Part shown: one piece after another, positions 1 to 64,000 of the stretch
Numbering within the stretch: the stretch's first letter is position 1
Layout of the letters: each line of letters begins with the position of its first letter
From: an uncultured Acidobacteriota bacterium
Lineage (GTDB): Bacteria > Acidobacteriota > Thermoanaerobaculia > UBA5066 > DATFVB01
NCBI GenBank assembly: GCA_963813155.1
Contig: CAWEYG010000001.1
Coordinates: forward strand, 448,001-512,000
Direction of reading: 5' to 3'
DNA: 64,000 bases
Position numbers and translations under genes: made by a program
Notes under the pieces: model-generated
Databases searched by the model: none
What the model was told of the DNA's origin: nothing
Seen by the model: the letters and a program-made list of their open reading frames with translations, nothing else

Positions 1-756
1 CACGACGGCGGAACGAAGACGATCCTCGGCCAGACGGGAAATTTCGACGGGAACGACGCGATCCAGATTCTCCTGAACCGGCGCGACTCCCGCGGCGAGT
101 TGCTCTGCGGCCGATTCCTCGGAGCGAAGATGTTTTCGTTCTTCGGGTATCCGAGCCCGCCGGAATCGGTCGTTTCCGAGCTCGCCGCCGTCTTCGACTC
201 GAGCGGCCGTTCGGTCCGCGAGCTCGTCCGCCACATCTTTTCGATGCCCGAGTTCTATGCCGCCCACGCAAGGAAATCCCTCGTGCGGAGCCCCGCGGAG
301 TTCGTCGCGGGGAGCGTTCGCCTCACGAACGCCGAAAGCGATTTCCAGGCCGCGATCAATCTCCTCGGGAGCATGGGACAGGTCCTGTTCGATCCCGCGG
401 ACGCGAAAGGATGGTCGTGGGGGACGTCGTGGATCACGACGGGCTCGCTCTTCGCGCGATCCTCGTTTGCGAACAAGCTGGCGTCCAACCGGGGCTCGGG
501 CGGAACGCTGTTCGATCCGGCCGCGCTGATCGCCGGAAAAGACGCCTCGACTTCCGAGAAGGCGGTCTCCGTTCTCTCGGCGCAGCTCGGCGTCGACGAC
601 GCGAGCGGCGACTCCGCCGCAGCCTGGATCGACTACATGAACGCCAACGACGACGGAAGCCGCGGCGCCTGGGTCGACGACTCCGCGGGGATCGACAAGA
701 AAGTGCGCGGGCTCGTCCACCTGATGCTGACGTCGCCCGACTTCCAGACGGCCTGA
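1..756 (+). CDS. DUF1800 family protein (5'-truncated by window)
   Basis: Frame open from base 1 (HDGGTKTILGQTGNFDG). Contains RSPAEF, MGQVLFDP..KGW and a C-terminal LMLTSPDFQ. Adjacent to DUF1501. Confidence 0.85.
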   Translation, partial: HDGGTKTILGQTGNFDGNDAIQILLNRRDSRGELLCGRFLGAKMFSFFGYPSPPESVVSELAAVFDSSGRSVRELVRHIFSMPEFYAAHARKSLVRSPAEFVAGSVRLTNAESDFQAAINLLGSMGQVLFDPADAKGWSWGTSWITTGSLFARSSFANKLASNRGSGGTLFDPAALIAGKDASTSEKAVSVLSAQLGVDDASGDSAAAWIDYMNANDDGSRGAWVDDSAGIDKKVRGLVHLMLTSPDFQTA

Positions 757-766
757 GGAGGGCGAC

Positions 767-2011
767 ATGGCGATCTCGCGGCGGGACCTGCTCAAGAAGA
801 CGTTCGGGTACGTCACGGTTTCCGCGATCGCGCCCCGATTTTCGATCTCGCCGGGTTGGAGGAGCCGGGAGATCCTGTCGGCCGCGAACCCGAACCGGAT
901 CCTCGTCGTGCTCGAGCTGATGGGCGGCAACGACGGATTGAACACCGTCGTGCCGTACTCCGACGCGAACTACCCGAAGGCGAGGTCCCGAATCGGCGTC
1001 GACCTGACGAAGGTGCTCGATCTCGATTCCCATCTCGCGCTGAATCCCGCGATGACCGGCCTCAAGTCCCTGTGGGATGCCGGCCGCGTCGCCGTCGTCG
1101 AGGGCGTCGGGTACCCGAACCCGAACCTTTCCCACTTCGCCTCGCGCGACATCTGGCACCTGGCCGACCCCACGCTGGAAGAAACGCGCGGGTGGCTGGG
1201 CCGCTGGGCCGACGCCGCGCTCGCGGACTCGGACAATCCCCTCGCGTGCTGCGCGATCTCGCAATCTCTGCCGAAGACGCTGTTGTCCGACAGCGTGCTC
1301 GTGCCGACGTTCACCGATCTGGCCTCGTATTCGTACGCGACGGACGGGCAGTATCCGGGCGACGCGCAAAATCAGCTCGACGCCTTCCTGGCGGAAAACG
1401 GCGATCGGTACGAGATCGAGAGCACTCCCCGGGTGCTCTCCCGGGTCGGAAGCGACGCGATCGCGAGCTCGAATTCCCTCGGGTCCGTCGCGGGAAGCTC
1501 CCCGCCGGCGGCGCCCTACCCGGACGGCACCCTCGGCGCGGCGATGCAGCTCGTCGCCCAGATCATCGCCGGGAAGCTCGGCTCGCGGATCCTCTATGTG
1601 ACGTTCGGAGGGTTCGACAACCACGCGAACGAGGATCGGGATCACGACGGCCTTCTCGCGTCCGTGTCCGACTCCATCTCCGCTTTTTTCGCCGACCTCG
1701 ACGCGAGGGGGCTGTCCGGAGACGTCCTGCTGATGACGTGGTCGGAGTTCGGCCGGCGGGTCGCCGACAATGCGAGCAACGGAACGGACCACGGCACCGC
1801 GGCCCCGCACTTCGTCGTCGGCGACGCCGTCCGGAAGGGAATTTACGGGAACCCGCCGAACCTCGCGAGCCTCGACCCCTCCGGAAATCTCGTTTTCCAG
1901 AACGACTTTCGCGCGTACTACGGAACGATCCTGTCCGACTGGCTCGGGGCCGACTCCGCCGCCGTTCTCGGGTCGGGCTGGCCGAACCTGGGGTTCCTGA
2001 CCGCCTCCTAG
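767..2011 (+). CDS. DUF1501 family protein with Tat signal
   Basis: SRRDLLK Tat motif; GGNDGLNTVVPY, SHF, SEFGRR, GTDHG and DFR motifs; GAGGAGG RBS. Confidence 0.9.
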   Translation: MAISRRDLLKKTFGYVTVSAIAPRFSISPGWRSREILSAANPNRILVVLELMGGNDGLNTVVPYSDANYPKARSRIGVDLTKVLDLDSHLALNPAMTGLKSLWDAGRVAVVEGVGYPNPNLSHFASRDIWHLADPTLEETRGWLGRWADAALADSDNPLACCAISQSLPKTLLSDSVLVPTFTDLASYSYATDGQYPGDAQNQLDAFLAENGDRYEIESTPRVLSRVGSDAIASSNSLGSVAGSSPPAAPYPDGTLGAAMQLVAQIIAGKLGSRILYVTFGGFDNHANEDRDHDGLLASVSDSISAFFADLDARGLSGDVLLMTWSEFGRRVADNASNGTDHGTAAPHFVVGDAVRKGIYGNPPNLASLDPSGNLVFQNDFRAYYGTILSDWLGADSAAVLGSGWPNLGFLTAS

Positions 2012-2113
2012 CCGGGGCAAGGAATCCGGCCCGAATCGTGCTAATATCGGGACGACTTCGCCCAGACTGCCGCCGGCAGCCTGTGCGCGCGAAGTCGCTC
2101 CAGGAAGAGGCAC

Positions 2114-3382
2114 GTGGAATTTCAGGACGTTGGAAATCCCGCGGGTGGTCCGCGCAAAAGGAATCGCCGTCGCAGGGGACGCCGAAGACGCCCGCACGGA
2201 GGGCAACCCGGGCCGGGTGAAACCGCCGGTTCGAACGACCCCTCCGCCAGCGAGGGCGCACCCTCGCATTCCCCCGAGCCCGCGGCCGCAACGACGGCCG
2301 AGGTGGAGGGGGTGCTGTACCTCCCGGAGAAGGGCAACGGCGTCCTCGTCTCCCCGAAAAACAACTACCTGCCGGCTCCTCGCGACCCCCAGGTCACGAG
2401 GGATTTCGCCGAGCGCGAGCAGATCGTCTCCGGCACCCGCGTGCGGGGGTTCGCCTCGGGGGGCGGCCGCCCGTCCCTTTCTCGCGTCGAGACGCTCGAG
2501 GGAATGGTTCCCGACGAGTATCGCGCCCGGCCCTCGTTCACCGACCTCGTCTCCGTCGACCCGCACACGCGCCTGAGGTTCGAAACCGAGCCCGACGAAA
2601 TGTGCGGGCGCGTCGTCGACCTCGTCGCGCCGGTCGGCCGCGGCCAGCGGTGCCTGATCGTGGCGCCGCCGAAGACGGGCAAGACGACGCTCTTGAAACG
2701 GATGGCCCAGGCCATCTCGAAAAACCATCCCGACGTCGAGCTGATCGTCCTTCTCGTCGACGAGAGACCCGAGGAAGTGACCGACCTGCGGCGGTCGGTG
2801 CGGGGCGACGTCATCGCGTCGTCCTCCGACCTCACCGCGCAGAACCACATCGCGGTCGCCGAGATCGTCGCGGACCGCGCCCGGCGGCTCGTGGAATGCG
2901 GGAAGCACGCGATCATCTTCCTCGACTCCATCACCCGGCTCTCGCGCGCCTACAACCAGATGCAGCGTGGGGCGGGAAAGATCCTTTCCGGCGGCATCGA
3001 CGCGCGCACCATGGAGAAACCGAGGCGATTTTTCGGCGCGGCCCGGAACGCCGAAAACCACGGCTCCCTGACGATCATCGCGACCGCGCTCGTCGATACC
3101 GGCTCGCGCATGGATGAAGTGATCTTCCAGGAGTTCAAAGGCACCGGCAATATGGAGATCCTCCTCGACCGCGACCTCTTCGAGCGGAGGATCTTCCCCA
3201 CGGTCGTGATCCAGCAGTCCGGCACGCGGAAGGAAGAGAAACTCTACTCGGCGGAAGAGCTTCCGAAGATCCACAAGCTTCGCCGGGCCCTGGCCGGGGC
3301 GCACAAGGTCCAGGCCATGGAGCTGCTGCTGCAGCGCCTACAGAAATTCCCGACGAACGCGGACTTCCTGAAGAGCTTCTGA
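2114..3382 (+). CDS. rho: Transcription termination factor Rho
   Basis: GRGQR, P-loop [51 protein letters not shown]. Arg-rich disordered N-terminus. Confidence 0.97.
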
Positions 3383-3384
3383 GG

Positions 3385-3447
3385 CAAAAAAGTGGGCCGC
3401 CGAAGCGGCCCGGGAAGGAGGAGGAGATCGACGTCTCATCTCGATCT
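3385..3447 (-). ncRNA. Candidate sRNA / intrinsic terminator convergent with rho
   Basis: Minus strand: hairpin AGATCGA..TCGATCT, linker CCTCCTCCTTCC, then GGGCCGC-TTCG-GCGGCCC-AC-T6. Confidence 0.45.
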
Positions 3448-3511
3448 ACGGACCTCCCTCGCGAGGCGTTTGCCCGTTTCGCATAGAATGTCGCCCTAAC
3501 GAGGAGGGCTC

Positions 3512-4159
3512 ATGGGAAAACTCGGACTCGGCTGCGCCGCGATCGTCCTGCTTCTCATCCTGATCGTCGGGCTCGGCTTCGCAGGCACTTACAACACGCT
3601 CAACCGGAAGAACCAGGCCGTCAACGCGCAATGGGCGCAGGTCCAGAACGTCTACCAGCGCCGCGCGGACCTGATTCCCAACCTCGTCGCGACGGTCGCC
3701 GGCGCCGCGAACTTCGAAAAATCGACCCTGCAGGCGGTGATCGAAGCGCGGTCGAAAGCGTCCTCGATTCAGGCCACACCGCAGCTCGTGAACGATCCTC
3801 AGGCTTTTCAGAAATTCCAGGCGGCCCAGGGTGAGCTCACCTCCGCCCTGTCACGGCTCATGGTCGTCGTCGAACGGTATCCGGAGCTCAAGGCCAATCA
3901 GAACTTCCGCGACCTGCAGGCTCAGCTCGAGGGAACGGAAAATCGCATCACCGTCGAGCGGCAGCGCTTCAACGAAGTGTCCCAGGACTACAACACGACG
4001 TTCCACTCCTTTCCGACGAACATGATCGCCGGGCTGTTCGGGTTCAAGGAAAAGGCGTACTTCCAGGCGCAGGCGGGCGCGGAAGCTCCGCCGAAGGTGA
4101 ATTTCGATTTCGGGACGAGCACGGCGGCGCCGGCGCCCGCGACGGCCACGACGCACTGA
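3512..4159 (+). CDS. lemA: LemA family protein
   Basis: N-terminal TM segment; YQRRADLIPNLV, ERYPELKA, LEGTENRI, FPTN. Confidence 0.95.
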   Translation: MGKLGLGCAAIVLLLILIVGLGFAGTYNTLNRKNQAVNAQWAQVQNVYQRRADLIPNLVATVAGAANFEKSTLQAVIEARSKASSIQATPQLVNDPQAFQKFQAAQGELTSALSRLMVVVERYPELKANQNFRDLQAQLEGTENRITVERQRFNEVSQDYNTTFHSFPTNMIAGLFGFKEKAYFQAQAGAEAPPKVNFDFGTSTAAPAPATATTH

Positions 4160-4183
4160 AACGGTGAAACGCCCCGCGCTGGG

Positions 4184-4359
4184 AAGGCTCACTCGGGGTC
4201 CTGTCGGACCGCACGCCGAGCGAAGGTCCGCGCGCGGCCGGGGCTGACGCGCTGGCCCGGCTCGGCTCCGCGGTTCGAGGGACTTTGCTACGACTCCGCG
4301 CCGCGAGCGGCAAAAGGGGGCTCCGCTCGCGCCACCCCTCGTGAGCCGAGCGAGGCCCT
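4184..4359 (+). repeat. Mosaic MITE-like intergenic element, copy A
   Basis: Core GACTTTGCTACGACTCCGCGCCGCGAGCGGCAAAAGGGG at 4281; right terminus GCCGAGCGAGGCCCT at 4345-4359. Confidence 0.75.
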
Positions 4360-5076
4360 GGCTTCGCGATTCTCCTGGGCCTGGCGATCGGGTCTCGGCG
4401 CGTCGCTCGCGCGGACGTCGCGCTGCCGCCGGCCCCGAAGGACTACTTCAACGACTCCGCCTCGCTCGTCTCCGCGGACGACGCCGCGCGGATGAACGGC
4501 GAGCTTCGGCAGTTCGACGAACAGACTTCCAACCAGATCCTCGTCGCGATCTTCCCTTCCCTTCCGGAGCCTTCGCTCGAGGACTTCACGATCCGCACGG
4601 CCCAGGCCTGGCGCGTCGGGCAGAAGAAGCTGAACAACGGCGCCGTGCTGTTCCTCTTCGTCCAGGACCACAAATCGCGAATCGAAGTCGGATACGGCCT
4701 CGAAGGAGCGCTGCCCGACGCGACGTGCAAAGACATTCTCGAAGACCAGCTCGCGCCGAAGTTCCGCCAGGGGGACTACGCGGGAGGGCTCGAAGCCGCG
4801 ATCGGGGCCATGATGGCCGCCACGCGCGGCGAGTACAAGGCGGCGGCGCGCTCCCGTCCGCGGCAGGCCGCGATTCCGCAGGGATGCGTCACGATCTTCG
4901 TCGTCCTCGTCTTCTTCATTTTCCCGCTCTTCTTCCGCCGGCGATGGCGAACGTTTGGCGGCGGGGGCTGGTCGACGGGCGGAGGCTGGGGTGGAGGAGG
5001 CTGGTCCGGCGGAGGGGGCGGATTCTCCGGCGGCGGCGGCTCGTTCGGAGGCGGCGGCGCCTCCGGGAGCTGGTGA
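4341..5076 (+). CDS. TPM domain protein (YgcG-like) with Gly-rich tail; 5' end has indels
   Basis: W.VGQKKLNNG.L, RIEVGYGLEGALPD, GGGSFGGGGASGSW. Start uncertain. Confidence 0.85.
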
Positions 5077-5089
5077 CGGAGGGAGTTCG

Positions 5090-5518
5090 ATGAAGAGCTT
5101 CTTCAACAAGATCGACCACGACCGCATCGTCGGCGCGATCGCGGCGGCGGAAAAGCAGAGCTCCGGCGAGATCCGCGTGCATCTGCACCACCGCTCGGTT
5201 GCCGATCCGCAGGACGCGGGCCGGAAGGCGTTCGAAAAGCTCGGCATGACGAACACCCGACGCCGAAACGCCGTCCTGATCTTCGTCGCGCCCCGGTCCC
5301 GCAATTTCGCGATCCTGGGCGATTCGGGAATCCACGAAAAGTGCGGCGACGATTTCTGGAAAAAAGCCGCCGAAAAGCTCTCCGCCCATTTCCGCGACGG
5401 AAAGTTCACCGACGGTCTCGTCGAGACGATCGGCGAGCTCGGGAGCGTCCTGGCGGCGCATTTCCCCCGCGAGGCCGAAGACCGGGACGAGCTCCCGAAC
5501 GAAATCGACGAAGGCTGA
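5090..5518 (+). CDS. TPM domain protein
   Basis: AI.AAEKQSSGEIRVH, F.KLGM..T..RNAVLI, GDSGI, ELPNEI. Third gene of the lemA-TPM-TPM operon. Confidence 0.9.
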   Translation: MKSFFNKIDHDRIVGAIAAAEKQSSGEIRVHLHHRSVADPQDAGRKAFEKLGMTNTRRRNAVLIFVAPRSRNFAILGDSGIHEKCGDDFWKKAAEKLSAHFRDGKFTDGLVETIGELGSVLAAHFPREAEDRDELPNEIDEG

Positions 5519-5520
5519 GC

Positions 5521-6465
5521 TCAGACCGCGCGGCGCGCGGCGGAATGCAGCAGGGTCTCTTCCCGCAGGCCCCGCAGCAGCTCGAGCGGCCGGGTCCGGC
5601 GAATCTCCGAGGGGCTCGCGCCGAATTCCTTTCGAAACGCGGCCGTGAAATGGCTGTGGCTCGAGTAGCCCAGCCGGATCGCGAGCTCCCCGAGGTCGGC
5701 GGACGCGTCGGCGACGCGGTCGAGCGCCGTGCGCAGGCGAAGGGAGACCTGGTACCGGTGAAGCGTGAACCCGGTTGCCCGCTTGAAGACGCGGCACAGG
5801 TGAAAAGGCGACATCCCGACGGCCGCGGCAATGTCATCGAGACGCAGCGGCGCGGCGAACCGCTCGACGAGAAAGATCCGGATTCGCTCGACGAGCTCGA
5901 GCGTCTCCGCCGGAGACTTCGGGGTCCCGCTCTTTTCCGACGCCCACTCCGGAGAGCCCGTCGCGGACGAGACGAGAGCGATCCCGAGCTCGTCGATCTC
6001 CAACGGCTCGGGCCGGGGAGAGGCCGCGGCGCGATCGAGAATCAGTCTCTGAAGAAGATAGCTCTTCGCGGAGCTCTGTCCCCGGATTTCCGAGAAGGCG
6101 TCTCCCCGTTCGCCGATCCCCGAGGCTGATACTCCCGCGATCTCTTCGAAGACGTCGGGACGCACGAGAAAGTACGCCCCGCGAGACTTCGGTCCGATGT
6201 GACGGCTCATGCGATAGGGCGAGTGCGGCCGGATGTGCAGGGTCGAGTTGGGATCGATCACGGCGGATCGGGGACCGGAATGCACCAGGAACGCGCCGTG
6301 GTGTGTGAAAGAGAGCATGTGCCATTTCTGCGTTTGAACGGTCGTCGACTCGGACGGCCCCACGAGACAACGCCAGCGGCCGATTCGAAAGATATCCGTC
6401 GCGAGAACGGGTTCCACCAGAACGCCGACCGCGTACCGGGACACCGAGGGCATTTCCGCCGCCAT
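5521..6465 (-). CDS. AraC family transcriptional regulator
   Basis: Double HTH: SPFHLCRVFKRATG...LGYSSHSHFTAAFRKEFG.SP. GGAGG upstream of ATG 6465. Confidence 0.9.
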   Translation of the reverse strand: MAAEMPSVSRYAVGVLVEPVLATDIFRIGRWRCLVGPSESTTVQTQKWHMLSFTHHGAFLVHSGPRSAVIDPNSTLHIRPHSPYRMSRHIGPKSRGAYFLVRPDVFEEIAGVSASGIGERGDAFSEIRGQSSAKSYLLQRLILDRAAASPRPEPLEIDELGIALVSSATGSPEWASEKSGTPKSPAETLELVERIRIFLVERFAAPLRLDDIAAAVGMSPFHLCRVFKRATGFTLHRYQVSLRLRTALDRVADASADLGELAIRLGYSSHSHFTAAFRKEFGASPSEIRRTRPLELLRGLREETLLHSAARRAV

Positions 6466-6537
6466 TCTCAGCGCCCTCCGCGGGAGACGGGCTCGAGTTC
6501 GTCCCGGCGTTCTCATGAGTCTTGCCCGGGACAATGC

Positions 6538-6643
6538 GCAAGCCCGGTGCCAGAGGTCTCATCCCGAATTTTGAATGACTTACGACTCTCCCAATCGCGC
6601 GCGCCGTCCGGTTTTTGGGATTCACAGTGTCCGTTTTCGAACA
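6538..6643 (-). promoter_or_regulatory. Sigma54 promoter with IHF-like site and TGT-N10-ACA enhancer
   Basis: TGGCAC-CGGGC-TTGC (6552-6538); TAAGTCATTCAAAA near 6570-6582; TGT-N10-ACA at 6628-6643. Confidence 0.65.
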
Positions 6644-6650
6644 CAGCGAG

Positions 6651-6682
6651 AAAAGAAAAGGCGGGGCAGAAGCCCCGCCCTT
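6651..6682 (-). terminator. Intrinsic terminator of DUF2911 gene
   Basis: GGCGGGGC-TTCT-GCCCCGCC followed by TTTTCTTTT on the minus strand. Confidence 0.8.
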
Positions 6683-6698
6683 GTCGCCGGAGAGGTCG

Positions 6699-7340
6699 CT
6701 ACTTCGAAACGGTGAAGGGAACGATCGCGGCGGTCGTGTCCCACGCCATGGCGATGCCGCCGCCGGAATCGGACATGTCGACGAACGCAATCGTGAACTG
6801 GTCGACCGAGTGCCCCAGCTTCTTCATCGTCATCGGCGCGCGCACGACGTCGAACTTCGAATCGTAACCGTAGGAGCCCCAGATCGCCGCCTTGTCGTTC
6901 GGGTCGTATTTCGTCTGAAACTTCTGCGTCGAAACGATCAGGGTCCAGCCGCTCTCCTTGAGATCCACGAAGAGGTCGTAGGTCCCGGGAGCGAGCGTCT
7001 TGCCGCCGATCGTGATCGGCACTTCCGTCGTCAACGTCGTCGTCTGGTTCGCGCCCAACCTCCAGACCGGAGCGTCGCCGGTGACCGCCTTGCCGTAGGA
7101 GGCGCCGGAGCCGAAGATCCCCTTCCGGCCGCGCAGGACCGGGCGGCCGTAGTCGACCTCGATCCACTTTCCGCCGCTGTAACGCGCTTCTTCTCCGGGC
7201 TTCTCCGCCGTCCACTTGCCGCCGACCTGCGTCGCCGCCGTTCCGCGCGGCGAGAGGGGCTTCTTCTGTTCCTGCGCCACGGCCAACGCGGCCGTCGCCA
7301 GAAGACCCAGACCGAAAACCACGAACTTACGATTCAACAA
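6699..7340 (-). CDS. DUF2911 family secreted protein
   Basis: Signal peptide, LSP, YGRP..RGR.IFG, WRLGAN..T, PGTY.LF. AGGAGG before TTG. Confidence 0.85.
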   Translation of the reverse strand: MLNRKFVVFGLGLLATAALAVAQEQKKPLSPRGTAATQVGGKWTAEKPGEEARYSGGKWIEVDYGRPVLRGRKGIFGSGASYGKAVTGDAPVWRLGANQTTTLTTEVPITIGGKTLAPGTYDLFVDLKESGWTLIVSTQKFQTKYDPNDKAAIWGSYGYDSKFDVVRAPMTMKKLGHSVDQFTIAFVDMSDSGGGIAMAWDTTAAIVPFTVSK

Positions 7341-7404
7341 CTTTTCCTCCTGTTCGAGCCGGAAAACCCTTTTCCGGCGCGCTCCAGCATACCGCACACC
7401 GTTG

Positions 7405-7420
7405 CGGCCCGAACCTTGCA
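7405..7420 (+). promoter_or_regulatory. Candidate sigma54 promoter
   Basis: CGGCCCGAACCTTGCA (GG-N10-GC) upstream of the 7446 ORF. Confidence 0.45.
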
Positions 7421-7445
7421 CAGGAAGGAACCGGGAGGAGAAATC

Positions 7446-7667
7446 ATGGATTCGACTTCGATCACCCTGGAGGACTTCACGAACCTCCCCGAGGGAATGC
7501 GGCACGAAAGCGGGGCCCGGGTCCGCCGCTGCCCCCGCTGCGGGCGAAATGGCCTGCGGGTCCGGGCGGGGAGCGAAAATTCCTACCTTCACGTGCAGAC
7601 TTCGCGAATCTTCGGCGACGGAATCCTGACCGAGCCTCAGGACCGCTGCTCCCAGATCGAGAACTGA
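7446..7667 (+). CDS. Small putative Zn-ribbon protein (73 aa)
   Basis: GGAGGAG RBS; CPRCG..H..C pattern. Confidence 0.65.
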   Translation: MDSTSITLEDFTNLPEGMRHESGARVRRCPRCGRNGLRVRAGSENSYLHVQTSRIFGDGILTEPQDRCSQIEN

Positions 7668-7668
7668 C

Positions 7669-8295
7669 TCAGCGCCGCCGCGCGCGCCTCGAAACGGGGC
7701 GCCGGCCAGTCGTCGCCTGCCCCAGCCGGTGCAGCAGAAGCGCCGCGGCCGCGAGAACGACCCCGAGAACGATCAGGCCGACCCTGCCGGACCACCTCAG
7801 GACGCGTTCGAAGTCGCGGGCGCCCACGTATCCGAGCGCAGTCGAAGCCCCGCCCCACAGCGCGCCGGCCGCGAGGTCCCAGGAAAGGAACCGGAGATAC
7901 GGCATTTTCGCGGCGCCCGCGGCAGAGGGCATGACCGTCCTCAGAAACGGGGTGAACCGCGCGAGGAAGATCGCGATGCCGCCCTTTCTCTTGAGCCACG
8001 TTCGGGCCTGCGCCCAGTGCTGGCGCCGGCGCTTCAGGAAGCGGGCGCCTCCCAGCTTTCGCCCCAGGAGGAATCCGATGCTGTCGCCGGCCCAGGCGCC
8101 CGCGATCGCGGCCGCGGCCGCCGCCGCGTACGGAACGCGTCCCCGGCCGGCGAGCACGCCTCCGAGGATCGCGGCGACTTCCCCCGGCACGACGAGGCCG
8201 ACGAGCAGGGCAGACTCGGCCGCCGTGAGGAGAAAAACGACCCCGACTCCGACGCCGGCCGGAATCCGGACGAAGAACTCCAGCACGCCTCGCAT
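7669..8295 (-). CDS. DedA family membrane protein
   Basis: AES...G..VPGE, GDSIGF.LGR, FLARFTPFLR motifs. Confidence 0.9.
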   Translation of the reverse strand: MRGVLEFFVRIPAGVGVGVVFLLTAAESALLVGLVVPGEVAAILGGVLAGRGRVPYAAAAAAAIAGAWAGDSIGFLLGRKLGGARFLKRRRQHWAQARTWLKRKGGIAIFLARFTPFLRTVMPSAAGAAKMPYLRFLSWDLAAGALWGGASTALGYVGARDFERVLRWSGRVGLIVLGVVLAAAALLLHRLGQATTGRRPVSRRARRR

Positions 8296-8299
8296 CCGT

Positions 8300-8775
8300 T
8301 CAAGGGCGAACCGATCTCGATGACGCGGCCGGGAAACGTCTGCGCGCATCGCCAGCACAGCAGCGCGCCGTCGCACTCGCGCAGCTTCGGAACGCGCGAC
8401 CGGGGGAACGCGACCCGCGCCCCGCAGCGCCGGCAGCTCGAGACGACGCCGCGTCCCGGCCCGAAGAACCTGCCGGGGCGGCGACAGGCGAGGAACCGCC
8501 CCGGGTGCGGGAACGGCGGCAAAGGCCCTTCGACCGAGGCGAGGCGAAGCAGCAGCCATCGCAGGTCGTCGGGAGAGAGCCCGAACTCCGGTCCGGAGGC
8601 GAGCGCGCACCGCTTCAGAACGCCCGACAAGCTCTCTTCGTCGGCGCCGAAGCTCGGGCCTTCGTTCGCGAGATCCGTCAGGAGCCCCGCGGGCCCAGGC
8701 CGCGACGTCCTCGTCCGAGAGCATCCCCGCGAGGCGGCGAAGAAGCTGCTGCGCGATCGTGATGGGATCCGCCAC
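8300..8775 (-). CDS. Hypothetical Cys-pair protein (frameshifted)
   Basis: MADPITIAQQLL joins, across an indel near 8690, a frame with CRRCG and CWRC. End uncertain. Confidence 0.45.
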
Positions 8776-8858
8776 GGCCCAATGATCTTATCGTCTTTGA
8801 CGATCTTGTCGCCTTTATCGAGGACCCCGGCCTTCCGGGTAGAATGGAAGCGGTTCGA

Positions 8859-9635
8859 GTGAGCTTTTTCTCGCGGAATCGAGCGCCGTTTCTCCTGGCC
8901 CACCGCGGGGCTTCGGGGGAGTCTCCCGAAAACACCCTCGCGAGCTTTCTCGAAGCCGTCCGGCAGCGGGCCGACGCGATCGAGCTCGACCTTCAATTGA
9001 CTTCCGACGGCCACTTCGTCGCGTCCCACGACCGGAATCTCCGGCGCGTGTCGGGGCACGCCGTCGTCGTCGAAGACACGGCTTTCCACGTTCTGCGGCA
9101 TTTGAGCGTCTCGCGCCGTTTCCCGGGATCTCGGCGGGTCGTCATCCCTTCGCTCGAAGAGATTTTCGACGCGGTTCCGCCGGAATTCCCCCTCAACCTG
9201 GACCTGAAGTGCCAGCGCGCCGGCCGAAAGAGGTTCGCCGACCATCTCGTTCGCGCGATCGAGGGCCGGCGACACCTGCTTCTCTCGAGCTTCAACTGGG
9301 GGTTGCTCGCGGAGATCCGCCGCCGGCTGCCCGCGATCGAAATGATGCCCGCCGTTCACCGCAGATTTTCCGGGGCCCTGCGGTTTGCCGAGGCGGTCGG
9401 CGCGCAAGCCGTCGCGGCCCACCACGGCTTTCTCCGCGGCCGGTTCGTCCGCGCGGCGTCCGCCCGAAGGCTTTCCGTTCTCGCGTTCACCGTCAACGAC
9501 GCGCCGGAAGCCCGGCGGCTGCTCCACCTCGGGGTCTCCGGCTTCTTCACGAACTTTCCGGCGAAACTGAGGGCGTCCCTCGAACAGGAGACGCCGGGAA
9601 ACAAATCGAGGCTCGAACGGGAAGCGGCGACGTGA
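8859..9635 (+). CDS. Glycerophosphodiester phosphodiesterase
   Basis: AHRGAS...PENT, IELDLQLTSDG, HD, FTVND, GVSGFFTNFP. Confidence 0.92.
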   Translation: MSFFSRNRAPFLLAHRGASGESPENTLASFLEAVRQRADAIELDLQLTSDGHFVASHDRNLRRVSGHAVVVEDTAFHVLRHLSVSRRFPGSRRVVIPSLEEIFDAVPPEFPLNLDLKCQRAGRKRFADHLVRAIEGRRHLLLSSFNWGLLAEIRRRLPAIEMMPAVHRRFSGALRFAEAVGAQAVAAHHGFLRGRFVRAASARRLSVLAFTVNDAPEARRLLHLGVSGFFTNFPAKLRASLEQETPGNKSRLEREAAT

Positions 9636-9694
9636 CGATTTCTCCGGGCGACGGACGGAACCCGCGAAAGTGTTACAATCACGCGGCTTTTGCG

Positions 9695-10033
9695 ATGAAG
9701 ACGCAGGAATTTGCGACAGGACGGCGGGGTGCCCAGCGTATCCCCGGCGAGGGGTTTACGGCGCGGATCGAGGGCGTCGAATCGGAAACCTCTGTCGTCA
9801 ACGTGTCGCAAAAGGGGATCGCGCTCTCGACCCGTGAGCCGCTGCCGGCGGATCGTCGCCTCTCGCTGGAGCTCAACGGCCCCGCCGGAACGACGATCGT
9901 CGACTTCTACGTCGTTCGTTGCGAGGAGCTCCGGAGCTCCTCTCCCGAGCGCGACTACATCTCCGCCGGTCTTTTCGTCGCACGCCTCAAGCGCAAGGAC
10001 CTTCCGAAGGTCGTCCACCAGCAGTTCCTCTAG
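9695..10033 (+). CDS. PilZ-domain-like protein
   Basis: RRGAQR (RxxxR) and NVSQKG (N/DxSxxG) motifs. Confidence 0.65.
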   Translation: MKTQEFATGRRGAQRIPGEGFTARIEGVESETSVVNVSQKGIALSTREPLPADRRLSLELNGPAGTTIVDFYVVRCEELRSSSPERDYISAGLFVARLKRKDLPKVVHQQFL

Positions 10034-10043
10034 CAGGCTGCCG

Positions 10044-10436
10044 ATGGAAAAAGTCGTCGTCCACCTCAAGGATGGAAACCTCATCCGCGGATCCGTCGCG
10101 CGGTTCCCGCCCCGCGGATCCGTGTTCCACCTCACGGTGTTTCCGGGATCGACGCTCCGGCAGATCGATCTCGGCGACGTCAAAGCCGTTTTCTTCGTCA
10201 AGGAGTTTCGCGGCCGCCCCGGGTACCGGGAGTCGAAGTCGTTTCCCGGCGCGGCGGGCGCTGGCCTGAGCGGGAGGGTGCGCGTCGAGTGCGCAGACGG
10301 CGAAGTGCTCGTCGGCTATTGCCCTGTCTATCAGGCGGGCCAGGCGGGCCTCTTCCTGTTTCCCCCGGACCGCCGCTCCAACAACGAGCGCGTCTACCTC
10401 CTCGCCTCGGCGATCCGCAAGCTCGAATTCGTCTGA
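10044..10436 (+). CDS. DUF6982-like hypothetical protein
   Basis: KVVVH..DG...G, VKAVFFVKEF.G, DGEVLVG, FLFP.D..SNNER. Confidence 0.7.
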   Translation: MEKVVVHLKDGNLIRGSVARFPPRGSVFHLTVFPGSTLRQIDLGDVKAVFFVKEFRGRPGYRESKSFPGAAGAGLSGRVRVECADGEVLVGYCPVYQAGQAGLFLFPPDRRSNNERVYLLASAIRKLEFV

Positions 10437-10456
10437 CCTGAGAGAGAATCCCTCCC

Positions 10457-11155
10457 ATGGGCCTGAAAGAGTACAAGCGCAAGCGGAACTTCAAGGTCAC
10501 GTCCGAGCCGGAGGGAAAGGAGCGCCCCGCGAAGAAGCGCAAGGCGCTCGAGTTCGTCATCCAGAAACACCGGGCGACCGCGCTCCACTACGACGTGCGC
10601 CTCGAGTGGAACGGCGTGATGCTGTCGTGGGCGTGCCCGAAAGGGCCGTCGCTCGACCCTTCGGTCAAGCGGATGGCGATGCAGGTGGAAGATCACCCGA
10701 TCGAGTACAACAAGTTCGAAGGGATCATCCCCGAGGGCGAATATGGCGGGGGCACGGTGATGATCTGGGACCGCGGAACGTGGGAGCCGGAAGTGCCCGA
10801 CGTCGATGCCGCGCTGAAGAAGGGCGATCTGAAGTTCCAGTTCCACGGCGAGAAGCTCCAGGGCTCGTGGGTCCTCGTCCGGCTGCGTCCGCGCGGAGGG
10901 GATTCCAAACCCGCGTGGCTTCTCATCAAGCACCGCGACGCCTTCGCGACGACCGCGGACGTCGCGGAGCGGAAACCGCGGTCCGTCGTTTCGGACCGGA
11001 TCCTGACCGAGATCGCCCGCGATGAGGGCGGCGACATCAAGAAGGCGGCGACGGGAGATCCCGCCGCGGAGATCCGCAAGCTTCTGAAATCGAAAGACCC
11101 GCTCGAGCGCAAGACGAAGGGCAAGCGCAAAGTCTGGAACAGCCGCCCGCGCTGA
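10457..11155 (+). CDS. Stand-alone LigD 3'-phosphoesterase domain protein
   Basis: Y..KRNF..T.EP, FVIQKH.A..LHYD.RLE, SWA.PKGPS, VEDHP.EY..FEG.IP, YGGG.V..WD.G. Confidence 0.92.
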   Translation: MGLKEYKRKRNFKVTSEPEGKERPAKKRKALEFVIQKHRATALHYDVRLEWNGVMLSWACPKGPSLDPSVKRMAMQVEDHPIEYNKFEGIIPEGEYGGGTVMIWDRGTWEPEVPDVDAALKKGDLKFQFHGEKLQGSWVLVRLRPRGGDSKPAWLLIKHRDAFATTADVAERKPRSVVSDRILTEIARDEGGDIKKAATGDPAAEIRKLLKSKDPLERKTKGKRKVWNSRPR

Positions 11156-11174
11156 CTTCGGCGCTGCGCGCCTG

Positions 11175-13223
11175 TCACCAGATCTGGCAGCGGTCCGCTT
11201 CCGGGCGCACCATCGGGTCCCCCGGCTTGCACGAAAACGCCTTCGCGAATTCCGGAAGGTTCGACGGCGCCGCGATCGCCCGGAATCGGTCGACCGGATG
11301 CGGGTCGGTCGCGACTTTCAGGCGGAGGTATTCCGGCCGGTCGTTCTCGGCCCAGACCCTCGCGTACCCGAGAAAGAATCGCTGATCGGCCGTGAAGCCG
11401 TCGATCGGAGGCGGCTCGGGCTTGCCTTCGAGGCTCTTCCGAAACGCGCGATAGGCGATCGTCAGCCCGCCCAAATCCGCAATGCTCTCGCCAAGGACGA
11501 GCTTGCCGTTCTCATGGAGCCCCTCCTCCACGACGTAGCCGTCGAACTGGTTTTCGACGCACTTCGCGCGCGCCTCGTAGTTTTTCAGATCGGCGTCGGA
11601 CCACCAGTTCGTGAGGTTCCCGTGCGCGTCGAACTTCCGGCCCTGGTCGTCGAAGCCGTGCGTCATTTCATGGCCGATGACGGCCCCGATGGCGCCGTAG
11701 TTCACGGCGTCGTCCGCCTGCGCGTCGAAGAACGGGGGCTGGAGAATCCCGGCCGGAAAGACGATCTCGTTCTTCGTGGAGTTGTAGTAGGCGTTGACCG
11801 TCGGGGGCGTCATCCCGAATTCCTTGCGGTCGACGGGTTTTCCGATCTTGTTGAGCTGCCGGTGGAACTCGAATTCATTCCCCGCGAGGAGGTTCGCGAC
11901 GTAGCTCTCCCGCCCCACGCGATACGCGGAATAGTCGCGCCACTCTTCGGGGTATCCGATTTTCGGCGTGAACGCGCCGAGCTTCGCGACCGCGGCCTTC
12001 CGGGTCTCCTCTCCCATCCAGGGCAGCGTCGCCAGATCGTCGCGGAGCGCGGCAATCAGGTTCTTGACCATTTGGTCCGCGCGATCCTTCGCTTCGGGCG
12101 GAAACGCGCGGGCCACGTAGAGCCGGCCGAGAGCGAAGCCGAGGGACCCGTCCGTGGCGGCGACGCAGCGCTTCCAGCGGGGGAGGTTCTCCTTTTTCCC
12201 CTGCAGGACGCCGCCGTTGAACGCGAAATCCTCCTGAACGAACTTCGAGGAGAGGGCCGGCGCGGCGGCTTCGACGAGATGCCAGCGAAGGTAGGTCTTC
12301 CAGTCCTTCAGCGAAACGGACGCGAGCTCCCGGTTCACGGCCTCGAAGAACTTCGGCTGACCGACGTTGATCGCCTTCACGGGCGGAGCCTCGAAGGAGG
12401 CCAGGTAGGCCTTCCACTCGAAATTCGGGGCGAGCGCTTCGAGCTCGGAAACCGTCATCCGGTGATACGTCGCGTCCGCGTCGCGCCGCTCGACCCGCGT
12501 CATGGAAGCCTCGGCGAGCCTCTTCTCGAGCGCCATCACGGCCGCCGCCTCGGCGCGGGCCGTCTCCGGCGCGTCTCCCAGAAGCGCGAGCATCGCGGCG
12601 ACGTGGGCGACGTACTGTTCGCGGATCGTCTTCGACTTTTCGTCGTCCTTCAGGTAGTAGTCGCGATCCGGCAGGCCGAGACCGGCCTGCGAGGCTCCCG
12701 CGATGACCTCTTCGCTGTTTTTCTTGTCCTGCTGCGAGCCGAAGCCGAACAGCGCGTCCACCCCTTCGGCGTGGAGCCGGGCGATCTCCGCGTCGAGGGT
12801 CGCCCGGTCGCGGATCTTCGCGATTCGTTCGAGCTCCGGCGCGAGCGGTTTCGCGCCTTCCGTTTCGATCTTCCCTTCGTCCATGCAGGCGGCGTAGAAG
12901 TCGCCGAGCTTCTGCCCGTCGGATCCGACCGCGGCCTTCCGGTCCGCCGCGGCCGCGTCGAGGATCGTCCGCAGAACTTCGCGGTTCTTGTCCGCGAGAA
13001 TGATGAACGTTCCCCACCTCGAGAAAGCGGGAGGCACCGGGTTCTTCGCGAGCCATCCTCCGTCGGCGTAGCGGGAAAAATCCCGGCACGCGTCGGCGGC
13101 CGGGTCCATGTCGGCTTTCGAGATTCCGTGCCCGCTCTGGGCCAGCGCGACCCCCGCGAGGATTGTGACGCCCCCGGCGATCACGACCGGACCGATTCGA
13201 CGAAGCAGCAAGCGCGTCCTCAT
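11175..13223 (-). CDS. M13 family metallopeptidase (PepO/neprilysin-like)
   Basis: VNAYY, FPAGILQPPFF, HEMTHGFDD, GESIADLGG; signal peptide. Confidence 0.95.
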   Translation of the reverse strand: MRTRLLLRRIGPVVIAGGVTILAGVALAQSGHGISKADMDPAADACRDFSRYADGGWLAKNPVPPAFSRWGTFIILADKNREVLRTILDAAAADRKAAVGSDGQKLGDFYAACMDEGKIETEGAKPLAPELERIAKIRDRATLDAEIARLHAEGVDALFGFGSQQDKKNSEEVIAGASQAGLGLPDRDYYLKDDEKSKTIREQYVAHVAAMLALLGDAPETARAEAAAVMALEKRLAEASMTRVERRDADATYHRMTVSELEALAPNFEWKAYLASFEAPPVKAINVGQPKFFEAVNRELASVSLKDWKTYLRWHLVEAAAPALSSKFVQEDFAFNGGVLQGKKENLPRWKRCVAATDGSLGFALGRLYVARAFPPEAKDRADQMVKNLIAALRDDLATLPWMGEETRKAAVAKLGAFTPKIGYPEEWRDYSAYRVGRESYVANLLAGNEFEFHRQLNKIGKPVDRKEFGMTPPTVNAYYNSTKNEIVFPAGILQPPFFDAQADDAVNYGAIGAVIGHEMTHGFDDQGRKFDAHGNLTNWWSDADLKNYEARAKCVENQFDGYVVEEGLHENGKLVLGESIADLGGLTIAYRAFRKSLEGKPEPPPIDGFTADQRFFLGYARVWAENDRPEYLRLKVATDPHPVDRFRAIAAPSNLPEFAKAFSCKPGDPMVRPEADRCQIW

Positions 13224-13261
13224 GAAACCTCCCCGTTTCATCCCGGAGTATAAACGCCGGG

Positions 13262-13615
13262 CTAGTCTTTTCCCGCGAGCGTCGTTTCGATCGCTCCGGG
13301 GTCCGCCGGAGCCGGCCGCGCGGGGATTACGGTCGCGCCTTTCCGCGTCGCGAGGAAAACGGCCGCCGTCCAGGTCGGGACCAGATCGGCGAACGGTACG
13401 AGCTTCGTGAGGAAGGAAGGAAGAAACGCCCAGTGCCAGCCGACGAGGGCGACCATCGCAATGCCGGTCGCGACGTCGAGCGCATCGTCGGCGGGCGAGG
13501 CGGCGCCCGGCAGAAAGACCGGAAAGACCGCGAGCTGAAGGACGTCGACCGCAACCGCGATCGCGCGCGCCAGAGCGATCCGCCTGCGGCCGAGCTCCCG
13601 GACTCTCCCCTCCAC
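13262..13615 (-). CDS. Hypothetical membrane protein
   Basis: Hydrophobic ORF with WHWAFLP...P..DLVPTWT; TGtTAGGCT 6 nt before GTG. Confidence 0.65.
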   Translation of the reverse strand: MEGRVRELGRRRIALARAIAVAVDVLQLAVFPVFLPGAASPADDALDVATGIAMVALVGWHWAFLPSFLTKLVPFADLVPTWTAAVFLATRKGATVIPARPAPADPGAIETTLAGKD

Positions 13616-13663
13616 CCCGTAAGCCTAACAGGCGTGCGGAACGGTTTGGAATACACTCGCTCC

Positions 13664-14567
13664 ATGAAACTGATCCCGCTCCTCGGCTTGCTCGGCCTGT
13701 CGGCTCCTCCTCGAAGCACCGGTCTCCGGCGCCCCCGCCGAGCGCCCGACCGAGATTCCGTTCGAGCTCGTCCAGAACCAGATCGTCGTCTCGGCGAAGC
13801 TCAACGAAAAGGGCCCGTTTCTCGTGACGATCGACACGGGCGCCGACAATTCGATGATCGACATCGGAGCCGCGTTGAAAATCGGAATGACCGTCAACCC
13901 GGCGGGCGAGGAGATCGAAGGGGGAGAAACCGAGGAAGGAACGGTCTACGACACGCGCTTCACGGTCGTCGAGATCGGCGAAATCTCGGCCCGGGACATC
14001 GACGCCCTTGCGGGAGGAATGGTCGCGAAGCTCGCGAAACGGCTCGGAAAGCCGGTCGTCGGCACCCTCGGAAACGGTTTCCTCGCGGGCCGGATCGCCC
14101 AGTTCGACTTTCCCCACCGGGTCATTCGGTTCCTTCCCGATCCGCCGCCCGACCAGCCGGTCTCCGCCCGGCGCGCCGTCCTGAAGTTCAAGGACGACGA
14201 AGCGATTCTCATCGACACGGTCTCGATCGGCGGACAGCGGGTCCGCGGCTGCATCGACACCGGATCGAGCGGCTCGGTCCGGATCACCGCGGAGGCCGCG
14301 CGGAAACTCGGGCTGGAGCCGCCGCCCGCGCCGCCCGCGCCCCGGACGGGGCAACGGGAAAGGGCGCGCCCCCTCCCCGGGAGGGAGTGGCGCACGACGT
14401 TCTCGTCGGCACCCTCTCCGTCGACTCCGTCTCCGGCGACCTTTCTTCCGGCCGCGACGGGCCGGGACAAGAAACCCTGGGATGTCGCGTTCGGGAACGC
14501 CTTCCTGAGGGACCTCGTCGTCACGATCGACTACCCGGACTCGAAGCTCGTTCTCGAGAAGCCGTGA
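13664..14567 (+). CDS. Secreted double-domain retropepsin-like aspartyl protease (indels)
   Basis: Two DTG motifs (IDTGA, IDTGS), G.LG..FL, IDYP. Signal peptide lies in a shifted frame. Confidence 0.75.
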
Positions 14568-14576
14568 CGATCGCGG

Positions 14577-14601
14577 GGAACTTTTCCCCCGCCTTTTCGT
14601 T
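14577..14601 (+). promoter_or_regulatory. ECF-type promoter
   Basis: GGAAC-N16-CGTT just upstream of ATG 14611. Confidence 0.55.
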
Positions 14602-14610
14602 TCTCCCCTC

Positions 14611-16032
14611 ATGAAGAGAAGTATCGCCCTCGCACTGGCGCTCCTGGGATGCGCTTCCGCCCTGTCCGCGGGAGTCATCTTCGGGATCGAGACCTCCGAC
14701 GACCATCACTACTACCGCTCGAGCGGCCTGACGAGCTTCGAGGCCCGCTCCGCCGGAGACATCGAGCTTTCGCCCGACCAGGAGCGCGTGGTCGCGATCT
14801 CCGCGGGCGGCTTTCTGGAGGTCGAAACCCGGCGGCTGCTGACGACCCGGAAGGTCCGGGTCACGCCGGGCCCCGGCGGCGCCCTCGAGATTCGCTACTG
14901 GCGCGCCGACCGCCGCGGCTCCGATTCGGAAGGGCGGGAATTTCTCGAGCGCCACCTTCCGGAAGTCGCCCGCGTCACCACCGTCGGCGCGCAGGCGGAG
15001 GCCCGCCGGCTTCTGGCGGCGGGAGGTCCTCGTCGCGTGCTCGCCGCTCTCGAAGACCGCGACAGCGACGAAGCTCGCGAAATTTACCTGGAAACGATCC
15101 TGGACGGTCCCGCGGTCGACATGCCCACCGGTCTCGAACTGATCCGGGACGCCGCGAGGCACATCTCGGGCAGCTCGCGGCTGTCGCGATTCCTCGTGCG
15201 CCTGGCCCAGAAGCTGCCGCCGGACGCGGAACTGACCGCCCGGCTCGCGCGCTCGTGCGAGGAGATCTCCTCGAGCAGCGCCCGGCGCGAGGCTCTCTCG
15301 GGAATCGCCGACGCGCGCGGGATCCCTCCCGCGGCGGCCGCCGATTTCGGCCGGTCGGTCTCGGGCATCTCGTCGTCCTCCGAAAAGGCTTCCGCGGTCG
15401 AGCATCTCGGCGCGGCCGCGAGCGATCCCCGCGTGCTCTCGGAGCTCGCCGACGCCGCCGACACCATCGACTCGTCGTCGGAGAGGCACCGGGCCCTGTC
15501 GGCCCTCGCCGCGCGGCCGGGAGCCGCCGGGCCGCCGCTCCTGCGCATCCTCAAGGCCGCGGAAGGAATCAACTCCTCGTCGGAAAAGGCGTCGTTTCTG
15601 GCCGGCGCGGCGCCGGTATGCCGCACGCGCGAGACGATCCGCGCGTACATCCGCGCGGCCGACACGATCGATTCCTCGGCCGAAACGAGACGCGCCCTCG
15701 CCGCCCTGATGCGGCCGGACCTGGCGCGGGAAGACTGGATCTCCACGGTCAAGGCCGCCGCCCGCATCTCGTCGTCCAGCGAGAAAGCCGGGTTTCTCGT
15801 TCGGGCCGTCGCCGCTCCCTCGATCGACGCGGCGATGCTCGCCGCCTACCTCGAATGCGCCGGATCGATCGACAGCTCCTCGGAAAAACGAAAGTCGATC
15901 GTCGCGTTGCTGCGCCGGCCGGATCTCGCTCCCGACCAGGTCTCGGCGATCACCATTTTCGCGGAACGGGAGATTTCGAGCAGCTCGGAGCGCGAAGCCG
16001 TTCTCCGCGAGGCCGCGAACCGAAAGTCCTAG
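14611..16032 (+). CDS. Secreted helical-repeat protein (IxSSSEK repeats)
   Basis: Signal peptide; about 9 repeats of roughly 35 aa. Confidence 0.8.
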   Translation: MKRSIALALALLGCASALSAGVIFGIETSDDHHYYRSSGLTSFEARSAGDIELSPDQERVVAISAGGFLEVETRRLLTTRKVRVTPGPGGALEIRYWRADRRGSDSEGREFLERHLPEVARVTTVGAQAEARRLLAAGGPRRVLAALEDRDSDEAREIYLETILDGPAVDMPTGLELIRDAARHISGSSRLSRFLVRLAQKLPPDAELTARLARSCEEISSSSARREALSGIADARGIPPAAAADFGRSVSGISSSSEKASAVEHLGAAASDPRVLSELADAADTIDSSSERHRALSALAARPGAAGPPLLRILKAAEGINSSSEKASFLAGAAPVCRTRETIRAYIRAADTIDSSAETRRALAALMRPDLAREDWISTVKAAARISSSSEKAGFLVRAVAAPSIDAAMLAAYLECAGSIDSSSEKRKSIVALLRRPDLAPDQVSAITIFAEREISSSSEREAVLREAANRKS

Positions 16033-16035
16033 GTC

Positions 16036-16860
16036 CTACGGACCGGACTTCCCCTTCGGCGGGCCTCCCTGGGCCTTCCCGCGGCGCCGGGCGGCCTCGC
16101 GCCATTCCCGCTCGTACGGCCGGAGCGCGCGAACGATCGAGTGCGCCACCAGGAGGTTTCGGTACCACTTCACGTCGGACGGAATCACGTGCCACGGCGC
16201 AGTCCGGGTCGAGGTCTTCGAGAGCATGTCTTCGAACGCCTTCCGGTATTCCTTCCACAGGCGCCGCTCCTGCCAGTCGCCGGCGCTGGCCTTCCACCTC
16301 TTGTCGGGATCCGCGAGGCGCGCCTGCAGCCTCCGTTTCTGCTCCCCTTTCGAGAGGTGAAGGAAGAACTTCAGCAGGATCGTGCCGGAACGGGTCAGCA
16401 GGCGCTCGAATTCCCGGATCTCGCCGTACCGCCCCTTCCACGTCTGCTCGCTCGCGAGCCGGTGAACGCGCTCGACGAGGACCGCTTCGTAATGGGACCG
16501 ATTGAAGATCGCGATCTCGCCGCGACCGGGCGTTTCGCGGTGCACCCGCCAGAGAAAGTCGTGGGCGGACTCTTCGGGAGTCGGCTGCCGGTACGCAACG
16601 ACGCGGCAGCCCTGCGGATTGACGCCCGTGAACACGTGGCGAATCGTTCCATCCTTGCCCGCCGTGTCGATTCCCTGCAGCACGATGAGCACGGAGTGCG
16701 ACTCGGCTGCGTACAGCCGTTCGTGGAGCGAGCTCAGCGACTCGATGTCTTTCTTCATGCGCGCTTCGACCGCGGGGCCCGCGCGGAGCCCGCCCACGTC
16801 CGCGGGATCGAAATCTTTGAGCTTCACTTTCCGGCCCGGCGGGATCTCGGTCTTCTTCAC
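16036..16860 (-). CDS. ppk2: PPK2 family polyphosphate:nucleotide phosphotransferase
   Basis: LQGIDTAGKDGTI, NPQG, HDFLWR, FNRSHYE.VLVERV, KFFLH.S..EQ. Confidence 0.93.
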   Translation of the reverse strand: MKKTEIPPGRKVKLKDFDPADVGGLRAGPAVEARMKKDIESLSSLHERLYAAESHSVLIVLQGIDTAGKDGTIRHVFTGVNPQGCRVVAYRQPTPEESAHDFLWRVHRETPGRGEIAIFNRSHYEAVLVERVHRLASEQTWKGRYGEIREFERLLTRSGTILLKFFLHLSKGEQKRRLQARLADPDKRWKASAGDWQERRLWKEYRKAFEDMLSKTSTRTAPWHVIPSDVKWYRNLLVAHSIVRALRPYEREWREAARRRGKAQGGPPKGKSGP

Positions 16861-16920
16861 TCGCGATCGCCCTCCTCCGCCATTCTAACGAGGCGCACCG
16901 CCATGGTATTGTCGCCCTGC

Positions 16921-17595
16921 ATGCGGGCTCGAGCGCGACTCCTTCTTCGGCCGGCAGCGCTCGCCGCTTTCTGCGCGACCGCCGCGGCCGCTCCCCCTCC
17001 GGCGAAGTCCCCGGGCGGCGCTGCGCCGGCCCCCTCCGTCCGCGCGCTCACGCTCGCCGAAGCGAGTTGCAACACCCTTCCCGCGATTCCGGTCGCGTTC
17101 GACGTTCCCGCCGACTACGTCACGCGCGCGCCGGCGTCGCGCAAGCCGAGCCTCGGCTGTTTCTGGGGTCTTCCCTCGGACCTCGACCGCGCGATGAAGG
17201 ACCCGAAGGGAATCGATTTCTCCGCGATCCAGAGAGGCGTCTTCTGGGCCCGCCCGCCCGTGAACGTCGGATTCGACCGGACGAAGAACCAGTTCTTCGA
17301 CGGCCGCGGCGCCGACGAAGCTGCGATGAAACGGCAGTTCGAGCGCGCCGGCGCGAAGAACGCGTTCATGAAGCGCGGATCGGCGGGCGCCTACGCGACG
17401 CTGGAATTCACGGGGGATGTTCCGGCCGGACCCAACCACAAGGCCGGCCGGCTCTCGATGATCTACATTGCGACCGGAAACGGGACGAACACGTTGCTCG
17501 TCAACTACCATCCGCCCGCTCACCCCACGCCCGCCGACGACGCGGTCTGGCAGCACTTCGTGTCGAGCATCCGGAGCACCGCTCCCAAACACTAA
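16921..17595 (+). CDS. Secreted hypothetical protein
   Basis: Signal-like N-terminus, host-like codon usage, extended -10 upstream. Confidence 0.65.
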   Translation: MRARARLLLRPAALAAFCATAAAAPPPAKSPGGAAPAPSVRALTLAEASCNTLPAIPVAFDVPADYVTRAPASRKPSLGCFWGLPSDLDRAMKDPKGIDFSAIQRGVFWARPPVNVGFDRTKNQFFDGRGADEAAMKRQFERAGAKNAFMKRGSAGAYATLEFTGDVPAGPNHKAGRLSMIYIATGNGTNTLLVNYHPPAHPTPADDAVWQHFVSSIRSTAPKH

Positions 17596-17614
17596 GGCTG
17601 CGTCGGCCCGGCGG

Positions 17615-18667
17615 TCAGCCCCCGATTCGATGGATCTTCATACTCACGAGATCGTCGACGGAGAACGGCTCGGAGCGCCCCGCGTTGAGCCGGCGGACGT
17701 AGTCGGCCGTGACGCCGTGAATCCTCATCGCGACGAGGTCCTCGGGCGAGACGTGGCGATAACCGAGCTGTTGCAGCTGCGCGATGAATTCCGCGGAGAC
17801 GCCGTGGATTCGCATGGCAACGAGATCGTCGCCGCCCACGTGATCGTACCCGAGGCTCTTCAACTTGCCGATGAACTCCGGCGTCGCGCCGTGGATGCGC
17901 ATCGCGACGAGATCGTCGTCGCTGAACGGCCCGTACCCGGCTTCGCGAAGCGATCGCAGGAATTCCGGCGAGACGCCGTGAATCCGGAAGGCGACGAGGT
18001 CCGACGCCGAAACGTTTCCCTGGCCTTCCGCCTTCAGGCCCCGGATGAACTCCGGCGTCGCCCCATGGATGCGCATCGCGACCAGGTCGTCGGCCGGCAG
18101 GCGCTTGTAGCCGAGGCCTTCGAGCTCGCGAACGACTTCGGGCGTGACGCCGTGGATCCGAAAGGCCACGAGATCGTCGAACGAAACCGCGCCGTAGCCG
18201 AGCGACGACATCTCCCGGACGAAAGCGCGGCTGACGTCGTGAATCGCGGCGGCAAAGACATCGTCTTCCGAGAGTCGGCGGCCCATCGCCCCCATCTCGG
18301 AGACGTATGCGGAGTCGGGAGAAAAGGAAAACCGGCCCCCGCCCTCTCCGCGGCGAATCGATCCCTCGAAGGAAAACTCTCCCGCGTCCCGGCGGAGCGT
18401 GAACCGAACGGTCGAGGCTGAATCCGGCGACGCGACCTGCGCGGCCGTGAGGCCCGCAAGCTCGGTGACCGCGATCGGGAACGACGACGACCAGTGATCG
18501 TGAATTCCGGATCGGCGGCGCATCTCGAGCTGCACCGAGCCCTCGCGGGTCGACCGATCGATCGACCAGGTTCCGGAAGCCGTCTCGGCGGGCCGCGCCG
18601 AACCGGAAGTCAGGAGCAACAGGATGGCCGCGGCCAAGAAGCCCAGGCGCCGGACGAAAATTCTCAT
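17615..18667 (-). CDS. Secreted 29-aa tandem repeat protein
   Basis: Signal peptide; 7+ repeats of DDLVAMRIHGVTPEFI..L..LGY; GAGGAGG RBS. Confidence 0.85.
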   Translation of the reverse strand: MRIFVRRLGFLAAAILLLLTSGSARPAETASGTWSIDRSTREGSVQLEMRRRSGIHDHWSSSFPIAVTELAGLTAAQVASPDSASTVRFTLRRDAGEFSFEGSIRRGEGGGRFSFSPDSAYVSEMGAMGRRLSEDDVFAAAIHDVSRAFVREMSSLGYGAVSFDDLVAFRIHGVTPEVVRELEGLGYKRLPADDLVAMRIHGATPEFIRGLKAEGQGNVSASDLVAFRIHGVSPEFLRSLREAGYGPFSDDDLVAMRIHGATPEFIGKLKSLGYDHVGGDDLVAMRIHGVSAEFIAQLQQLGYRHVSPEDLVAMRIHGVTADYVRRLNAGRSEPFSVDDLVSMKIHRIGG

Positions 18668-18690
18668 CGGAACAGTCCTCCTCACCCGAA

Positions 18691-18715
18691 TACGCCCGGG
18701 CGAGGCGAAGGTTTC
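18691..18715 (-). promoter_or_regulatory. ECF-type promoter
   Basis: GAAAC-N16-CGTA on the minus strand. Confidence 0.55.
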
Positions 18716-18734
18716 GCGGGGGCCCCTCGCCCGG

Positions 18735-19421
18735 TCACCACGGCGCCTTCTTCCGGCTCTGGAAAAAGCCCCCGCTCGGCCCACTTTTCGGGAGCGTTGC
18801 GAGCCAGACGATCGTGTCGGCACCCTCCTCGACGCTCTTCGGCGCCGTCGTCCCTCCCATCCGGGTCCGGACCCACCCCGGGTTGGCGGCGTTGACCTTG
18901 ACGTCGCCCTTCAACTCGGAGGCGAGCTTGACGGTAAAGGCGTTCAACGCAGCTTTCGAGATGCTGTACGCGGCGTCGCACCGGAGCCCCGAAGAGAACG
19001 AGCCGCAGCCGGACGAAACGTTGACGATCCGCCCGAACCCGACTTCGATCATCCCGGGGACGAAGGCCCGGCACGTTCGCACCGCTCCGAAAAAGTTGAT
19101 CTCCATCGTGTCGCGAAACGGCGCCTCCGGACCGAGAAGCGCGTCGGTCGGGTAGATCGCGGCATTGTTGACGAGCACCTCGATCCGTTCCCCGGCCTCC
19201 TGGAGGCGCTGCGCGCAGGCCCGGACCGATTCGTCGCGCGACACGTCGAGCTCTTCGAAGAAGATCTCCAGTCCCTCGGCGCGGAGCCGGTCGGCCGCGC
19301 CGTTCCCCGCGACCGCGTCGCGCGCCGTCAGAACGACCCGCGTCCCCGCCCGCGCGAGCTGCCGGCACACTTCGAGGCCGATTCCCCGGTTGGCTCCCGT
19401 GACGAGCGCGGTTCTCACCAT
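18735..19421 (-). CDS. SDR oxidoreductase (carbonyl reductase-like)
   Basis: TGANRGIG, NNAA, YSISK, PGWVRT.MGG. Confidence 0.93.
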   Translation of the reverse strand: MVRTALVTGANRGIGLEVCRQLARAGTRVVLTARDAVAGNGAADRLRAEGLEIFFEELDVSRDESVRACAQRLQEAGERIEVLVNNAAIYPTDALLGPEAPFRDTMEINFFGAVRTCRAFVPGMIEVGFGRIVNVSSGCGSFSSGLRCDAAYSISKAALNAFTVKLASELKGDVKVNAANPGWVRTRMGGTTAPKSVEEGADTIVWLATLPKSGPSGGFFQSRKKAPW

Positions 19422-19435
19422 CGCCGACTCGTCCG

Positions 19436-20146
19436 CTACTCGACCTTTCGGAGCTTCCATCCCCGCAGCGTCGTCTCCCGCACCTCGACGGTTCGGCGCT
19501 GGCCTGGCGGCGTCTCGATGTCCACTGCCACCTCCTGGGCCTTCGGATCGCACCGAAAGACCAACCGGTGCTTGCCGGCCGCGACCGGCAGGTCACCGCT
19601 CTCCTTCCGAATCTTCGTTCGCGCGACGGCCTCGCCGAACTCTCCTTCCGCCGGCTTCGTCAGCGTCGCCAGGAGCTCGCCGTCGAGAAGGCAGGCGCAG
19701 GAGAGCGCGCCTGCTTCTCCGATGAACTCCGCCCTCACCCGGAGAACGCCGGAAGCGGCGGCCGGCGCGGACGGTTTCGGCTCCGCGACCGCGGAGACCG
19801 CGGCCTCGGCGGCCCTCGGTTCGGGACCCCTGGACCCGAGACTCTTCGATTCCGGACTCCTTGGCTCGGGACTTGCCGACCCGGAAGCCTTCGGTGGCGC
19901 CGCTTTCCGGCACGCGATCGCCGCCTCCAGCACGCCGGCCGGGAGCGCGCGCGAGAGGTCGGCGGCGTTGACCGCGTCGACGTCGAAGTCGACGCAATCG
20001 CGTTCGACGATCGCGCGGATCACGCTGGGATCGACTCCGTCCCTCGCCATGGCCGTCAGCTGCGCCTTCGTGACGGGCGCCGCCTCGGAGCGCAGCCCTC
20101 CGAGAGGGAAAATCAGGCCCGCGAACACGATCGGAATTGCCCGCAT
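19436..20146 (-). CDS. Secreted hypothetical protein
   Basis: AAGGAGG RBS, signal peptide, Pro/Ser linker. Confidence 0.65.
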
Positions 20147-20220
20147 GGAACCTCCTTCGACGAAGCGCGGATCGTAGCATTGGACTCGCGTTAAGATCGA
20201 CCGAGCAGGAGGAGCAACCG

Positions 20221-20688
20221 ATGAGTCTGCTCGCAGTCGGCGACAAGGCCCCCGATTTCAAAACGAAGGACCAGGACGGGGAGACCGTTTCCCTGAAGGA
20301 TTTTCGGGGAAGGAAAGTCGTGCTCTATTTCTATCCGAAAGACGACACCCCCGGCTGCACGAAAGAGGCGTGCTCTTTTCGCGACGGCTTCGGCGCCTTT
20401 CGACGGCGCAAGATCGAGGTTCTCGGGGTGTCGGTCGACGACGAGAAATCGCACAAGAAGTTCGCCGAGAAGTACTCGCTGCCTTTCCGCCTGCTCGCCG
20501 ATTCCGACAAGAAGATCGTGAAGGACTACGGCGTCTGGGGAGAGAAGAACATGTACGGGCGCAAGTACATGGGGACACTTCGCGTGACGTACGTCATCGA
20601 CGAGAAGGGCAAGATCGCGGCCGTGTGGCCGAAGGTGAAGCCGGACGGGCACGCGGAAGAGATTCTCGCGGCCATCACGGCTTCGTGA
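20221..20688 (+). CDS. bcp: Peroxiredoxin Bcp/PrxQ
   Basis: [19 protein letters not shown]. Confidence 0.96.
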
Positions 20689-21190
20689 GCGCGTAGAGCC
20701 ACTGGTCAAGCACCTTCCCTTCCTTCACGGCGCTCGAGCGCATCACCGCCTCCCGGACGAACCCGGCCTTCTCAAGCACCCGGGCCGAGGCGAGGTTCGT
20801 CGCGAACGGAACGGCGAAGACCCGCACCATCCCGAGCTCGCGGAACGCGTACGCGACCGTCGCCGAAAGCGCGGCGGTTGCGATTCCCTTTCCCCAGAAC
20901 GGCTCGCCGAGCCAGTAGCCGATCTCCGCGGAGAGCCGCTCCACGTCGATGCCGGGCTTCATCCCGATGCCGCCGATCGCCGCCCCGTCCGCCTCGATCG
21001 CGAAATCGACCTCGGGCTTGCACGCCGTCGCGAACTCGATCCACTCCCGCGCCGCTTCGCGCGTGTACGGGTGCGGAAAGCGGTCCCGCAGGTTTTGCCA
21101 GATCCGGATGTTGTTGCCGTGTCGCACGACGGAATCCACGTCCGACTTCTTCCACGACCGCACCCTGCAGATTCCGCAATCGAGCTCCAC
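20675..21190 (-). CDS. GNAT acetyltransferase (RimJ/RimL-like)
   Basis: [34 protein letters not shown]. Confidence 0.92.
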
Positions 21191-21192
21191 GG

Positions 21193-21747
21193 CTACCCTT
21201 CCTTCCTTTCCGCGCGCCGCTTGATCGCCCGGAGCCACATCCGCCGAATGAATCCGCTGCCGGGGCGAATCACCCTCCAGTAGCGGGCGAAACGCCGCCG
21301 GGACACGGCGTCCGTCGCGAAGACCCGCGTCTCGGTGCGGACGACGCAGAAGGACCGGCCAGTTTCTTCGATCGAGAAGTTCATCGCGGCCAACGCGAAC
21401 CCGGGCCCGCGGACCGCCTCAAACTCTTCGGGCGTGGAAATCCCCGCGGCGCCTTTCGGGGCGATGACAACCGTGCCCACGACGAGCTCTCGGTTGGGCC
21501 GATCCGAAAGCGCCAGAAACGTCGTCCGGGTCGCGACGTCGAGGATCGGAACGTGGCCGGGAGGATTCAGAATCCCTTCCACAGCCGGCTTCCCGAATCT
21601 TCGGACCCACGTCAGCGTCTGGAAGAGAAAGATCTCTCCCGCAGTGACGTTCCGAATCGCGTCGTCCACGCGTTCCACCGGCGCCGCGATCGCGATCGAA
21701 TGCCGCTCCTGAAACTGATACTCCGGAACGAAGCGATCGAGATCCAC
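21193..21747 (-). CDS. Hypothetical protein (DUF2867-like)
   Basis: LD.F.PEYQF.ERH, TETRV.ATD, F.RYWRVI.PGSG.IRR.WL. Confidence 0.7.
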   Translation of the reverse strand: MDLDRFVPEYQFQERHSIAIAAPVERVDDAIRNVTAGEIFLFQTLTWVRRFGKPAVEGILNPPGHVPILDVATRTTFLALSDRPNRELVVGTVVIAPKGAAGISTPEEFEAVRGPGFALAAMNFSIEETGRSFCVVRTETRVFATDAVSRRRFARYWRVIRPGSGFIRRMWLRAIKRRAERKEG

Positions 21748-21760
21748 GCGGCGATTATGT

Positions 21761-22165
21761 CAGGGCCTCCCTCGGCCCAATGCGAGCCCAGCCCCAGCGC
21801 CGGCTCGGCAAGCGGGTCCTGTCGCGGGACTCGCTCCTCTTTTCCGCTCGCCGCTAGCCGGAGGACTTTGCTACACCCGCGTTGCGAGCGGCAAAAGGGA
21901 GTCTCGCCCCGCACCACCCGCTCTCTCTTGCGCCGGCGCGTTGGCCCCGACGCTCGCGGCCGGGGTTTTGCAGCGGCGCGCAGGCGGTTCCGAGGAGCCG
22001 AAAAGTGTGTGTGAGCTGGATGTCTTCAACTCGAAGTCTGAAAGCCCCCCTTGGTGAGAGGTTGCCGAAGTGAAGCCCGATGTTGCGAGTTCTTTTCGGC
22101 GAGCGAGGAACTGCCGAGTGCCGCTGTGGGGCTCGTGGCCGCGAGCGGGCTGAGCGAAGCCCCTA
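21761..22165 (+). repeat. Mosaic MITE-like element, copy B
   Basis: Left CAGGGCCTCCCTCGGCCC, right CGGGCTGAGCGAAGCCCCTA; modules m1, m2 and inverted m3. Confidence 0.8.
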
Positions 22166-22248
22166 CTCTGCCGTCCGGCGCAGCTCATCGATGAAAAGCG
22201 ACGAAGCCTTTTTCCGGGGATATCATCGAACTCGCTGGAGGATCATCG

Positions 22249-22872
22249 ATGCGTCTTCGCACGTTCCTGTTCGCCGCCACCGCCTTCGTCCTCGCCGCTT
22301 CGAGCGCGCTTTCCGCGGCGGACAAGCCGCGCTTGGAGAAGGCGACGTTCGCGGGCGGGTGCTTCTGGTGCACGCAGCACGACTTCGAGGAGGTGCCCGG
22401 GGTCTTTTCCGTCACGGCCGGCTACACGGGGGGCCGCGAGCCCAACCCCACCTACGAGCAGGTCGGCCGGCACGAGACCGGCCACGCGGAATCGGTCGAG
22501 GTCCTGTTCGACCCCTCGAAGATCACGTACCGGCAGCTCGTCGACCGGTTCTGGCGCCTTGTCGACCCCACGACCGAGGACCGTCAGTTCTGTGACTGGG
22601 GAGGAGTCGGCGGCCCTTACCGCTCCGAAATCTTCTACCACTCCGAAGAGCAGAAGAAGATCGCGGAAGAATCGAAGCGCGACGTCGAGAGGACGAAGAC
22701 GTTCAAGGAGCCGATCCTGACGAAAATCACGCCGGCCGCCGCGTTCTACCCGGCCGAAAAGTACCACCAGGACTACTGGAAGAAGAACCCGATCGAGTAC
22801 CACCGGTACCGCAGCGGCTGCGGTCGCGACGCGCGCCTGAAGGCGTTGTGGGGTGCGAGCGCAGGAAGGTGA
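22249..22872 (+). CDS. msrA: Peptide-methionine (S)-S-oxide reductase with signal peptide
   Basis: FAGGCFWC, GYTGG, PTYEQV, GHAE, YHQDY. Confidence 0.95.
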   Translation: MRLRTFLFAATAFVLAASSALSAADKPRLEKATFAGGCFWCTQHDFEEVPGVFSVTAGYTGGREPNPTYEQVGRHETGHAESVEVLFDPSKITYRQLVDRFWRLVDPTTEDRQFCDWGGVGGPYRSEIFYHSEEQKKIAEESKRDVERTKTFKEPILTKITPAAAFYPAEKYHQDYWKKNPIEYHRYRSGCGRDARLKALWGASAGR

Positions 22873-22882
22873 CTCAGAACCG

Positions 22883-25393
22883 CTAGGGCCGAACTCCACG
22901 TATCGGAGCGGGATGGAGCGGAGCGATCGGACTCAGTCTGGGCGGATTCTGGACCGTCAGGAAGTAGCTTCGTCGACCGGTGCAACCGTTCGAGTCTCGC
23001 GCGAGAACGACGAAATGAAAGGTTCCCACGTTCGTCGGAGTACCCTGCAACAAGCCGAGGGGCTCGTCGAAGGTGATGCCAGGCGGCAACTGCCCCGATA
23101 GGAAAGTGTACGAATACCCCCCCGAACCTCCCGACGCGATCAAAGGAACGAGCAACGGACGCCCCTGCGACGCTGGCCCGATGAACCGAGGTCCAAGAGC
23201 GATCTGAGTCTCTTCGAAAAAATAACCGATCGGATTTGCACCCTCGTCGTCGCCAGACACAATGTCGACTGTTCCGTCCCCGTCGAGATCACAAAATGCA
23301 AACACGCTGTCGACGCCGTTGGTGGATACAAACCTTTCTGGACTCTTAAAAACGCCGCCGCCATCTCCCCGGAAGATCGCGAAACCGGAATTGAGAGGCG
23401 CGAAGAGATCGAGGACGCCGTCCCCGTCAAAATCGATCGCTCGGGAGACCCTTTCGGCGATCGAAAAGAACTGGCCCGCCCGGAGTGAACGGTTCCGATT
23501 TCCGAAGAAGATTCCCAGTCCGAGATCGAGTCCACTCGCAGCGTCGAAGGGCCGAATCAAATGGACAGCCATGTCGTCAACGCCGTCGGAGTTGAAATCC
23601 CCGATCGCAATCGACACAGGCTCGCCGGGCACGGGGAGCCGGACCTCCGGCCCAAAGGTCCCATCCCCGTCTCCGTAAAACACGGAAATCAGGGGGGGAG
23701 GCCGGACACCTTCGTTCTCGGCGTCATAAAGGCAAACATCCTGCTTCCCGTCGCCATCGAGGTCGCCCAATGCGAGCAGCGTCGCCGGTCCGCTCAGCGG
23801 AATGGACTTGACGAGACGGAAGCTGCCGTCGCCGTTTCCCAGATATACGATGAAGCTCGGTGGGCCGTCCGTCGCGACGATCAAATCGAGTATGCCGTCG
23901 GAGTTCACGTCCCCCACCGCGGTGCGAATACCCGACGCAGGGAATCCGAAAAAGCGGGAGCTCTCGAACGTGCCGTCTCCGCGACCGAGAGCCACGCCAT
24001 AGCCTGGTTGGCCTCCCGGGCCGGACGCAGGAAAGCCGAGGTCGAGATTCCCGTCGCCATTGAAGTCGCCGACCGCAGGCGCTCCCCACATGCCGGCTAC
24101 GGCTTCCTGGGAAACCGCGATGATGGAATACGCGCCGAGACCGTTTCCGAGGTAAAGGGCCGGGGGATCGGAAGCGAAAATGTCCGGGATCCCGTCGTTG
24201 TTAAAATCTCCCGCCGCGACGAAGCCGGTTCCCGGGAGTTCGTCCGGCGCCGCCATCTCTCCTCCCTGGCTAACGGGAACCGAAAATGCGGAGGATTGCC
24301 CGTATCCACCCGAGGTGACGATCTCTCGAACGTTGTCGTCATTCACGCCGACCATGAAAGCGGAGCCGGAGCGAGTCACGTAGCTCAACGGGTTCTCGAA
24401 CACACCCCGTCCACGCCCGAGGAAGACTTGGACGATTCCGCTCACTGGCGCGAGCACGACAATATCGGGAACGCGATCACCATTGCAGTCGAACGACGTG
24501 AGGACATCGCCGTCCGAGACCGTCGGAAAGCTCGCAAGAAAGCGAAATCCTCCGGATCCGTCGCCCGCAAAAATCTCGACGGCGTAGCCCACGACACCGG
24601 CCAGATCAGGAATGCCGTCACCATCGAAGTCGGAAAGAACGACACCGGGTCCCAGCCCCTCGACATCGCTGACGATCGCGGCAGAGAAGTCGGTCCCAAT
24701 CGTGAGAAAGGCGGAGGCCCTTTCGCCCAGAACGAGGACGTCCGGTCGGCCGTCGTTGTTCAGGTCGGACACGGCGAGTCCCGTGCCCCCCATATCGACC
24801 AACCTCGGCATTCCCGCGTTGAATTCGCCGTTCCCGAGACCACGAAGAAGGACGAGGCGCGAAGCGGATCCGTCGGAAGTCAGGACTGCGAGATCGAGCC
24901 TTCCATCGAGATCGAAGTCCGCGGACGCGAAACCGCGACAGGAAACCCCGATCGGACCCGCGGGAATGCTGTCTGCCGCCGAGCGCAAGGGCTGCCCGAA
25001 GGTGCCATCGCCATTTCCCTTCAGGACCGCGACCTCGTCCTCCGACGCGAGAAGAACCGCAAGATCGGGTTTTGAATCGCCGTCGAAGTCCCCCACCGCG
25101 ACAGCGTCCACATTCGACGAAAGCGTCAACAGACCCGGGGGCCCGAATCCGCCATTTCCGGTTCCGAGCATGACCGAGATGCTCGGTCCGGAAGTAACGA
25201 CCAAGTCAGGGTGACCGTCGCCGTTGAGATCGCCGGAGATCATTCCAGTAGGTTCCGTCAACCCCGTCGGGTAGGGGATCGGATTGTGAAAGCTGAATGG
25301 GCAATCGGCCGCAGCAGAGATGCCACATGGCATGGTAAGGATCGCAAGCGTCGCCACAGGAAGGAAGGCTCGGAATACCAGGGTCGATTTCAC
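22883..25393 (-). CDS. FG-GAP/VCBS repeat secreted protein with C-terminal Ig-like domain
   Basis: Many GDFNGDG..D repeats; GQLPPGITF...GTPT Ig-like segment. Confidence 0.88.
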   Translation of the reverse strand: MKSTLVFRAFLPVATLAILTMPCGISAAADCPFSFHNPIPYPTGLTEPTGMISGDLNGDGHPDLVVTSGPSISVMLGTGNGGFGPPGLLTLSSNVDAVAVGDFDGDSKPDLAVLLASEDEVAVLKGNGDGTFGQPLRSAADSIPAGPIGVSCRGFASADFDLDGRLDLAVLTSDGSASRLVLLRGLGNGEFNAGMPRLVDMGGTGLAVSDLNNDGRPDVLVLGERASAFLTIGTDFSAAIVSDVEGLGPGVVLSDFDGDGIPDLAGVVGYAVEIFAGDGSGGFRFLASFPTVSDGDVLTSFDCNGDRVPDIVVLAPVSGIVQVFLGRGRGVFENPLSYVTRSGSAFMVGVNDDNVREIVTSGGYGQSSAFSVPVSQGGEMAAPDELPGTGFVAAGDFNNDGIPDIFASDPPALYLGNGLGAYSIIAVSQEAVAGMWGAPAVGDFNGDGNLDLGFPASGPGGQPGYGVALGRGDGTFESSRFFGFPASGIRTAVGDVNSDGILDLIVATDGPPSFIVYLGNGDGSFRLVKSIPLSGPATLLALGDLDGDGKQDVCLYDAENEGVRPPPLISVFYGDGDGTFGPEVRLPVPGEPVSIAIGDFNSDGVDDMAVHLIRPFDAASGLDLGLGIFFGNRNRSLRAGQFFSIAERVSRAIDFDGDGVLDLFAPLNSGFAIFRGDGGGVFKSPERFVSTNGVDSVFAFCDLDGDGTVDIVSGDDEGANPIGYFFEETQIALGPRFIGPASQGRPLLVPLIASGGSGGYSYTFLSGQLPPGITFDEPLGLLQGTPTNVGTFHFVVLARDSNGCTGRRSYFLTVQNPPRLSPIAPLHPAPIRGVRP

Positions 25394-25485
25394 CAGGAAA
25401 CGCGGTTCCTTTCGTCACACTTGCTTTCTCCGAAGCCACTCCGGAGAAAAACGGGAAAACCTCGCTGCGTTCCCCGAAATTCCGA

Positions 25486-26355
25486 CTATTTCTCCAGCCG
25501 GATCCCCTTCCCGAGCTTCGCCTTCTCCGGGACGAGACGGTCGCCCTCGACCGGGATCTCGAAAAGAACTTCCGGATCCGAATACGCGCGAACCCGGATC
25601 GAGAAGCCGCCGATCTTCGCCGGGTCCGGGCTCTTGTCCGCGGCCCACACGTCGAACCGGTCCTCTTCGGCTTCCTTCCCGTTCGCGACGATCGAGAGCC
25701 TTTTCGCCGCGAAGTTCTCCGGGGGCTCCGGCTTGTCAGCGAGGACGTACAGGCGCGACGCCGGCTCTCGGTCGCTCCCGTACTCGAGCAGGCCGACGAC
25801 GCCCTTGTGCTTCGCCGGATCCGGAACCGCCGAGGCGGCCATGAGGTCGTGGTAGGCGACGAATCTCCGAAACGAGGTATTCGGCGCCTCGAGCCTCAGG
25901 ATCGGTGCGTCGGACGCAAAGAGCTCCTTCCCGTTGATGAGGCTGAAATAGATCGAGAGATCCTGCGCACCGCAGCAGCCCGGCCGCGTAACCCGGTACA
26001 CGTTCTCTTCGGTCGCCTCGCCGGAAGAGCCTCCCGCCGCGATCTTCCAAATCGCTTTTCCGGACGCGTCGTCCGCCCGGGACGCCTCGACGGAGACTTT
26101 CGATTTCTCCCCTTCCGCACCCGAGTCGAGCGTGCGGTCGAACGTCTCCGCGAGCAGCAGATCGACCTTCCTGAACCTCTCGGGGTAGGTCGTCGCAAAC
26201 GTGAAGCGGCGGTTCACCGTGTGTGCGATCCGCCGCCCGTCCTTTTCTTTCCACGTTTCCGCCGTGGAGGAGGCTTCGCGATGGACCTTCAGGGCCGGCG
26301 GCGCCGCGCCGAGGAATACGAGTCCTGCCAGGGGAACCAGAAATTTCTTGTTCAT
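25486..26355 (-). CDS. Secreted hypothetical protein
   Basis: MNKKFLVPLAGLVFL signal; GCCG motif. Confidence 0.7.
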   Translation of the reverse strand: MNKKFLVPLAGLVFLGAAPPALKVHREASSTAETWKEKDGRRIAHTVNRRFTFATTYPERFRKVDLLLAETFDRTLDSGAEGEKSKVSVEASRADDASGKAIWKIAAGGSSGEATEENVYRVTRPGCCGAQDLSIYFSLINGKELFASDAPILRLEAPNTSFRRFVAYHDLMAASAVPDPAKHKGVVGLLEYGSDREPASRLYVLADKPEPPENFAAKRLSIVANGKEAEEDRFDVWAADKSPDPAKIGGFSIRVRAYSDPEVLFEIPVEGDRLVPEKAKLGKGIRLEK

Positions 26356-26408
26356 GCTGTAGGAAAGTCTATTCGCTTTGTCGGCCGCCCGAGAGGCGAA
26401 GCGGCCGT

Positions 26409-27113
26409 TCAGACCGGGATCTGCGCGCCCGTGATGATCCGGGCGTCCGGCCCGGCGAGGAACACGATGACGCGCGCGATGTCTTCCGGTTTCGTCCAGG
26501 TGGAGAAATCCGCGTCCGGCATCGACTTTCGGTTCGCGGGCGTGTCGATCGTCGAAGGCAGCACGGCGTTGACGGTTACTCCCGACGGCTTCAGCTCCGC
26601 GGCCATCGCTTCCGTCAGCTGAAGGAGCGCGCGCTTCGAGGCGGCGTACGCCGCGATCTTGTCGCCGCTCCCGAGCGCCGCCCGCGCCGAGACGTTCACG
26701 ATCGCGCCGCCCCCGCGCGACATCATCTGTCGGGCCGCGGCATGCGAAGCGAGAACGGCCGTCTTGAGGTTGACGTCGAGCATCGCCTGCCACGTCGCCC
26801 AGGGCGTTTCCCCGACGGAAGTGCCGCCGGCGAAAGACCCGGCCGCGTTGACGAGAGCGTTCACGCTGCCGGTCTCGGACCTCGCGTGCTCGAAAAACGC
26901 CGCAACGGCCGCCTCGTCGGTCAGGTCGACGGCAGAACCGGAAAGCGGCGCGTCGGCGCTCGCCCCGATCCTGGCCCGCAGGCTCTCGAGCTCCCCTTCT
27001 TTGAAGTAGGGCACGACGACCCGCGATCCCGCGTCAAGAAAACCCTTCACAACGGCGCTCCCGAGCGCACCCGCTCCCCCCGTGACGACGGCGACCCGTC
27101 CCTGCATGGTCAT
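26409..27113 (-). CDS. SDR oxidoreductase
   Basis: TGGAGALG, YAASK, NAVLPSTIDTPANR. Confidence 0.93.
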   Translation of the reverse strand: MTMQGRVAVVTGGAGALGSAVVKGFLDAGSRVVVPYFKEGELESLRARIGASADAPLSGSAVDLTDEAAVAAFFEHARSETGSVNALVNAAGSFAGGTSVGETPWATWQAMLDVNLKTAVLASHAAARQMMSRGGGAIVNVSARAALGSGDKIAAYAASKRALLQLTEAMAAELKPSGVTVNAVLPSTIDTPANRKSMPDADFSTWTKPEDIARVIVFLAGPDARIITGAQIPV

Positions 27114-27154
27114 CGGCCCTAGTCTAGCAGGCTAGTCCCTTCGCTTTCCCGTGT

Positions 27155-27183
27155 TTGACACAGCGCCAGTCGGGAGCTATACC
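27155..27183 (+). promoter_or_regulatory. Sigma70-type promoter
   Basis: TTGACA-N17-TATACC. Confidence 0.65.
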
Positions 27184-27220
27184 AGCGCCTCAGCGATTAT
27201 CTGGAAAAGAGGAGGAAGGC

Positions 27221-27736
27221 ATGAGGAAATCTCGGACACTCGCCCTCGCGCTCGGAGCGCTCGTCTCGATCGCCGCGATCACTTCGGCCGCGGACGAAAT
27301 GAAACCGCCCGCGGCGCCGGTCAACGCGACTTTCCAGCGCCTGAAGGCGCTCGTCGGAAACTGGAACGGCATGGCCGGCGGCAAGCCCGTGTCGGTGACG
27401 TACACGCTCGTCTCGGACGGCTCAGCGCTCATGGAGAGGCTGCATCCGGGCGAGGGAGAAGACATGATCTCGATGTATTCGCCGGACGGCGACGGCGTCA
27501 TGATGACGCACTACTGCACCATGCACAATCAGCCGCGCATGCGGGCAGCGGCCTCGACGAGCGGCCCGATCGAGTTCGCGTTCGTCGACGCAACGAACCT
27601 GGCGAAACCCACCGACCCGCACATGGACCACGTCAAAGTGAATATCGCCGACGACGGAAAGTTCTCGCAGGAGTGGGCGTTCCGAATGGGCGACGGCGTC
27701 AAGTCAGAGCTCTTCTCCTACACCCGGTCGAAGTAA
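27221..27736 (+). CDS. Secreted hypothetical protein (THYC..NQPRM family)
   Basis: AGGAGG RBS, signal peptide, F..LK.L.G.W, MTHYC..HNQPRM. Confidence 0.8.
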   Translation: MRKSRTLALALGALVSIAAITSAADEMKPPAAPVNATFQRLKALVGNWNGMAGGKPVSVTYTLVSDGSALMERLHPGEGEDMISMYSPDGDGVMMTHYCTMHNQPRMRAAASTSGPIEFAFVDATNLAKPTDPHMDHVKVNIADDGKFSQEWAFRMGDGVKSELFSYTRSK

Positions 27737-27825
27737 CTCCCCCTCCGGGCGGCCCGCCGGCCCGCGGCAGGCCGCCCCCATTTCGTTTAAGATCCTCGGG
27801 AAGCCCCGTTTGTCCAAGGTCACGA

Positions 27826-30800
27826 ATGAACGCCGCCCTCGCGTTGCTCGTCGCACTGACATCGGCCTCTGGCCCGAGAGCCGGTTCGGCAATTCGCGGC
27901 CGAATCGTCGGAAGCGACGGAAATCCCGCGGTCGGCGTGAGGATCGTCGCCCGGGAGTCGATCACCGAGGCGGAGCTCGCCGCGCTTCGTGACGCCGGAA
28001 AGGATCGTGGAGAAGCCGGGCGGACCGTCACCGGTCCCGACGGGAGACTCGAGCTCCATCTCCCGCCGGGAGACTACCGGATCGAGCTCTCGGGAAAAGA
28101 TCTTGCCGACGGCTCATTCGACTCGCGGCTCGACCCCGGAGAAATCGACGACGTTGGCGAGGTCGAAATTCCTGCCGCGAGGCCGTTTTCAGGAACTGTC
28201 ATTGACGCCGGCGGCCGGCCCTCCTCCGGCGCCCGCGTGACGATCCGATCGGGCGAAGAAGAATCTGGCCTCACCTTGACGACGACCGCATTGACCGGCC
28301 CGGACGGGAAATTCACTGCGACCGGGGCCGGGGAGCGTGTCGACAGGATCGAAGCGGTGGCGCCCGGTTCACCGTCCCATTTGGTGTTTCGATTTGGAAG
28401 CACGTCATCCCGCCCCGACTCGTTCATTCGACTCGAGCCCGGCCGCCGCGTTCTCGGGCAGGTTCGGCGCCCGAACGGCGCACCCGCGGCCGGCGCGCTG
28501 GTCTTCGCCTCCGGCCACGCGACGCGAACGCAGGAGGACGGCTCCTTTTCGCTCGACGGGGTCTCCAAAGACCCGGGCCCCGTCGTCTCAACCGATGGCG
28601 ATCTTCGCGGCTCGGTGCGGCTCTCCCGGGGAAAGGAATCGGTTCCCATCGCAATCCGCCTGGCGGAGACCACACGTCTTTCCGGGAGCATCGTCGACGC
28701 CGTCACGCGGCGGCCGGTAGCGCGCGCGCGGGTCCGGCTCAGAAACGTCGAAAGAATCGCTTACTCCGACGGAAAAGGACGGTTCCAGCTTGACGGGCTC
28801 GTCGCCGGAACGGAGTTCCTCTCGGCCGACCGGAAGGACTATGTCGCGTCACCGTTTCGGTCGGTCGAGCTTCAAGGGACCGGGAACCGCGCGGATATCG
28901 CCCTCATTCCTGGGGCTGTTTTCGAAGGCCGCGTCCTCGATCCGAGCCGCAAGCCGGTTGCAGGCGTCCGGATCGACTCGGAGCGCGGTTCCCCGGCCGT
29001 CCGCAGCCGAAAGGATGGAACGTTCTCGATTCTTGCCGACGCGCGCTCGGTCGTGACACTCACCGCGAGGGCACGGGGATTCGCACCCGCCGTCGTGGCG
29101 GGCCTGCGCGCCCCTCCGGGCGGACGCCGGACGGGAATCCTGATCTCTCTCGCTCACGGCGTTTCGATGTCCGGCCGCGTGGTGGACGGGTCGGGGAAAC
29201 CGGTCGGCGGCGCGAAGGTCCAATACCGGGAAGAGATCCGCGGACGACATTCCTCGGGCTCGGGCCTCGGCCACGGCGATCCGGACTTCGTCGTGACCGG
29301 AGCCGACGGACGCTTTCGTCTCGAGAATCTCCCTTCCACGACGCTCAACCTGACCGTGACGCACGCCCCAAACGCCACGAAAATCGTTTCCGGCGTTCGG
29401 GTGGCGTCCTCGCCGCCGATCCCGGACATCGTGCTCTCGCCCGCGGCGCCGGTGGAGGGCTTCGTGCGTGACGACAAAGGAAACCCCGTCGCCGCGGCGA
29501 CGGTTCAGGCCCACGCCGCGGATGCCGACGAGAGGGCCGAAACTGGCGCCGACGGCGCCTTTCGCTTCGTCACCTTCGCCGCCGGCGCGCAGCCGACGAT
29601 CTTCGCGTACGCGGTTGGGTACTCGCTGGCGACCCGCTCGTGCAGGGCCCCAGCCGCGGGAATCGTCGTCGTGCTTTCTTCGGACGGCATCGTGCGGGGA
29701 ACCGTCGAAGACGCCGCGACCGAGACAACCAATCCCGGTCTTCTCGGCCGGCTGGGGAACTCCCCGACGGAGCTCCGGCATGGTCTGGACGATGGGGCAG
29801 GAGAAGTTCGAATCGGAAGACGGTTCCTTCGAGCTCCGCGTGCAGCCCGGAACCGGTGCCGTCACCGTTTCGGCCCCCGGCTACCAGGATTCGAGCGTTG
29901 GGGGCATTGTCGTCGACGCCGGAGAAACCCGGGACGGCGTGATCTGCTCGCTCCACCCGGGCTCGCGACTGGCCGGCCGCGTGATCGACGAATCGAGCGG
30001 AGCGCCGATTCCCGCCGCGAATGTCTCCTGGGCCTTTGCCGGCAGCCTCGGCCTGGGCGATTCCATGCGATGGGACTTCGACAACGCGACTTCGACCGAC
30101 GCCGACGGCCGGTTCGAGTTCGCCGGCCTTCCGCCGGGAGAAAAGATCACGCTGCAAGCGACCGACTTCGCGCACGCGCCAGCCTCGCTCGACATCACGA
30201 CGGGCGGCGGCTCCGGGGTAGAAATTCACATGTCATCCGGCGGCCGAATCGACGGGCGCGTGCTCGATTCCTCCGGGCGAGCCGTACCGGGCGGCAGCGT
30301 CGAGCTCACGCCGCTCGGGGGAGACGCGTTTTCGGAGGATGGAACGATCAGCGACGCGTCGGGAAGCTTCCAGTTCGACCGTCTGAAGACAGGCACGTAC
30401 CGGCTCCAGGCTCGTCTCGGGTCGAACCGCTCGCGGCCCCAGGAGGTCACGGTCGCGCCCGATGCGCTTTCTGCCACGGTCGTCCTCACGCTCACGTCGG
30501 GAGCGACGATCACGGGCCGCGTGACGGGGCTCTCAGCTCTCCGAGCTCGCGTCCGCGCGGCTGTTTGCGTCTTCGAACGACGCAGCTTCAACGAAACCGC
30601 GACGCCCGACGCGTCCGGAAATTACGAGATCGACGGTGCGCCCTCGGGCGCGGTAAAAGTGACGGCGACCGTGCGCGGCCCTGCAAGGGCGATCGATGTC
30701 CCGATCGGCCGAAGTCGCCGAGGACGCGACCCGGGTCGAGGTCGACCTCGACTTCCCGGCCGGCAGCTCGCTTTCCGGAACCGTCACCCGCGGCGGCCGG

Positions 30801-31793
30801 CCGCAGCCGCAGCTCTGGGTTTCGGTACAGCCGGCGACGCCCGGTTCTCCGCCCACGAGCGGCCGAGCGACGAGCGATGCCGACGGGAGGTACTCGATCG
30901 GCGGTCTTCACGACGGCGACTACCTCGTTCAAACTTTCGACTTCGGAAGCTACTCGGGCTCCTCCTCCCGTTCGCGGCCGGTCACCATCGCGGGAGACAC
31001 GACGCTCGACATCGATCTGCCCACGCTTTCTCTTTCCGGAGTCGTCGTCGAGCTGGGCTCGAGCGACCCGGTCCCGGGCGTCCTCGTCTCCTTAGACGAC
31101 GGCGCGTCGCCGAGCACGATGACTCAGCCTCAGACGACAACGGATTCGGGAGGCCGATTTCGGCTGGACGGACTGGGCAGCGGCGCGATGACGCTGTCCG
31201 CGACGAAACGAGAGTGGCAGACCTTCAGTCAGCCTCTGACGCTCGAGGACACCTCCCCGGAACTCACGATTCCCCTGTCGCGCGCGGAAGGCATCTCGAT
31301 TCATGCAGCCGACGGAAGGACCGGTCTTCCGCTCTCGACGCTCCAGGCGCTCTTCTTTTCCGACGCCGGCGCCGTCTCCTTCGTCGGTTCGGTCGCGCTC
31401 GACTCGACAGGCCGCGGCGAGATTCCTCAGCTGCCGCCCGGGCCATACTCGCCTACGTTTTCGCCGAAGGTTACGCGCCGCAGGCGCTCGGCTGCTCTGT
31501 CGATCCCGACGCCACCCTTGACCGTGACGCCGACGCCGGGAGGCGAGCTCGACGTTCGGTCGACGGACGCGGCAGCCGGGAGCGCTCGCGACCCTCACGA
31601 CCGCCGCCGGTTCGGCCTATCTCTGGAGCCCGTTCCGGCTCGACCCCGAAGTTTTCGCTGACGGGAGCGCTCACGGCCCGAAACCAACGTGGCCCCCGGA
31701 AGCTACACCCTGACGGTACAGTGGCCATCCGGGCCGAAGAACTATCCGCTTCAGGTCACCGAAGGGCGGACGACGGTCGTCGAGCTCCCCTGA
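27826..31793 (+). CDS. Large secreted carboxypeptidase-regulatory-like (beta-sandwich) repeat protein, frameshifted
   Basis: Repeated G.V.D..G.P..GA.V / T..DG.F units continuing across frames (indels near 29730, 30700, 31450-31600). Confidence 0.75.
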
Positions 31794-31796
31794 ACG

Positions 31797-32513
31797 TCAC
31801 TTCGGCATCTCGAACCGGGAGTCGGCGATCGGCGGGTTCACTTCGACTTTGTCGAACACGATGATCTGGGTGACCCGGCCCCCGACGCCCGATTCGATTC
31901 GAAACGGAAACTCCACCCCGCCGATCCGGCGGTAGTCCGTGAAAAACGATTCGTTCATCCTCTTCTGATCTCCCTCGCCGAGCTCTCCCTGCCACTGGAC
32001 CTTCCGAAAGTTTCGCGCGTCGAGATCCGTGTAGCGGACGATCCCGTTCGCGAGCGTGACTCGTATCCGAAAGGCCTCGCGGCCGCGGATCTTTTCCTTT
32101 CCCTCGACTTCGAGGCGGATGCCCCTCTCCTTCCAGCGCAGGAGCGGCCCGTCCATGTCGGCCTGCTCGGGCAGGTTCCGGGCCTGTTCGGCCGACATCT
32201 CGGCCGGTTTGCCTCCGCGCGAGGGGTCGATCATCCATCCCGTCGTGCCGTCGAACCCCTGGACGAACGTTCCCGCCGAGAAGCCGACCTCCGTCCGGAT
32301 CTTTCCCGGCCGTTTGAGCTCGACGACGAGCGGGACGGCGGCTTCCGACCCGAAAGAAATGCGCCCGGTCATCCGCTCGGTTCGAACAGCCCCGAGCTTC
32401 CCCGCTCCGCCGAGCGCGTCGACCCCTTTCCGGGCGATCTCGCCGATGCTCAATCCTCGCGCCGGGAGACCTCGGAGGACGAACGCAATCAGCACCAGCC
32501 GTGAAAACTTCAT
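31797..32513 (-). CDS. Secreted LolA-like-fold hypothetical protein
   Basis: ALGG, FDG..GW, DGPL, DYR...GV.FPF. Confidence 0.75.
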   Translation of the reverse strand: MKFSRLVLIAFVLRGLPARGLSIGEIARKGVDALGGAGKLGAVRTERMTGRISFGSEAAVPLVVELKRPGKIRTEVGFSAGTFVQGFDGTTGWMIDPSRGGKPAEMSAEQARNLPEQADMDGPLLRWKERGIRLEVEGKEKIRGREAFRIRVTLANGIVRYTDLDARNFRKVQWQGELGEGDQKRMNESFFTDYRRIGGVEFPFRIESGVGGRVTQIIVFDKVEVNPPIADSRFEMPK

Positions 32514-32604
32514 TCTTCTCTCTCCTCGCGCATTTCCTTGAACCGGGAGAATAACCCGCCCGGCGTCTTCCGATATCATCCTGGCGCAGCGGGAGGCCGC
32601 ATCG

Positions 32605-33051
32605 ATGGCGCTGATGGACCTGGGCACGACCAACCTGATGGAGACGGCGGCGAAGATGGGTCTCGCCTACGCGCTCGCTCTTCCGATCGGCTGGCAGAGG
32701 GAAAGCGAGCACCGCAGCGCCGGGATCCGGACGTTTCCGATCGTCGCGATGGCGAGCTGCGGCTACCTGCTGATCGCCGTCCAGGGCGGCGGCGGCACGG
32801 GCGACCTGCGGGCACTGCAGGGGTTGATGACGGGCATCGGGTTTGTCGGGGGCGGCGCGATCCTGCGGGAAGGCATGACGGTGCACGGCACCGCGACCGC
32901 CGCGAGCGTCTGGAACACGGGCGCGATCGGCGCCGCGGTCGCGTTCGGGCGGCTCGACATCGCGGTCGTCCTCTGCGTCCTCAATTTCCTCACGCTGCGA
33001 TACCTTCTGCCGGTCAAGGTCCGGCTCGACCGCGAAAAGGGTCCGGAGTAG
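32605..33051 (+). CDS. MgtC/SapB family protein
   Basis: IGWQRE, AGIRTF, TGIGFVGGGAI, GTATAASVW. Confidence 0.93.
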   Translation: MALMDLGTTNLMETAAKMGLAYALALPIGWQRESEHRSAGIRTFPIVAMASCGYLLIAVQGGGGTGDLRALQGLMTGIGFVGGGAILREGMTVHGTATAASVWNTGAIGAAVAFGRLDIAVVLCVLNFLTLRYLLPVKVRLDREKGPE

Positions 33052-33207
33052 TTCGCCGGGCGGGTGGCGCGGGGCGAGACCCCCTTTTGCCGCTCGCGAC
33101 GCAGGTGTAGCAAAGTCATTAGGCTCGCGGCGAGCGGAAAAGCGGGGCGAGTCCCGCGACAGGACCCGCCCCGGCCCCGTCCGGCCAGCGCACCCGGGTG
33201 CCCCGGG
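33052..33207 (-). repeat. Mosaic MITE-like element, copy C (reverse)
   Basis: Reverse complement of m1+m2, filling the gap between two convergent TAG stops. Confidence 0.8.
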
Positions 33208-34236
33208 CTACCGAGCCTCGAGCTTCTCGAGGAGCTCTGGCGACCAGAGCGCGAGTTTCTTCCCGGACTTCGAGTTGAGCTCCGCCGCGTCCCGGTCGTA
33301 GGCAGCGAGCAGCTTTCGCGGGTCCGCCATGCACGCAATGAGCGCCGCGCGCCCTTCGCGCCTCTCGACGACGACGGCCATCTCGTACCCGACCGTGTAC
33401 CACGGGCCCTGCTCCCCGAAGAACTTTATTCCGGCCGCGTCGATTTTTTCGCGCGAGTCGAGCTTCCCGTCCAGCGCGCCGAGAAAAAACGCCTCGAGCG
33501 CTTTCAGGTCGCGGTTGAAATTCGCCATGTCGCGGTCCCACCGCTCGCGGTCCTTCGCCGGGCTGGCCGCGTGGGGATGCATGTCCGGCGAGCCCGCCGC
33601 CGCGAGCATCGCGAACCCCTCGCCAAACGCGCCCAGCCACTCCCTCGCCGCCGCGAGGCGCGGCGGGCCGGACGCCGCTTTTTCGCCTTCCGTCACGCTC
33701 GCAAACCCGATGTGGTGGAGCTCGTGCGCGACCGTGTTCTCGAACTTCGCCGGCGCAACGGCGGGATCGAGGAAGAGAAAGATCGCCGGGTTCGTCGCGG
33801 TCTCGACGACGAAGCTGTTGCTCTTCGGCTTGATCACGGGGTAAACCGCGGCCCGAATCACCGCCTGGTCGGGCAGGTAGGCGAGCGCGCGCCGCGCCGC
33901 CGCGTTCAGGTCTGCCGCCTTCCACTTCGACAACGCCGACTCCAGCTCCGCCCGTCTCCGCGCGAGGTCCTCCGACAGGACGTATTTCTTGAAATCGTCG
34001 TCCGAAAAGCCGGCGTGAAACGATTCCTCCCGCCTTTTCAGCCGGACGTACGGCTCGCACTCGAAGAGACGTCGCCAGGAAGCGTCGGACACGGGCTTTC
34101 CGGCGGACCTTTCGTCGAGGATCGCGAGCACCGAGTCGGCCTCGCTCGTGTCGAGCCTCAGCGCAACGCGGTCGGCGGCCGGCGCCGCTGCCGAAACGCC
34201 GGCCGCGGCGAGGAACGAAAGAGCGAACATCTTCAT
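33208..34236 (-). CDS. Secreted putative Zn-dependent protease (DUF5700-like)
   Basis: HELHH, EG.A, YTVGY.M; signal peptide. Confidence 0.8.
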   Translation of the reverse strand: MKMFALSFLAAAGVSAAAPAADRVALRLDTSEADSVLAILDERSAGKPVSDASWRRLFECEPYVRLKRREESFHAGFSDDDFKKYVLSEDLARRRAELESALSKWKAADLNAAARRALAYLPDQAVIRAAVYPVIKPKSNSFVVETATNPAIFLFLDPAVAPAKFENTVAHELHHIGFASVTEGEKAASGPPRLAAAREWLGAFGEGFAMLAAAGSPDMHPHAASPAKDRERWDRDMANFNRDLKALEAFFLGALDGKLDSREKIDAAGIKFFGEQGPWYTVGYEMAVVVERREGRAALIACMADPRKLLAAYDRDAAELNSKSGKKLALWSPELLEKLEAR

Positions 34237-34259
34237 CTGAGGGAACCCTCCGGAAGGGA

Positions 34260-34284
34260 GACGCTCCCCCGGCGGCAGGGTTTC
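34260..34284 (-). promoter_or_regulatory. ECF-type promoter
   Basis: GAAAC-N16-CGTC. Confidence 0.5.
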
Positions 34285-34313
34285 GCCGCCGGGGGGTCCG
34301 CCCCGCGGGAGAC

Positions 34314-34922
34314 CTACTTTTTCCGCGTGTAGACGATCTCGAGGTCCTTGAACATCTTTCCGTCGGGCCCCCCCATCCACATCTCGTAGCGCATGTGATC
34401 GCCGTCGATCATCGACATCCGGCCTTTCATGGGAGTCGGCTTGCCCGTCATGAAGTCGTCCATGTTCCCCGTCTCGGTCAGCGACCCGTCCGCGTCCCAT
34501 CCTCCGGTCATGACGAGCATGCCGGTGCCGAACGTGTCCATCCATACCGTCTGCGTCGTCTTCTTCGCGTTGTCGTATCCGGAGACCCCGAAGCCGTTGA
34601 ACGGCTGCCCCATCATCGAGCCGGAGAAAGACTGCGTCAGGTAGCGCCCGCCGAGGATCATCTTGAACTCCGCCGTGGCCATCGATTCCGACGCGGGCGC
34701 GCCGGGCGCCATCCACTGGCTCACCTTCGCCGTCCAGGATCCTTCGTTTCCAGCCATCTTCTTGTGGGCGTCGCCGGGCGTCGCGTACTTCGCCCAGGCC
34801 TCCATCATCGCTTTGTCGTCGCCGGACGCCGGGGCGGCGGGCTTCTTGTCGTCGGCCGCCGAAAAGCGCGCGAAGGACGCGCAGAGAGCCAGACCCAGGA
34901 CCGTGAGAAATCGTCGGTTCAT
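34314..34922 (-). CDS. DUF1579 family secreted protein
   Basis: TPG..H, G.W, ILGGRYL, GYDN, WMD..GT. Confidence 0.88.
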   Translation of the reverse strand: MNRRFLTVLGLALCASFARFSAADDKKPAAPASGDDKAMMEAWAKYATPGDAHKKMAGNEGSWTAKVSQWMAPGAPASESMATAEFKMILGGRYLTQSFSGSMMGQPFNGFGVSGYDNAKKTTQTVWMDTFGTGMLVMTGGWDADGSLTETGNMDDFMTGKPTPMKGRMSMIDGDHMRYEMWMGGPDGKMFKDLEIVYTRKK

Positions 34923-35088
34923 GAACTCCGTTCCTTTCTCGCCGAAGGCGAAAGAGAGATTTTGCGCGAAGTCTGCCCGATCGGCACGAGACAAATCAAG
35001 CCTTTCGCGCTCCCTGGAACGCGGGCCGGCCGCCGTCATAGAATGGCGGGCTTGACCGGACACCCGACACGATGAAAGGAGCCTCCTC

Positions 35089-37286
35089 ATGTCCAGCCGC
35101 CGGTCCGCCCTGGCCGCCTGCTTTCTTCTCCTGGTTCCGGCCTTGAGCTTCGCCACCGAATCTTCCGCGCCGGCGACGGCGGCAGCCGGGAACCCGCTGC
35201 TCGCGAAATGGACCGGCCCCTACGGCGGCGTCCCGCCGTTCGACAAGGTCAAGGTCGCCGACTTCAAGCCCGCGCTCGAGGCGGCGATGGCCGAGAACCT
35301 GGCCGAGATCGACGCGATCGCGAACAACCCGGCGACGCCGAACTTCGAGAACACGATCGCCGCCCTCGAGCGCGCCGGAAAGCCGTTCGAGCGCGTCTCG
35401 ACGATCTACGGCATCTTCCGCTCGACGATGAGCTCGGACGACTTCCAGACGGTCGAGCGGAGATGGCGCCGAAGCTCGCGGCCTTCGACGACCAGATCGT
35501 CCAGAACGAGAAGCTCTTCGCGCGCATCAGCGCGGTCTACGACGCCCGCGAATCGAGCGGGCTCACGCCCGAGCAGAAGCGGCTCGTCTGGCTCGACTAC
35601 ACGCAGCTTCGTCCGCGCCGGCGCGAAGCTCGAGCGGCGCGGCGAAGAAGCGCGTGGCGGAGATCAACCAGCGCCTCGCGACGCTCTTCACGAAGTTCAG
35701 CCAGAACGTGCTCGCCGACGAGAAAGACTACGTCGCTCTTCCTCGACAGGGAGGCCGACCTCGCCGGCCTGCCCGAGTCCGTCGCGGGCCGGCGCGGCCG
35801 CCGCCGCCGAGACGCGCGGGCACAAGGGCAAGTGGGCGATCCTGAACACGCGCTCCAGCATGGAGCCGTTCCTGACGTACTCCGACCGCCGCGACCTGCG
35901 CGAGAAGGTCTGGCGGACCTTCTACAACCGCGGCGACAACGGCGACGCGCACGACAACAACACGATCATCACGGAGATCCTGAAGCTGCGCGCCGAGCGG
36001 GCCAAGCTGCTCGGCTACGCGACCCACGCCCACTGGCGGCTCGAGAACAGCATGGCGAAGACGCCCGAGCGCGCGATGGAGCTGATGGAGGCGGTCTGGA
36101 AGCCCGCGGTCGCGCGCGTCCACGAGGAGGTCGCCGACATGCAGGCGATCGCCGACGCAGCGGCGCGAAGGCGGCGCGAAGATCACGATCGAGCCCTGGG
36201 ACTACCGCTACTACGCCGAGAAGGTCCGCAAGGCGAAGTACGACCTCGACCAGAACGAGGTCAAGCCGTACCTGCAGCTCGAGAAGCTGCGCGAGGCGAT
36301 GTTCTGGGTCGCGGGCGAGCTCTTCGGGCTTCGCAGTTCACGCCCGTCGACAGACGTGCCGGTCGTACCACCCGGACGTGCGCGTCTGGGAGGTGACCGA
36401 CGCCGCCGGCAAGCACGTCGGCCTCTGGTACTTCGACCCGTACGCGCGGCCCGGCAAGCAGCTCGGGCGCCTGGATGAACGCCTACCGCGCCCAGGAGCG
36501 CTTCGACGGCGAGGTCACGACGATCGTCTCCAACAACGCGAACTTCGTGAAGGGCAAGCCGGGCGAGCCGGTCCTGATCAGCTGGGACGACGCCGACGAC
36601 GCTGTTCCACGAGTTCGGCCACGCGCTGCACGGCCTCCTGTCCGACGTGACCTACCCGTCGCTGTCGGGCACGACGGTCGCGCGCGACTACGTGGAGTTC
36701 CCGTCGCAGCTCCTCGAGCACTGGCTCGCGACGCCCGAGGTGCTGAACCGCTTCGCGCTGCAACGTACCAGACGGGCAAGCCGATCCCGAAGGAGCTCGT
36801 GGAGAAGATCGAGAAGGCGTCGACGTTCAACCAGGGCTTCGCGACCGTCGAGTACCTGTCGACGGCGCTCGTCGACATGAAGCTGCACCTCGCCGGCGAC
36901 GCCGACAAGACGATCGACCCGCACGCGTTCGAGCGCGAGACGCTCGCCGCGCTCGGCATGCCGACGGAGATCGTCGATGCGCCACCGCACGCCGCAGTTC
37001 GCGCACATCTTCTCGAGCGACGGCTACTCGGCCGGCTACTACAGCTACCTCTGGGCCGACACGCTGTCCGCCGACGCCTTCGAGGCGTTCACCGAGGCCG
37101 GCGGCCCCTACGACAAGGCCGTCGCGCAAGCGGCTGCGCGAGAACGTCTTCTCCGTCGGCAACACGGTCGACCCGGCCGACGCTTACCGCGCGTTCCGCG
37201 GGCGCGACCCGGGAATCGCCGCGCTGATGCGCAAGCGCGGGTTTCCGGTGCCCGCAGCCGCGCCGGCCTCGGGCGGGGCTCCCTAG
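35089..37286 (+). CDS. dcp: M3 family peptidyl-dipeptidase Dcp-like, with many indels
   Basis: [49 protein letters not shown] spread over shifting frames. Confidence 0.85.
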
Positions 37287-37290
37287 AAGA

Positions 37291-37800
37291 CTACCGGCCG
37301 CTAGCGAAGAGGCGGACCTCCTCGGGATCGTTCGGAAGGCGGATCCGGCGCTCGAAGCGCAGCCCGAGCTTCTCGAGCACCTTCACGGAGCGCTCGTTGT
37401 CGAGCGACGTGATCGCGAGAATGCGCGAGAAGCCCAGGACGTCCCGGCCATAGGCCACCGCCGCGGCCGCGGATTCGTACGCGAAACCTTTGCCCCGGAA
37501 GGCGGGGAGAAACGCGAACCCGACGTCGACGTCGTCGAGAGTGTCTCTCTTGAGCAGCCCGCAGATTCCCGCCGGCTTTCCGCTCTCCTTTACCTCCACG
37601 AGACACAGGCCGATGCCGAGGCGCTCGTACATGTCCATCGGGCCCTTCCGGATGTAAGCCTGTGCTTCCTCGGTCGTTCGCACGCCGCGGTCGCCGATGA
37701 ATCGCAGCCAGTCGGGGTCGTTCAGGAGCTCGAGGATGAACTCCGCGTCGTCCGGCGTCAGCCGGCGAAGGATGAGTCGATCCGTTTCGAGGCGCCGCAT
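37291..37800 (-). CDS. GNAT acetyltransferase
   Basis: [23 protein letters not shown]...GKGFA.E. Confidence 0.92.
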
Positions 37801-37846
37801 GGGAAGCGTCCCGACTCTATCCGAGGACCCGTGCGAAAATCCCCCC

Positions 37847-38341
37847 ATGGCGAACGAAGCGAATAAACCGAATGAACCGATGGAAGTCTTGCTCGACGAG
37901 CTCGAAGCGATGCCGTCCCTGCTCGAACGTCGGGCGGCGGAGTGTCCGCCCGAAGCGCTCCGGCGAAAACCCGCCGAAGGGGAATTCTCGTTTCTCGAGA
38001 ACGTGTGGCACCTCGCCGACCTGGAGCGCGAAGGGTTCGGAACGAGGATCCGGCGCCTCCGCAGCGAGGAAGGGCCCCGGCTTCCCGACTTCGACGGCGC
38101 GGGCACCGCGCGGGCGCGGGACTACAACCGACTCGACCTCGCGCGGGGGCTCGCGGCCTTCGCCGAGTCCCGGAGGGAGAACCTCGCCGCCCTCCGGAGC
38201 CTCGGCCCGGCCGACTGGGACCGGGCCGGCTCGCAGGAGGGCGTGGGCCCGATTCGGCTGCGCGACGTGCCTCACATGATGCGAGAGCACGACGCCTCCC
38301 ACCGTAAGGAGATCGAGGAGCTGTTCTCTACGATTCGATGA
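37847..38341 (+). CDS. DinB family protein
   Basis: FS..E.VWHL.D.E...HD.SH. Confidence 0.85.
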   Translation: MANEANKPNEPMEVLLDELEAMPSLLERRAAECPPEALRRKPAEGEFSFLENVWHLADLEREGFGTRIRRLRSEEGPRLPDFDGAGTARARDYNRLDLARGLAAFAESRRENLAALRSLGPADWDRAGSQEGVGPIRLRDVPHMMREHDASHRKEIEELFSTIR

Positions 38342-38747
38342 CCGACAGGAAGTTCCCCGCCGGGTCCTTGAACCAGGCGATCTTCATGCCGTGGCCCCGG
38401 GCGATTCCCTTCTCGTCGGTCTTCATCTCGCCGTCCCGGTAGACCTCGAAGCGAGCGCCCCGTTTTGTGAGCTCCGCGACGGTCTCGTCGATATCGCCGA
38501 TCGGAAAATTGAGGATCGTGAACGTCGCGGGAACGTGGTTTCCCTTCGGGTACACGAAGACCGGCGAGCAGCCGGAAATGTTCAATTCCAGCCCCTCTTT
38601 CTTTTCGACGACGTCCAGCCCGAGCGTCTCGTGGTAGAACTTCGCCGCCTTCTTCAGGTCGTTGACGGAGAAGCTGGAAAACGCCCGCGTGTTCTTGAAC
38701 ATTTCGGTTTTCGTTTCGACTTCCTGTTCGGCTGTGGCCTTCATCAT
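38328..38747 (-). CDS. VOC/glyoxalase family protein
   Basis: FSV.D...A..FY...LGL, AWFKDPAGN. Confidence 0.9.
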   Translation of the reverse strand: MMKATAEQEVETKTEMFKNTRAFSSFSVNDLKKAAKFYHETLGLDVVEKKEGLELNISGCSPVFVYPKGNHVPATFTILNFPIGDIDETVAELTKRGARFEVYRDGEMKTDEKGIARGHGMKIAWFKDPAGNFLSVIES

Positions 38748-38759
38748 TCCTCCGTGATT

Positions 38760-39116
38760 TCAATCCGTTTCGAGCGTGCCCGTGAGCGGGTACCACTCCT
38801 TCTGGTTCGACGCGATGCCGAAGCATTTCTGCGTCTCGAAATTCAGTGCGACCGTCAGCGTGTAGCCGGAGTCCGACAAATACGACACGAGATGCGCGGC
38901 GGGTGCGATCTCGAAAGAGGCGTACCTCGCGCCGGCGGCGTCCCCGCCTTTCTCGCTCTTCGCGTCTTTTTTCGAGACATCTCGCCACACCACCCGGCCG
39001 TCCGGGCGAAACGTGTGCTCGTAAGTCGTTCCGGCGGTTGGACCTTCATCGAACCTCCAGCGGAGCGTCATCCCCGCGAGAGACTTCGAAACCTCCAGCT
39101 CGGCGGTTGCTCGCAT
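38760..39116 (-). CDS. MoaF-N-like small beta-barrel protein
   Basis: GPTAG..YEH.F, VSYL..SGYTLTV.LNF, ASN..W. Confidence 0.65.
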   Translation of the reverse strand: MRATAELEVSKSLAGMTLRWRFDEGPTAGTTYEHTFRPDGRVVWRDVSKKDAKSEKGGDAAGARYASFEIAPAAHLVSYLSDSGYTLTVALNFETQKCFGIASNQKEWYPLTGTLETD

Positions 39117-39174
39117 GATTTCACCTCCCTCTCGAGAGGCGTGCAAGACTCGTTCCGGATCGGAGGGCGACGCG

Positions 39175-39237
39175 TTGCTTCGCTGCGCTCGATTCGCGGC
39201 TACAGCCCGTAGCGGCGCTCCCGGGACGAGCGAATAC
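39175..39237 (+). repeat. Short degenerate mosaic element, copy H
   Basis: GCTTCGCT left end, CAGCCCGTAGCGGCGCTC (start of m3), GGGACGAGCGAA right end. Confidence 0.5.
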
Positions 39238-39915
39238 TCATTCCCGGAGCCCGGGAGCAGGTTCGGTGCAGCCGCGGCCGCCCACGAGACTCGCTTCGTC
39301 CCCGACCGCGATCTCCCCGCCTTCCAGCACGAAACAGTTCAAGGCGAGCTGTCCGCCGAACCGGCGATAGATGTCGCGCGTGATCGAAGCGTCCTGCGCG
39401 AGCGTGTCGGGGTCGAACGACGTCATGATGCACCGCAGACGCAGGTCCTGAACGCCGATCCGGACGCTTCCGATTCGAAGGCACCGTCCCGGCCACTCGC
39501 GCTCGGCGAGGCCGTCGACGCCCCCGATCACGATGTTGGGCCTCAGGCGGCGCCCGTCCTGCCCGAACGCGGCGATCGCGCCGTCCGTCGCGACGAGCAG
39601 CGGCAGCACGTCGAACCGCTCCGCGCCCTCGAACCGCACGAGCGTCGAGCCTTTCCCCGCGATCTTCGCGACGTCGGCGGCGACCGGCGCGCTCTTCCAG
39701 GGCCGTCCGTCGACGAGCGGCTCCCCGCCGGGCCCGAGCGTCCCTCGGTGGCCCAGGAAAAGCGGATGCGTGCGCGACGTGATCACACGACCCAGGGCAT
39801 CTTCCACGTGGACGATACGGTCACCCTCGATGCCCAGCGCCCCGACTCGCGCGCGGTCGAGCCGCTCTCCCGCCATCGTCTTGACGGGGTATCGCCAGAT
39901 CTCGGTGACCTTCAT
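39238..39915 (-). CDS. MOSC domain protein
   Basis: IWRYPVK.M.GE, GDR, RRLRPNIV, RC.MT..DP. Confidence 0.9.
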   Translation of the reverse strand: MKVTEIWRYPVKTMAGERLDRARVGALGIEGDRIVHVEDALGRVITSRTHPLFLGHRGTLGPGGEPLVDGRPWKSAPVAADVAKIAGKGSTLVRFEGAERFDVLPLLVATDGAIAAFGQDGRRLRPNIVIGGVDGLAEREWPGRCLRIGSVRIGVQDLRLRCIMTSFDPDTLAQDASITRDIYRRFGGQLALNCFVLEGGEIAVGDEASLVGGRGCTEPAPGLRE

Positions 39916-39938
39916 GCGCCGGCAATCGTACCCGGAAC

Positions 39939-40324
39939 AGGGCTTCGCTCGGCCCGCTCGGTCCAGCCCCAGCGCCGGCTCGGCAAGCGGGTCCTGTCGC
40001 GGGACTCGCCCCACTTTTCCGCTCGCTGCGTTCTAAGGCCTTTGCGACGACTCCGGCCGCGAGCGGCAAAAGGGGTCTGCCCCGCGCCACCCGCCCTTCT
40101 AGCCCGGCGCTTCAACCTCGCTCAGCTCCTCTGGCGAAGGGAGTGGCCAGGATGGAGCGGTGCGAGGCGGTCTGCGCCGAAAGGTGGTTCGAGCTGGAGG
40201 CGCAACTGGAAGGCTCCTGTTCCCTCAGCGAGCGAGGCCGAGCGAATCCCGAAGGCGCGAGCCTCTTCGAGGGAGGCGCCGAAGACCCGCGGGGTCTTGC
40301 GCTCTCGGGCCGAGCGAGCCCCTA
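39939..40324 (+). repeat. Mosaic MITE-like element, copy D
   Basis: AGGGCTTCGCTCGGCCCG ... CGGGCCGAGCGAGCCCCTA; modules m1, m2, m4. Confidence 0.82.
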
Positions 40325-41422
40325 CTTCCCCAGCTCCTTCAGCGCCTCGGCGGCCCGCTTGTTCTTCGGGTCGAGCGCGACGGCGCGCTCGAAGGCGGCG
40401 CGGGCTTCCGCGGGCTTGCCGGACGTCTTCAGCGCGCGCCCGAGCCCGAACGCCGCGCCGGAAGACTTCGGATACGCGGCCGCGTTCGCTTCGAGAAGCG
40501 CGACGGCGGAAACGGAGTCGCCCATCTTCAGCATCTGGTAGCCGATCGCCTGGATGCCGGCGTCCGTATCGACCTCCGGATAGGCCCGCCGAAATCCACG
40601 GTAGCTCCACATCACGGCCTCCCGGTCGGCGCGCTCCGCGAAGAGCTTCTCGAGAAGGGTCTGCAGCGCCGTTCGCGAAAAGTTCGGCGGAGAGAACACG
40701 GAGGGATCCAGTTTCTCGTTTACCGTGATCGAGCCCCATTTCATCTCGTTCAGGACCCGGCCGCTCGCAATCTCGACTTCGCGGGAAGAGAACGCGAAGA
40801 GCACTCCCTCGACCGGCCGATAGTCGAAGAAACGCTCCTCCGACGCGACGGAATTTCCAAACGCGTGGATCGGCGCGACTTTTCGCTCCGCGATCAGCAG
40901 CCAGCTCTCCGAATCGATCAGCTCGTCCTGCTCGAACCCGTCCATCATCCGGACGCGAAGCCGGTAAGCGTCGCGGTCGCCGACTTTTTCCCTGCCGATC
41001 AGCGTCACGGACGAGCCCTTTTGCTCGAAATCCGCGAGCGGGCCGTCGATCTCCAGGCCGTGCCTCGACGCCGCGGACGCCGCGCCGACGGTGCGCATCA
41101 CGATTCCGGGGTCGCCGTAGAACTCCCACGCGCTGCCGTCATAGCCTTCCGCGAATTCCGGGTCCGGCTTCGCCGGGTCGCCGACGAGCTTGTAGAACGG
41201 ACGCATGATCGCCATCGTGGCGTTCCCATTGACTTCGCTTCCTTCCCGGTATTCCCCGCGGTAGACAGCCGTTCGAAGATTGCGAAGCCTCTCCGCTCCC
41301 CCGCGCGCATCCACGTACCGGTCGACGATCCCCTTCGCCGTGGGGGTCGCGGCGCCGGCCGCGCGAACCGAAAGACACAGACCCAGAGCGCATCCGAATG
41401 CTCGAATGGACATGAATTTCAC
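40322..41422 (-). CDS. Secreted LolA-like-fold protein with C-terminal TPR
   Basis: ARGG, GYDG..W, DGPL, DYR.V.GV; TPR-like tail. GTAAC-N17-CGTC upstream. Confidence 0.8.
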   Translation of the reverse strand: MKFMSIRAFGCALGLCLSVRAAGAATPTAKGIVDRYVDARGGAERLRNLRTAVYRGEYREGSEVNGNATMAIMRPFYKLVGDPAKPDPEFAEGYDGSAWEFYGDPGIVMRTVGAASAASRHGLEIDGPLADFEQKGSSVTLIGREKVGDRDAYRLRVRMMDGFEQDELIDSESWLLIAERKVAPIHAFGNSVASEERFFDYRPVEGVLFAFSSREVEIASGRVLNEMKWGSITVNEKLDPSVFSPPNFSRTALQTLLEKLFAERADREAVMWSYRGFRRAYPEVDTDAGIQAIGYQMLKMGDSVSAVALLEANAAAYPKSSGAAFGLGRALKTSGKPAEARAAFERAVALDPKNKRAAEALKELGK

Positions 41423-41549
41423 CGCCTTTGCTGTCCGTAGGACGGAGGTGACCAGGGAAAGGTTACGGCGCGAGCCGTTCGCGCTTTCTTAAGGAGATGT
41501 TAAGCGGCGGCCCTCCCGGGCGAGTTTCGGGAGATGCTAGCCGTTACGA

Positions 41550-41933
41550 ATGAGACCCTTCTCCCGGAAAACGGTGCTCCTCCTCGTCGCCCTGCTGTGC
41601 GGCCCGCGTGTGCGCGCGGGCCTTCGCCGCGCCGAAGCGGCTCCCGCCGCGCAGGCGGGCGTTCGCCACGTGACCGTCGCCGGCTACATCGGCGACTCGA
41701 TGTGCGGGCTGCATCACGGCAAGTCGGTGGTGTCCCCCGCCCAGGAGCGGGAATGCACGATCCAGTGCGTCTCCGACGGCAGCAAGTTCATCCTGGCGGA
41801 CCGGGCCAACCGCAAGGTCTACCAGCTGGAGGACCAGTTGGCGCCGCGGCGCTTCGCGGGAAAGAAGGTGCGGGTCACCGGAGAGATCGAAGAGGACGGC
41901 CTTCACGTGGAGACGATCGAACCCGCGGAATAG
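41550..41933 (+). CDS. Small secreted Cys-containing OB-fold-like protein
   Basis: G.I.DSMCG..H...CT..CV..G..F, FAGKKV.VTG. Confidence 0.7.
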   Translation: MRPFSRKTVLLLVALLCGPRVRAGLRRAEAAPAAQAGVRHVTVAGYIGDSMCGLHHGKSVVSPAQERECTIQCVSDGSKFILADRANRKVYQLEDQLAPRRFAGKKVRVTGEIEEDGLHVETIEPAE

Positions 41934-41939
41934 ATTCCC

Positions 41940-42480
41940 GGGCTTCGCTTGGCCCGATTGGCGGCCCCAGCCCGCAGCGGCGCTCGGCAGTTCCTCGCTC
42001 GCCGAAAAGAACTCGCCCATCGGGCTTCACCTCGGCAACCGCTCACCGAGGGGGGCTTCGGGGACTTCGAGCGAACACATCCGCTCACATGCGACTCTGG
42101 GGCTTTGCAACGACTCCGCGCCGCGAGCGGCAAAAGGGGGTGCCCCGCGCCACCCGCGACTTCTTGCGCCGGCGTGTTGGAGCCCCGACCCTCGCGGGTC
42201 GTTGCGGGCTCAGGAGATGGGGCTCCAACTCCGCGGGAGGAGGGTCGCGAGAGAGGGAATCGGTTGTCTGAGGCGCCGTCTCGTGCGCCGACCCAAGGTG
42301 GAAGCTCGAAGACCGAAGAGCGCGAAACCGGGAAAGCCGTCCCTGTTCACACTGCAGCGGTCGGCGCAAGGCGACGAGTTCCGATTCCCGAAGGAGCGAC
42401 CGCCTCCCGCGCGCTCCGTCGACGGAGGCACCGAAGACTCCGCCAGGGGCTTCAGTCGCTCTCGGGCCGAGCGAACCCTT
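41940..42480 (+). repeat. Mosaic MITE-like element, copy E
   Basis: GGGCTTCGCTTGGCCCG ... CGGGCCGAGCGAACCCT; modules m3, m2, m4. Confidence 0.82.
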
Positions 42481-42522
42481 CGTTTCGATTCGAGAATTCT
42501 ACCGCCGCGCCGCGTCAACCGG

Positions 42523-42978
42523 CTAGCGGCGAGTCGCGTCAACACGAAGAATGAGGTCGTCGACGAGCGGGTTTCGCGCAAACCGCAGGAATCGCACCGG
42601 CGGCGCGAACACGATCCGATCGCCGAGGGCGGTCGCCTCCCGCAACGTCAGCGTCATGAGCGGCGGATTCGTGAACCGCTCGTAGCTGATGTTGACGATC
42701 TGCGCGAGCAGGACGTGGGCCTCCTCGCCGCCCTTCTTCACGATCAGCTCGCTTCCCGCGTCCCAGACTTCGTCGGCGAGCGGGGCGATGAGCCATCGGT
42801 AGAGAAAAGCGCCGAGCAGCGCGACCGGCCCCAACACGCTCCACACGATGGCGCGGCTGCCCGGCTTCGGGTGGCGATCCGCGAACACCGCGATCGCCAC
42901 GACCACGAGCGTCCCGAAGTACAGCACGGGAAACATCTTCTTCAGGAACCAAGTCTGGCGAGACGAGATGAGCTTCAT
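42523..42978 (-). CDS. Hypothetical membrane protein
   Basis: Two TM segments, LADEVWD.G..L, NPP. Confidence 0.75.
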   Translation of the reverse strand: MKLISSRQTWFLKKMFPVLYFGTLVVVAIAVFADRHPKPGSRAIVWSVLGPVALLGAFLYRWLIAPLADEVWDAGSELIVKKGGEEAHVLLAQIVNISYERFTNPPLMTLTLREATALGDRIVFAPPVRFLRFARNPLVDDLILRVDATRR

Positions 42979-43042
42979 GCAGTCGCCGTATTATCCCTTC
43001 TCTCGCACACGAGGCCACCCTCCTGTATTCTCTGGAGACATC

Positions 43043-43492
43043 ATGCCGCCGCTCGACGAGAAGCCGTTTCGATCCCCGGGCGAGTCCGACGAGCCCTCGC
43101 AGGTGCACGTCCAGATGAGCCAGCCGCGCGTGCGGCCCCACGTCGCTCCGGCCGCCGGAAAAACGGGAGCCCTGACGAAGGCGGACTACGTGACGAGCTT
43201 CCTCGTCGCCTGGCAGCCCACTCCGACGCCCCCGGCCCACTGGGTCGAGCTCCTGCGGCAGGCCCCGTTCGGCACGCAGACGATCCGCGCGCGCGACCTG
43301 CACTGGGACGGCCGCTATTTTTCGATCGAGCTTCCCAACGAAGGGGACATCGAGGCCTTCAGCATCGAGATGCCCGACTGGGTGGCCTTCGCGAACGCCG
43401 AGTTCGGCCGCCGCGAGCACACTCCCGCCGAAGAGGCGCTCGCGGAGGCGCAGAAGCGCGCGCAGGAGCTGGAAAACCGATTGCGGCGCTAG
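43043..43492 (+). CDS. Hypothetical protein
   Basis: GGAG RBS, host-like codon usage, coiled C-terminus. Confidence 0.65.
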   Translation: MPPLDEKPFRSPGESDEPSQVHVQMSQPRVRPHVAPAAGKTGALTKADYVTSFLVAWQPTPTPPAHWVELLRQAPFGTQTIRARDLHWDGRYFSIELPNEGDIEAFSIEMPDWVAFANAEFGRREHTPAEEALAEAQKRAQELENRLRR

Positions 43493-43504
43493 CGAGCCCT
43501 GAAC

Positions 43505-43696
43505 CTAATCGTTTCGCGAACGAAATGCCCAGAGCGCGAGAAGCGCGGCGACGACGGTCGCGACCCACGAGGTCCAGATCGGAATGCGGTGGAGGCCGAG
43601 ATAGACATTCATTCCCCGAAGCGCCCTCACGGCGTGCCCCGCCGCGACCAGGAGAAACACCAACCCCGAGACAACCGGATAAGCGCTCTTTTTCAT
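43505..43696 (-). CDS. Small membrane protein
   Basis: 63 aa with two TM segments; F.LVA..H..R, IP.W.SW. Confidence 0.7.
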   Translation of the reverse strand: MKKSAYPVVSGLVFLLVAAGHAVRALRGMNVYLGLHRIPIWTSWVATVVAALLALWAFRSRND

Positions 43697-43812
43697 AGTG
43701 CGAGCATCATATCCGGGTGGATGCGGCCAAGATCGTTTCCCTTCTTTGGCTTGCCCAGGATTCTATGCCTCTCCCGCGTGGGCAGTGAGCAAGCCCTCGT
43801 TGGGCCAAGTCC

Positions 43813-44132
43813 TCATCGCCCCGATTCCCCGATCGCTTTCCCAAGCTCTCGCGCAGTCGCGCCGAGGGTGAACAGCGACCGAACCAGCAGATCCATCGAG
43901 ACCGACCGGTCAGCCGCTTCCATCTTCGCCACGCGCGACTGGCTCGAATGTAGCCGCTTCGCAAACGCGGCCTGCGAGAGCCGATGATGGATTCGGGTGT
44001 CACGAAGTAAGCGGCTTAGGGTCAGCTTGAGCTCGATCAGGGCCTCCTCTGCCTGACTCAGCCCGAGGAACTCCGCTGCCGTGCCGACCTTCCAGCCGGC
44101 CGCGGCCAGCCCAGTCGCCTCGCAGTTCTCAT
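43813..44132 (-). CDS. XRE/HigA-like antitoxin-type HTH protein (one indel near N-terminus)
   Basis: AAGWKVGTAAEFLGLS..EEALIELKL...SQ..FAKRL.SSQSRVAKME..D.SVS.DLL. Missing from the ORF track. Confidence 0.8.
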
Positions 44133-44138
44133 TCGCTC

Positions 44139-44160
44139 AGTATATGTCACTTCTGACATA
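44139..44160 (-). promoter_or_regulatory. Palindromic operator overlapping -10 box
   Basis: TATGTCA-CTTC-TGACATA (44143-44160); TATACT 6 nt before the ATG. Confidence 0.65.
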
Positions 44161-44168
44161 ACACCCAT

Positions 44169-44213
44169 CCCTCTCCACCTGGAGAGGGGGGACCGCCGCA
44201 GCGGTGGGTGAGG
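44169..44213 (+). repeat. CCCTCTCC-N4/5-GGAGAGGG palindromic repeat
   Basis: CCCTCTCCACCTGGAGAGGG..GCAGCGGTGGGTGAGG; similar copy at 47692-47734. Confidence 0.7.
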
Positions 44214-44231
44214 TGGAAACTGCGACCCAGG

Positions 44232-45276
44232 GCGATTCTTTGATTTCACAAACGAAGTGCAACACCTTCTGATGGGGGTGCTGCGATGGGGCGCCAATAC
44301 GGGCAGCTTGGGATCCAGGAACGGTGTGAGATTGCCCGGCGTCGCTGCGCCGGGCAATCGATCCGGCAAATCGCGGCAGGTCTGGATCGCGCGCCATCGA
44401 GCGTTGCTCGGGAGCTGAAGCGCAACAGCACGACGTCGGGCGGGTATCAGCCCGTTTACGCCGGTCAACAGGCCAAGGCACGGCGCTGGACCGGCAGCAA
44501 ACTGTTGCGTCGGCCCGACCTCCAGGCTCTGGTCTTGGACCGCCTCAGTCAGGGATGGTCGCCGCAGGAGGTCGCCGGCAGGCTCGCGCGCGAAGAAGGC
44601 CGGCCGGTTGTCAGTCATGAAACCATTTATCGCTTCATCGCCGCTCAGATCGCTCGCACCAAGGATTACTCCTGGCGGCTCTACCTCCCCCGCGGCAAGA
44701 GCAAGCGCGGCCGACGCTCCCCAAAACACGGCAACTCGACCGTGCACATCCAAAACCGTGTCCCCATTGCTCTGCGACCCCCAGAAGCCAGTGACCGAAC
44801 CAACCCTGGCCATTGGGAGGCCGATCTCATGCTCTTTGCCACCTATGGGCAGGCCGTCTTGGCCCTTCACGAACGTACTTCTTGACTGACGGTTATCCTG
44901 CGTCAACAAAGCAAGGCCGCCGCACCTCTTGTCTCTACCATCGAAAATCTTCTGCGACCTCTTCCCCCGTCCCTGCGCCGCACCGTGACCTTCGACAACG
45001 GAACCGAGTTCGCTTTCCATCACCGCCTGGGGAAAACCCTCGGAGTCGAAACATTCTTTTGCGATCCACGGTCTCCTTGGCAGAAGGGCGGAGTCGAAAA
45101 TGCCATCGGCCGGCTTCGTCGCTTCCTCCCCCGAAAAACCGACCTGGCAGTCCTTCCCACGAGCCAAATCCTCCGCCTTGCCCAACTCTACAATCACACA
45201 CCTAGGAAATGCCTTGACTTCCAAACCCCGGCCGAGGTCTTCTCTCATCTGTTGCACTTCAAATGTGAATCCACCT
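44232..45276 (+). mobile_element. IS30 family element, copy 1
   Basis: 1045 bp shared with copy 2; IRs GATTTCACAAACGAAGTGCAACA / TGTTGCACTTCAAATGTGAATC. Confidence 0.93.
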
Positions 45277-45296
45277 CCCCGCGTTCGCGGGAATGA
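44286..45296 (+). pseudogene. IS30 transposase with nonsense codon
   Basis: TGA at 44883-44885 where copy 2 has CGA. Confidence 0.85.
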
Positions 45297-45358
45297 CGGG
45301 GCTGGGCGCGCCGGGGAGGGGTCGGCGTATCGTCGATTTGGTAGACTTTCTTGCGCAA

Positions 45359-47072
45359 ATGTCCTTTCCACGGGCGGCGATTCTCGTGCTCGGCCTCGCC
45401 CCGTTCTTCGGAGCGCGGCCTGCCGCGGCCGCGCCTTCCCGCGACCCGCGGGAATTCGCCGTCGATCGGCTGCCGGCGGACTTCTCCGGAACGTGGGAGA
45501 TCTTGTTCGACGACGGCCGCTGGCGTCCCGTGACGATCCCCGGAACCTGGCAGGAGAGCGGCTATCCGAACCACGGCTTCGCGTGGCTGCGCGTTCGGTT
45601 TCGGGTTTCGTCCGGCGCCGCTGAGCAGGCGCTCGCGCTGGCCTCGACGCAGATCCGCGACGCCGAGGAAGTTTTCCTCGACGGACGCCGGATCGGCGGC
45701 GCGGGCGGCTTTCCACCCGTCTACGCGAAGGCCACGCTGCTCGATCGCGTCTACCCGCTGCCGGTCACCCTCGGCGCCGGACCGCATGTCCTGTCTTTCC
45801 GAATCTACAACGCCGGGCCGCGCGGCGGCGGAATCACCGGAGTGCCGAGAATCGAGCGGCTCGAGGATGCGCTCGGGCGCCGGTCCGGCCGCGACTTGTT
45901 CCGGTTGCTCCTCGCCTCGTCGATCGGCGCGATCGGCCTCGTCGCTCTGATTTTCTATCTGCGCGACCGCCGCCAGCGCGAGCTCTTGTTCTTCTTTTTC
46001 TACGCCCTCTCGATCTCCGCCTACCAGCTCACCTGGCTCTCCGCGTGGAGCCAGGCGCGATCGCCGGTCTGCTGGCAGTTCCGGCTGAACATGTTTTTCA
46101 TCTTCGTCATTCTCGGGTTCTACATCGTCTTCAACCTCCGCGTGTTCGGCCGGGCCTTTCGGCGGCGGCACGTGGCGGCTCTCGCCGTGATCGCCACGCT
46201 GTCCGCGCTGACGCTCGCCTGGCCTCGCGTGGACGATCTCTACGTTTTTCTCGCGGTCGACGAGATCGTGTTCGTCCTCGTCGCGGTCGAAATGCTGACG
46301 AACCTCGTCCAGGACACCCGCCGCCGAATTCCGTACGCCGCGCCGGTTCTGGCCGGCACGGTCGTCTGCGTCTTCGGCGCGGGCTACGACATTCTGCAGG
46401 ACATGGGGCTCCTGGGAGATCCCGCCGGGACGTTCCGGCTGCTCGGCCCCGCGATCCTGGTCTTCACCCTGGTCTACCTGTGGGTCATGGCCGACCGATT
46501 CGCGTGGGCGAACCAGGCCGCGGTCGACCGACCCGCTGACCGGACTGCCGAATCGCAATCTCCTGTTCGAGCGGCTGTCGCAGGAGCTTTCCCGGTCCCG
46601 GCGGACGGGTCAGCCGTGCGCGCTCGCGATCCTCGATCTCGACAATTTCAAGGCTTTCAACGACCGCTTCGGCCACCTCGCGGGCGACCAGTTCCTGCGG
46701 GTCGTCGCCAACGCGATCCAACGGGCGACGAGGGACACCGATCTCGTCGCCCGCTACGGCGGCGAGGAGTTCGTGATCGTGCTGCCGGGGAGCGACCGCG
46801 AGATCGCAACGCGTTGCCTCGAGAGGATCCGCTTCGAAGTCGCGCAGACGCGCCTCGGGTCCGACTCCGAGACGCGCACCGCCTCGATCGGCGCTGTCAT
46901 CTACGATCCCGTTTCGCAGCCCTCGATCGGGATGTTGCCGCTGCTCCGAAACGCCGACGCGGCGCTGTATTCCGCCAAGGCCGAGGGCCGCAACCGCCTC
47001 GTGCTCGTCAAGGGCCCGCTGCGCGAAACCATCTCCGGTCCCACGCCGATCCCGAAGCTTCGCACGCGCTGA
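45359..47072 (+). CDS. Membrane-bound diguanylate cyclase (extracellular beta domain + multi-TM + GGDEF), indel near 46530
   Basis: D.LTGLPNR, DLDNFK.FNDRFGH..GD, RDTDLVARYGGEEF (RxxD I-site), AD.ALY.AK..GRN. Confidence 0.88.
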
Positions 47073-47086
47073 CTTCTCCGAGCTCC

Positions 47087-47130
47087 CGAAAAAAGAAGCC
47101 GGGCTCCCGGTCATCCAACCGGGGGCCCGG
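47087..47130 (-). terminator. Intrinsic terminator
   Basis: GCCGGGCCCCCGG..CCGGGAGCCCGGC followed by TTCTTTTTT on the minus strand. Confidence 0.75.
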
Positions 47131-47141
47131 CGGGAAGGAGA

Positions 47142-47400
47142 TTACCGCTTCGAAGAAGCGGGGGCCGCGGCCGGCTTCGCGGCCGGGCGTTTGGAAACGC
47201 TCCGGCGGTGACGGCGCGTCGACCTCTTCACCGCGGGCTTCGGGCTCGGCGGTGCTGGCGGTGTTTTGTCCGGACGTCGCGTTGGCAGACGGCGCCGGGG
47301 TCGCCTTGGCGGACGACGGCGAGGCCGCCGGGCTGGCGGCGAAGACCGCTGCCGACAGGGACAGGATCCCCGAGGCGGCGAGAGCTGCGAGTTTCTTCAT
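47142..47400 (-). CDS. Small secreted Ala/Pro/Lys/Arg-rich protein (probable indel)
   Basis: MKKLAALAAS signal; a one-base shift gives PKPAVKRSTRRHRRSVSKRPAAKPAAAPASSKR-TAA just before the terminator. Confidence 0.6.
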
Positions 47401-47410
47401 GACCTTGTTA

Positions 47411-47488
47411 CTCCCCTGTCTCCCGTTGGGTTGTCGAGGTGGGAGACTCCGTAAGACCTCGCCAACCCCTATTGGAACTCTCGTGCCA
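47411..47488 (-). promoter_or_regulatory. Sigma54-like promoter and structured 5'UTR
   Basis: TGGCACG-AGAG-TTCC; CGAGGT/ACCTCG and GTCTCCC/GGGAGAC pairings before the GGGGAG RBS. Confidence 0.5.
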
Positions 47489-47691
47489 CGCGTCGCCAGA
47501 AGCCAAGCTCAACGGCGCGCGGCACTTCGCAAAGGCGGGGTTTTTTGGAGCCGGCGAAATCTGAACGAATTCGTCTATCCCAGTTCGACGTCTTCGTGTT
47601 TTTCGATTTGGGAAGAATCTATTCCCGGATTTCGATCTTCCCCGACCTGCAAGCGGGGAGGGGCGGCGCACATGAAGCCTTCTTCCGATTT

Positions 47692-47734
47692 CCCTCTCCC
47701 GGCGGGAGAGGGTGCCGCGCAGCGGCGGGTGAGG
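47692..47734 (+). repeat. CCCTCTCCC-GGC-GGGAGAGGG palindromic repeat
   Basis: Same type as 44169-44213. Confidence 0.7.
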
Positions 47735-47770
47735 GAAGGAGCGCCGGGGTGGGGTCAAAGCTCGACCCGA

Positions 47771-48815
47771 GCGATTCTTTGATTTCACAAACGAAGTGCA
47801 ACACCTTCTGATGGGGGTGCTGCGATGGGGCGCCAATACGGGCAGCTTGGGATCCAGGAACGGTGTGAGATTGCCCGGCGTCGCTGCGCCGGGCAATCGA
47901 TCCGGCAAATCGCGGCAGGTCTGGATCGCGCGCCATCGAGCGTTGCTCGGGAGCTGAAGCGCAACAGCACGACGTCGGGCGGGTATCAGCCCGTTTACGC
48001 CGGTCAACAGGCCAAGGCACGGCGCTGGACCGGCAGCAAACTGTTGCGTCGGCCCGACCTCCAGGCTCTGGTCTTGGACCGCCTCAGTCAGGGATGGTCG
48101 CCGCAGGAGGTCGCCGGCAGGCTCGCGCGCGAAGAAGGCCGGCCGGTTGTCAGTCATGAAACCATTTATCGCTTCATCGCCGCTCAGATCGCTCGCACCA
48201 AGGATTACTCCTGGCGGCTCTACCTCCCCCGCGGCAAGAGCAAGCGCGGCCGACGCTCCCCAAAACACGGCAACTCGACCGTGCACATCCAAAACCGTGT
48301 CCCCATTGCTCTGCGACCCCCAGAAGCCAGTGACCGAACCAACCCTGGCCATTGGGAGGCCGATCTCATGCTCTTTGCCACCTATGGGCAGGCCGTCTTG
48401 GCCCTTCACGAACGTACTTCTCGACTGACGGTTATCCTGCGTCAACAAAGCAAGGCCGCCGCACCTCTTGTCTCTACCATCGAAAATCTTCTGCGACCTC
48501 TTCCCCCGTCCCTGCGCCGCACCGTGACCTTCGACAACGGAACCGAGTTCGCTTTCCATCACCGCCTGGGGAAAACCCTCGGAGTCGAAACATTCTTTTG
48601 CGATCCACGGTCTCCTTGGCAGAAGGGCGGAGTCGAAAATGCCATCGGCCGGCTTCGTCGCTTCCTCCCCCGAAAAACCGACCTGGCAGTCCTTCCCACG
48701 AGCCAAATCCTCCGCCTTGCCCAACTCTACAATCACACACCTAGGAAATGCCTTGACTTCCAAACCCCGGCCGAGGTCTTCTCTCATCTGTTGCACTTCA
48801 AATGTGAATCCACCT
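47771..48815 (+). mobile_element. IS30 family element, copy 2
   Basis: Near-identical to copy 1, same IRs. Confidence 0.95.
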
Positions 48816-48835
48816 TCCCGCGTGCGCGGGAATGA
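47825..48835 (+). CDS. IS30 family transposase
   Basis: HTH, WSPQ, SHETIY, GHWEAD, TFDNGTEF, PWQKG.VEN, N.TPRKCL. Confidence 0.95.
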   Translation: MGRQYGQLGIQERCEIARRRCAGQSIRQIAAGLDRAPSSVARELKRNSTTSGGYQPVYAGQQAKARRWTGSKLLRRPDLQALVLDRLSQGWSPQEVAGRLAREEGRPVVSHETIYRFIAAQIARTKDYSWRLYLPRGKSKRGRRSPKHGNSTVHIQNRVPIALRPPEASDRTNPGHWEADLMLFATYGQAVLALHERTSRLTVILRQQSKAAAPLVSTIENLLRPLPPSLRRTVTFDNGTEFAFHHRLGKTLGVETFFCDPRSPWQKGGVENAIGRLRRFLPRKTDLAVLPTSQILRLAQLYNHTPRKCLDFQTPAEVFSHLLHFKCESTFPRARE

Positions 48836-48866
48836 CTCGGGCGACGGAATCCAGCGGTCAGCCCGC

Positions 48867-50490
48867 TTAATTCGGTTCCCTTCCCGTCGGCGGCCGCAGA
48901 GCGAGGAGCTGGCGGTTCAACGACCACGCGACGACGCGTGGCCTGCCCGGCCCCGGCGGATTCGGGAAGGGCAGGTACGCCTCGAGCCCCTCGCCGAACG
49001 GAACGACGCGGCCCGGAAGTCCCGCCCGCCCCGCCCACGACGAAACGAGGCCCGGTTCCCAGGCGACGAGCGCGAACGGCGCGGGCTCCGCCGGCAGGAA
49101 GGCCCCGTAGCTCCCTTCGTCCGCATAGGCCGGAACCGCGCGGATTTTTTCGAGGGACAGAAAATTGATTCCGTAGACGTCCCAGTAGTCTCCGACGACG
49201 TAAACGACGTTCTCCCGCCGGAGAAAATCGAGGAGGCGGGTTTCCGCGCCGAGCGCGCGGACCCGCTCCGGCTCGAACGCCGGATAGCCGGCGTTCGCGA
49301 GGGTGTACGCCGGCCAGACCGCGAAAAGCGCGACTGCCCACCCGGCCCGGACGCGCTCCGAGACGGCCGAAGAGATTCGCGAGGAGAATCGGCGTCGCGA
49401 GCGCGACCGGGAGCGCGTAGCGCACCGTCGCGCCCCGGACGCCGCCCGTCCACGAAAAGACGTTTGCTGCCGCCGTGGCCGCGACGATCAGCGCGGGCAG
49501 CAGGTCTTCCCACGGAGAGGCTTCGCGCAAATGCGAGATCTCTCGACCGCGAAAGAGGCGCCACAGACAGAACCCCGCCGCGAGAGCGAGCTCGACGAGG
49601 AGCAAGCCGCCGAGGACCGCGTTGGCGCCCGGCCCGACGCGCCGTGCATTCGAGACGCGCCCATGCGCGAGCGAGGCGCGGCCGAGCGCGAGCTCCACGA
49701 GGTCGTACGCCGCGAAATGCCGGGCGTTGTCCGCGATTTGCGCGAGGCCCCCCGCGGGCGCGATCGGATACTGACTCGAACGGAAGGTGGCCAGCGGATG
49801 CATGGCGTTGTAGGCGAGGAACGGCAGCGCTCCCAGGAGGAACCCGGCGGCGATTCGAGGAGCGGCCCGCGGGCCGCCGCGGCGCCGGCGCGCCTGAAAC
49901 CCGATCCAGATCAGCGCGGGGACCGTCACGGTCAGGCTCAGGAGATTGTTCCAGAGCCCGAGGCCGGCGCAGAGGCCGGTCAGCCAGGCCGAGAGGACGA
50001 CCGTCTTTCCGCCGACCACGCGGGCGGCGAACGCGAGCGTGGCGGCGCCCAGGAACATCAGGACGTCATAGCCGGTGGGCCGCGCGCAGACGTCGGTCAC
50101 GGCCAGGAGGGGAATCGCGGCGAGCGCAGCGGCGAAAGCCGCGCGGCGCCCGGGCAGAAGCTCCTTCGCGAACAACGCGTAGGCCGCGACGAATCCCACG
50201 CCCGCCGCGAACGGGGCGACGAGCAGCGCTCCGGACGAAATTCCGAAAATCCGGAACACGGCCGCGTGGAAGTAGCCTTCGAGCGCACCGAGCCGCACAC
50301 CGGAATAGAAGACAGGGTGGTGGCCGCGCAGGACCTTGAACGCCGTCAACCCCGTCATGACGGAGTCAGATTCCCCGCGGAGCCTCGCCACGGGCAACGC
50401 GAGCGCCACGCGGAACGCGGCGCCTGCCGCGACGAGGACGGCCAAAGCGAGGTTCTCGCGGAGCCGGAAGAACGACAATCGCTCTTCCAT
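48867..50490 (-). CDS. GT-C (ArnT/GT39-like) membrane glycosyltransferase, indels
   Basis: Polytopic membrane ORF; SD...GL.A, P.FY.G...GALE, RY.LP; C-terminal DYW in a shifted frame. Confidence 0.65.
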
Positions 50491-50498
50491 CGAAATTC

Positions 50499-50930
50499 CT
50501 AGCGTCCCCGCGCCGCCTCGCCGCGGAGCACGAGGCAGGTGCTCGTCGCGAAGGCGACGAGCGAGCCGCCTTCGTCGCGGACGTCGCACTGCAGCAGCAC
50601 GACCTTGCGCCCCGCCTTCTTGACTTCTCCGCGCGCGGTGAGCCGGCCGCTCCAGACCGGCTTCGTGAAGTTCACTTTGAGCTCGATCGTCGTGAACGAC
50701 TCCTCTTCTTCGAGCGTCGAATAGCAGGCGACCCCCATCGCGAGGTCGGCGAGATCGCACAACACCCCGCCGTGCACGGTCCCCATCGTGTTCGCGTGCC
50801 GGGCGTCGGCGTGAAGCTCCAGGAGCGCGATTCCCTCGTCGAAGGAGATCACGCGCATGCCGATGAGCTTCGCTACCGGCGGCGCGAGCTCCGGCAGGTC
50901 GTGGAGTCGCATTTTCTCGATGTTCTTCAT
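50499..50930 (-). CDS. PaaI family thioesterase
   Basis: HAN.MGTVHGG...DLAD.AMG, T.ELKVNF. Confidence 0.93.
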   Translation of the reverse strand: MKNIEKMRLHDLPELAPPVAKLIGMRVISFDEGIALLELHADARHANTMGTVHGGVLCDLADLAMGVACYSTLEEEESFTTIELKVNFTKPVWSGRLTARGEVKKAGRKVVLLQCDVRDEGGSLVAFATSTCLVLRGEAARGR

Positions 50931-51043
50931 CCGGCGCCGCAAATCTACCTCACCGAACGCAGAGGAAGCGCGCAGAAGGGCCTCCGGGCGCTGACGCTCC
51001 GGCCGTCCTCGTTCGTGTCATCATCGGGCGAGAGGAGGTCCCC

Positions 51044-51313
51044 ATGGACGACCGTCCCTGCCCGCACCTCGCCGCCGTGGAGACCGTGCGGCACGCCAAA
51101 CGCCGGGAATGCGAGGAATGCGTGAAGATCGGCGCGCAGTGGGTCCACCTGCGCACGTGCCAGCAGTGCGGCGCGACGCTGTGCTGCGACTCCTCGCCGA
51201 ACCAGCACGCGAGCAAACACGCGAAAGCGACCGGCCACCCGGTGATTGCCTCGGCGCAGCCCGGCGAGCGGTGGCTCTATTGCTACCCGGACGACGCGAT
51301 GGCGGAGTACTGA
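51044..51313 (+). CDS. Bacterial UBP-type zinc finger protein
   Basis: CPH, CEEC, WVHLR.C..CG...CCDSSP..HA..H, W.YCY.D. Confidence 0.93.
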   Translation: MDDRPCPHLAAVETVRHAKRRECEECVKIGAQWVHLRTCQQCGATLCCDSSPNQHASKHAKATGHPVIASAQPGERWLYCYPDDAMAEY

Positions 51314-51331
51314 GGCGGATCCCCGCGGCGG

Positions 51332-53554
51332 CTAGCCCTGGGACGCCGAAATCTCGCGATTCGCGAAGTCCAGCCGATCGGCGAGCGCGCGCACCACGAA
51401 CCGGTGGAACGCGAGGGCGAGCTGAGGATCCTCGGCCTCCATTCGCTCGAGAGACGAGCGGGACAGCCGGAGCACCTCGGTGGGCTGGTCCGCGAGAACG
51501 CGCGCGCCGCGTGGCGCCGTGCGGTAGAGGCCCATCTCTCCGACGATCGTGTGCCGGTGCATCGATCGCAGCCGCGACTCGTTCCCCTCGGGAGAGCGAA
51601 AGATGACACTGACCCGGCCGGAGGAGATCAGGCAGAGAAACTCCGCCGGGTCTCCCTGGACGAAGAGCGTGTCGCCCGCCCCGTACGACACCGCTTCGAG
51701 GTAAGCGCCGAGCCGTCGAAACATTTCCGGTCCGCCCATCTCGTGGACGAGCCATTCTTCGGCGGACCGCTTCGCGTCTTCGGGCCCGGTCCGCTCCTCG
51801 AGCAGGCGTTCCTCGCACCATTCGAGCGCGGCGTCGAGCTCGCGGAAAACCTGGCAGGCTCCGTCCCCGGCGCGCAGCAGGCCGCCCGAACGGAGCTGCC
51901 CCCCGACCCTCGAGCCGAGGCCGGAGAGCACGAGGACGAAGCCCTCGCGCTCGGCGAACTGGCGCATCTTGACGAGCACTTTCACGGCCGACGTGTCGAT
52001 TCCCAGGACATGGCGAAAATCCAGGATCACCCGGCTGCAGGCCCCGCGACCCCGAGTGGACACGGTTTTTTTGACGTGCTGCAGGAGCGCGTTCACGCTC
52101 CCGAAGAAGATGAAGCCCTGGAGCCAGATGATCTGGATGGCGTGGCCGTTGCGAACGAGCTCGCGCGTCTCGCCCACGGATCGGAGCACGCGGCTCCCGA
52201 ACTGGCTTCGGTCCTTTTCCTGCCTCACGAGGCCCACGCGGCTCGTGTTGATCGCGAACGTCACGCACGCGGCGATGATGCCAAGAGCCACGCCCGCGAT
52301 GAATCCCTCGATCGCGATCGCGAGCAGGATGATGACGACCTGCGCGTAGTCCGCGCGGTCCATGCGCTTCCATCCCTGGACGAACCAGTCGTCGAGGAGA
52401 TCGGCCCCGAGCCGGATCAGCATTCCGCCGAGGATCGGAATGGGAACCCAGCCGAGCGCGCCCGTCCCGAACGCGAGCGCCGCGAGGCACAGGGCCGCCG
52501 CGACGGCTCCGCCGAGGCGGCTGCGCGCGCCGTTCTGGTAGTTGAACAGCGTTCGACTGAGCGAGAGGGTCCCCGCCATGCCGCCCGCGAGCCCCGCGGC
52601 GAGGTTCGCAATTCCGTTCACGCGCAGCTCTCGGTCGATGTCGACGTCGTCGCCGAACTGCGTGTCGACCTCGATCGACGTGATGCCGAGCACCAGGGTG
52701 AACGCCGTCACGACGATGAGGGCGATCGCTCCGCCCGTTTCTCTCAGCAGAAGAGCCGCCGGGGGCGCCTGCCAGTGGCGGGCGAGCCAGACGATCGGAA
52801 TCACGGCCTGCCGCGGCATCTTCAGCAGCCAGCCGGCCGCCTGGGCGTCGCCGATCGAAATGCCCGCCAGCGCCCGGCCGGCGTGGGCCAGCGCGATCGT
52901 CCCGACCAGAAGGGCCGGAAAGGCGATTCCCCTTCGGCTTCGCTCAGTCGCGGCGAGGGCAAGCGCAAAGAGGATCCCCGCGCCGAGCTGCGCGAGCCGG
53001 ACGGGCGTCGCGAGCTCCCGGAGAGTCGCCCACCCCGGCTCGACGCGGGTGAGAATGCGCACCGCGCTGACGATCAGGAGCCAGCCGGAGGCCGCCATGA
53101 ATCCCCCGACGACGGGAAAAGGAACGAAGCGGATCCACCGGCCGATCCGGAATCGGCCGCAGAGGTAGAGGACGAGGCCGTTGAGGATCGCGGCGCCCAC
53201 CAGAACGAGGAGAGCGATCGCCGCGGTTCCCTCCGCTCCGCCCGCGAGGTGAAGCGACGCGGCGGAGCCGGCGACGCCGACGGCCATCAGCGCCAGGACC
53301 GCCGTGGGCTTGGAGTCCGGCCCCCCCACCGCGAAGGGAATGCCGCTGCGGGCCGCGAAGATCGCGGCCGAGATCGCCGCGCCGAGCAGGCCGTATCCGA
53401 TTCCGACGGGAAGAAACGCCGCCAGGGGCCCGGAAAAGACGGCGGCGGCGTAGCTGACGGAAGACGCGATCAGGAAAATCGCGGTGAGGAGACCGGCGCC
53501 GATCTCTTTCGATCGCGCGATCGGAACGCTGCCGCGGTCAGCCGTGTCGTTCAT
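51332..53554 (-). CDS. SulP/SLC26 transporter with STAS and cNMP-binding domains
   Basis: [14 protein letters not shown]...[12 protein letters not shown] (STAS), VGEMG.Y...R.A (cNMP). Confidence 0.92.
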
Positions 53555-53663
53555 TCTTCCGGTCCGGCGGATTCTAGTTCACCGTCGCGGGCCGGGATGT
53601 GAAGTTCCCGTGAAGCCTGCGAGGAAGGATCCGATCCGCTCGGGCGGGACTAGAATCCCAGGC

Positions 53664-54299
53664 ATGCACGAGACACTGAACGACGAAGCCCTGGACCGGA
53701 TCTTCCGCACCGCCCGGACGCACAGCGCGTGGCTGGACAAACCGGTCGGCGACGACACGTTGCGCCGGCTCTACGACCTGATGAAATGGGGCCCGACGAG
53801 CGCGAACACCTGCCCGGCGCGGTTCGTCTTCCTCCGGTCGCCGGAAGCCAAAGAGAGGCTCCGGCCGGCGCTCGCCCCCGGCAACGTCGAGAAGACGATG
53901 AAAGCACCCGTCACCGCGATCATCGCCTACGACCTCCTGTTCTTCGAGAAACTGCCGAAGCTGTTTCCGCACAGTCCCACCATGCGCGATCATTTTGCCC
54001 GGAACCCCCAGCTCGTCGAGGTCACCGCGAAGCGCAACTCCTCGCTGCAGGGGGCATATCTGCTGATCGCGGCCCGTGCGCTCGGCCTCGACTGCGGCCC
54101 GATGTCCGGCTTCGACAACGCGAAGGTGGACGAGGAGTTCTTCGGCGCCGGCAAGGAATGCGAGGGGTGCGAGCAGGAGTTCTTCCCGGCCGGCCACGTG
54201 AAGTCGAACTTCCTCTGCAACCTTGGCTACGGGGACGCTTCGAAGCTCTTCCCCCGCGGACCGCGGCTGGCTTTCGAAGAGGCCTGCACGCTGCTGTAG
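53664..54299 (+). CDS. rutE: RutE-like nitroreductase (malonic semialdehyde reductase family)
   Basis: [41 protein letters not shown]. Confidence 0.88.
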
Positions 54300-54339
54300 C
54301 GCCTCGCTCCAGGTGTATTCTCGACCCGGAGACGCTTCG

Positions 54340-56031
54340 ATGACCGACACGGCCAGAACTCCCGTCATTTCCCAACTCTCCTCCGAGCGTTTCGCGGAGA
54401 TGTTCCCCACTCTCACGGCGGAACAGGTCCGCCGGGTGGCCGCGGTCGGGCGAGCACGCCCCGTCGAGGCCGGCGAGGTGCTCGTCGAACCGGGCGACCA
54501 CGACGTTCCCTTCTTCGTCGTCACGCGCGGAGAGCTCGAAATCGTCCGGCCTTCGAATCCGAACGAAGGAGAGATCTTCATCGCCGCGGTCCAGCCCGGA
54601 ATGTTCACAGGCGAAGTCAGCATGCTGTCCGGGCGCCGGGTGATGGTCCGGATCGGCGCGAGCGCGGCCGGCGAAGTCGTCGAGGTCGCTCACGACCGGC
54701 TCCTGACGCTCATCCAGACCGACGCCGAGCTGGGCGAGATCGTGTTGAAAGCCTTCATCCTTCGCCGCGTGGACCTGATCGCGCACGGATTCGGCGACGT
54801 CGTGCTGCTCGGCTCGAACCACTGCGCCGGGACGCTTCGCCTCAAGGAGTTCCTGACTCGAAACGGACATCCCTACGCCTTCGTCGACCTCGATCGGGAA
54901 GACGACGTCCAGGCGCTCCTCGACCGTTTCCAGGTCGCGCTCGAAGACGTGCCCGTCCTGATCTGCCGCGGCAAGACCGTGCTCCGCAATCCGAGCAACC
55001 AGCAGATCGCCGACTGCCTCGGCCTGAATGCCGCGATCGATTCCGAAAAGGTCCGCGACCTCGTGATCGTCGGGGCCGGACCCGCCGGGCTCGCGGCCGC
55101 CGTCTACGGAGCCTCGGAAGGGCTCGACGTGCTGGTCGTGGAATCCAACGCTCCCGGCGGCCAGGCCGGGCTCAGCTCGAAGATCGAGAACTACCTCGGC
55201 TTTCCGACCGGCATTTCGGGCCAGGAGCTCGCGGGACGCGCTTACACGCAGGCGATCAAGTTCGGCGCGCAGCTCGTCGTCGCGAAGGGGGGCAAGCGCC
55301 TCGCGTGCGCGCGGAGGCCGTATGCGATCGAGGTCGAGGACGGCTCCCGGGTAGCGGCGCGCGCGGTCATCCTCGCGACCGGCGCCGACTATCGCCGGCT
55401 CGCCGTCGAGAACCTGTCCCGGTTCGAAGGGGCGGGCGTTTACTACGGCGCGACGTTCGTCGAGGCGCAACTGTGCAAAGCCGAAGACGTCATCGTCGTC
55501 GGCGGGGGAAACTCGGCCGGCCAGGCCGCGATGTTCCTCTCGCAGACCGCGCGGCGCGTCTACATGCTCGTGCGTTCGACGGGCCTCGCGGCGAGCATGT
55601 CGCGGTACCTGATCCTCCGCATCGAGCAGAACCCCGCGATCGAGCTGCACACGTCGACGGAGATCGAAGCGCTCGAAGGAGATTCGCGCCTCGAGCGGGT
55701 GCGCTGGCGCGACAAGACCGCGGGCAAGGCCGAGACGCGGGAGATCCGCCACGTCTTCGTGATGACCGGCGCGGTGCCGAGCACGGGCTGGCTCGATCGC
55801 TGCGTCGCGCTCGACGAAAAAGGTTTCGTCAAGACCGGGCCGGACCTGTCGCCCGAGGACCTCGCCGCGGCGAAGTGGCCGCTCCAACGTCCGCCGCACC
55901 TGCTCGAGACGAGCCTGCCCGGAGTTTTCGCGGTCGGCGACGTGCGCGGGGGCAACGTGAAGCGGGTCGCTTCGGCCGTCGGGGAGGGATCCATCGCCGT
56001 GTCGTTCGTGCACCGGGTGCTGAGCGAATAG
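54340..56031 (+). CDS. cNMP-domain / glutaredoxin-like / TrxB-like FAD oxidoreductase
   Basis: FP.L, FTGE, GAGPAGLAAAVYGASEG, SSKIENYLGFPTG, GGGNSAGQAA, GDVR...KRVASAVGEG. Confidence 0.92.
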   Translation: MTDTARTPVISQLSSERFAEMFPTLTAEQVRRVAAVGRARPVEAGEVLVEPGDHDVPFFVVTRGELEIVRPSNPNEGEIFIAAVQPGMFTGEVSMLSGRRVMVRIGASAAGEVVEVAHDRLLTLIQTDAELGEIVLKAFILRRVDLIAHGFGDVVLLGSNHCAGTLRLKEFLTRNGHPYAFVDLDREDDVQALLDRFQVALEDVPVLICRGKTVLRNPSNQQIADCLGLNAAIDSEKVRDLVIVGAGPAGLAAAVYGASEGLDVLVVESNAPGGQAGLSSKIENYLGFPTGISGQELAGRAYTQAIKFGAQLVVAKGGKRLACARRPYAIEVEDGSRVAARAVILATGADYRRLAVENLSRFEGAGVYYGATFVEAQLCKAEDVIVVGGGNSAGQAAMFLSQTARRVYMLVRSTGLAASMSRYLILRIEQNPAIELHTSTEIEALEGDSRLERVRWRDKTAGKAETREIRHVFVMTGAVPSTGWLDRCVALDEKGFVKTGPDLSPEDLAAAKWPLQRPPHLLETSLPGVFAVGDVRGGNVKRVASAVGEGSIAVSFVHRVLSE

Positions 56032-56041
56032 CTTGACCGCG

Positions 56042-57656
56042 ATGGACGGTCAACTGAATTCTCCGGCCGCGGCGCCGGCAAGCCCGTGGCGGCCGCTGAA
56101 GACCCGCGTCTTTCGCGATCTCCTGCTCGCCAATTTCGTTTCCGACATCGGGGCCTTCATGCAGGGAGTCGGCGCCGCCTGGCTGATGGTGTCGCTCAAG
56201 GCGGGCCCGCTGAACATTGCGCTCATTCAGACCGCCTCGGCGTTGCCGTTCTTTCTCCTCGTGCTTCCCGCGGGCGCCGTGGGCGACATCGTGGACCGCC
56301 GGCGGCTGATCCTCGTCACGGAGTGGTGGATGCTTGCGGCCGCGCTCGTCCTCGCCGTGCTCACGTTCCTCGGCATGATGACGCCGTGGCTTCTTCTGGC
56401 GTCTGACGTTCCTCCTGTCCGCGGGAGACGCCTGCGAAGCTCCCTCCTGGAGGGCGGTCCTTCCCGAGCTGGTCCAGCGCGAGGACTTCGCCTCGGCCTC
56501 GGCCCTGAACGGAATCGAGTTCAACCTCGCCCGGGCGGTCGGCCCCGCGCTCGCCGGGCTGCTCGTCGCGGCCGCCGGCGCCGGAACGGCGTTCGCCGTG
56601 AACGCCGTGTCGTTCCTCGGCGTCATCGTCGTGATCCTCCGGTGGAAACGGCCCGCCCGGCAAAGCACGGCGCCGGCCGAGACGCTCGGGGGCGCGACGG
56701 TCGCGGCGTTCCGCTACGTTCGGCATTCGCCGGCGATCCGGATCGTGCTCGTGTGGGCGGGAACCGTGATGTTTTTCGCGTCGGCCCTGATGGCGCTTCT
56801 CCCCGTGGTCGCCCATCGGCTGAGCGGGAGCTCCCTCGGCTACGGGTTGCTCCTCGCGTTCTTCGGGTCCGGCGCGGTGGGCGGGGCGATGGTCATGCCG
56901 CGGTTGCGCGCCCGTTTTTCGACGCCCTCTGTCCTTTCGCTCGCTCTGGCCGCGCTGAGCGCCGCGCTCCTGGCAACCGGCGCCGTTCGGAGCCTGCCCG
57001 CGCTTTGCGCTTTTCTGATCTTCGGGGGAGCAGCGTGGATCGTCTTCATCTCGACGCTCAACACGATGATGCAGCAGCTCGCCCCCTCGTGGGTTCGGGC
57101 GCGCGTGCTCGCGGCGTTTCTCCTGGTCTTTCAGGGAAGCGTGGCGCTCGGGAGCATCGTCTGGGGCCTCGCCGCGGAGCGGCGAGGCATTCCTTTCGCG
57201 CTCACGCTCGCGAGCGCGGGGACTGCCGCTTCCATCCTGCTTCGCTTCGTCGCGCGCCTGCCGAACGCGGACCTCGACGTGACCCCCTGGGTTCACTGGA
57301 ACGCGCCCCCGGGCTCGCTCCAGACCGGCGCGGGCGACGGACCGGTCCTCGTGACCGTCGAGTACCGCGTGGACCCGGAGCACGCCGCGACGTTCCTCGA
57401 AGCCGTCCACCGGCTGGGGCGCCTGAGACGCCGCGACGGCGCCTCGCGCTGGGGAATCTTTCGGGACACGGAAACCCCCGACCGGTACGTCGAGACCTTC
57501 GTGGTGAGCTCCTGGGCCGAGCATCTGCGCCAGCACGAGCGGTCGGTGCACGCGGATCGGCCCGTGGAGGAGGCCGTCCAAGGCTCGGCGCGGGAGAAGC
57601 CGACCGTCCGGCACCTTCTTTACGCGCGGCGGGACGAGTCTCGATCCTCTGGCTGA
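56042..57656 (+). CDS. MFS_3 (DUF894) transporter with C-terminal domain, indel near 56400
   Basis: AG.VGD..DRRR, FNLAR.VGPA, RRRDGA..W..F.D, SW.EHLRQHER. Confidence 0.88.
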
Positions 57657-57726
57657 TCGATCGGTCTCGCGAAGGTATAGATTAGGCCAAGATTCCTGCA
57701 CCCTGTTGTGAACGGAGTCACGAGAC

Positions 57727-58430
57727 ATGACGATCGAGATCCAGCGAGCCGAGGAACGGGGCCGCACGGAATGGGGATGGCTCGACAGCCGGCACACCTT
57801 CGCCTTCGGCGAGTACCACGACCCCGGGCGCATGGGATTCCGCGCGCTGCGGGTCTTGAACGACGACCGCGTCCAGCCCGGCCAGGGCTTCGGCACGCAC
57901 GGTCACCGCGACATGGAAATTCTGTCGTACGTTCTCGAAGGAGCGCTCGAGCACAAGGACAACGCCGGCGGCGGCGGCGTGATCCGCCCGGGTGAGATCC
58001 AGTTCATGCGCGCGGGCACAGGCGTGATGCACAGCGAGTTCAACCATTCCGCGACCGAGCCCGTGCACTTCCTCCAGATCTGGATCATTCCCGACACGCG
58101 GGGTCTCGCGCCGGCCTACGGACAGCAGGCGTTCGACCGCGAAAAAGCGAGCCGGTCCTTCGTGCTGCTCGCGTCGAGGGACGGTCGAGACGGAAGCATC
58201 CGGATCCAACAGGATGCGGACGTCTGGGTCGCGCTCCTCGGCGAAGGACAGAAGCCGCGAGCTCGCGATCCGGCCCGGACGGGGCGCGTGGGTCCACGTC
58301 GCGCGCGGATCGGCGTCGCTCAACGGAAATCGGATGCGCGAGGGAGACGGCGCGGCGGTCACCGTCGGAGGAGACGCTGCGGCTCGTCGGAGAGGGATCC
58401 GCCGAGGTGCTTGTTTTCGACCTGAAGTAG
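57727..58430 (+). CDS. Pirin family protein (YhhW-like), indels in 3' part
   Basis: WLDSRHTF.F, LRVLNDD, GFGTHGHRDMEI.SYV, M.AGTG..HSE, LQIW. Confidence 0.92.
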
Positions 58431-58434
58431 ATCC

Positions 58435-59826
58435 ATGAGAACGTCGCGCGGCCTCGCGGCCCTCGCGCTTTTCGCCCTCTCCTGCACGGCGCACGCTCCC
58501 CTGCGGTCCGTTCCGGGAGCCGTCGTCACGTCTTCCGAGAGGCTCGGCCGCCCCGAGGGGCGGAAGGAAGCGGCGCGCCATTCGATCGAGCGCCATCCCG
58601 ATTTCACGCTCTCGTTCGTGGAATTCGACGACCAGGGCCGCTTCTGGGACCGGAGACAGCTCGAGGAGCTCGAACGGACGCTCGAAGCGGAATCGAGAGC
58701 GGCGGACGGGCGGGTGATCGTCGCGGTTTTCGCGCACGGCTGGGAACACGACTCCGCCGTCTGCGACGAAAACGTCGCTTGCTTTCGCGCTTTTCTCGCG
58801 CAGCTCGCGCGCGACGCCGGGGCGCTCACGCGATTGTCGGCGGGGCGGCTCGCTCCGCGAAGAGTCGTCGGCGTCTATGCGGGATGGCGCGGGCGCTCGG
58901 GAACCGTTCCGGTCTTGCGCGAGCTCACGTTCTGGGCGAGGAAGCGCGCGGCGCTGCGGATCGGCGGGGGCGACCTGATCGAGCTCCTGACACGCGTCGA
59001 CGCCTTCGTGAAGAGGACGAACGTCGACGGAGCCGATCGGGCCCACATGATGACGATGGGCCACAGCTTCGGCGGGACGATGGTCTACGCGGCGCTCGCG
59101 AACATCCTGAAGGCGCGGCTCGTCGAGGCGCTCGACCGGCAGGACAATCCGGATCCGCGCGCGACGATCGTCCAGGGCTTCGGGGACCTCGTCGTCCTGA
59201 TCAACCCCGCCTTCGAAGCGTCGCTCTACCTCACGCTGCACGAGCTGTCGAATTCCTTGAAAAGGCTCTCGCCCCTGCAGGGACCGGTCCTCATCACGAT
59301 CGAGTCCGAAACGGACCGACCGAACCGGACGTGGTTCCCGCTCGGCCAGATGCTCGCGACACTCTTCAATCGGGCCGCGAACCGGACCGAGCGAATCGCC
59401 CTTCGGACGGCGGTCGGCAACGACAAGGATTTCTGGGACTATCGACTGACGGCAGCGCCCGGCGAGCCGACGCCTCCTCGCGCAAGCTCCGACTCGTTCG
59501 GCGCAAGCGCCAACTGTTCGTGCGATCTGAACCTCGAGACGAGCGACGCCGAGTTTCGGAGCCTGCTGTCGATTCTGGCGCCGCCCGTATCGGACCGCCG
59601 GGAAAACGGGTCGGCCTCGCCGGCCCTCCCGGACGGAATCGCCCGATACGGAAGAGCGGAGCTCACCTGCCTCAAGCCCCACGACCGCCGCAGCCCTTTC
59701 TGGGTCGTCCGCGCGAGCGACGAAGTGGTCCACGAGCACAGCGGAATCTTCACGAAGTACCTCATGGACTTCATCCGCCACGTCATCCTCGAAGAGCTGG
59801 AACGAGAGGGCCGAGCCGGCCGGTAG
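58435..59826 (+). CDS. Lipoprotein, alpha/beta-hydrolase-like
   Basis: Lipobox ALSC, VEFDDQG, HGW, GHSFGG, NPA.EA. Confidence 0.75.
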   Translation: MRTSRGLAALALFALSCTAHAPLRSVPGAVVTSSERLGRPEGRKEAARHSIERHPDFTLSFVEFDDQGRFWDRRQLEELERTLEAESRAADGRVIVAVFAHGWEHDSAVCDENVACFRAFLAQLARDAGALTRLSAGRLAPRRVVGVYAGWRGRSGTVPVLRELTFWARKRAALRIGGGDLIELLTRVDAFVKRTNVDGADRAHMMTMGHSFGGTMVYAALANILKARLVEALDRQDNPDPRATIVQGFGDLVVLINPAFEASLYLTLHELSNSLKRLSPLQGPVLITIESETDRPNRTWFPLGQMLATLFNRAANRTERIALRTAVGNDKDFWDYRLTAAPGEPTPPRASSDSFGASANCSCDLNLETSDAEFRSLLSILAPPVSDRRENGSASPALPDGIARYGRAELTCLKPHDRRSPFWVVRASDEVVHEHSGIFTKYLMDFIRHVILEELEREGRAGR

Positions 59827-59912
59827 GTCCTCGGCGGTGGACTTCGAAGTGGCTCTTTTCCGCGTCCGGATTCCGCCAGACAATTTCCCGGAGGCGAGAG
59901 AGAGTCCGAAGC

Positions 59913-60854
59913 ATGAAACATCCTTCCCGAGCAGCCGTGATCGCGGGATTCGCCGCGATCTACTTCGTCTGGGGCTCGACGTACCTCGCGATCAAGTTCG
60001 CGGTCGTCACGATCCCCCCGTTCCTGATGGCGGGAACGCGACACCTGGCGGCCGGAGCGATCCTCTACCTCTACGCGAGGCGCAGCGGCGCGCCGAAGCC
60101 GACCTTCGCGAACTGGAAGGCCGCCGCATGGATCGGCGCGCTGCTTCTGCTCGGCGGCAACGGCCTCGTCTCCTGGGCCGAGCAGCGCGTCGCGTCCGGC
60201 CCGGCTGCGCTCATCGTCGCGTCCGTCCCGCTGTGGATGGTCGCGTTGTCGGCCGCCGGAGACAGGCGTCGCCCCGCGCTGCCGGTGCTCGCCGGCCTCG
60301 CGCTCGGCCTCGGGGGCATCGCGCTGCTCGTGCTGCCCGCGCGCAACGGTTCCCGCGGCGGAATCGACCCGCTCGGCGCGGGCGCGCTGCTGCTGGCGGC
60401 GCTGTCCTGGTCGATCGGCTCGCTCCGGAGCCGCCGCGCCGCGCTGCCGACCTCCACCCTTCTCGCGACCGGCATGGAAGCGCTCGCGGGAGGAGCGGCC
60501 CTGTGGATCGCGGGACTCGCGGGGGGCGAGGGCGCGGACCTCCGCCTGGCCTCGATCACGGCCCGGTCGGCGATTTCCCTGGCCTACCTCATCGTCTTCG
60601 GCTCGGTCATCGGGTTCTCGGCCTACGTCTGGCTCCTCAAGGTCGCGAGCCCGGAGCGCGTCTCGACGTACGCGTTCGTCAACCCGATCGTCGCGGTTTC
60701 GATCGGCGTCGCGATCGGCGGCGAGGCGATCACGCCGCGCATCGCCGGCGCGGCCGGGGTCATCGTCGGCGCGGTCGCGCTGATCCTGCGGTTCGGGAAG
60801 GCGCGCGCCGCGAAGAGCGAAGAGCCGCCGGAGCAGGCGTGCGAGGTGGGATAG
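59913..60854 (+). CDS. EamA/DMT transporter (YedA-like)
   Basis: IY.VWGSTYLAI, YL..FGS..F.AY.WLL, YAFVNP.VA. Confidence 0.93.
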   Translation: MKHPSRAAVIAGFAAIYFVWGSTYLAIKFAVVTIPPFLMAGTRHLAAGAILYLYARRSGAPKPTFANWKAAAWIGALLLLGGNGLVSWAEQRVASGPAALIVASVPLWMVALSAAGDRRRPALPVLAGLALGLGGIALLVLPARNGSRGGIDPLGAGALLLAALSWSIGSLRSRRAALPTSTLLATGMEALAGGAALWIAGLAGGEGADLRLASITARSAISLAYLIVFGSVIGFSAYVWLLKVASPERVSTYAFVNPIVAVSIGVAIGGEAITPRIAGAAGVIVGAVALILRFGKARAAKSEEPPEQACEVG

Positions 60855-61095
60855 AAGACTCGCACGGCCGGGAGCGCGGCCAGGTCGCTGAGGCGAGTCT
60901 TCGGTGCCTCCCTCGAGGAGACGCAGCGCGCCCGGCGGTGGCATCCTGTCCGTGCGCGCTCCTCGGGCAAATTTTTTCGCGGCAACGACTTCGCTGGTTC
61001 AAGGTCGTTTTCAGCGAAAAAACATACGCTCCTCTCGGGAGGCACCTGTGACCCGCCTTACGCCCGGCTGCGAGGACTCGCCGAGCGAAGCTCTG
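60852..61095. repeat. Mosaic MITE-like element, copy G
   Basis: Inverted m4 (GAGTCTTCGGTGCCTCCCTCGA) near 60895; right end GCCGAGCGAAGCTCT. Confidence 0.6.
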
Positions 61096-61119
61096 GTACG
61101 CTATCCGCGAGGTAACGCG

Positions 61120-61698
61120 ATGACCTGGATCAAGACCATCCCCATGGCGGAGGCGGACGAAAAACTCAAGCGCGCGTGCGAAAAACAGCGCGAGTTGTAC
61201 CCCGCCGAATACGCGGAGTCGGTTCCCGGGGCCGAGATCCGGCGGGACGGCGAGATGTCGGGCGTCGTCGGAGCGCACAGCCTCATTCCCGACGCGCTCT
61301 ACCACGCGTTCGCGACGTTCGGTGTGCTGATGTCGCCCGAGCTTCCGCTGACCCGACGCCAGCACGAAATGATCACGACCGTCGTCTCGGCCGTGAATCG
61401 CTGCGTCTATTGAACGGAGTCTCACGCAGAGTTTCTGCGTCGGGTGACTCTGGACGAGGAGCTGGTCGGGGCGCTGCGCGCCGACTATCGGAAGGCCCCG
61501 ATCAACGAGCAGGATCTCGCGATGCTCGATTTCGCCGCCCAGCTGACGAAGGATTCCACGAAGATCCAGCCGCGCGACCATGACCGGCTGAGGGAAGTCG
61601 GCTTCGACGACCGCGGCATCCTGCAGATCACGCTGATCGCGTCGTGGTTCAACTACATCAACCGCGTCGCGGACGCGCTCGGAGTCGGGAGAGAGTAG
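61120..61698 (+). CDS. AhpD/CMD-like peroxidase-related protein, probable selenoprotein (CxxU)
   Basis: NRCVY-TGA-TESH continues in frame to [13 protein letters not shown]; hairpin immediately after the UGA. Confidence 0.85.
61414..61452 (+). promoter_or_regulatory. Putative bacterial SECIS
   Basis: GAGTC..ACGCAGA-GTT-TCTGCGT..GACTC; G-led loop about 17 nt after the UGA. Confidence 0.7.
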
Positions 61699-61895
61699 AG
61701 TTCGCTCGGCCCGCTCGGGCCCAGCGCCGGCTCGGCAAGCGGGTCCTGTCGCGAGACTCGCCCCACTTTTCCGCTCGCTGCGATTTGAGGACTTTGCTAC
61801 GACTCCGCGCCGCGAGCGGCAAAAGGGGGTCTTGCCCCGCGCCACCCGCCCTTCTACCGCCGGCGCATTAGCTCCGTCGCTCTCGGGCTTTCGCT
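61696..61895 (+). repeat. Mosaic MITE-like element, copy F
   Basis: TAGAGTTCGCTCGGCCCG left end overlapping the stop codon; modules m1+m2. Confidence 0.8.
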
Positions 61896-61942
61896 CAGGG
61901 GTTGGCCGCGAATGAGGCATCACTCTTGCTCTACGGGACGGC

Positions 61943-63440
61943 GTGGAAGAATTTCGTCGAATCGCCGCCCTTCTGATCGCGCTCGCGCTCCCGGCTGCGC
62001 TGGGCGCGCAGGACCCCGGCCGGGCGCCCGAAATGGAATTCGCGAGCGGGTTTGCCAACGTCTCCCTCGTCTCTGACGAGACGCCGCCTCCGCCCGTCGA
62101 TCCCAACGCGCACGGCACCGCGCCGATGCAGGGGCACGAGACGACGGCGCCGAGGCCGAAGCACTTCTTCACCGGCGTTTCGGAAATCGTCCTGCTCGAG
62201 GCGATCCCCTGGGCCTTCGATCGATACGTCGACAACGAGGACTTCTCCCGCATCTCCACGCACACCGTGAGCGAGAATTTCCACCGTGGCTTCGGGTTCG
62301 ACCGCGATCACTTCAATGTCAACCAGTCTTCGCACCCGTACCACGGCAGCCTCTTCTTCGAAGCCGGGCGATCGAACGGTTACACGTACTGGGAATCCGG
62401 TTTTTTCGCGCTCGCGGGAAGCCTCGCGTGGGAATGCTGCATGGAAAACGACCGCCCGTCCACGAACGACGTCGTGAACACGACGCTCGGCGGCATGACG
62501 CGCGGCGAGATCTCGCACCGGCTTTCGATCATGATTCTCGACAACACCGCTAGCGGGATCGAACAGATTCTTCCGAGAGCTCGGAGCGGCGATCGTCAAC
62601 CCCGTCAATGCGCTTTCGCGCCTCGTCCACGGCGACATGACGCGCGACTATCCGAACCCGGAGGAGCGCTTCCCGAACAGCTTCAGCATCGCGGCCGATA
62701 TCGGCTACCGGCACATCGAGCCGGACGCCGGACATCCGAATCAGGGGACGCTGTCGTTCTCGGCCCTGTACGGAGATCCGTTCGGCGGGGATATCCAGAA
62801 GCCTTTCGATTCGTTCTGGGTCGGGTTCGACGTGAACACTCCGGGCGGCACCTCCATTTCCCGCATCGAGGAGCGCGGCATCCTGAAAGGCTGGGAGCTG
62901 ACCGACCCTTCCGACTCCGCGCGCCACATCTTCGGCTTCGCTCAGGAATATGAGTACCTGAACAACGAATCCCAGGTCGTCGGCGCCCAGATGTTTTCGG
63001 CCGGCCTGCTCTCGCGCTACAAGATCGGCAAGCTCGCGGCGGCGACCGATTTCAGCCTGCTCGCGATTCCGCTCGCGGGAATCCGAACGACCGACTTCGA
63101 GAATCCCGAGACGGGCCGCAACTACGATTACGCGCCGGGGGGCGGCGTCCGGGCGGCCGTGCGGCTCTTCGGAGGCGCGCGCGAGCTCCTCGCGGTGGGT
63201 TACGGCGTCGCCTGGGCTCACACGGTCAACGGAGTTTCGAAGAACAACACGCTGCAGTTTTTTCGCGCGACGGCGCGGATCCCGATCGCGGGGCCGCTCG
63301 GCGTCGGCGGAGGGTACTGGTGGTACAGCCGGCAGACGACCTATGCCGGCTTCGCCGAACCGCGGAAAACGCAGTCGGAATGGAGAGCCTTCCTGAATCT
63401 CGCGTTCGGCGGCTCGGACCTTCGCAAGACCGGAAACTGA
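61943..63440 (+). CDS. DUF3943 family outer-membrane protein, indel near 62570
   Basis: D.D.F.VNQ..HPYHG, R.NG...WES, WE...E...PS.ND..NT; beta-barrel-like C-terminal half. Confidence 0.8.
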
Positions 63441-63446
63441 CCGGCG

Positions 63447-63926
63447 CTACAGCGTCCGGTAATACGCGATCAGGTCGAGGGGCGGCGGCGCCTGTCCCAT
63501 CGATCGGAGGAAGCCCGCGACCTGGCCCCGATGGTGCGTGCCGTGGTTGACGACGTGGAGCGCGATCTGCCAGATCGGAGAGACCCACGGGTTTCCTTTC
63601 AGGTCGGTGTAGGAGAGCCGCTCTTCGACGGACGCCTCCGTCAACCCGGCCGCCCACCGTTTCCATCGCCCGTACAGCTCCGCCCATTCGGCGGAAAGGC
63701 GCGAGAGGTCGTATCCCTGCGGCCGCTCCTGCGGTTTTCCCTCGATTCGCGCGAGCCACGCTCGGTCGGCGCCGAAAATGTGCGTCAGGGTCCCGAGCAC
63801 GCTCTTGTCCGCCGTGCCGAAATCGCGCTCGAGCTGCTCCGAGGAGAGCTTGCCGGCCTCTTCGAGCAGGCGGTTCGTCGCCCACTCGGTGTAGTCGAAA
63901 TGGATCCGAATGGTCTCCGGACTCAC
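63447..63926 (-). CDS. DinB family protein
   Basis: Y..WAT, S..GTL.HI..A..W, HVVNHGTHHRGQ. Confidence 0.92.
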   Translation of the reverse strand: MSPETIRIHFDYTEWATNRLLEEAGKLSSEQLERDFGTADKSVLGTLTHIFGADRAWLARIEGKPQERPQGYDLSRLSAEWAELYGRWKRWAAGLTEASVEERLSYTDLKGNPWVSPIWQIALHVVNHGTHHRGQVAGFLRSMGQAPPPLDLIAYYRTL

Positions 63927-63935
63927 GTGCATACT

Positions 63936-64000
63936 CTACGCCCCCTTCTTCGCCGCGAGCGCTCTTTCCCTTTTCTCCATTTCCTCGGGCGAGACGTCCT
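63936..64000 (-). CDS. 3' end of a gene running off the window
   Basis: DVSPEEMEKRERALAAKKGA-TAG. Confidence 0.4.
   Translation of the reverse strand, partial: DVSPEEMEKRERALAAKKGA

Follow-up and report, generated by a model that had tools for sequence, protein, structure and literature searches.

Selenoproteins of the AhpD-like CxxU family have been in print since 2005. The family was listed as "AhpD-like protein" in the Sargasso Sea study (PMC1088965) and as "AhpD-like 1" in the GOS study (PMC2398784), a table in a 2026 review gives it as "AhpD-like protein, TIGR01926, CxxU" (PMC13188914), and it can be browsed in BSepDB (PMC13326102). Selenoproteins from Acidobacteria were reported in 2006. 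For AhpD from Mycobacterium tuberculosis, a proton relay comprising Glu118, Cys130, His132, Cys133, and His137 has been described, with Glu36, Cys48, Tyr50, Cys51, and His55 as the counterparts in PA0269 (PMC3141380). An oxidative-stress role that depends on the CxxC cysteines is described for DR1765, an AhpD-like protein from Deinococcus radiodurans whose mutant is sensitive to H2O2 (PMC8945050). The bacterial SECIS consensus model of bSECISearch, as set out in a figure legend, comprises a loop of 3-9 nt with G in position 1 or 2, usually followed by G or U, a stem of 4-16 bp, a UGA-loop spacing of 16-37 nt, and a minimum free energy (MFE) of at most -7.5 kcal/mol (PMC13188914, Fig. 2 legend).

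The locus examined here lies in a 64,000-nt stretch of DNA from an uncultured Acidobacteriota bacterium, referred to below as the window. It is best explained as one intact gene whose product is an AhpD-like thiol/selenol oxidoreductase of 192 residues; the UGA at its codon 98 is very probably decoded as selenocysteine (Sec). The gene and its surroundings comprise the following features:

59913-60854: upstream ORF for what we take, from our own reading of the sequence, to be an EamA-like transporter.
61109-61113, plus strand: Shine-Dalgarno-like GAGGT, read from the sequence, with 7 nt separating GAGG from the ATG.
61120-61698, plus strand: AhpD-like coding sequence of 192 codons and a TAG stop, with U98; TIGR01926/COG2128, CMD superfamily.
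61411-61413, plus strand: UGA codon 98, putatively read as selenocysteine, as the second redox residue of the C-x-x-C/U motif (C95-V-Y-U98-T-E-S-H102).
61417-61450, plus strand: extended hairpin, formed in this sequence only, in which a lower stem of GAGUC (61417-61421) and GACUC (61446-61450) flanks the core.
61424-61440, plus strand: predicted SECIS core hairpin of 17 nt, with a 7-bp stem of ACGCAGA (61424-61430) and UCUGCGU (61434-61440) and a GUU triloop (61431-61433).
61943-62953: DUF3943 protein.

A single reading frame runs from the ATG at 61120 to the TAG at 61696-61698, and its sole in-frame break is the TGA of codon 98. The ORF list compiled with translation table 11 contains two entries here, 60904-61413 and 61444-61698, both of which share the frame of 61120. 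Translation of the TGA as U yields a 192-residue protein with U98 embedded in NRCVYUTESH. The two halves have nearly the same G+C content at third codon positions (GC3; 0.856 and 0.862), whereas the two alternative frames give 0.65 and 0.42. The sequence-only reading had proposed that the two listed ORFs are one frame and that the product is a 192-aa read-through protein with Sec at codon 98. The coordinates and the read-through translation bear out the former, and the frame, the conserved TGA, and the Sec machinery of the genome speak for the latter with its putative Sec. Around the gene, a promoter scan returned no promoter-like sites, and a terminator scan returned two terminator-like sites, both on the minus strand, a number that shuffled sequences also reach. 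No inverted repeats were found in 61690-61900 with a seed of 9.

Profile searches place the protein in a family of peroxidase-related enzymes. Its best-supported assignment is to TIGR01926, "peroxidase-related enzyme" (NCBIfam), with 118.1 bits against a cut-off of 81.8 (E = 3.7e-34) and residues 47-189 aligned to profile positions 30-173 of 178. The Pfam CMD domain (PF02627) matches residues 68-118 with 34.9 bits, above the gathering threshold of 23. These two scores show that the earlier assignment to AhpD/CMD-type proteins with a CxxU motif was right. Two other profiles fell short of their cut-offs. NF041238, the AhpD-related CFYUT (seleno)protein, gave 63.1 bits against 175, with only the C-terminal part of its 357-position profile matched. 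TIGR00777, which represents true AhpD of the M. tuberculosis type, gave 21.1 bits against 191.95, and filing the protein as AhpD proper was rejected on this score. Because the protein fails the TIGR00777 cut-off, reduction of AhpC can be proposed for it by analogy and not by membership. Among solved structures, the PDB entries 2pfx (E = 1.6e-24), 2oyo, 3c1l, 2prr, and 6k40 match residues from about 46 to 189, with E values from 1.6e-24 to 1.3e-18. In both of the alignments shown (2pfx and 2oyo), the C-x-x-C falls on C95/U98, with Cys in the U column. Such matches, at E = 1e-24, already place the predicted fold.

The predicted catalytic register of this fold is retained in sequence: at least 83 of 84 sequences have the same residues at E83, C95, Y97, U98, and H102. 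In its redox center the protein is predicted to work like AhpD, and it is not an AhpD ortholog. Sec98 would replace the second Cys of the AhpD C-x-x-C-x-x-x-H center, with a selenenylsulfide/selenol-thiol cycle as the likely chemistry. The enzyme would then reduce either a peroxiredoxin-type partner or peroxides directly and may thereby serve in defense against oxidative stress.

We examined the assembly containing this gene (23 contigs, 90.8% complete, 3.76% contamination) for components of Sec synthesis and decoding. Homologs of selA (456.5 bits), selB (351.2 bits), and selD (331.9 bits) and a tRNA-Sec (71.3 bits) all scored above their cut-offs and lie on three contigs of the binned assembly other than the one that bears the gene; the selB homolog occupies 34642-36489 of its contig. 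ARAGORN calls the tRNA as tRNA-SeC with anticodon UCA; its acceptor and T stems comprise 8 and 5 bp (8/5), and it has G73 and an encoded CCA. By frame scan, selD has one TGA of its own, at SAG-U-ACK, and a second selenoprotein gene, the Grx-like NF041114, has two. At each of these three other UGA sites, G-U occurs in an apical loop starting 20-24 nt past the U of the UGA: GUU at +21-23 for selD, GUGC at +23-26 for the first Grx-like UGA, and GUU at +24-26 for the second. A GUU apical loop is found after two of the three, namely, the selD site and the second Grx-like site. The sequence-only reading had named selA, selB, selD, and tRNA-Sec as the genes to look for and had suggested Sec use in this lineage; all four were present, and the further UGA-containing genes lend the suggestion additional support. 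RF2 is also encoded in the assembly (488.1 bits), and therefore UGA is still a stop codon in this organism.

With this gene set in hand, a different decoding of the UGA can be weighed. A tRNA-Cys(UCA) of the selC* type might insert Cys at this codon, or a suppressor or a reassigned code might give Trp or some other residue. We consider any of these highly unlikely. Such selC* tRNAs do decode UGA as Cys in some bacteria, and tRNA-Sec-like allo-tRNAs are described from Acidobacteria (PMC5389517). However, the same source describes the selC* species as having U73 and an 8/4 structure (PMC5389517), whereas the UCA tRNA of this genome has G73 and is 8/5, and selA and selD are needed only for Sec synthesis. 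The presence of RF2, together with the finding that TGA ends 55 of the 86 long stop-to-stop frames in the window, indicates that the code is not reassigned. Moreover, Sec decoding needs a site-specific hairpin and general suppression does not. Trp does appear at the Sec column: among the 120 database proteins listed, 63 have C and 54 have W. As judged from the proteins alone, the W most likely arose where gene callers translated the TGA of short contigs as Trp. Along with the split in the table-11 list, this agrees with the earlier claim that standard callers would miss the gene.

The TGA is conserved far beyond this genome. Across 188 unique orthologous genes (duplicates removed), codon 98 is TGA in 177 and TGC in 11. 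All eight full-length orthologs found in the genomes of 60 relatives have one TGA at the same column, and all nine orthologs at genus-to-order distance maintain one frame with an MTWI start and a GVGR end. TGA was present in 79 of 80 genome loci by a search pattern that missed one locus, later counted by a looser pattern, and at 26 of 27 places in a phylum sample of 301 genomes. These results agree with the prior expectation that homologs would have Cys or TGA at codon 98 and both halves in one frame. The named orthologs come mostly from Acidobacteriota (Pyrinomonadaceae, Blastocatellia), with some from Gemmatimonadota metagenome-assembled genomes.

Such conservation bears on whether the TGA could instead be a true stop, leaving either a pseudogene or two small genes, i.e., an N-terminal fragment of 97 residues followed by an ORF of 84 residues from the GTG at 61444. 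The table-11 list gives exactly these two ORFs, and RF2 is present, so that UGA does terminate in this organism. Nevertheless, we regard a true stop as very remote. In 177 unique genes the stop has stayed at one column although the remaining sequence has drifted to about 56-86% identity, which a pseudogene would not show. The dN/dS values are equally low for codons 1-97 (0.167) and codons 99-192 (0.162; n = 83), indicating equal purifying selection on both halves, and the halves are equal in GC3 as well. The ten codons between the TGA and the GTG at 61444 are conserved and include the catalytic His102, and a split would cut the C-x-x-C-x-x-x-H center in two. Homologs of the Cys form, by comparison, are single proteins of about 188 residues. 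An erroneous TGA in place of a true TGC or TGT, introduced by sequencing or assembly (the refutation that the sequence-only reading had envisaged), has a practically negligible probability, as nothing was found in its favor, contigs from three soil metagenome studies span the site (61369-61515, 61082-61626, and 61353-61518, the first possibly from the source sample and then not independent) with no other letter at 61411-61413, and TGA occurs in 176 other unique genes from independent assemblies.

A single gene with Sec at codon 98 would also call for a SECIS element, and the hairpin that begins 10 nt past the UGA fits this role. All four published constraints on bacterial SECIS elements agree with its dimensions: a 3-nt loop with G as the first base and U as the next, a 7-bp stem, a spacing of 17 nt (61414-61430) between the UGA and the loop, and an MFE of -8.2 kcal/mol (PMC13188914, Fig. 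2 legend). The 17-nt core, which lies within the codons for H102-A-E-F-L-R107, has a z of -4.46, and 1 of 200 shuffles did as well. The fold of a wider 66-nt stretch is unexceptional in GC-rich DNA (z = -1.28; 19 of 200 shuffles equal or better). An Rfam scan of 60900-61900 with E values up to 10 returned no RNA family at the hairpin, the sole match being a chance miRNA (17.2 bits versus 142).

The conservation of the core is most apparent when Sec and Cys forms are compared. All seven upper-stem pairs can form in 88 of 88 sequences. In the larger set, all 177 Sec forms have the loop GTT and at least six of the seven pairs, and one terminal pair is lost without compensation in 13 of them. The Cys forms, in contrast, can form only 2-6 stem pairs. 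An exact 18-nt core (61423-61440) is found in 160 of the 177 Sec forms and in none of the 11 Cys forms. Except for one A-to-G change, the six stem codons show no third-position variation, whereas flanking four-fold sites show all four bases. In the nine closest genes, all six stem codons stay the same, versus 22 of 95 invariant-residue columns elsewhere. The A/T-ending codons TTT, CGT, and GCA are kept in the Sec forms although the gene has a GC3 of 85%. Cys forms also have the E-F-L-R peptide, but encode it with TTC, CGC, and other codons. Because EFLRR as a peptide is conserved in Cys forms too, residue conservation there reflects protein constraint, and codon choice alone speaks for the RNA. 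The stem varies so little that no compensatory double change is available as proof of pairing; the sole change that supports it is the A-to-G substitution, which produces a G.U pair. Taken together, the same-column TGA and the near-identical core represent strong comparative evidence beyond chance.

The extended hairpin fared differently. Its 38-nt fold reaches -17.8 kcal/mol (z = -2.83), and the lower stem had been considered part of the element. All five lower-stem pairs form in 4 of 88 orthologs, however, and across these 88 sequences 260 of 440 cells are paired, against a shuffle mean of 257.7, with 231 of 2,000 shuffles reaching the observed value. The lower stem was therefore rejected as a conserved SECIS part, its pairing being no better than in shuffles. 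Local codons probably produced it by chance, and it may add stability without being a defining part. Of the stem-loop in the sequence-only reading, the upper stem, the GUU loop, and the 17-nt spacing hold, and the lower stem forms here but is not conserved.

During translation, the 17-nt core would be bound by SelB carrying Sec-tRNA(Sec), and SelB, competing with RF2, would deliver Sec to the UGA. What these steps require could come from this genome, namely, selD, selA, selB, and the 8/5 tRNA-Sec with G73. A broader possibility, which we put forward tentatively and consider rather doubtful, is that the 17-nt GUU-triloop hairpin acts beyond one gene's SECIS as a lineage-wide, sequence-specific SelB recognition element. 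The idea stems from a core that hardly differs among 177 genes, whose named representatives belong to at least two phyla, and from the recurrence of the GUU loop at other UGA sites of the genome. If SelB of soil Acidobacteriota and Gemmatimonadota does read such a minimal element, their whole selenoproteomes could be listed with a simple pattern, and a very small portable tag for Sec insertion could be made from the element. It is also possible that the Sec form and its SECIS spread jointly by horizontal transfer, which would leave such near-identical cores in different phyla.

Gene neighborhoods were compared among orthologous loci. The EamA-like ORF, the DUF3943 gene, and the next ORF adjoin the ortholog in 1 of 88 loci, the exception being from the same genus. 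All-against-all clustering of flanking ORFs recovered the gene's own halves and spurious antisense ORFs of high R, E, D, and G content, along with a cluster of outer-membrane-like proteins in the flanks of 26 of 89 loci. Neither neighbor recurrence nor flank clustering identified an operon partner in these 88-89 loci. One RNA run contributed nine contig pieces, eight of which lie only partly on the stretch; one 34-nt piece falls at 61407-61440, and the others fall within 61576-61689, each with other letters. The pieces look like conserved parts of relatives' genes. They were rejected as evidence for transcription of this gene.

The main value of this analysis lies in annotation: split ORFs, or a probable false Trp such as that in 54 of the 120 listed proteins, conceal the probable catalytic Sec. 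On genomic evidence, the analysis also confirms that a soil bacterium uses selenium in proteins, with at least three selenoprotein genes seen (AhpD-like, selD, and Grx-like). The predominance of the Sec form over the Cys form in the sampled phylum bears on the selenium demand of soil microbes. With both the family and the CxxU motif in print since 2005, the locus opens no new question.

Comparison with known systems places the protein and its hairpin within described types. M. tuberculosis AhpD shares the CMD/AhpD fold family, and the five relay positions described for it have the same spacing here (Glu-12-Cys-x-[His/Tyr]-Cys-3-His). Where that enzyme has His132 and Cys133, the present protein has Tyr97, as in Tyr50 of PA0269, and the putative Sec98 (PMC3141380). 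M. tuberculosis AhpD reduces AhpC and is in turn reduced by a lipoamide protein, whereas the present gene has no AhpC partner gene nearby. The structurally characterized relatives 2pfx, 2oyo, 3c1l, and 2prr ("uncharacterized peroxidase-related proteins") and 6k40 (chain named AhpD) are similar in sequence but have Cys instead of Sec; 6k40 is presumably DR1765. The loop of the E. coli fdhF element is larger, and that element also contains a bulged U. Relative to the bacterial SECIS model in the figure legend, the present hairpin is at the small end of the range, a triloop without a conserved lower helix or bulge (PMC13188914). The AhpD-like selenoprotein family (TIGR01926/COG2128), as published, has in common with this gene the same profile above cut-off, the same CxxU with Sec at the second Cys position, Cys homologs, and a SECIS directly after the UGA. 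The gene is thus a further member of an already catalogued selenoprotein family rather than hidden knowledge. It shows no difference of kind from the described members and represents a soil clade with an unusually uniform 17-nt GUU hairpin.

The gene under study lies in one frame on the forward strand, with the stems and loop below placed by sequence and folding and the remaining features by sequence:

61109-61113, forward strand, GAGGT 5' of the start codon
61120, forward strand, ATG start
61411-61413, forward strand, in-frame TGA
61417-61421 and 61446-61450, forward strand, lower stem GAGUC / GACUC
61424-61430 and 61434-61440, forward strand, upper stem ACGCAGA / UCUGCGU
61431-61433, forward strand, loop GUU
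61696-61698, forward strand, TAG stop

As the sequence-only reading had noted, the table-11 ORF list breaks the locus into 60904..61413 and 61444..61698, both sharing the frame of 61120. Reading the TGA as U (Sec) gives a product of 192 residues with U98 within N-R-C-V-Y-U-T-E-S-H, and GC3 is 0.856 in the N half of the gene and 0.862 in the C half. Relatives of solved structure are 2pfx (E = 1.6e-24), 2oyo, 3c1l, 2prr, and 6k40; the C-x-x-C of 2pfx and 2oyo, the two printed alignments, falls on C95/U98, which bears out the proposal that the TGA stands in the C-x-x-C register.

Across the genomes of 60 relatives and the window's own assembly, eight other full-length orthologues (70-86% identity) each carry exactly one TGA, always at the same column. 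TGA also occupies this column at 79 of 80 loci on named genome contigs, mostly MAGs labeled Pyrinomonadaceae, Blastocatellia, or Acidobacteriota, with a few Gemmatimonadota; locus L081, which fell outside the search pattern behind this count, was later included with a looser one. A sample of 301 genomes from the window's phylum gave matches at E <= 1e-40 in 26 genomes, at 27 places (L136-L162), 26 of them with a single TGA; the exception, L137, has no TGA and is a Cys form. The selenoprotein form is the rule, not the exception, in this sample. Loci from a metagenome search with a Cys-form protein as query, pooled with the phylum loci, came to 107 (94 TGA, 11 TGC, and 2 without the motif). With all sets pooled, the motif is present in 194 of 196 loci, representing 188 unique genes, and these divide into 177 with TGA and 11 with TGC, the Sec or Cys anticipated at codon 98 of homologues. 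The counts take in genomes G002 (L023) and G210 (L144, L162), and the conclusions are the same without them.

Read-through of the UGA as Cys or Trp is unlikely. Of the 120 nearest database proteins (P0002-P0121), 54 do show Trp at the Sec column, and one shows Leu; however, the Trp most likely stems from gene prediction on short metagenome contigs in which TGA was translated as Trp. If gene calling is the cause, the resulting public protein records contain an incorrect active-site Trp. The window's own assembly (3.81 Mb, 23 contigs, 90.8% complete, 3.76% contamination) encodes selA (456.5 bits), selB (351.2 bits), selD (331.9 bits), one tRNA-Sec with anticodon UCA (71.3 bits), RF2 (488.1 bits), and a Grx-like selenoprotein gene, NF041114, with two TGA codons (104.9 bits). 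The selD gene (L001) is itself a selenoprotein gene:

G000:C3:921620-922561 (G000 being the window's own assembly), reverse strand, selD with one in-frame TGA at S-A-G-U-A-C-K

The presence of selA, selB, selD, and tRNA-Sec agrees with the Sec use previously implied for this lineage. The tRNA-Sec combines an acceptor stem of 8 bp with a T stem of 5 bp, carries G at the discriminator position, and has its CCA encoded; its discriminator G and 8/5 structure differ from the U73 and 8/4 structure of selC* tRNA-Cys(UCA), which reads UGA as Cys, as described in PMC5389517. These identity elements, selA with selD, and RF2 argue against decoding as Cys or Trp. A pseudogene or split gene is excluded: the TGA is fixed across orthologues, the catalytic His follows the TGA and precedes the start of the second ORF, and selection is equal on both halves, with a median dN/dS against the window's gene of 0.167 for codons 1-97 and 0.162 for codons 99-192 (n=83, from 88 sequences in hand with 4 left out because their start could not be placed). 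Sequencing error is also excluded, as contigs from three soil studies (one may be the source sample) span the codon with no other letter listed at 61411-61413 and 176 other unique genes have TGA there.

The two-part stem-loop described from the sequence alone stands in its upper part: the upper stem and GUU loop are conserved, and the UGA-to-loop spacing is 17 nt. The lower stem, although present here, is not conserved: 4 of the 88 sequences form all five pairs, and shuffled partners do as well. Folding energy by itself is weak evidence in DNA of 66.6% GC (z = -1.28 for the 66-nt stretch; -8.2 kcal/mol and z = -4.46 for the 17-nt core alone). Counting the U of UGA as +1, positions +13 to +30 are invariant in the first 88 Sec-form sequences, save one A-to-G change that preserves a G.U pair, and all four bases occur at the four-fold sites that immediately flank this stretch (+12, +33, +36, and +39). 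In the nine closest genes, 6 of 6 stem codons are fixed versus 22 of 95 invariant-residue columns elsewhere. The loop is GTT in all 177 unique Sec forms, the exact 18-nt core (61423-61440) is found in 160, and 7 of 7 pairs form in 164 and 6 of 7 in the other 13; no compensatory covariation was found in the stem because it hardly varies. Sec forms retain A/T-ending TTT, CGT, and GCA though the gene's GC3 is 85%. The Cys forms serve as the deciding control. The 11 Cys-form sequences, all mutually different, retain the peptide S-H-x-E-F-L-R-R, but its codons are free (TTC, CGC/CGG/CGA, CTC, and various at position 103); none has the core, and 2-6 of 7 pairs are possible. Frozen codons in Sec forms and free codons in Cys forms together point to an RNA-level constraint linked to the UGA. 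The hairpin passes all four constraints of the bacterial SECIS model as outlined in PMC13188914 (loop 3-9 nt, stem 4-16 bp, a G at loop position 1 or 2, spacing 16-37 nt, MFE <= -7.5 kcal/mol).

Single-sequence folds place G-U in an apical loop at a similar distance at the genome's other UGA sites as well: the hairpin 3' of the selD UGA has loop AGUUC with GUU at +21-23, the second Grx-like UGA is followed by a 7-bp stem and GUU loop at +24-26, and the first by a GUGC loop at +23-26. One SelB must read all SECIS elements of this genome, and the shared G-U is consistent with one recognition mode. Across the four UGA sites seen in the selenoprotein genes of this genome (L135, G000:C5:118580-118789 (+); also L001), three have GUU in the apical loop 21-26 nt past the U of UGA and the fourth has GUGC; GUU is thereby a possible SelB recognition motif specific to the lineage.

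The window's neighbor genes recur beside the orthologue in L023 (same genus) alone, with no conserved neighbor at other orthologue loci. An intergenic dispersed repeat of ~105 bp lies 3' of the gene at 61725-61830, and a search of the own genome placed other copies in the window:

near 21798-21902, repeat copy
near 33079-33169, reverse strand, repeat copy
near 39973-40075, repeat copy

The own genome holds at least 40 matches (40 of 95 candidates scored), which lie on both strands and are 84-100% identical. The repeat folds into a long imperfect hairpin (-49.2 kcal/mol, z = -1.78 only), has no match in Rfam, and resembles a REP- or MITE-like element. Summed contig depth is very high at 61729-61782 in three soil metagenomes. 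Upstream, intergenic 61027-61053 shows a local summed-depth peak in the same three soil metagenomes (61.8, 94.1, and 26.6 versus 3-15 in the next bin) and may represent a further short element, repeated or conserved. Downstream, ORF 61943-62953 (+) matches DUF3943 (PF13084, 95.9 bits) and overlaps the next forward ORF, 62637-63440, in another frame; gene boundaries are tentative here.

A FastTree phylogeny was built from 305 sequences, comprising 177 Sec genes, 11 Cys genes, 63 Cys proteins, and 54 'W' proteins scored as Sec; some of the proteins may duplicate genes of the DNA sets. The Sec/Cys state needs at least four changes on this tree, and the largest pure clades hold 106 Sec and 56 Cys tips. 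Because the root is a midpoint root, no direction of change is claimed.

The gene belongs to an already published selenoprotein family of CxxU type, and its main value is annotation correction. AhpD-like proteins (COG2128) with CXXU were described as a new selenoprotein family from the Sargasso Sea (27 sequences; PMC1088965), ranked fourth by number among the prokaryotic selenoprotein families of GOS (299 selenoproteins, 902 Cys homologues; PMC2398784), and were identified in sequenced genomes in 2006, when Acidobacteria were already credited with three selenoprotein families (PMC1794560). The table of a 2026 review has the entry "AhpD-like protein, TIGR01926, CxxU" (PMC13188914), and the family is browsable in BSepDB (PMC13326102).

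The product matches Pfam CMD at residues 68-118 (34.9 bits, cut-off 23) and NCBIfam TIGR01926, "peroxidase-related enzyme," at residues 47-189 (118.1 bits, cut-off 81.8); it does not attain the cut-offs of TIGR00777, true AhpD (21.1 versus 191.95 bits), or NF041238 (63.1 versus 175 bits). AhpD is the reductant of AhpC and is in turn reduced by lipoamide proteins. At least 83 of 84 sequences share each of the residues E83, C95, Y97, U98, and H102. Taken with the role of AhpD, the relay-like spacing of these residues suggests a selenol/thiol redox center, with Sec replacing the second Cys, that would work in peroxide defense. Their spacing is the same as in the proton-relay sets that PMC3141380 gives for M. 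tuberculosis AhpD (Glu118, Cys130, His132, Cys133, His137) and PA0269 (Glu36, Cys48, Tyr50, Cys51, His55).
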